DNA of 26,430 nt, taken from a virus (lineage: Duplodnaviria; Caudoviricetes). The position numbers and the translations under genes are program-made. The stretch lies in IMG/VR virus record IMGVR_UViG_3300011335_000288, positions 1-26,430 of that record. One strand, given 5' to 3'. How positions within the stretch are numbered: position 1 is the stretch's first letter; each line of letters begins with the position of its first letter. Positions 1-26,430 of the stretch are shown in pieces. The notes beneath the pieces were generated by a model, which ran no database searches, had not been told where the DNA came from, and was given only the letters and a program-made list of their open reading frames with translations.

Positions 1-707
1 TCACTAGCAATCTTAGCCTGTGTGCCTTGTCCAGCCAGTTCACCGCCAGTTACAGCACCTTGTGACTGCGCTCTAGAGATCAATTCAGCAAAAGGAGTGT
101 TTACTTGTGTCTGCTGATTCATCTGTTGTTGTGGTACAAAGGCATTATTAAAGAGTCCTTGACCAATGTTAAGCTGTTGAGTCTGCTCATTCATTGCCTG
201 TGTACGACCCATAAGGGCATTCTGCGCTCTCTGCTCTTCTAAGGCTTTAGCAAAGGCAAACTGTTCAGGTGCGCCCCCGTACTGAGCAGTCTGTAAGCCG
301 CCTCTGCCTTGATTAAAGAGCCTCTGCTCCATGCCTAAGTACTCTCGTTGTCTAGAAGGTGCACTTGCAGCCTCCAACTGAGCAGTTACATCCATAGCTC
401 TCTGGTCGATAGGCTGTGCAGCTCCACTGAACATACCGCCACTAGATTGAAGAAGTTGATTCATCAATGCTTGTAGTTGAGGAGATAGCGTACTTGAGCC
501 GCCTCCTGGAGCAAAGGTGCTAGACCCAGTAGCTCCTGTTACTGTATACGGCTTAAACTGAATATCGCTTTGATACTTATTAGCTAGATCAGATAAGGCT
601 GTCTGTTGAGCAGTCCCTGCCGCCCTAGCCTCTTGAATACCCTGATTAGCTAGAGCAGCCGATCCAGCCATGCTTGTAACACCGCTTATTTGATCCCAAA
701 TACTCAT
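1..707 (-). CDS. Putative internal virion (ejection) protein, 3'-truncated by the window edge
   Basis: ATG at 707-705 overlaps the upstream TGA (ATGA). Reads MSIWDQISGVTSMAGSAALANQGIQEARAAG...IQFKPYTVTG; Gln/Ala/Gly-rich. Position after the tail nozzle gene is typical of ejection proteins. Not in the ORF track. Confidence 0.7.
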   Translation of the reverse strand, partial: MSIWDQISGVTSMAGSAALANQGIQEARAAGTAQQTALSDLANKYQSDIQFKPYTVTGATGSSTFAPGGGSSTLSPQLQALMNQLLQSSGGMFSGAAQPIDQRAMDVTAQLEAASAPSRQREYLGMEQRLFNQGRGGLQTAQYGGAPEQFAFAKALEEQRAQNALMGRTQAMNEQTQQLNIGQGLFNNAFVPQQQMNQQTQVNTPFAELISRAQSQGAVTGGELAGQGTQAKIAS

Positions 708-2227
708 ACTAATCTCCCCATTAGGGCTAGAACATCAATTTGTTGAATAGACAAAGCAGCTCCGTCAATCTCAGAAGTGATCCCAATTGTAGCTACAAAG
801 CCACTACCAGAAGCGTTAATAGAAGGTCTTGTGATAACAACACCAGTAGAATATTCTCCTACATTAAACTCAGCTACGTTATACTCACTTATAGAACCAC
901 TAGATAACGTGTATGCACTGCTACGATAGTTGTACAAGTAGTCGTACGCCCACTGTAAGTTAGTTATTGCACCTGCTCCACCAATGATGGTCATGGCTAT
1001 CTTCTTTAAGAACTTTAGGTTTGTAGCATTCCCAAAGGACATTGGATTAGAGAAGTATTCCATTGAGTAAGTAGCTGTGCCATCGTTATATTCATCAAAT
1101 AGAGTAATGCCATTAGCGTGTCCCATATAGAGACCGCCTGCCTTATTAACATGAAAGCACTGAGGCTCTATCTTATTCCATATAGTAGTTCTTGCAGAGC
1201 CATCCTCCAGCATTCCTCTCATGTCAAAGCAGTAGGTAATACCACTATACGGAAAGGTTACTAAGTAGAAGGCTTCTACAGTAGAGTAGACTGACTTGAT
1301 TATACCTGTCTCTAAAGTAATATAATTAGTAATATCATTACGAACATTACGAGATATATCTTTTAGTATTGCTGACTTCTCTTGTACTAAGCGACCAAGA
1401 CTCTGTACGCCATGTTCACTAAGCCATAGGATGTCTGCGCCTGTGTTCTGTACAGAGTCTCTAGCGATACAGCCTACGTTATCTATAATGTCTGTAAGTG
1501 CCATCGTGCTAGGGTCATCAGCACCTCCGTAGATTAAAGTAGACCTACGACCTATAATAACAAGGAAGTTATTGTGTTGTGCTAGTGCTACTATCTCATC
1601 AGAACCGCGAGGCCATACTTCATTAATATTTATAGAGCCTGAGCTGCCGCCAGTCCACTTATGTCCTTGTAGGAGATCAGACCAATAAACGGTGTGCTTA
1701 TCAGTAGTAAAGTCTGCTGCCCAGACTCTTCCAAAAGCTCCCAGTGCCTCATTAGCCTGTGGTGGAGTGCCCGCGCTCCCTGCTACTAGTGACATCTTCT
1801 CAATAGTTCCTGTACCTTCACTATAGACACAAGGCTGATAGCCACGTTGAAAGAAGTAGACCTTCTCATTAACCTCTACTATCTTCCAGTTCTCTGCTGT
1901 AATTGTGTAAGATGCTGGTGTTGCATCAACAAGAGTAGTAGTGCCTGTTAGTAGTTTATTATTCCCAGTAGAGAATACTACCTTAGTCCCATCAGACTTC
2001 TTTATGTACTCATAGATTGTGGTAAGCCCATTACCGCCAGAGATAGCAGCAGCGTTAGTAGTAATATAAGAGTAGCCCTTACGCGCTCCCACACGCCCAT
2101 ACTGGTCAATGACACAGTTAAGGGCAATAGAAGCAAACCTAGGAGGACTCTCTACAGGACTATCTTGGGTGTTCATCCCAAAGAAGCCAGGAGCAGCAAT
2201 AGAGACACTCTGAAGCTCTTGAGCCAT
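704..2227 (-). CDS. Tail nozzle / packaged-DNA stabilization protein (P22 gp10 / T7 gp12-like)
   Basis: About 507 aa, beta-rich (GRVWAAD, VYWSDLL, NVGCIARDSVQ). Follows the adaptor gene. Likely start is MAQELQ at 2227 (TAATG coupling) rather than 2242. Confidence 0.75.
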   Translation of the reverse strand: MAQELQSVSIAAPGFFGMNTQDSPVESPPRFASIALNCVIDQYGRVGARKGYSYITTNAAAISGGNGLTTIYEYIKKSDGTKVVFSTGNNKLLTGTTTLVDATPASYTITAENWKIVEVNEKVYFFQRGYQPCVYSEGTGTIEKMSLVAGSAGTPPQANEALGAFGRVWAADFTTDKHTVYWSDLLQGHKWTGGSSGSININEVWPRGSDEIVALAQHNNFLVIIGRRSTLIYGGADDPSTMALTDIIDNVGCIARDSVQNTGADILWLSEHGVQSLGRLVQEKSAILKDISRNVRNDITNYITLETGIIKSVYSTVEAFYLVTFPYSGITYCFDMRGMLEDGSARTTIWNKIEPQCFHVNKAGGLYMGHANGITLFDEYNDGTATYSMEYFSNPMSFGNATNLKFLKKIAMTIIGGAGAITNLQWAYDYLYNYRSSAYTLSSGSISEYNVAEFNVGEYSTGVVITRPSINASGSGFVATIGITSEIDGAALSIQQIDVLALMGRLV

Positions 2228-2874
2228 TAAATAACTCTCCAAGTAAGGTCTGCTTGATAGCGTGTAGCATCTAGAGCAATAGCGTCACCTAAGTACCTAT
2301 CAGCAAGCCCGAATAGCTCCTGTGCAGCCATACCGCCAGTCTCTCCTCTTTCTCTGGTAGCCATTGCCCACGCTACCATAATAATAGGCTGTATAGGGAG
2401 TAAAGTTATGTCTGTAGCTGCACTAAGTTCTGCTTCACGTACAACAGCATCAAACTTAAGCGTATAAGAACCATTAGGAGTAGGGTATATAATGATCTTC
2501 TGATCTCCGCTAGCGTCTGCGCCATTATAGCTAAAACAGCTTGGTGCGCCTGTTGCTGCTGTATTGAGATTGATCTTATCATTCATCTCATTTTGACTAA
2601 TCAAATCCATACGGCTTAGTTGAGTAGAGTTATACACATCTAATAACTTAAAGTTAGTACCAAAGCCCGTAAGGGTATAGGTGTTATCTGAGACAACAGC
2701 AGAGACAGTGTAGGTAGTCTTTAGAGCAGTCCAGTCCCATGCTTCTTCTACAGTCTTCTTAGCATCGTTAACCAGATAACCTATAAGGGTAACATAGTCA
2801 TTATCTGTAGGAGTTGTTGCTGAAAGCTCTCTTAATCTAACAAGCACTCTATTAATAATGTTTATAAATGTCAT
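2227..2874 (-). CDS. Tail adaptor / tubular protein A-like
   Basis: 215 aa with MTFINIINRVLVRLRE...VNDAKKTVEEAWDWTAL and IYPTPNGSYTLKF, typical of podoviral head-tail adaptors; synteny with the nozzle gene. Confidence 0.75.
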   Translation of the reverse strand: MTFINIINRVLVRLRELSATTPTDNDYVTLIGYLVNDAKKTVEEAWDWTALKTTYTVSAVVSDNTYTLTGFGTNFKLLDVYNSTQLSRMDLISQNEMNDKINLNTAATGAPSCFSYNGADASGDQKIIIYPTPNGSYTLKFDAVVREAELSAATDITLLPIQPIIMVAWAMATRERGETGGMAAQELFGLADRYLGDAIALDATRYQADLTWRVI

Positions 2875-2877
2875 TAG

Positions 2878-4449
2878 TTAGTACCTACCGTAACTTAAGA
2901 GGTTGTCTAGAAGTGTGAATTTATCTCTCTGATACTTGTACGGGTCGCCAAACAGTAAGTCGCTAGTCCTTGTAGGTGACGAGAACAAGCCACCACCACT
3001 ACTCGGAGGAGGGGGCGGAGGAGGCGGAGTAGGTATTACTGGCGGTGTAGCAGGTATTACTGGGGGTATAGGAGGTTCTTCTGCATCTATAACTCCATTG
3101 TTATTAATGTCTACATTGACAACTGGAGGAACTACCGCTGGAGGCGCAGGAACAACTGGAGCAACTGGAACTACCGCAGGAGGAGTATCTAGAAGTCCTG
3201 TAGTTACAATGGGTGTGCTTACTTTAGGTGTAGTTGTAATCGTTTTACTTGTAATAGGTGTACTTGAAGTAGGAGCAGTTACAACAGGAGCAGTTACAAC
3301 AGGAGCAGTTACTACAGGAGCAGTTACTACAGGAGCAGTTACTACAGGAGTAGTTACAGTAGGAACTTGAGTAGCAATAGCGGTATCAAGAGCTATTTGA
3401 GCTGCTACATCTTTTCCTGTTAAATCAGAAGGAGGTGCTAACGTACTTGGTAAAGCTGCATCATATCTGCTTTGAATAGTTGCTATAGGCGTACCAGTAG
3501 CCTTAGCCATGTCTGCTGGTGTAATACCGTTATCGTCCATAGTTGCTCTTATGAACTCATCAGAGGCATTAGGGTACTTACCTAGCCAATCTATAATTAC
3601 TTTAGTCTTAGCCTCTTCCTCTAGTGCTTTTGCTTCTGCTGCTTGTTCCTCTTTTGTCTTTACTACAGTTATAGGGGCAAGGCCACTAGCACCTGCTTGA
3701 ATAGTACCTAGTACATTCCCTCCTAATACATCCTTAGCAGCTCCCCCAATAATATCGCCTGCCGTAGGAGTTGCTACGTTAGGACTACCTATACCCCCCG
3801 CCTGCGCACCAGCAAGAATTAACATATCGAGAACATTACTACCAGTAGTCATACCCGGTTGAACGCCACCAACAGTCGGGCCAACAGGGACATAAGAACC
3901 TGTAGGGGTAGATGAGTTAGGGTACGTAGTCGAGTAGCCAACTGTACCAGCAGCGGGGTTAAATACAAGAGCCTGATTACCACCAGTAAAGAAGTCAGCT
4001 ACCTGCCCTAACCAAGAGTCACTAGTAGGATCAGGTGTTCCAGCTACAGCGGTAGCACTGGGAGGCGTAACAGGGGTGGCTAAGGGTGTACCATACACCT
4101 GTCCATTCCATGACCAAGTACCGTCATACCTCTTCTCTGGAGCAGGCGTATTAGCTACATCTTCGTAGTTAGTTACATCCCATGCCTCTAAAGGTACGCC
4201 AGCCGCTAAACCCTCATTCTGTAAGGCAACATTAGCCATCTGAGAGTTCTGTCTATCAACCTCTCCCTGTGCTATTTGATTAGACACAAAGTTAAGAAAG
4301 GTAGGTATTACAGCAGCACCCGCCAGAGAGCCTAGAGAACTAAAGAGTCCTCCAGCAGCACCCGCAGCACCTGCGCCTACTTCAGCAGCAACTGATGCTT
4401 GTGTTGGTTGCGATAAGTACCACGCTAAAGTATCTTCTATTCCAGCCAT
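2878..4449 (-). CDS. Pro/Thr/Gly-rich low-complexity protein, probable virion or ejection protein
   Basis: 523 aa ORF in the virion arm with (VVTAP)n repeats, a poly-Pro tract, a small helical domain and an EF-hand-like loop. Confidence 0.75.
   Translation of the reverse strand: MAGIEDTLAWYLSQPTQASVAAEVGAGAAGAAGGLFSSLGSLAGAAVIPTFLNFVSNQIAQGEVDRQNSQMANVALQNEGLAAGVPLEAWDVTNYEDVANTPAPEKRYDGTWSWNGQVYGTPLATPVTPPSATAVAGTPDPTSDSWLGQVADFFTGGNQALVFNPAAGTVGYSTTYPNSSTPTGSYVPVGPTVGGVQPGMTTGSNVLDMLILAGAQAGGIGSPNVATPTAGDIIGGAAKDVLGGNVLGTIQAGASGLAPITVVKTKEEQAAEAKALEEEAKTKVIIDWLGKYPNASDEFIRATMDDNGITPADMAKATGTPIATIQSRYDAALPSTLAPPSDLTGKDVAAQIALDTAIATQVPTVTTPVVTAPVVTAPVVTAPVVTAPVVTAPTSSTPITSKTITTTPKVSTPIVTTGLLDTPPAVVPVAPVVPAPPAVVPPVVNVDINNNGVIDAEEPPIPPVIPATPPVIPTPPPPPPPPSSGGGLFSSPTRTSDLLFGDPYKYQRDKFTLLDNLLSYGRY
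3271..3360. repeat. 15-bp tandem repeat AGGAGCAGTTAC(A/T)AC x5 plus 1 degenerate copy, encoding VVTAP
   Basis: Units start at 3271, 3286, 3301, 3316, 3331 and 3346 (degenerate). Confidence 0.95.
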
Positions 4450-4450
4450 C

Positions 4451-4900
4451 TTATTTCTTTCCTTTAGTTGGCATAGTCTCTCTTGACACTTCTCTTACCT
4501 TCTCAAAGGTTCTGAGTCCGCCCAAGCCCAACATACCCATAAGTACAGTCATTAGCTCACCTGAATCTAGTTGTGGAAGCGGTGGAAGAACAAGTAAAGG
4601 GTGGTTCATACCGTATACAAGTAAGCCAAACTCTAGGAAGGGCTTACCAATGTAGTTATACGCTAAAGCCATACCACACACCCAGCCTACAAAGGGTCGC
4701 CAACCTGCTACAAACATATTACCGCTAGCAGCTTCTTCTCTATTGATCTCTAGCTGACCAACTACTAACTGTAACTCACCTTGGAACTCTGCTGATCTAG
4801 CCTGCGCCCCTAACTTAGCGGCTAAATCTTTATCAGCTACAAACTTATCAATAAAGTTATCAAGTAAACCTATACCAGCAGTGACAGGATCGAAGCTCAT
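4451..4900 (-). CDS. 3TM holin (GTA holin-like family)
   Basis: Signature FVAGWRPFVGWVCG...LMGMLGLGGLRTFEK with hydrophobic helices. Confidence 0.8.
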   Translation of the reverse strand: MSFDPVTAGIGLLDNFIDKFVADKDLAAKLGAQARSAEFQGELQLVVGQLEINREEAASGNMFVAGWRPFVGWVCGMALAYNYIGKPFLEFGLLVYGMNHPLLVLPPLPQLDSGELMTVLMGMLGLGGLRTFEKVREVSRETMPTKGKK

Positions 4901-5331
4901 GAATAATTCTCTAAATACTGATTAGCACCTATCCTATTGGCCTCAAACCAACCGAGAGAGGTATTACACTGGTGGCACAATATGCCCCGTACATTCCCTG
5001 TTTTATGGTCGTGATCTACATGGTATGCCCTAGCGCTTGGCTTAAGGCAAATCGCACACACCCCTTTTTGTTCAGCAAGCATTTGATTAAATCTTTCTAG
5101 ATTAATTCCATACTTACGTATTAGGTTAGCGTTCCTGTAGGCGGTTTTATTGCGTGCATAATGCGCTTGCTTGATTGCTTTTATACGATCAGGATTCCGC
5201 AAGCGCCATTCCTTGACTTTGGTTTTTTGTGTCTCGGTCTTGCATCTCTTGCTTCTGGCAGCCGCTACTCTTTCTGGGTGGCGCTCTCTATACAGCTTGC
5301 AAGCGGCAGCGTTAGCTGGATCAAGAGCCAT
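4897..5331 (-). CDS. Recombination endonuclease VII-family (His-Me finger) nuclease, probably a free-standing homing endonuclease
   Basis: KYGI...QKGVCAIC...HVDHDHKTGNVRGILCHQCNTSLG motif with a basic helical N-terminus. Confidence 0.85.
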   Translation of the reverse strand: MALDPANAAACKLYRERHPERVAAARSKRCKTETQKTKVKEWRLRNPDRIKAIKQAHYARNKTAYRNANLIRKYGINLERFNQMLAEQKGVCAICLKPSARAYHVDHDHKTGNVRGILCHQCNTSLGWFEANRIGANQYLENYS

Positions 5332-5552
5332 TATTTATCAGCCTTCAACTCTAGCTTATCAAATATCTGCCGCAACATTGCCTTAATGTCATGAATATCT
5401 GATTTATAGTCTTCTTTAGCAACATAGACTTTAGGGAGATCCCTGACGTCATTGTCTAACCGTTCAATAGCTGCCCATATCTTATTGACTAAGAAGCCTC
5501 CTAAGAATGCGGCTGATCCCAGTGCTAAATTGAATGCTTCTTGATAATCCAT
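5331..5552 (-). CDS. Small single-TM plus coiled-coil protein (holin/antiholin-like)
   Basis: N-terminal hydrophobic helix FNLALGSAAFLGGFLV, then LPKVYVAKEDY...IFDKLE; AAGGA RBS. Confidence 0.65.
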   Translation of the reverse strand: MDYQEAFNLALGSAAFLGGFLVNKIWAAIERLDNDVRDLPKVYVAKEDYKSDIHDIKAMLRQIFDKLELKADK

Positions 5553-5573
5553 ATCTGTTCCTTATTAACTAAC

Positions 5574-5660
5574 TTAGTACGATGTGTAACTTGGTTTACT
5601 CTTTTTAGGAGTCTTAACTGGTTTAGCCTTTGGTTTAGTCTTTGATTTAGTCTTATTCAT
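5574..5660 (-). CDS. 28-aa Lys/Pro-rich microprotein
   Basis: MNKTKSKTKPKAKPVKTPKKSKPSYTSY; AAGAGGT RBS; starts 3 nt after the preceding stop. Below the ORF-track cutoff. Confidence 0.65.
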   Translation of the reverse strand: MNKTKSKTKPKAKPVKTPKKSKPSYTSY

Positions 5661-5663
5661 AGG

Positions 5664-5819
5664 TTACCTCTTTTTAGTGGTTGCTTTAGGTTTATGAACT
5701 AGATATTTGCTACTGGCATTATGAGTCTTACCTGACATCAGATTCCCTTTAGAATCCTTATGGGTAGCACCCTTATGTTCAGTACCATCTTTAAAGTAAT
5801 GTTTAACACCTGTAGCCAT
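5664..5819 (-). CDS. 51-aa basic His/Lys-rich microprotein
   Basis: MATGVKHYFKDGTEHKGATHKDSKGNLMSGKTHNASSKYLVHKPKATTKKR; TAATG coupling to the upstream gene. Confidence 0.75.
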   Translation of the reverse strand: MATGVKHYFKDGTEHKGATHKDSKGNLMSGKTHNASSKYLVHKPKATTKKR

Positions 5820-5980
5820 TATTTTTTACCTTTTACTGTAACTTTCTTTGCGGTTTTAGCTGCGTCCTTAAATGCGGATGCGGTTGGTGCGCCTTTTGCT
5901 CCAACTTTACGCATTGTCTCGCCAGAGCCTTCTTTAATGCGTTTCTTCTTTGCTGCAATGTTTGCGTATAAACCTATCAT
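5819..5980 (-). CDS. 53-aa Lys/Ala-rich microprotein
   Basis: MIGLYANIAAKKKRIKEGSGETMRKVGAKGAPTASAFKDAAKTAKKVTVKGKK; GAGGA RBS. The GLYANI...KGAPT pattern is one I recognise from aquatic phage hypothetical proteins. Confidence 0.8.
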   Translation of the reverse strand: MIGLYANIAAKKKRIKEGSGETMRKVGAKGAPTASAFKDAAKTAKKVTVKGKK

Positions 5981-5989
5981 ATTACATCC

Positions 5990-6268
5990 TCACCATTTTA
6001 CCTTGTTTGCCCAGTATGCTGCTGACATCTTACCTTTGTCTATGTTCTCTGCATGACGAGCTTTAAATGATGCTCGCCTAGCCTTATCTGCTGCTGACTC
6101 GCCTCCCCTCTTGGGTGAACCACTCACGCCTTGCTGACCAAACCTAATAGTCTTAATCTCATCTCCTGACTTAGCCACTACTACATGAGACTTAGTTGGG
6201 TGGCTAGGTGTACGCTTTGGCTGATTAAAGCCTGAGACACCTGCGTTAGTTAATCGTGAATCTTTCAT
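5990..6268 (-). CDS. 92-aa basic protein (DUF6321-like)
   Basis: KSHVVVAK...IRFGQQG...RRASFKARH...MSAAYWANKVKW; GGAG RBS. Confidence 0.8.
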   Translation of the reverse strand: MKDSRLTNAGVSGFNQPKRTPSHPTKSHVVVAKSGDEIKTIRFGQQGVSGSPKRGGESAADKARRASFKARHAENIDKGKMSAAYWANKVKW

Positions 6269-6272
6269 CTGT

Positions 6273-6770
6273 TTACTCCGGTTTATCAGGGTATATAACT
6301 GTTAACGGAAATCCATTTTGAGTAGGTATATCTCGCAAAGCCTGACGGTAGGTAGCCCACTCTGTTGCTACAGAACTATCCGTCTCGAATGCTCTAATTG
6401 CTACCCAGTCACATTCCGCAAGTTGTGCATCTCTGCTTGCCCTAACACTCTTAGCTTGCTCAGTATCTTTCTGCGCTTTGTAGGCTGCCTCTTGTTCTGC
6501 GGCTGTAGTCTCGCCATCAGTGAACACTGGCCCAAGAATGTACTTGGTGTACCACTTGCCGTCTGACTGCTGCTCAATGCCTTCACGCTGTGAGTATTGA
6601 TACACAGTGCCGCCCGTTGCTTGTGCGCCCTCGAACACTGGGTCAGAGTCGAAGCGGTCGTATATGTCTGCGGTCATTGCGCTAATAGACTTTGCGTAAG
6701 TAGTCGCTACCCACTTAATCCACTCGTGTTCTAAGAGTACCTGACCTGTTGCTCTGATTCTGATCTGCAT
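6273..6770 (-). CDS. Tail fibre assembly chaperone-like protein
   Basis: C-terminal RASRDAQLAECDW...WATYRQALRDIPTQNGFP...YPDKP motif; directly downstream of the tail fibre genes. Confidence 0.8.
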   Translation of the reverse strand: MQIRIRATGQVLLEHEWIKWVATTYAKSISAMTADIYDRFDSDPVFEGAQATGGTVYQYSQREGIEQQSDGKWYTKYILGPVFTDGETTAAEQEAAYKAQKDTEQAKSVRASRDAQLAECDWVAIRAFETDSSVATEWATYRQALRDIPTQNGFPLTVIYPDKPE

Positions 6771-6777
6771 GATTACC

Positions 6778-8748
6778 TCAAGCTATTGCAAGGAAGATGT
6801 AGGTTGCTGAAGTCACGTTCACGTTTGTAGCTGAGTCCTGATTCACGATGAAACCGCTGTTGTCGGTGTCCACGCTGTCGTCTGTGGTGACTTCGTCTGC
6901 TGTGGTGTTAAGGCTTAGGTGCGGGTCGTTACCTGCAATGATGCCCCTAGCTGAATCCCAGACGTACCAATCGCCAGTTGAGTCAGTGCGCTTGATAAGA
7001 ACGAACCTTGAGCCAGCAGTAAAGCCACACGCTATGGTTTGGCTTGAGCCGTTGCCTGTGTATGAGCCGACTTTGCTGACACCAGCGCAGGTGGCAAATA
7101 GGTAGTTGACGTAGGTATTAGCGGATGCATCTATGTTTGTACCACCTGTTACTGTAAATACAGCAGATGTTGGTGCTGTATTATTCCAGTACAGCGCACT
7201 TGTACCACCGATACCGTCACTGTTTAATAAAATAAATTTAGTAGCCCCCAATCCAGAGTGGTAGCACTGCCAGCTCTGATTTGAAGGCCCTCGTTGTTTG
7301 ACAATCATAAATTCAGGCGCAACAGTGAGATTATGTGAAAATGTACTTACTGTCCCGTATCCACCACCCGTATAACAAACCTCATCAAAGAAGCCGGGGG
7401 CTCGGCAGAATAGCCAATTGGCGTATGTTCCAGCGGAGCCGTTAAAGTATCTCTCAGTTGTGTCCGCACCAAGTGAAACTCCATCCATGTTAAATGACGT
7501 AACCATTGTGCTGTCAGAAGTTTCAGCGTCAGTCCATGACGGGGCTAAATAGGTAGTCGTTCCTTTGAGGCGGTCAAATTCGGCAGTTCCTACGCTATAC
7601 CCTGTTCTTGGTTTGCCAATAATAAAATCGGGCGTAAATCCAATACCAGTAATTTGTGCAGTTGCGCCCGTTCCTGTTCTCGCCACAGGACTAAACACAC
7701 TCGTCCCCACCGTAGGCACTTTCATCGGGCTGCGACGGATGGCTATGTAGATGATTGTTTGAGTGGCATACCAACCACTAGCATTGAAACCAGTGGCAGT
7801 AGGACTTCCAAATGACTGAATTGTTTCTGCGGCTGATAGATTTGGATACAAACTTGCTTCACTACTGGATGTGTTTGCCGTCCATCCCCTCATGGTATCC
7901 ATCAGAACCCAATCTGCATTGGTTCCATTAGTGTTTTTCAGTAACAACCACTGCGGCTCATACCCAAGGTTTACCGTAGCTTTGCCACTACCATCAGTCG
8001 TAAACGACCCACACGAAATCACATTGTCCGTACCAGTCAGACCGAAGCCGCCTGCGTTATGGGCGAATAGGTAGGCAACGTATGTGCCTCCGTTTGTATT
8101 GAGATCACCACCGGTGTCTTGTAAATAAGATGGCTCAAAATACGTCGCTGTAATTGCTGTTGAAAAGTCTAAAGTGCCCCCGGCAGCGGCTGTTACATTT
8201 AGACCATTAGAACTGCCTGTAAAGTAGGCATAAGTTGTCCCTGTTGTTCTCGCAACAACACCCCAATTTGATGTGGTATCTGTACGTTTAATAATGATAC
8301 AGCCCGGCACTGAACCAAGATTGTGTGCAATGTTTTGTGAAGAACCATTCCCCGTATACGTCACAACATCAAAGAACTTCGGCTGCTTGCGGAATGTCCA
8401 TGAGACATAGGTGGCTGCGCTGGTGTTGTAATCAGCATCAGCACCAATCGTAAATCCTGTTGTACCAAACGCAGTTAATCCTGTGGTTTCAGTTGCTTCT
8501 GCCGCAGTTGAATCTGATGCAAGTGATTTTGTAACACCTCTTGCCGTGTCAGTTAAACGATGCCCCGTAGTGCCTGACCTACCTTTAATCCAAGTCAAAC
8601 CACCCTTGGTAGACAGATCAATATTGTTTGTGATCGTCAGTGCCGCACCTGTTCCCGTATACAGATAAGTTGAGAACACATCCTCGATATACACCGCCGG
8701 AGCGCTTCCAGCACCCTCGCCCAATAATAGCTGCTGATTATTTGCCAT
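6778..8748 (-). CDS. Receptor-binding / tail fibre-associated protein with repeated beta modules (DUF7483-like)
   Basis: 656 aa; six recurrences of a YTGxG...P-x-hhhKxR...D..RG...L..N/S...AE module. Confidence 0.75.
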   Translation of the reverse strand: MANNQQLLLGEGAGSAPAVYIEDVFSTYLYTGTGAALTITNNIDLSTKGGLTWIKGRSGTTGHRLTDTARGVTKSLASDSTAAEATETTGLTAFGTTGFTIGADADYNTSAATYVSWTFRKQPKFFDVVTYTGNGSSQNIAHNLGSVPGCIIIKRTDTTSNWGVVARTTGTTYAYFTGSSNGLNVTAAAGGTLDFSTAITATYFEPSYLQDTGGDLNTNGGTYVAYLFAHNAGGFGLTGTDNVISCGSFTTDGSGKATVNLGYEPQWLLLKNTNGTNADWVLMDTMRGWTANTSSSEASLYPNLSAAETIQSFGSPTATGFNASGWYATQTIIYIAIRRSPMKVPTVGTSVFSPVARTGTGATAQITGIGFTPDFIIGKPRTGYSVGTAEFDRLKGTTTYLAPSWTDAETSDSTMVTSFNMDGVSLGADTTERYFNGSAGTYANWLFCRAPGFFDEVCYTGGGYGTVSTFSHNLTVAPEFMIVKQRGPSNQSWQCYHSGLGATKFILLNSDGIGGTSALYWNNTAPTSAVFTVTGGTNIDASANTYVNYLFATCAGVSKVGSYTGNGSSQTIACGFTAGSRFVLIKRTDSTGDWYVWDSARGIIAGNDPHLSLNTTADEVTTDDSVDTDNSGFIVNQDSATNVNVTSATYIFLAIA

Positions 8749-10472
8749 TAGGTCACGTTCCCCGCAACGACACAGGTTGTTCCAGATATAAACAGGATAG
8801 TCGCCACACCCGCAGCAGCAAGCGTCATCGTAGCTTTGTCAGTGAAAGTCCCTGCGATATAGGCTGTCGTGATGCTGCAAGTAATCGTTGATGTAGACGC
8901 TGTGTTGTTAAACAAGGTAATAGCGTTACCCTCGGCAAAGGTTGCGTCTGGGATAACTATCGCACCGCTTGCGCCGAGCTGGACGTATTTACCGACATCG
9001 CCCACTGCTAGTGTGTAGCTGGCTGTCTTAGTCCCGACTGCTGGTACACTCTTAAAGCCAACTAGATTTGTGCCGTCTGCTGTTGTGTTGGACAGGTTGC
9101 CTGAAGTAGGAGTACCAAGCAAAGGAGTGACTAATGTTGGAGAAGTGTTGAATACTAATGACCCAGTACCTGTATCATCTGTTACGGCTGCTAACAGGTT
9201 TGCACTATTTGGTGTGCCTAGGAATGTAGCTACACCTGTACCTAGAGAGGTAATACCCGTACCGCCATTAGCGACTGGAAGCGTACCTGATACATCCGCA
9301 GTCAAAGACACCGCACTGTAACTTGGCGCACCACCTACATTGCCATGAAGAACTGTAGTAGTTGTGCCTGCACCTGTATTACCTAATGTAGTCGTAGTAG
9401 GAGCGTACACAACACCGTATTGGGTAAAGTTAGAGGTTTGCCCAGTACCGCCATTAGCGACTGGAAGCGTCCCAGTGACACCTGTGGTCAAGGGTAACCC
9501 TGTAAGGTTTGTAGCTACACCAGAAGTAGGCGTTCCTAGCAAAGGAGTAACTAATGTAGGACTAGTAGCAAATACTGCTGCCCCAGTACCTGTCTCATCC
9601 GTCAATGTAGCTGCTAGGTTAGCACTTGTGGGCGTTGTTAAGAAGGTAGCAATACCAGAGGCAAGGCCACTTACGCCAGAGCTAATTGGGAGTCCTGTAG
9701 CGTTAGTTAATGTACCTGACGATGGAGTTCCTAAGACACCTGCATTCACTACAGGAGAGCCAGCAGAGCCTACGTTAACGCCTAACGCTGTAGCTACACC
9801 TGTACCAAAGGCTGTTATCCCTGTACCACCATTAGCTACTGGTAAAGCTGTGCCAGAGTACGTCATGGCTAGAGTGCCAGAGGATGTAATTGGACTACCT
9901 GCTATACTAAAGATGCTAGGAACTGTAGCTGCTACACTAGTGACTGAACCTGTACCCGCAGTAGCCCAAGTGCCATCACCACGCCAAAAGGTAGACGCAG
10001 TAGCAGAAGTGCCTGAGTTAAGATTAGTTACTGGAAGATTGCCTATAACGCCAGTGCTTAAAGGCAGACCAGTTATATTTGTAGCTACACCAGAAGCAGG
10101 TGTGCCAAGTAAGGGAGTAGTGAAACTAGGAGAGATAGCAAATACGTTAGCACCTGTGCCAGTCTCATCAGTAAGAGCAGCTGCAAGGTTTGCTGAGGAG
10201 GGAGTAGCTAAGAATGTGGCAATACCACTGCCTAAGCCAGTAACACCTGTACTAATAGGCAATCCTGTGGCATTAGTAAGCGTTACACTTACAGGAGTGC
10301 CAAGAATAGGAGTTACAAGTGTAGGAGAGGTGCTGTTAGCCTTTGTAGCTATAGCGATAGCAAGAGCATCAAACTCTGTATCAAACTCAGAGCCTTTAAT
10401 GCGCTTTGCGGGAGAGCCAGGACTAAGAGCATCCTTGGGTGTAAAGCTGGTAGTCTTAGTATAGTCTGACAA
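8748..10472 (-). CDS. Tail fibre protein (TTG start)
   Basis: N-terminal attachment segment [10 protein letters not shown]...[13 protein letters not shown], then Thr/Gly-rich repeats [15 protein letters not shown]...LPVANGGTG; AAGAGG RBS. Confidence 0.85.
9259..9470. repeat. Identical 26-bp direct repeats GTACCGCCATTAGCGACTGGAAGCGT at 9259-9284 and 9445-9470
   Basis: Exact match read from the sequence; 186-bp (62-codon) period within the tail fibre gene. Confidence 0.9.
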
Positions 10473-10495
10473 AGTAAGAACCTCTTAGTAGGAGT

Positions 10496-10524
10496 ATTAT
10501 AAGGCATCTTACTGAAAAGCCCAA
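10496..10524 (-). promoter_or_regulatory. Possible sigma70 promoter for the tail genes (TTGGGC-17-TATAAT)
   Basis: Perfect -10 at 10501-10496, weak -35 at 10524-10519, 17-bp spacer; overlaps a terminator hairpin. Confidence 0.4.
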
Positions 10525-10575
10525 GTATATCCTAGGCTTTTTAGTAAAACTACTGCGCTCATAAGAACGCAGTAG
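10509..10575 (-). terminator. Tandem hairpins / rho-independent terminator(s) after the capsid gene
   Basis: Minus strand CTACTGCGTTC-TTAT-GAGCGCAGTAG-TTTT, then TTACTAAAAAGCCTAGG-ATATA-CTTGGGCTTTTCAGTAA. Confidence 0.8.
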
Positions 10576-10586
10576 AGTGTTTACTA

Positions 10587-11537
10587 TTACTCGTTTACTA
10601 CCAATACAAACCCTGCATCTGGTCGGTACGTTTTGACACCGTATAAGGTATCAGCAGTGTACAGATCAGCCAAGTATTCCTGTTTGTACTGTTTCTGGCT
10701 ACGAACAGCCATTTGCTCTGCCAAGATAAAGGTATCTTTGTGGATCAGCAGTGCGCCTACCAAGCGATCACCTGCTGTGTTATCAGCAGCAGATTCTACT
10801 TCAGGGCAGTTGCTGGTAACATAAATATCAATACCATACAGTTGACCTAGTTTGCCATTCTGTACGCCCTGACCATTTACAAAGTCAGAAGATACATAGC
10901 GGTCAATACCCATAATGGTATTACGAACACTAGGAGGAATAACGAACACGCGACCATCCATAGGCACGTCAGCATCATCCATTTTCTGAATCAGCTTACG
11001 GAAAGCAGCATCAGTCAAAAGGTCAGTTGTTATTACTTGGTCTACTGCGTATAGCGTTAGGCCAGTAGTAGCATCTGAATAGAAAGAAGCAGAGTGAACA
11101 AAAGATGAAGTACCATCTCCAAGTGTTTTACCAAGCTGAAAGAGATCAGAATCAATCTGTTTAGCCAAAGCATAACCAGCATCTTGGGTATAGAACTGAC
11201 GCAAGCTATCCAATGCCTGTACTTGGGCAATATCTTCAATCAAACGTGAGTATTCATAGTGCTTGTTGATTGAAACAACAACTGAACTCTCAGTGTTTGC
11301 TTGCAGGGTTACAGCAGTATTCTCAGACTTGCTAGAAGCAGCTCCGCGAGTAGGTGCTGGAATATTTATTGTATCCCCTTTCTTGCCTTTCATGGTAAGT
11401 CGTTTGACTAGGTTAGCCAATACGAGGTTCTTTTGATAGGCAGCTCGGATCTCATCAGACCAAAGCTCAGGGATAAAACTGTTAGCTTCGGTAAGACCGA
11501 CTGCGCCAGTCATTGTGGGGTAGGTTGAAGTAGCCAT
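10587..11537 (-). CDS. Major capsid protein (HK97 fold, P22/N4-gp56-like)
   Basis: FIPELWSDEI...KGDTINIP...AGYALAKQID...GQLYGIDIYVTSN...ADTLYGVKTYRP; GGAG RBS; follows the scaffold gene. Confidence 0.93.
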   Translation of the reverse strand: MATSTYPTMTGAVGLTEANSFIPELWSDEIRAAYQKNLVLANLVKRLTMKGKKGDTINIPAPTRGAASSKSENTAVTLQANTESSVVVSINKHYEYSRLIEDIAQVQALDSLRQFYTQDAGYALAKQIDSDLFQLGKTLGDGTSSFVHSASFYSDATTGLTLYAVDQVITTDLLTDAAFRKLIQKMDDADVPMDGRVFVIPPSVRNTIMGIDRYVSSDFVNGQGVQNGKLGQLYGIDIYVTSNCPEVESAADNTAGDRLVGALLIHKDTFILAEQMAVRSQKQYKQEYLADLYTADTLYGVKTYRPDAGFVLVVNE

Positions 11538-11564
11538 TTAAATCTCCATTAAAGTGATAAGGAT

Positions 11565-12341
11565 TTAGAAGACTCTGTTTTCTGCATACGCTTTCCTGAT
11601 CTCAGGGGCTAACGTAGCATATCGTTCAGGGTCATCTCGCATAAGGTTAATAATGTCTGCCCTTCGGAGTCTCTTACCTGATCCCATGTCCTCTCCAGCT
11701 ACTGCTGAACCACCTGTAGCAGCCCTACGTGATGTTTCCTTACGGGCTGTTTGCTCTGAAGACACTGCTTGACTAAGTAAGTTCTTGCGCTCTTTGTATA
11801 GAGCAAACAACTCGTCAGCAGAATCTACATCTAAGTCACTGTGTGCTTTCGCTAGTAGGGACTTACGTACAGGTGAGGCTGTAATCCACTCGATAAACTT
11901 AGGATCACCAAGCACTGTTTCTACATCGGGGTGTCTACGAACAATCTCAGCTTGTGCTGCTGATTGACGACTGTTAGCAGTATTCCTACGTAGTTCAGCT
12001 ACGAGTGGGTGCGCTTCAATAGTCTTATTGATTGCGCTTTGAGGGTCAGTATAATAGTCTACCTCTTCGACAGGTGCTTTATTCTTTGTGACAAGTTGTG
12101 TCTGCGTATGGATGAATTCATCAACAACTTTACGAAGCTCGCCTACTTCAGAACTCTGACGACCAAGGGCTTTCTCAGCTTCTTGGTGCATCCGTACAAT
12201 ATCTGTAAGTTGCTTGCCTCTGTATTTCTCTGGAAGCTCATCTGGTGGTGGAGTCTCCGCTTGTGGCGGGTCTACTACAAGGTCTTCTAGACTAGCTGCT
12301 TTTAAATCATCGAGCGAACGCTCATCAATTAGTTCTGCCAT
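11565..12341 (-). CDS. Capsid scaffolding protein
   Basis: LPEKYRGK...MHQEAEKALGRQSSEVGELRK and C-terminal RRADIINLM...EIRKAYAENRV; immediately upstream of the capsid gene. Confidence 0.85.
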   Translation of the reverse strand: MAELIDERSLDDLKAASLEDLVVDPPQAETPPPDELPEKYRGKQLTDIVRMHQEAEKALGRQSSEVGELRKVVDEFIHTQTQLVTKNKAPVEEVDYYTDPQSAINKTIEAHPLVAELRRNTANSRQSAAQAEIVRRHPDVETVLGDPKFIEWITASPVRKSLLAKAHSDLDVDSADELFALYKERKNLLSQAVSSEQTARKETSRRAATGGSAVAGEDMGSGKRLRRADIINLMRDDPERYATLAPEIRKAYAENRVF

Positions 12342-12434
12342 TATTAACTCCGTGACTTAGCATTGTGGAGAAGTAAAGGGGCTACCGGCAAGTAGTTGTC
12401 CTTTATTGTACCTCGGTTGAGGATTCTTTAGAGA

Positions 12435-12650
12435 TTAGTCTTCTTTAACTATAGCTTTACGCTCATGTTCCCTAGCCCATCTAAGAGCAGCTCCTGGGAA
12501 AGCCCCAGTGGTAGGATCAAGGTGTACAGCGGGAGCAGATATTAGGCGTCTAGCAGGTTCTGAACAGACTTTACAGGGTAAAGAGTGTATAGAAGAGCTA
12601 ACATTGGCCTCAAAACGGTGCGGAAAAGCACATTGGAAGTCAAATATCAT
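12435..12650 (-). CDS. FmdB-like zinc-ribbon protein
   Basis: MIFDFQC...HRFE...CKVC...RLISAP pattern. Confidence 0.7.
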   Translation of the reverse strand: MIFDFQCAFPHRFEANVSSSIHSLPCKVCSEPARRLISAPAVHLDPTTGAFPGAALRWAREHERKAIVKED

Positions 12651-12892
12651 GGGTATTCCCCTTCTTCCTGTATCTGTTTATGAGCAGATTCAGAGGTAGA
12701 TTTTAGGGAAATAAGACTAGTTAGAACGGCTAAAGAGCCTTGTCTATAGTCTAAATCTCTGGAGTCTCTAACAGTAGATACTTGATCTAAGTGGGATATT
12801 GCTTTTTCCCAGTCTTCTATTAGATACTTCCAGCCTTTGGTGCTAAATACTTCAAAGAGAGAGTTATAATACTCTTCTAACTCTTTAGTCAT
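12647..12892 (-). CDS. Conserved head-module hypothetical protein (81 aa)
   Basis: YYNSLFEVFSTKGWK...LDYRQG; AAGG RBS; downstream of a consensus promoter. Confidence 0.75.
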   Translation of the reverse strand: MTKELEEYYNSLFEVFSTKGWKYLIEDWEKAISHLDQVSTVRDSRDLDYRQGSLAVLTSLISLKSTSESAHKQIQEEGEYP

Positions 12893-12906
12893 TTTAATAC
12901 CTTTAT

Positions 12907-12935
12907 ATTATACCACAAATTAAACAAAGTGTCAA
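12907..12935 (-). promoter_or_regulatory. Perfect sigma70 consensus promoter with extended -10
   Basis: Minus strand TTGACA-ctttgtttaatttgtgg (17 nt, ending TGG)-TATAAT, upstream of the scaffold/capsid cluster. Confidence 0.9.
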
Positions 12936-13102
12936 TGATTAGTTGTAGCTATAGAGTGAATAGAGGTAATTGTGGCATTAGTAGGAGTAGTTAAGTTAGT
13001 TTTCAGGTACTTAAACATCTCAGCTACCTGCTCTGGAGTCCACTTACCCTCTGAATAAGCAATAACTGACATTATTATGTGCAACTCTTGTTCATTCCAC
13101 AT
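12932..13102 (-). CDS. 56-aa hypothetical protein
   Basis: MWNEQELHIIMSVIAYSEGKWTPEQVAEMFKYLK...; AGGA RBS; overlaps the upstream gene end. Confidence 0.6.
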   Translation of the reverse strand: MWNEQELHIIMSVIAYSEGKWTPEQVAEMFKYLKTNLTTPTNATITSIHSIATTNH

Positions 13103-13250
13103 TCTTCTGTCCTATTTTAGGGGCTTTGGCAGGCAAAGAAACGATTAAATCAGCAACCTTTGCTTCTAAAGCCTTTAAACGCTCGCGGTCTTCAGTGAAA
13201 GCACTGTTAACTTGGTCTAGCAGTTTAGTTATCTCAGTTGGAGTAAGCAT
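13092..13250 (-). CDS. 52-aa coiled-coil hypothetical protein
   Basis: MLTPTEITKLLDQVNSAFTEDRERLKALEAKV...; GAGGA RBS just after the portal stop. Confidence 0.7.
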   Translation of the reverse strand: MLTPTEITKLLDQVNSAFTEDRERLKALEAKVADLIVSLPAKAPKIGQKNVE

Positions 13251-13259
13251 ATATTCCTC

Positions 13260-15197
13260 TTAGTTACGTTCTTTTACAGATACTTCTCGTTCTCTTAGGA
13301 GGACATCAGCCACTTGTAGCCGTTTCTCGAAGTCCTTGTCGTCTTTGTTGCCTGCTGGTAGGTTCTTAGTGACAGATTCCAACTTAGCAAGCTGTAGTTC
13401 TTCAGGCATCATCTGTATCTCAGCAGCATACTTCTGCGCTCTAGCCATAGACTCAGCAGCTTGGCCTGTCAAAGCGTCTGTCTGAGCTTTCTGGAAGGCC
13501 ATCTGAGACTCTTGTACAGCCTGTTGCATCTGTTGAGCCTCTGGAGAAGGTGCTTGAGCCTGTTTCAAAGCTGCTTTAAGCTCCTCTCTGTTCGACAGGG
13601 ACATATTGTCAATGATGGACTGGATAAGGATAGGGTACAGAGGAGAGTCAGCAGGCATAGTCTGTAAGAGTTGTACAAGTTGTGTAACTTCATACTCCCT
13701 AGCAATAATACCTAGAGAGCTAGAGGTAGAGAACTTGTAGTCCTTTACTGGGTAGTTCTCAGGATCAAACTGCATATACCGCCAAGCAGCTTTCTCTATA
13801 AACGGAATAATGAAAGACTCTTGGAAGTTAATCAGGGTACGCTTATGTCGCTTGATGATAGCACCAAGACTCATAGAGATACCTGCGGCTGTAGCCTCGC
13901 CATTGATGCTGCCGGGGATACCAGCAGAGTCTATAGCCCCTGTAGCCATCTGGAGCATACGCTGTAAGGACTCAGCCTGCGCAAAGGTAATCTGATCTAC
14001 ACCACCTAAGCGGATAGGCTCTAGGACTTCAGAAGGCCGTCCAATGGTTAGTATAGTCTTTCCGGGGCGCACGGACATATCCATACCCCTAGGTATACGG
14101 GTACTGTCAATGCCGATCATAGGATGTACTGTCAATGCTAGAGCGTCTTGTCGCGCTCGTAGTTCAGCATCTAAGGCTTTCTGTGAGTTGTATCCTTTTT
14201 CACATATGCCACGACCCCAGAACCTGCCCGGTACTATGTCCCAAGGGAACGCTACAATAGGGCGGTCTTGCATCATGTACGGGTTCTCTTCAGCTTTAAG
14301 GAGATCACCACCGTTGGCTAAGACTATGATAGCCTCAACATATAGACTCTTTGGTTCTTCTTCTCCAGTAAGAGATACTACTTCATCGCCTTCTTCTCTG
14401 TTTGCTTTCTCAAGCAGGACTCTAGGTACTTTACCGTAGTAGGTAGTTCTACGAGTCTTGTTAGTCTCAGGAGATAAGATAGTAATGTCTTGGTCAAGGT
14501 CAGAGTTAGTATCAGCATCTCTAATGGCAATCTTCTTATAGATTCCTTTCTCTTGTAGTTCTTCAATAAGGTGAGGTGTTACGTGTTCATCAATAGCACA
14601 GCCAAGAGCTTCTTCGACAGTACACGCAGCAGGATCAATCAGGAAGTTCTGTGGTAAGATAGAGCGCAGCTTAACCACTGTACGGTCTTTGATGTTTACA
14701 CCAACTGCCGTAAGCTGTCCATCCATAATAGGCTGAGTAGCAGGTGACATCTCTTTAATATCTTCTAGGATTACTTCGGCTATCCCAGTGCCGTATACGC
14801 CCGCTACAAGGAGTGCTTCGGCTATAGACTTACGTATCTTAGTCTTCTTAAAGTCTTCATATAGTTTATTGCGTAGGAATTCTACATCCTGCTTCTCAGG
14901 GTCAGATATGTCATCTGTAATGTCAAACCAGATACCACGACCAAAGGTAGCTTCTTCAAGTTCAGATACAGAGGACTCTACCGCTTGTTGGGTAGCAGGT
15001 GATATAAGACGTGAACGCTCTGATGCTCTGGTTCTATCTTCAGCAGACCACACACCACGCCAGATGCGATAGTATTCGTCATGCTTCTCTCGATAATTGT
15101 TATCGTAATGATCGCGCCAAGAGTCAATCTTCTCCATTACCCAACTCTCAAGGGATTCTTCTAGTTCAAACTTCTCTTTGAGATTATAATCTGACAT
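13260..15197 (-). CDS. Portal protein (P22-type, with C-terminal coiled-coil barrel)
   Basis: 645 aa after terL; QNFLIDP, PGRFWGRGICEK, TAAGISM motifs and a Gln/Ala-rich C-terminus. Confidence 0.9.
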   Translation of the reverse strand: MSDYNLKEKFELEESLESWVMEKIDSWRDHYDNNYREKHDEYYRIWRGVWSAEDRTRASERSRLISPATQQAVESSVSELEEATFGRGIWFDITDDISDPEKQDVEFLRNKLYEDFKKTKIRKSIAEALLVAGVYGTGIAEVILEDIKEMSPATQPIMDGQLTAVGVNIKDRTVVKLRSILPQNFLIDPAACTVEEALGCAIDEHVTPHLIEELQEKGIYKKIAIRDADTNSDLDQDITILSPETNKTRRTTYYGKVPRVLLEKANREEGDEVVSLTGEEEPKSLYVEAIIVLANGGDLLKAEENPYMMQDRPIVAFPWDIVPGRFWGRGICEKGYNSQKALDAELRARQDALALTVHPMIGIDSTRIPRGMDMSVRPGKTILTIGRPSEVLEPIRLGGVDQITFAQAESLQRMLQMATGAIDSAGIPGSINGEATAAGISMSLGAIIKRHKRTLINFQESFIIPFIEKAAWRYMQFDPENYPVKDYKFSTSSSLGIIAREYEVTQLVQLLQTMPADSPLYPILIQSIIDNMSLSNREELKAALKQAQAPSPEAQQMQQAVQESQMAFQKAQTDALTGQAAESMARAQKYAAEIQMMPEELQLAKLESVTKNLPAGNKDDKDFEKRLQVADVLLREREVSVKERN

Positions 15198-15199
15198 TA

Positions 15200-16456
15200 T
15201 TAGTATCCTGAAATAGGGTCTAAGGGAGTGTAATCGGTACTTAAGAATGCTTCTAAGCCATAGGGAACTTTAGCAAGCTGATCGACATAGGACACAGCAT
15301 CTACTAAGTCATCATGGACTAAGGAGCTAGGGAACTGAAAGAGCTGGTCAAGGAACTCTGCTACCCACTCTCCTTTCCCTAACGTAATACGCCCATTCTC
15401 AAAGCGTCCTTGTAAAGACCATATAATACGATCTGATTTCTTTTTATTACCATGCGTTAGTTCTTGTACATTGAAGTACATATTGTTCATACGCATTAAA
15501 TCGCTTAGAGGAGACATTACTGCTTGTCTGCTAATACCCTTCTCTAAGCCTACGGCTAATGGCTGATAGTCGCGCACTGCTTGGAATATCTTTTCAGCAG
15601 TCTCTCCTAACTCCCATCTTCCTTTGATTATGTTCTCTATGTGCCAGTCACCATCAGCTCCTACTTTAGTAATAGCAATAGCAGACTGGTCAAGTTTAGT
15701 ATTCTTTGATCGCTTCTTGTTTACTTCTTCAAAGCCTGCAAGGTCTATAGTGATATAATAGTCTCCCTGTTTAGGAGGTTCACCATATTTAATCCAACTC
15801 TCTTTAAATATCTCAGACCCCATACTCTCAAAGGAGGCCAGGAACTCTTGTCTAAACGCATAGCTAGACATAGACTTCTTAGCTGCTTCTATCTCTGTTG
15901 GGTCTAGGGTTTCATTATTGTAGGATGTAAAGTGCCATGCCTTATAGTCTTTATCTTCTGCAAGTTCACTATACTTAAACAGGTCATAGAAATGATTACG
16001 CCCCATTGGAGTCCCAATGAACATAGCTTCCCCTTTTAAGTCAGCTAGAGCAGGACGTAGTATCTGTTCCCATACGTCTGGTCTAATGTCTGCATACTCG
16101 TCTAACACCAAGTAAAAGAGAGACACACCCCTCATAGTCTCTGGTCTGTCAGCACCCTTTAAGCGTATGGTTATACCATTGACTAAAGTAATCTCAAGGT
16201 TGTTAACATGGGAGTTCTTAATTACAGGTGCGCCAAGCTCTAGGAGTAGCTTCCACATAATGTCTCTAGCCTGCCCTTGTGTAGGACTGACATAGAACAC
16301 TGTACCGCTAGTGGCTTGTAGGGCTTTAACTATGAGCTTCCAAGCAGCCAGTCTAGACTTACCTGTACGCCTTCCAGCAGCAATGACTTGAAACCTAGAA
16401 GGGTCTGCCCATACTTCCTTTTGCCAGTTTAACAGCGATACATTTAACGATGTCAA
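15200..16456 (-). CDS. terL: Terminase large subunit
   Basis: Walker A AAGRRTGKS, Walker B LVLDEYA, coupling motif FIGTP, nuclease ITIDLAG...HDDLVDA. Confidence 0.96.
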   Translation of the reverse strand: MTSLNVSLLNWQKEVWADPSRFQVIAAGRRTGKSRLAAWKLIVKALQATSGTVFYVSPTQGQARDIMWKLLLELGAPVIKNSHVNNLEITLVNGITIRLKGADRPETMRGVSLFYLVLDEYADIRPDVWEQILRPALADLKGEAMFIGTPMGRNHFYDLFKYSELAEDKDYKAWHFTSYNNETLDPTEIEAAKKSMSSYAFRQEFLASFESMGSEIFKESWIKYGEPPKQGDYYITIDLAGFEEVNKKRSKNTKLDQSAIAITKVGADGDWHIENIIKGRWELGETAEKIFQAVRDYQPLAVGLEKGISRQAVMSPLSDLMRMNNMYFNVQELTHGNKKKSDRIIWSLQGRFENGRITLGKGEWVAEFLDQLFQFPSSLVHDDLVDAVSYVDQLAKVPYGLEAFLSTDYTPLDPISGY

Positions 16457-16929
16457 ACTTTAATCCCTACTGCTACAGAGGCTATTGCGGCAAGCCGTCT
16501 ATCCATATGTGGCTTACCGGGACGTAGAACGTGGTCACAGAAAGCCCTAGTCGCCTCCTCTGCACTCTTTTCGGCAGCAGCAAGCACCTTAGTAACATTT
16601 CCGTGACCAACATGGGCGACCCCCTTATCCCACTGCCTCAAGAGTATATCCACCATCATATTTAGTTGGGATTCGGCAGAATCTTCACTCTTGGCGTATT
16701 CGAGGTAGTCTATGTACAAATCGTACAGGCCACCACGGGGGTCTAACTGGAACAACCCATAAGCAGGATCAGAACGCTGTCCTTTCTGTTGGGTCTTGTA
16801 ATCGTATGTATAACCAGTCTCTATGGCTATATTAGCCATTATAGCTATAATTAGGTTATCGGCTAATAGGGCTTCTTTCTTTAGATGCTTTAATACTGCA
16901 TCTTGGTTCTCTCTAGGAGAAAAGGTCAT
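16453..16929 (-). CDS. Phage tail lysozyme-like muralytic protein (candidate endolysin)
   Basis: IAIMANIAIETG (catalytic Glu), AYGLFQ, F...LRPG..H.DRR pattern of Phage_lysozyme2-like domains. Confidence 0.7.
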   Translation of the reverse strand: MTFSPRENQDAVLKHLKKEALLADNLIIAIMANIAIETGYTYDYKTQQKGQRSDPAYGLFQLDPRGGLYDLYIDYLEYAKSEDSAESQLNMMVDILLRQWDKGVAHVGHGNVTKVLAAAEKSAEEATRAFCDHVLRPGKPHMDRRLAAIASVAVGIKV

Positions 16930-17360
16930 TTACACATCCTGTCATAAGCAGCCATCAGGCGGTACGCTATAGTTTCTATGCCGTACGCTTCTTGTTCTTT
17001 ACCGGGCTTTTCTTCACCAATTACTGTTTGTATCTCTTGCCATACGTGTACCGCTTCATGTATTAATACTGTGTACATCTCTCTAGCGGTAGTATTCGGA
17101 TCAAGTGGTACACACACAATGATAATCTGTGTTAAGGGTTCACCCATATTGAAGAAGTGGGTTGCCCCTAAAGCTCCATCTAATAGGTAAGGAGTAGGTG
17201 TTTCATTTAATCTCTTTAGTTCTTTATCAAATGCCTTCTGCGATGTACATAGTGCATACTGGATAGGTGCTACAGATAATCCTCTATCCATCCACTCTAA
17301 TGCTTTAGGACGTACTATCCTCTTCTTCGCTGTCTGTTTCTTCGTTGTCGAAGTCGCCAT
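16926..17360 (-). CDS. HExxH zinc-metallopeptidase-like protein
   Basis: TVLIHEAVHVWQ...GKEQEAY motif. Confidence 0.65.
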   Translation of the reverse strand: MATSTTKKQTAKKRIVRPKALEWMDRGLSVAPIQYALCTSQKAFDKELKRLNETPTPYLLDGALGATHFFNMGEPLTQIIIVCVPLDPNTTAREMYTVLIHEAVHVWQEIQTVIGEEKPGKEQEAYGIETIAYRLMAAYDRMCK

Positions 17361-17733
17361 CTAAAGCATCCTGTAAAGGCGCAGAGACAGTCGCACCAAG
17401 TCCTGATATGTTAATAGTAATGGCACTCTTACCACCAGCAGCGGCTGCTTCCATGCTACTTATAGGTATCATCCTGTCTAGTAATAGCTTCCATGCTGCT
17501 GCTTGGTTCTTATGGTTATCATCTACTGCTGCATTAAAGATAGCTTCTATCACCTTATGCGACTTAGGCGATGTCATCAGCCTAGCTTTGAACTCAGCCA
17601 TTGCAGCTGCCTCTCCAGGAGGTCTACCTAGCTTCACCAGCTTACCTGGTGTCTTAGCTATAATAGCTGACTTCTTAGGTCTTCCTCTCTTAACAGCATT
17701 CCCTTCGGGATGCACAGGCATAACTTCGGACAT
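17305..17733 (-). CDS. terS: Terminase small subunit (putative)
   Basis: First gene of the late arm; KRGRPKK and LGRPPG basic hooks, QAAAWKLLLDR helix and ITINISG beta strand. Confidence 0.7.
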   Translation of the reverse strand: MSEVMPVHPEGNAVKRGRPKKSAIIAKTPGKLVKLGRPPGEAAAMAEFKARLMTSPKSHKVIEAIFNAAVDDNHKNQAAAWKLLLDRMIPISSMEAAAAGGKSAITINISGLGATVSAPLQDALDGDFDNEETDSEEEDSTS

Positions 17734-17897
17734 AGATCGCCTTATATCAATATAGTCAATTTAGTGTTCAGTTCCTACCCGGTAGGGTGTACACTCGGTC
17801 GCCTTAACCAATTAATCACTTATTGTATTAATCATTAAGTTACTTAGTTACTGAAGCACCTGATAAGCCATCAGCGTATCTTTACATTATAGTGTAT

Positions 17898-17926
17898 ATT
17901 ATATCATATTTCAGAATAGAAGTCAA
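17898..17926 (-). promoter_or_regulatory. Sigma70 promoter for the packaging operon (TTGACT-17-TATAAT, extended -10)
   Basis: Minus strand TTGACT-tctattctgaaatatga-TATAAT. Confidence 0.8.
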
Positions 17927-18196
17927 TCAATTGTATAAGATATTCTTAATTGATCTATTATATGATGTGTAATATAGAGAAGTCTCTTATACAACGTGGG
18001 TCGCTTCGCTGTCTCCTTTCTGCGGAGTTAAACAGATTATCAATCTCCGCTGCCCCCCTGCTTTCTTTATCTAATGTAATCAACTACATACCATCTATCT
18101 CAATAGACTACCTTGTTACTTATTACTACTGCTATTAAGTCTACTTTGACCCTATTTTGTATCTAGGTTGGTACTTTAACAATAACTCCTCTGTCT

Positions 18197-18227
18197 CCCC
18201 CTCCCCCGTCCCCTCTATCGACCCCCC
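18197..18227 (-). other. G-quadruplex-capable tract (G6-N8-G4-N2-G5-N1-G5 on the minus strand)
   Basis: Plus-strand C runs at 18197-201, 18203-207, 18210-213 and 18222-227. Confidence 0.6.
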
Positions 18228-18235
18228 TATCTATA

Positions 18236-18286
18236 GTGTTACCTAGGGTGTTACCAGTGTTACCGCCAGTGTTACCAACAGTAACA
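18236..18286. repeat. Four direct repeats of GTGTTACC plus an inverted GTAACA
   Basis: Copies at 18236, 18248, 18257 and 18269; inverted half-site at 18281-18286. Confidence 0.9.
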
Positions 18287-18295
18287 GACCCATTA

Positions 18296-18419
18296 CGCAC
18301 CACAATGGTGCACTACTATGCACTATATTGGTGCAGGTTAGGAGCGCACTAGATTGGTGCGAGGAGTGCACTAAGTTGGTGCGTAATAGATCATGGGAGT
18401 AATGCACTGTTTTGGTGCA
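18296..18419. promoter_or_regulatory. Array of five palindromic NtrC-type enhancer boxes (GCAC-N7-GTGC)
   Basis: cGCACCACAATGGTGCa (18296-312), TGCACTATATTGGTGCA (18319-335), cGCACTAGATTGGTGCg (18345-361), TGCACTAAGTTGGTGCg (18367-383), TGCACTGTTTTGGTGCA (18403-419). NtrC consensus is TGCACCA-N3-TGGTGCA. Confidence 0.8.
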
Positions 18420-18449
18420 TGAATGGCTATATTGGTACGCTATAGTCCC

Positions 18450-18468
18450 ATGCAATATCCATGCCAAG
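18450..18468 (-). promoter_or_regulatory. Sigma54 (RpoN) -24/-12 promoter
   Basis: Minus strand CTTGGCATGGATATTGCAT versus consensus YTGGCACGNNNNTTGCW; GG at 18465-64 and GC at 18453-52 with exact spacing; predicted start near 18440. Confidence 0.78.
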
Positions 18469-18632
18469 TCCGCAACACTTCTTTATTGCCTATGTTTTAC
18501 CTATCTGACTACCTACATAATCATATTGTGCATCAAATAAGGAACATTAAAGTATTTATAAAATAGTGTTGCATCTAATATAAAAGAGAGTAACTTAGTC
18601 GTTGTACTAACTAACCAACAGAGGATACGACA

Positions 18633-18839
18633 ATGCAATATAAACAGAACCGATTCCCCACACTATCAGAGGCATTAGAAGCGGAGAATATTGCGCATAT
18701 GTGGGATATGCACCCGCTTGCCTACGGTGAAACATACGGCATAACATATCAAGACGGCACTAAACATGGTCACTATTTAAGCGTCCATAGGTTTACTGAC
18801 GGACATTATGAAAGACCAATTCACTACAACAGAGGGTAA
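18633..18839 (+). CDS. First early gene, 68-aa hypothetical protein
   Basis: AGAGGA RBS; DGTKHGHYLSVHRFTDGHYERPIHY. Confidence 0.8.
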   Translation: MQYKQNRFPTLSEALEAENIAHMWDMHPLAYGETYGITYQDGTKHGHYLSVHRFTDGHYERPIHYNRG

Positions 18840-18843
18840 GACA

Positions 18844-18969
18844 ATGTTAACTAGAATACAGAAAGAGAGAAAAGCATATAAAGCGTTTATATGGGTAGTG
18901 CAATTAACTTTTTTGGTACTGTGCCTAACAACTATGGTATCAATAACAATAATCGGGCTAATCGGGTAA
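18844..18969 (+). CDS. 41-aa single-pass membrane microprotein
   Basis: MLTRIQKERKAYKAFIWVVQLTFLVLCLTTMVSITIIGLIG; GAGGG RBS; fills the gap between neighbours exactly. Confidence 0.65.
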   Translation: MLTRIQKERKAYKAFIWVVQLTFLVLCLTTMVSITIIGLIG

Positions 18970-18973
18970 TAAT

Positions 18974-19615
18974 ATGATCAAACTATCAAAAGCAAGCAAG
19001 ATGCCCTGCAAGTCGTGGTCATTGCAAGCACTAGATACTTGTCCTGCAAGCAAGAAGGCTGACGGTACGCTTGTAGACGCCTGCAAAGGTTGTTACGCGA
19101 CTACAGGCAATTACCAATATCCCAATGTGAAATCTTCGAGACTATCTAATCAAGTAGACTGGAAGCGTGAATTGTGGGTATCTGACATGGTTCGAGAGTT
19201 AGACAATGATCGTTACTTTCGCTGGTTCGACAGTGGCGATGTTTATGATCTCAGGCTGGCAAAAAAGATACTGGAAGTAATGCAGCAAACTACATGGGTA
19301 AAGCATTGGCTACCTACCAGAATGCATAAATTCCCAAAATTTTTGCCAGTGTTTGAAGCAATGGAAGCTCTACATAATGTCGTGGTTCGGTATTCTAGCG
19401 ATAGCGTAACTGGCGAAACAATACCCGGTACTAACACAAGCACAATTACGCCATATGCAATTGACGACACTGCTATCGTTAGCGTATGTCGCGCATATGA
19501 AAGAGTAGGTAAGTGTGGTGCTTGTCGTGCTTGTTGGGATAAAAGTGTACCTGTAATTGCCTATCCCGCACATGGTGCAAGTATGGCTAAGGTAATCCGT
19601 TTATTAAATATTTAA
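18974..19615 (+). CDS. Gp88-family protein (Cys-rich, radical-SAM-like)
   Basis: SKMPCKSWSL...TCP...CKGCYA, YFRWFDSGD, HWLPTR, and a C-terminal C...CGACRACW...AYPAH. Confidence 0.8.
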   Translation: MIKLSKASKMPCKSWSLQALDTCPASKKADGTLVDACKGCYATTGNYQYPNVKSSRLSNQVDWKRELWVSDMVRELDNDRYFRWFDSGDVYDLRLAKKILEVMQQTTWVKHWLPTRMHKFPKFLPVFEAMEALHNVVVRYSSDSVTGETIPGTNTSTITPYAIDDTAIVSVCRAYERVGKCGACRACWDKSVPVIAYPAHGASMAKVIRLLNI

Positions 19616-19643
19616 GCAATCAATCAATTAAGAGGATATAAAT

Positions 19644-19682
19644 ATGTTAGTATTTAAATATGTAAGTAAAAAGGTGCAATAA
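19644..19682 (+). pseudogene. 12-codon minigene or truncated gene remnant (MLVFKYVSKKVQ)
   Basis: Strong AAGAGGA RBS, ATG at 19644; its TAA overlaps the ATG of the next gene. Confidence 0.45.
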
Positions 19683-19864
19683 TGAAATCATACGATAGAG
19701 TAGATCAAGCTATAGATAACATACTGAAAGCAAGTGGTTCATCCCTGAAATATTACACGATGCAAAAATCGCTGGATGATATGCGGGCCGCCATGCGCGA
19801 GATTATGTCAAACGCATTTAACGCGGGTGCTAATGTTGTAATAAACGAGTTTAATAAATCTTAA
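19682..19864 (+). CDS. 60-aa hypothetical early protein
   Basis: AAGGTG RBS, co-directional, tight packing. Confidence 0.75.
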   Translation: MKSYDRVDQAIDNILKASGSSLKYYTMQKSLDDMRAAMREIMSNAFNAGANVVINEFNKS

Positions 19865-19874
19865 AGGTGGAATA

Positions 19875-20087
19875 ATGAATGATAAACTAATAAAACCTAT
19901 GTCAGTCAAGCACATACACAAGCCGCAAGTGAAGCACTACTTTACAGGTGCGCAGTGGTCCAAGTATGCGACACTTGCCGAAGCGGAACAGGTAGCTAAT
20001 GGCAAACCAGTCTATGTGGGCGAGTGGAACAACAAAGCCCGTATGTGGGATATGACAGAAAGAGGCGTACACTATGCAAAACAGTAG
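19875..20087 (+). CDS. 70-aa hypothetical early protein
   Basis: AAGGTGG RBS, co-directional. Confidence 0.7.
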   Translation: MNDKLIKPMSVKHIHKPQVKHYFTGAQWSKYATLAEAEQVANGKPVYVGEWNNKARMWDMTERGVHYAKQ

Positions 20088-20469
20088 ATCACAGATCAAG
20101 CAAGACCTAAGCGCGGCACTAGCACTAGAAGTGGCGCAATGGCAGAAGAAGGGCGGGATTATAGAAGTGTTGCCATCGTGTCAGTATGCACAGCAGCTCT
20201 ATTGTGTCAATGAGGGTCAAACTCAAGAGGGCGTGAGGGTATCAATGAAAGTTGGTACTTTTGTCCCTACTTTGACGATAGCGAAACCAGCAATCCGTAA
20301 AACATGGGCATTAGATGAATCACAGCGTGAGGCAGTGAATGCGCGACAGCGTGAAGTGTATAGGGAGTGGATAGATAAGGGGTTAACACAAGCAGAAGCA
20401 GAAAAGATAGCTAACAAGGAAAAGATGCGCTTATTCTACGCTTTAAGACGTACTAGAGAGACTGAGTAG
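20074..20469 (+). CDS. 131-aa protein with a SutA-like N-terminal motif
   Basis: GAGG RBS; KQDLSAALALEVAQWQKKGGIIEVLP resembles the SutA helix-GG-strand motif. Confidence 0.6.
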   Translation: MQNSRSQIKQDLSAALALEVAQWQKKGGIIEVLPSCQYAQQLYCVNEGQTQEGVRVSMKVGTFVPTLTIAKPAIRKTWALDESQREAVNARQREVYREWIDKGLTQAEAEKIANKEKMRLFYALRRTRETE

Positions 20470-20625
20470 GGGTGGTATGTATAGCTATACTGAAGAGTCG
20501 CCAGCGTTATACACCATATAATATAACACTTGTGTTGTATCGCTAACGACTTTTCTGGTGCTTTAGTGTATAAGTGTTTATCAATAAGTGTTGTTTACGG
20601 GTAAGTCGCTGTTTGCTCTATAGTG

Positions 20626-20654
20626 ATTGTAATAATATACATATACAGTGTCAA
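20626..20654 (-). promoter_or_regulatory. Antisense sigma70 promoter (TTGACA-17-TACAAT)
   Basis: Minus strand TTGACA-ctgtatatgtatattat-TACAAT, in the only large non-coding gap of the early arm. Confidence 0.65.
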
Positions 20655-20720
20655 GAGCCTAGGCGTATACTATACGGGTATAGGGAAACGATAAGAAACC
20701 ATAATTAATAGAGGTGTACG

Positions 20721-20903
20721 ATGATTGAACAAGTGTTCGGCAGGTGGGACAAAGACGATATGCTGTTATACTCGGCAGCACAGGCGGTCATACGCCAAGC
20801 TATGATTCCGTACCATGCAGCTGATGCGTATGGCGTTGACATTGACGAGCTTGATATATTGGTGGCAGAGATCAAAGAGCTGGAGGTGGCATATGCAAGA
20901 TAA
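20721..20903 (+). CDS. 60-aa hypothetical protein
   Basis: GAGGTG RBS. Confidence 0.75.
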   Translation: MIEQVFGRWDKDDMLLYSAAQAVIRQAMIPYHAADAYGVDIDELDILVAEIKELEVAYAR

Positions 20904-21078
20904 GATATTATTAGAGACTGCAAGGGCGCGATTGATACGCTCTCAGTTGGCATTAGAGGGTGATAAGACATTCAGGCAGGTAGAAGGGGGCGCACAGTAT
21001 CTTAGGATGTTAGATGATGAACTGGTGCGTTTAGACAGGCTCTTATTAATACTACAGGAGGCACTAGATGCTAGTTAA
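20893..21078 (+). CDS. 61-aa helical hypothetical protein (start MQDKIL)
   Basis: GGAGGTG RBS before the ATG at 20893; overlaps both neighbours. Confidence 0.7.
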   Translation: MQDKILLETARARLIRSQLALEGDKTFRQVEGGAQYLRMLDDELVRLDRLLLILQEALDAS

Positions 21079-22672
21079 AAATCATATACCATGTCCGGAC
21101 AAAGTGGGTTGCAGGAGCAGTGATGGAGCGAGCTTAGACGACTCAGGCTCTGTGTGGTGCTTTGTGTGTGAAAAGACATTTAAAGATCAACCAGTGCCGG
21201 ATGAAACAGCAAGCGTTAAGACGCGCCCCTCATTCGTGGACGTGGCTCATGCGCTTGCTACTAGCGACTTTGCAGGCAATGCGGCAAGGGGCATTACAGC
21301 AGAGACTGCAAGGCTGTATAGGTGTGCGCACGGAGCAGACAAGACACATTATGGCTACTACTCTAAGCAGTCACCAGCGCAGCCAGTGGCAATTAAAACT
21401 CGATTGGCTGGTAAGATGTTCCCTTGGAGTGGTGACGAGAAACACGCCTTTCTGTACGGACAACAGTTATTCCCCGCAGGCGGCAAGTTCGTCACTATTA
21501 CTGAAGGCGAAGAAGATGCGATGGCGGCTTATCAGTTGACAGGCAGTAAGTACCCTGTAGTGAGCATCAAGAATGGCGCAAGCGCAGCATTGACTAACTG
21601 TAAGACGCATTACGAATGGCTAGAGAGCTTTGAGACTATCGTTATCTGTTTTGATGCTGACGAAGCAGGACACAAAGCGGCTAAGGAAGTAGCGCAGCTC
21701 TTTGGGGGCAAGTCTAAGATTATGAAGCACATAGCGGGTGCTAAAGATGCTTGTGACTATTACAAGCTAGGCAAAGCAGCAGACTTTGTTAATGCGTGGT
21801 GGAGAGCAGAACGATACACCCCAGACGGGATAGTATCGGGTGAGTCTCTGAGAGAGGCGTTAAAGACTCCTGTACAACCCCCAAAGCTGTTCTATCCTTG
21901 GAGAGGGCTTAATAGAATGTTGCGCGGCATACGACCAGCGGAGCTAGTGACATGGTGTGCAGGCTCTGGCATAGGCAAGTCGAGTATGCTAAGAGAAATA
22001 GTTGTAAACACCTTACAAAGCACAGATGAGAGCGTGGGGCTTGCATTCTTAGAAGAAACACCAGAGCGCACGATGAGGGGCATAGCCGGGCTTCATATGA
22101 ATAAGCCTATACACTTAGACGGCATAGACTACACAGGCGAAGAAGTAGACGATGCTTATCTTAAGTTAGGGCTCGGCAACAGAGTACAGTTCTGGGAACA
22201 CTGGGGCAGCTCGCAGATTGATAACGTAATCTCGCGTTTACGCTACATGGCTAAAGCAATGGGTTCAAGTCTGTTAGTCTTAGATCACATATCAATAGTA
22301 GTATCAGGTGACGCTACGACTAATGAACGACAGACTATTGATGAATTAATGACAAGATTGAGGACGGAAGTTGTACAACAAACCAACTGCTCGTTACACA
22401 TTGTTAGCCACTTAACACGGCCTGACGGTAAACCGTTAGAGCTAGGCGCACCAGTACACTTAGGACTGTTACGAGGCTCTGGCAGTATAGCGCAGCTTAG
22501 TGATGTAGTTATCGCAGGAGAGCGCAACAGCCAAGCAGAAGACCCAAGCGAGAGGAACACCATCAAGCTGAGAGTCTTAAAGTCTAGAGCAACTGGAGAG
22601 ACAGGCGTAGCTTGTTCTTTAATATATGATAGAGCTAGTGGGAGATTGACTGAGTTGGAGGACACACTATGA
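21068..22672 (+). CDS. T7 gp4-like DNA primase-helicase
   Basis: Zinc finger CPDKVGC...CFVC, TOPRIM TEGEEDA and FDADEAG, Walker A AGSGIGKS, LDHISI, LRGSGSIAQLSD. Confidence 0.96.
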   Translation: MLVKNHIPCPDKVGCRSSDGASLDDSGSVWCFVCEKTFKDQPVPDETASVKTRPSFVDVAHALATSDFAGNAARGITAETARLYRCAHGADKTHYGYYSKQSPAQPVAIKTRLAGKMFPWSGDEKHAFLYGQQLFPAGGKFVTITEGEEDAMAAYQLTGSKYPVVSIKNGASAALTNCKTHYEWLESFETIVICFDADEAGHKAAKEVAQLFGGKSKIMKHIAGAKDACDYYKLGKAADFVNAWWRAERYTPDGIVSGESLREALKTPVQPPKLFYPWRGLNRMLRGIRPAELVTWCAGSGIGKSSMLREIVVNTLQSTDESVGLAFLEETPERTMRGIAGLHMNKPIHLDGIDYTGEEVDDAYLKLGLGNRVQFWEHWGSSQIDNVISRLRYMAKAMGSSLLVLDHISIVVSGDATTNERQTIDELMTRLRTEVVQQTNCSLHIVSHLTRPDGKPLELGAPVHLGLLRGSGSIAQLSDVVIAGERNSQAEDPSERNTIKLRVLKSRATGETGVACSLIYDRASGRLTELEDTL

Positions 22673-22911
22673 GTATTGACACAGTTGCGCAGACAGTGAT
22701 AGCTTGCACCGGATGCAGTTGCCTATGGCTGATGGCAAGCCAAGAACCAAGAGTGCGGATGTGGGCGGCAATCATAGGGCTTGCGGGTGAGCCTTTCTGG
22801 TTACTAACAGCATACTTGAATGAGCAGTGGGGTATAGTAGCGTTAGCGTTTGTCTATGGATTCAATTGGCTAAGGATTGGATACTTAAATTATAAAGAGG
22901 TGGTGAAATGA
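22669..22911 (+). CDS. 80-aa multi-pass membrane protein
   Basis: Three hydrophobic segments; GGAGG RBS; ATGA overlap. Confidence 0.7.
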   Translation: MSIDTVAQTVIACTGCSCLWLMASQEPRVRMWAAIIGLAGEPFWLLTAYLNEQWGIVALAFVYGFNWLRIGYLNYKEVVK

Positions 22912-23300
22912 ATGAGATCAGAAAAGCAGCAAGAGAGTCTTTACGGGTGAAAGCAAGGAAGTTCCTTGACGAGGAAGCTAGCGGCATTGCATACGAGAAC
23001 GCCCGCGCTTGGGAAGCCTGTGACGAAGAAGCAGTAGCATTTCAGCTAGAGCGTTATCCAAAGGCTATCATTAAGTGGATGAAAGAGAATTCAGACTGGG
23101 CGCAGGCAGCAACAGATTGCTACATGGGTAAAGAGACTATAGCTAAGATATACGCTGATCCAAGCCTGTTCCGCGAGTACATAGACAATGCCCTGTTTGA
23201 GTTCTTTCGGCATACATTGGTCGATTGGGAGCAGGACATACATGATGCGTTAGTTGACTCAGGCTACGTTAAAGCAGGAGGCTACAGTGACAGTAATTGA
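22908..23300 (+). CDS. 130-aa acidic hypothetical protein
   Basis: GAGGTGG RBS; ATGA overlap. Confidence 0.75.
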   Translation: MNEIRKAARESLRVKARKFLDEEASGIAYENARAWEACDEEAVAFQLERYPKAIIKWMKENSDWAQAATDCYMGKETIAKIYADPSLFREYIDNALFEFFRHTLVDWEQDIHDALVDSGYVKAGGYSDSN

Positions 23301-23436
23301 GATTAAGGCAGGCTTTTGGAAGCTAGTCAGTGAAGGCGAGAATGATACACTGGTGTTCTATGGGTACTCTAGAGCAGAGGTGGAGGGTAGGTTTAAGAGC
23401 TGGTTACGCAGAAAGGACTTGGAGAAACTACGATGA
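23287..23436 (+). CDS. 49-aa hypothetical protein (GTG start)
   Basis: AGGAGG RBS before the GTG at 23287; LVFYGYSRAEVEGRF. Confidence 0.65.
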   Translation: MTVIEIKAGFWKLVSEGENDTLVFYGYSRAEVEGRFKSWLRRKDLEKLR

Positions 23437-23675
23437 TACATCCTACATACGATAACTCTACACGCCCTGAAGCGCACTTGACAGCTAAGACTAAGAAGTG
23501 TCAATGTAGCTTATGCGGCCTAGTGTTCAGCACAGAGAACAACTTTGATAGGCACAGGAAGGGCGAGTATGGTGCAGTGCGCTACTGTGCTACACCATTA
23601 GAAGCTGGCCTGAGCGCACGATGTACTAAAGCAGGTGTTGTATACGGGCAGTATGGTACTAATCCTTTCAACTAG
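23433..23675 (+). CDS. Zinc-binding protein (phage FDxHR type)
   Basis: CQCSLCGLVFS...NFDRHR...CATPLEAGL. Confidence 0.75.
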   Translation: MIHPTYDNSTRPEAHLTAKTKKCQCSLCGLVFSTENNFDRHRKGEYGAVRYCATPLEAGLSARCTKAGVVYGQYGTNPFN

Positions 23676-23685
23676 GAGACTGACA

Positions 23686-23904
23686 ATGAAAGTTATTATA
23701 CATTTAGATAAGTATGACGTAACAGAGGCCGCCAGTGTTGTACTAGACACTTGGAAGACTACAGACTACACAGGAGAGGAGATTAAAGTAAAGCTGAAGG
23801 GGGTAGATAAGACAGTTAAATCAGAAGTCTGGTACTTAGCAAGCCGTTTGTACGCAGATACTAAGGAGAAAGTATGCGCTGTCTCGCCTGCAATTGCTGC
23901 CTGA
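23686..23904 (+). CDS. 72-aa hypothetical protein (start MKVIIH)
   Basis: AGGAG RBS before the ATG at 23686. Confidence 0.65.
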   Translation: MKVIIHLDKYDVTEAASVVLDTWKTTDYTGEEIKVKLKGVDKTVKSEVWYLASRLYADTKEKVCAVSPAIAA

Positions 23905-24086
23905 GTAGCTTTGAAGCTACAAGGAAAGGTGCTGAGTCGCTAGAGTTTGTTGATTTGTGCGACAAATGCTTTGAGCATATAAGAGGTGCTTTTGCGGTAG
24001 TAGAGCGGGACGACTTAAAGGTAGTGGAATACAGGGAAGAAGATCACTCAGGAGATACAGAGTTAGACGATCCGGGCGAGGACTAA
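23874..24086 (+). CDS. Small CxxC...CxxC zinc-finger protein with acidic tail
   Basis: MRCLAC...DLCDKC; AAGGAG RBS; TAATG coupling to the polymerase gene. Confidence 0.75.
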   Translation: MRCLACNCCLSSFEATRKGAESLEFVDLCDKCFEHIRGAFAVVERDDLKVVEYREEDHSGDTELDDPGED

Positions 24087-25756
24087 TGCCAATCCTATAC
24101 CTAGACATAGAGACTAATCTAGCACACAGTGAAGTGTGGTGTGCTGGTTATGCAGTTGATGATGCAGAGCCTTTAATCACAACAAGCCCACATGAAGTGC
24201 AGGGGCTTATAGCAGATGCTAGTTTTATAGTAGGGCATAACATCATAGGCTTTGATGCGCCCGTTATAGAGAGAGTCTGGGGTGTGCAAGTACCTACTAA
24301 GAAGATGGTAGACACTTTAGTGTTATCACGCCTAGCAGACCCTTCCATTGATGGTGGTCATTCTTTGGCTGCTTGGGGTGTGCGGCTCTTGATGCCTAAA
24401 GGAGACTTTACAGACTATGACTCTGGTTACTCTGAGGAGATGGCTGCCTACTGTAAACAGGACATTAGAGTTACTAGGGCATTGCATAAGAGGCTTATCA
24501 GAGAATTAGACTCTAAAGACTTCTCAGTAGAATGCAGGGAGCTAGAGAGGCAGGTAGCAGTAGTTATAGAACAACAGCAGAGGCATGGCTTCTGTTATGA
24601 CATTGTTAAGGGGATAGCCTTAGCAGATAAGTGCGCTGCAAGGATACAGGAGCTGGAGAGCTACTTTGCTACCAGATTCCCAGCCAGAGAGGTGCAGGCG
24701 TACTCTGTAGCTACAAGGAAGGCACTCAAGCCGTACGAGGAAGCCTTTAACATAGGCTCGCGGGTGCAGATAGCTGAGAAGCTGTGCGAGGCAGGGCACG
24801 GAGCTAAACTCTCTAAGAGGACCCCGGGAGGTAGGTACAAGATGGATGAGGAGACTTTAGCGGGTATAGACTGTGAAGAAGCCAGACTGCTAGAGGAGTT
24901 CCTGACTATTCAGAAGCGAAGTAGCCAGATAGCACAGTGGCATAAGTACGTTCAACCCACAGGCCGGATACATGGCAGGGTAATCACTAACGGGGCTGTA
25001 ACTGGAAGGATGACGCACCAAGCCCCTAACATGGCACAAGTGCCTAGCTGTGGTGGCTATATGGGGACTGAGTGCAGGGGCTTATTCCACGCAGAATTTG
25101 GTAAGAAGCTAGTGGGTATAGACGCTAGTTCGTTAGAGCTGAGAATGCTTGCACACTATATGAAGGATGCAGACTACACCAAAGCAGTAGTAGAAGGCTC
25201 AAGCAAGCTAGGGACAGATGTACACACGAGGAATCAGCTCAGTGCAGGACTAAGCACCAGAGATCAAGCTAAGACCTTTATCTATGCCTTTCTCTACGGA
25301 GCAGGCGCAGGTAAGATAGGGGAGATCGTAGGAGGAGGTGCTGCCGAAGGTGGTAAGCTGATTAACTCGTTTATGAAGTCAACACCAGCCCTACAAGCAT
25401 TGAAGAACAAAGTTGATCAGCTAGCAGCCAGAGGATTCATTAAGGGCTTAGATGGTCGTATGCTTAATATCAGATCACAGCATTCAGCATTGAACACCCT
25501 CTTGCAGGGAGCAGGTGCTATAGTGATGAAGAAGGCTCTGGTTATTCTCTACTTGAAGATTAGAGAGGCAAAGATGGATGCTAAGTTCGTGGTTAATGTT
25601 CACGATGAGTGGCAGCTAGAGTGCGCAGAGCAGGACGCAGAGCGCGTAGGAGAGATGGGAGTATTAGCCATTAAGGAAGCAGGGGAGTATTACAAGATGA
25701 GATGCCCCTTAGATGGAGAGTACAAAGTAGGCCAGTCATGGGCAGACACTCACTAG
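24086..25756 (+). CDS. Family A DNA polymerase with 3'-5' exonuclease (T7-like)
   Basis: Exonuclease motifs LDIET, HNIIGFD and YCKQD; motif A DASSLELR, motif B RDQAKTFIYAFLYG, motif C VHDE. Confidence 0.97.
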   Translation: MPILYLDIETNLAHSEVWCAGYAVDDAEPLITTSPHEVQGLIADASFIVGHNIIGFDAPVIERVWGVQVPTKKMVDTLVLSRLADPSIDGGHSLAAWGVRLLMPKGDFTDYDSGYSEEMAAYCKQDIRVTRALHKRLIRELDSKDFSVECRELERQVAVVIEQQQRHGFCYDIVKGIALADKCAARIQELESYFATRFPAREVQAYSVATRKALKPYEEAFNIGSRVQIAEKLCEAGHGAKLSKRTPGGRYKMDEETLAGIDCEEARLLEEFLTIQKRSSQIAQWHKYVQPTGRIHGRVITNGAVTGRMTHQAPNMAQVPSCGGYMGTECRGLFHAEFGKKLVGIDASSLELRMLAHYMKDADYTKAVVEGSSKLGTDVHTRNQLSAGLSTRDQAKTFIYAFLYGAGAGKIGEIVGGGAAEGGKLINSFMKSTPALQALKNKVDQLAARGFIKGLDGRMLNIRSQHSALNTLLQGAGAIVMKKALVILYLKIREAKMDAKFVVNVHDEWQLECAEQDAERVGEMGVLAIKEAGEYYKMRCPLDGEYKVGQSWADTH

Positions 25757-25764
25757 GAGCAAGC

Positions 25765-25941
25765 ATGAAGATTGAACTAACACCAGAGCAGATAGACAGA
25801 GTTGTAGCTAAAGAGATGAAGAGATTGAGAGAAGAATTAGTATGTTATGCCTCAAGTACGCAAATAGCTATTCAAGAGCATAATGTGTTAATCGCAGCAT
25901 CGTTAGTGATACAGGGTTATTACAAAGTTGACAAGTACTAA
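25765..25941 (+). CDS. 58-aa hypothetical protein (start MKIELT)
   Basis: AGGAG RBS before the ATG at 25765. Confidence 0.7.
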   Translation: MKIELTPEQIDRVVAKEMKRLREELVCYASSTQIAIQEHNVLIAASLVIQGYYKVDKY

Positions 25942-25956
25942 GAACAGCTTTATTAT
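25928..25956 (+). promoter_or_regulatory. Sigma70 promoter upstream of the SSB gene (TTGACA-17-TATTAT)
   Basis: TTGACA at 25928-33, 17-nt spacer, TATTAT at 25951-56. Confidence 0.7.
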
Positions 25957-26009
25957 TAAACAGTTCCAACCATGAAACATAAATGCCCTGATGGGCAGAG
26001 GAGATTAAG

Positions 26010-26426
26010 ATGGGTAATCCAATAGTACGGTTAGACAACGTAGAACTACAATGGTGCTGTTTCAACACCACTAATGATATGTCTGGTAAGTATCAGGTTG
26101 ACTTAGTTAACCTATCACCAGAGAACGTAGAGAAGATAGAGAGCTTAGGATTAGTTGCTCGTTTCAGGGAAGATAAACCAGACAAGGGACGTTTCATTGT
26201 GCCTAAGTCTATACACCCTATAGTACCAGTACGCACAGATGGCTCTATCATCAATGATGCAGTGGGCAATGGCTCAAAAGCATCTGTGTTGATGACGTAC
26301 TATATACCAAAGCGTAAGCCCGTAGGCGCACCAGACCGTAGTACGAGTATGCTAAAGATCACTGTTAATGATCTGATTGTGTACAACAAGGAAGTTCCTA
26401 CGCCCATTACGGATAATGATCTGTAA
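26010..26426 (+). CDS. Single-stranded DNA-binding protein (T7 gp2.5-like)
   Basis: W...N.MSGKYQVDLVNLS...VGNGSKA pattern, acidic C-terminus, GAGGAG RBS, next to the polymerase gene. Confidence 0.75.
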   Translation: MGNPIVRLDNVELQWCCFNTTNDMSGKYQVDLVNLSPENVEKIESLGLVARFREDKPDKGRFIVPKSIHPIVPVRTDGSIINDAVGNGSKASVLMTYYIPKRKPVGAPDRSTSMLKITVNDLIVYNKEVPTPITDNDL

Positions 26427-26430
26427 TGTT

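Follow-up and report, generated by a model that had tools for sequence, protein, structure and literature searches.

Five NtrC-type boxes in a stretch of viral DNA of 26,430 nucleotides (the window) very probably fill the terminal repeat of a phage genome with an interchangeable cassette. Judging from sequence, we consider that this repeat may be a swappable DNA decoy that would titrate scarce host regulators as phage genomes multiply, a reading that we favor while giving it slightly less than an even chance. The initial annotation of this DNA had raised titration of NtrC and sigma-54 as its second idea, and that idea is the one we consider best. The features of the region are collected in Table 1.

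Table 1. Features at the divergence of the late and early arms (window coordinates)
Feature	Position	Strand	Basis or remark
Probable small terminase, first late gene	17305-17733	minus	Position upstream of TerL
Sigma-70 late promoter	17898-17926	minus	11/12 match with extended -10
Terminal motif 1 (T-tract ... GG)	18155-18171	plus	Left genome end inferred from 18172
Inferred direct terminal repeat, 264 bp	18172-18435	none	Motif profile, contig ends, homology to G004
Conserved C-rich tract near left end	18197-18208	plus	Family conservation; cobavirus repeats also start C-rich
TGTTAC (four) and GTAACA (one)	18237-18286	none	Resemble CbrB subsites
NtrC-type box 1	18296-18312	none	Palindrome scan and consensus match
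NtrC-type box 2	18319-18335	none	Palindrome and consensus; matches E. coli glnA site
NtrC-type box 3	18345-18361	none	Palindrome scan and consensus match
NtrC-type box 4	18367-18383	none	Palindrome scan and consensus match
NtrC-type box 5	18403-18419	none	Palindrome scan and consensus match
Terminal motif 2 (initially a "sixth box")	18417-18439	plus	Right genome end after 18435
Sigma-54 -24/-12 site	18452-18467	minus	Exact TGGCAY-N5-TTGC; 16 bp outside repeat, facing repeat
Likely sigma-70-type early promoter	18569-18596	plus	Weak consensus match, AT-rich upstream
First early ORF, 68 aa	18633-18839	plus	No assigned family

The window is a partial, collapsed phage contig that holds 26 kb of an ∼36- to 40-kb genome. 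Its late arm, on the minus strand, encodes a probable TerS, TerL, portal, and capsid, and its early arm, on the plus strand, a primase-helicase and polA. The probable TerS gave no family match above the cut-off, and none of its 394 homologues was usefully named. A late sigma-70 promoter similar to that of the window is present in 75 of 109 relatives. The weak sigma-70-like site on the early side sits 64 bases ahead of the first early ATG, where 24 family arrays have one, and was not listed by a stricter promoter scan. No terminator-like site was found between 17300 and 19000, Rfam returned one chance-level match, and a possible SutA-like motif at 20074 to 20469 had no Pfam support. An endonuclease VII-family open reading frame, possibly a homing nuclease, lies at 4897 to 5331 amid the lysis genes (holin, lipoprotein). 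The phage occurs in river and lake data sets, and the RNA runs matching it consist of assembled contigs with small shares. A TerL scan of genomes for a host returned nothing, and the 10 bins from unrelated phyla retrieved by an alignment scan were read as misbinned phage contigs, so no host is named. In a Ca. Eutrophomonas bin, the late module of the family abuts a frameshifted glcDE on a 390-kb contig (L370:4188-13239), likely a chimeric join that we did not use for the host.

The GCAC-N7-GTGC palindromes described in the initial annotation are present, with five clustered starts (18297, 18320, 18346, 18368, and 18404) and one more at 21727. These six compare with 0.35 expected in the window, and none of 100 shuffles reached that number. 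Scored against the NtrC consensus, TGCACCA-N3-TGGTGCA, boxes 1 to 5 carry 1, 1, 3, 2, and 2 mismatches, respectively. Box 2, which had been equated with a glnAp2 enhancer core of E. coli, is identical at 16 of 17 bases rather than at all of them to the second NtrC-type site upstream of glnA in E. coli K-12. The five boxes therefore match host NtrC-type sites, as had been proposed, and the proteobacterial host suggested along with them is likely. The degenerate sixth box had to be given up, as it carries seven consensus mismatches and coincides with the conserved terminal motif at the right genome end. A 74-amino-acid open reading frame across the boxes had no family match. TGTTAC/GTAACA elements, like those that lie left of box 1, are described as CbrB subsites of Pseudomonas putida in the accessible text of PMC6296734; GTGTTAC was not enriched in our held-out set of relatives (5 versus 5).

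Both genome ends could be mapped. A T-tract/GG motif followed by a C-tract, which served as our anchor, is present in 67 of 113 loci, and a second conserved motif lies 82 to 345 bp to the right of the C-tract across the family. A profile of this second motif, trained without the clade of the window and in a manner that favors the right side, scored above the null maximum in 92 of 109 arrays. In the window it places the cut after 18435, the score there being weak (6.4, with the null maximum at 6.0). Contigs of two runs from two studies (X3 and X7) end exactly at this base, a coincidence with a chance of roughly 1 in 10,000 given about a dozen ends in 750 bp. Twelve family contigs, none of them used in training, end less than 450 bp from the C-tract; four stop exactly at the cut, one of these joined to sequencing adapter, one stops inside the motif, and seven stop elsewhere. 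The complete relative G004, with a GP88 70% identical, begins one base past the motif 1 cut and ends one base before the motif 2 cut, and it carries at both ends the same 146 bases, which lie between these two motifs and include two perfect DnaA boxes. Since the G004 repeat is bounded by homologous motifs, we infer the repeat of the window, with direct support for its right border and support by homology for its left. No contig of the window phage was seen to begin at 18172, and contig ends did not pile up in the runs (Logan contigs), whose depth cannot reveal a doubling of the repeat.

Three further observations were made around these ends. Of 15 family contigs that start left of the C-tract, 10 do so 166 to 362 bp from it, near the late promoter and outside our end model. 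A GCGG...CCGC inverted repeat on the late side (18022 to 18050), possibly a packaging or concatemer signal, recurs, at positions -154 to -303 relative to the C-tract, in 19 of 109 relatives. Position 18176 is T in the window and G in all eight runs compared, the T being either an uncommon allele or a mistake in the window sequence.

To place the repeat in its family, we gathered relatives through TerL and the GP88 gene. The resulting 113 loci yielded 52 distinct arrays, with three doubtful anchors and one duplicate contig dropped; two stricter anchor patterns gave one match each. Matches right versus left of the anchor in this first set numbered 16 versus 0 for NtrC, 99 versus 1 for sigma-54, 20 versus 0 for DnaA, 10 versus 0 for LexA, 7 versus 0 for Fur, and 8 versus 2 for parS, with patterns chosen after the sequences had been viewed. 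The patterns were then fixed for a held-out set picked by the anchor alone (flanks in 80 of 120 loci; 57 new arrays), where 168 matches fell to the right of the anchor and 1 to the left, in 40 versus 1 of the 57 arrays. Over the 109 distinct relatives, the slot contains DnaA, sigma-54 (up to 11, in both orientations), LexA, Fur, or NtrC sites. A de novo test with 10-mers repeated three times barely separated the two sides (47 versus 30 of 52). As controls, the NtrC, DnaA, and LexA patterns matched the E. coli glnA, oriC, and recA regions, and the sigma-54 pattern did so when mismatches were allowed. The Fur pattern had no match in the E. coli fepA-fes region, the NrdR pattern matched at two mismatches only, and the parS pattern went without such a control; the family sites carrying the first two labels are those that we take to be Fur and NrdR sites. 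A triple-box scan of viral contigs returned 121 loci, two of which are covered here, and no cultured phage resembled the array DNA or TerS.

The contents of the slot are exchanged between close relatives. Eight loci with TerS 86 to 100% identical carry four unrelated cassettes in the same 120 bp, with a mutual identity near that of shuffled sequence, and three of the four occur with identical TerS. Some cassettes are common to phages with different TerS. It follows that the cassettes reassort and that TerS, a binder the initial annotation had allowed for, does not recognize the boxes. Other repeated motifs inside the repeats, namely, TGTCAA-N3-TTGACA, TGACT-N4-AGTCA, a TCTTATATAAGA palindrome that we take to be SdhR-like, and TTGTC...GACAA, were seen in L166, L169, L212, L214, L220, and L240; L173, L299, L388, and L389; L246, L291, and L322; and L148.

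We compared the interior of the repeat with the next 300 bp in 92 arrays. Sigma-54 (111 versus 14), DnaA (74 versus 25), LexA (12 versus 2), and Fur (10 versus 5) matches were more numerous inside, and NtrC (13 versus 17) and parS (1 versus 7) matches were not. NtrC matches are no denser inside the repeat family-wide, with 13 in 17.6 kb compared to 17 in 27.6 kb outside. Repeat length rises with the number of sites (rho of 0.57; 92 arrays), and 33 of the 92 repeats hold none of the tested motifs, many of them showing other repeats. The sigma-54 sites in the arrays are found in both orientations (73 and 26). Fifteen arrays have 3 to 11 sigma-54 sites inside the repeat; none of them has an NtrC box, and 10 have a sigma-70 site further on. 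In the 24 arrays of the sigma-70 class, none of 106 sites, repressor-type sites included, falls within -40 to +50 of the sigma-70 -35 box. In these arrays the sites therefore neither overlap nor adjoin the sigma-70 promoter, as host-sensing CtrA sites or pho boxes would. Consensus sites for IHF, CRP, FNR, and PhoB are absent from all 92 repeats. IHF-consensus matches did occur in the 250 bp left of motif 1 (28 versus 0 inside the repeat), in an AT-rich zone and counted with no shuffle control.

Outside the repeat, a different arrangement is found. A forward sigma-54 site follows 90 to 150 bp downstream in 6 of 9 arrays whose NtrC boxes lie in that zone, versus 13 of 80 arrays without boxes (P = 0.0025), and all three arrays with a TGTTAC cluster outside the repeat have a forward sigma-54 site, while the pattern used found none in the seven arrays with NtrC sites inside. 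Six relatives (L249, L254, L269, L271, L282, and L313) carry NtrC boxes 90 to 150 bp upstream of a forward sigma-54 site, ahead of the first early gene, sharing the layout of glnAp2, and no sigma-70 site was found. In relatives with 57 to 66% TerS identity, the first early gene is preceded by TGTTAC repeats and then, across an AT-rich spacer, by a forward sigma-54-type site. A TGTTAC/GTAACA cluster followed by the same spacer and site was noted in L391, L392, L396, L398, L408, L409, and L411 and in L127, L171, L177, and L186, and these early regions resemble the CbrB-driven crcZ promoter. Both layouts look like true host-activated early promoters. The window differs from these relatives in that both enhancer-type clusters lie inside the repeat and the sigma-54 site lies outside, reversed.

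The -24/-12 element had been described as a promoter coupled to the boxes. The element itself is an exact match, the sole one in the window, and has the GG-N10-GC of a glnAp2-type promoter; with one mismatch allowed, the pattern gives 3 matches against 3.5 expected. The boxes cannot be its upstream enhancer, since the site points into them: from a start predicted at ∼18440, all five lie downstream, and no NtrC box is found on the upstream side of the site, where a glnAp2-type enhancer would sit at 80 to 150 bp. Nor did we find a gene that would depend on it, the next minus-strand gene being 700 nt off, past the inferred genome end, with a sigma-70 promoter of its own. The proposed switch for virion genes is not supported in this phage, given the position of the boxes inside the terminal repeat and of the sigma-54 site outside, the sigma-70 promoter of the late genes, and the relatives in which three or more sigma-54 sites fill a repeat without any NtrC box. 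Such an architecture does occur in other members of the family, for early genes and outside the repeat. The claim that no activator is encoded was borne out, with neither an NtrC-type HTH (HTH_8) nor a sigma-54 activator in any of four near-complete relatives. Six of six close alleles keep both the boxes and the minus-strand sigma-54 site, which varies from +255 to +347 relative to the C-tract and has ATGC in place of TTGC in two of them. The reversed site is therefore probably under selection, and it is likely one more trap rather than a late promoter.

Three things can be read directly from the DNA: the sites are there, two terminal motifs confine them, and near-identical phages have exchanged cassettes. 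Our preference for a decoy rests on the two repeats per genome, the lack of promoter overlap, the free orientation and interchangeable identity of the sites, and the use of specific regulators over abundant nucleoid proteins. As in a decoy locus, several strong sites lie away from promoters on multicopy DNA, the multicopy state following from lytic replication. Each genome would carry the repeat twice, making ten NtrC boxes, and the repeat, non-coding, would enter the host first or last. NtrC is present at tens of copies per E. coli cell. A regulator at that level would be exceeded in number once the genomes had replicated into the tens, and the NtrC/sigma-54 nitrogen-stress program of the host would then be silenced without any phage protein. 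The benefit to a phage of titrating each regulator is argued from general knowledge. Against a decoy stand the third of repeats without tested motifs, the even density of NtrC sites inside and outside the repeat, the conservation of boxes and sigma-54 site together in all six close alleles, which a coupled promoter also predicts, and the position of the sigma-54-type sites of the cultured phage VpV262 just outside its annotated repeat.

It is unlikely, in our judgment, that host proteins instead form a physical coat on both repeats, where they would protect the ends of the linear DNA against nucleases or sensors of ends or ratchet the DNA in during entry. Any tight binder could serve, which agrees with sites that are confined to the repeat, present at both ends, and indifferent in identity and orientation, and a role in injection is proposed for the DnaA boxes of the T5 terminal repeat in the accessible text of bioRxiv 10.1101/866236. 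However, the abundant binders IHF, CRP, and FNR are missing from the repeats, so the regulators chosen fit titration better than a generic coat, and the outermost 65 and 16 bp of the window repeat hold no sites. Bound proteins are, moreover, displaced by RecBCD. The accessible part of a RecBCD preprint (10.1101/2021.07.08.451572) contains nothing on end coats. We regard as slightly more doubtful a switch in which phosphorylated NtrC, bound to the boxes, turns on the minus-strand sigma-54 promoter. Transcription from this promoter would cross the junction of a concatemer into terS and raise late-gene expression when nitrogen is limiting. The exact -24/-12 match, its retention with the boxes in close alleles, the lack of a terminator-like site in the region, and the NtrC/sigma-54 promoters that the family builds elsewhere all argue for such a switch, and enhancers downstream of the start exist for FleQ and FlrC. 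On virion DNA, though, a transcript from outside the repeat would run off the end after ∼270 nt, the boxes lie downstream and the position of the site varies, the late genes have a strong sigma-70 promoter, and arrays with NtrC sites inside the repeat lack a forward sigma-54 site by the pattern used.

A role in packaging seems improbable. Here terminase and the duplication of the repeat would be blocked or paused by a host protein sitting between the cut sites, for as long as replication had not titrated that protein away. The two terminal motifs delimit the cassette exactly, the predicted sigma-54 start lies 5 bp from the right cut, and host IHF assists the packaging of lambda and P1; but repeat length past the C-tract is far from constant across the family, a third of repeats have no known sites, and the distance from sigma-54 site to cut is not fixed. 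We find it very improbable that the cassettes are neutral debris, whether as fragments of promoters copied within a non-coding repeat that tolerates them or as binding sites of a phage protein whose gene lies beyond the partial contig. The contig does lack part of the genome, and the TGTTAC cluster resembles an early-promoter enhancer that has been displaced. Yet debris would hardly consist of exact host consensus sites for at least five regulators with varied spacers, in cassettes common to phages with different TerS, and neither HTH_8 nor a sigma-54 activator turned up in the four near-complete relatives.

Titration by the repeat, our preferred reading, has partial counterparts among known systems. 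In alphaproteobacterial phages, CtrA sites cluster in gap regions and terminal repeats, and the accessible text of PMC9437464 links them to "lytic deferment." As there, sites for a host regulator are concentrated in terminal repeats or non-coding gaps and are gained and lost among relatives; unlike there, where a single regulator is read as promoter control, at least five regulators and sigma-54 share the slot, and cassettes swap between near-identical phages without overlapping an early promoter. T5 likewise has an array of host-protein sites in its terminal repeat with a proposed physical action on DNA, but its eight boxes keep a conserved arrangement in a 10-kb repeat, whereas the repeats described here are ∼110 to 370 bp long and their sites are interchangeable. 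The likeness to E. coli glnAp2 extends to box sequence and -24/-12 spacing and ends at the layout, since glnAp2 has two boxes ∼100 to 140 bp upstream of the promoter whereas in the window five lie downstream and the next 700 nt contain no gene. Strong sites grouped at a distance from any promoter, which sequester a limited protein, also characterize datA-type titration loci and operator titration; those cases are chromosomal or engineered, unlike a phage repeat, and we know of no phage terminal repeat shown to act as a titration locus.

Among cultured phages, the Zobellviridae (cobaviruses ICBM1 and ICBM2, VpV262, and RIO-1) are similar in having two opposed arms, a T7-like primase-helicase, polA, and short direct terminal repeats, of 121 to 172 bp with C-rich stretches. 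Cobavirus repeats are given as 159 to 173 bp with a G+C-rich start in the accessible text of PMC6775973. The primase-helicase of the window is 42% identical to that of SIO1/ICBM1. In contrast, over most of their length its TerL, portal, and capsid stay below ∼34% identity to any cultured phage, and no member of the Zobellviridae is among the top matches listed for these three proteins. The Vibrio phage VpV262 carries six sigma-54-type sites (one strict and five relaxed, in both orientations) just beyond its 138-bp left repeat (L420:173-346), and none of the regulator motifs was found in ICBM1, ICBM2, or RIO-1.

In the full-text literature that we searched, a body that excludes most subscription papers, no paper describing arrays of NtrC or of sigma-54 sites, or swappable cassettes, in phage repeats was found. 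The present analysis adds a map of both ends, an enrichment test on held-out arrays, the swapping of alleles, and a distinction between the cassette in the repeat and the early promoter. Terminal repeats are usually treated as packaging and replication signals, and here they come with a variable payload of host-regulator sites. The mapped ends make a decoy testable, the repeat being a defined 264-bp piece, and VpV262, with its sigma-54-type array beside the repeat, is in culture. The sites also offer hints about the lineage of the host and about the host regulons that restrict phages growing in lakes and estuaries. We tentatively suggest, as a possibility we hold with limited confidence, that in a large aquatic phage family the terminal repeat is a swappable, protein-free host-takeover module whose alleles serve as operator sponges, each directed at another regulon of the host (nitrogen, replication initiation, SOS, iron, or sigma-54), and are exchanged by recombination within populations, and that in some members the first early genes are separately under a true sigma-54 promoter of the NtrC or CbrB type, so that infection starts on a host nutrient signal. 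Such a payload would let a phage rewire host metabolism by DNA alone, in a way invisible to gene annotation.
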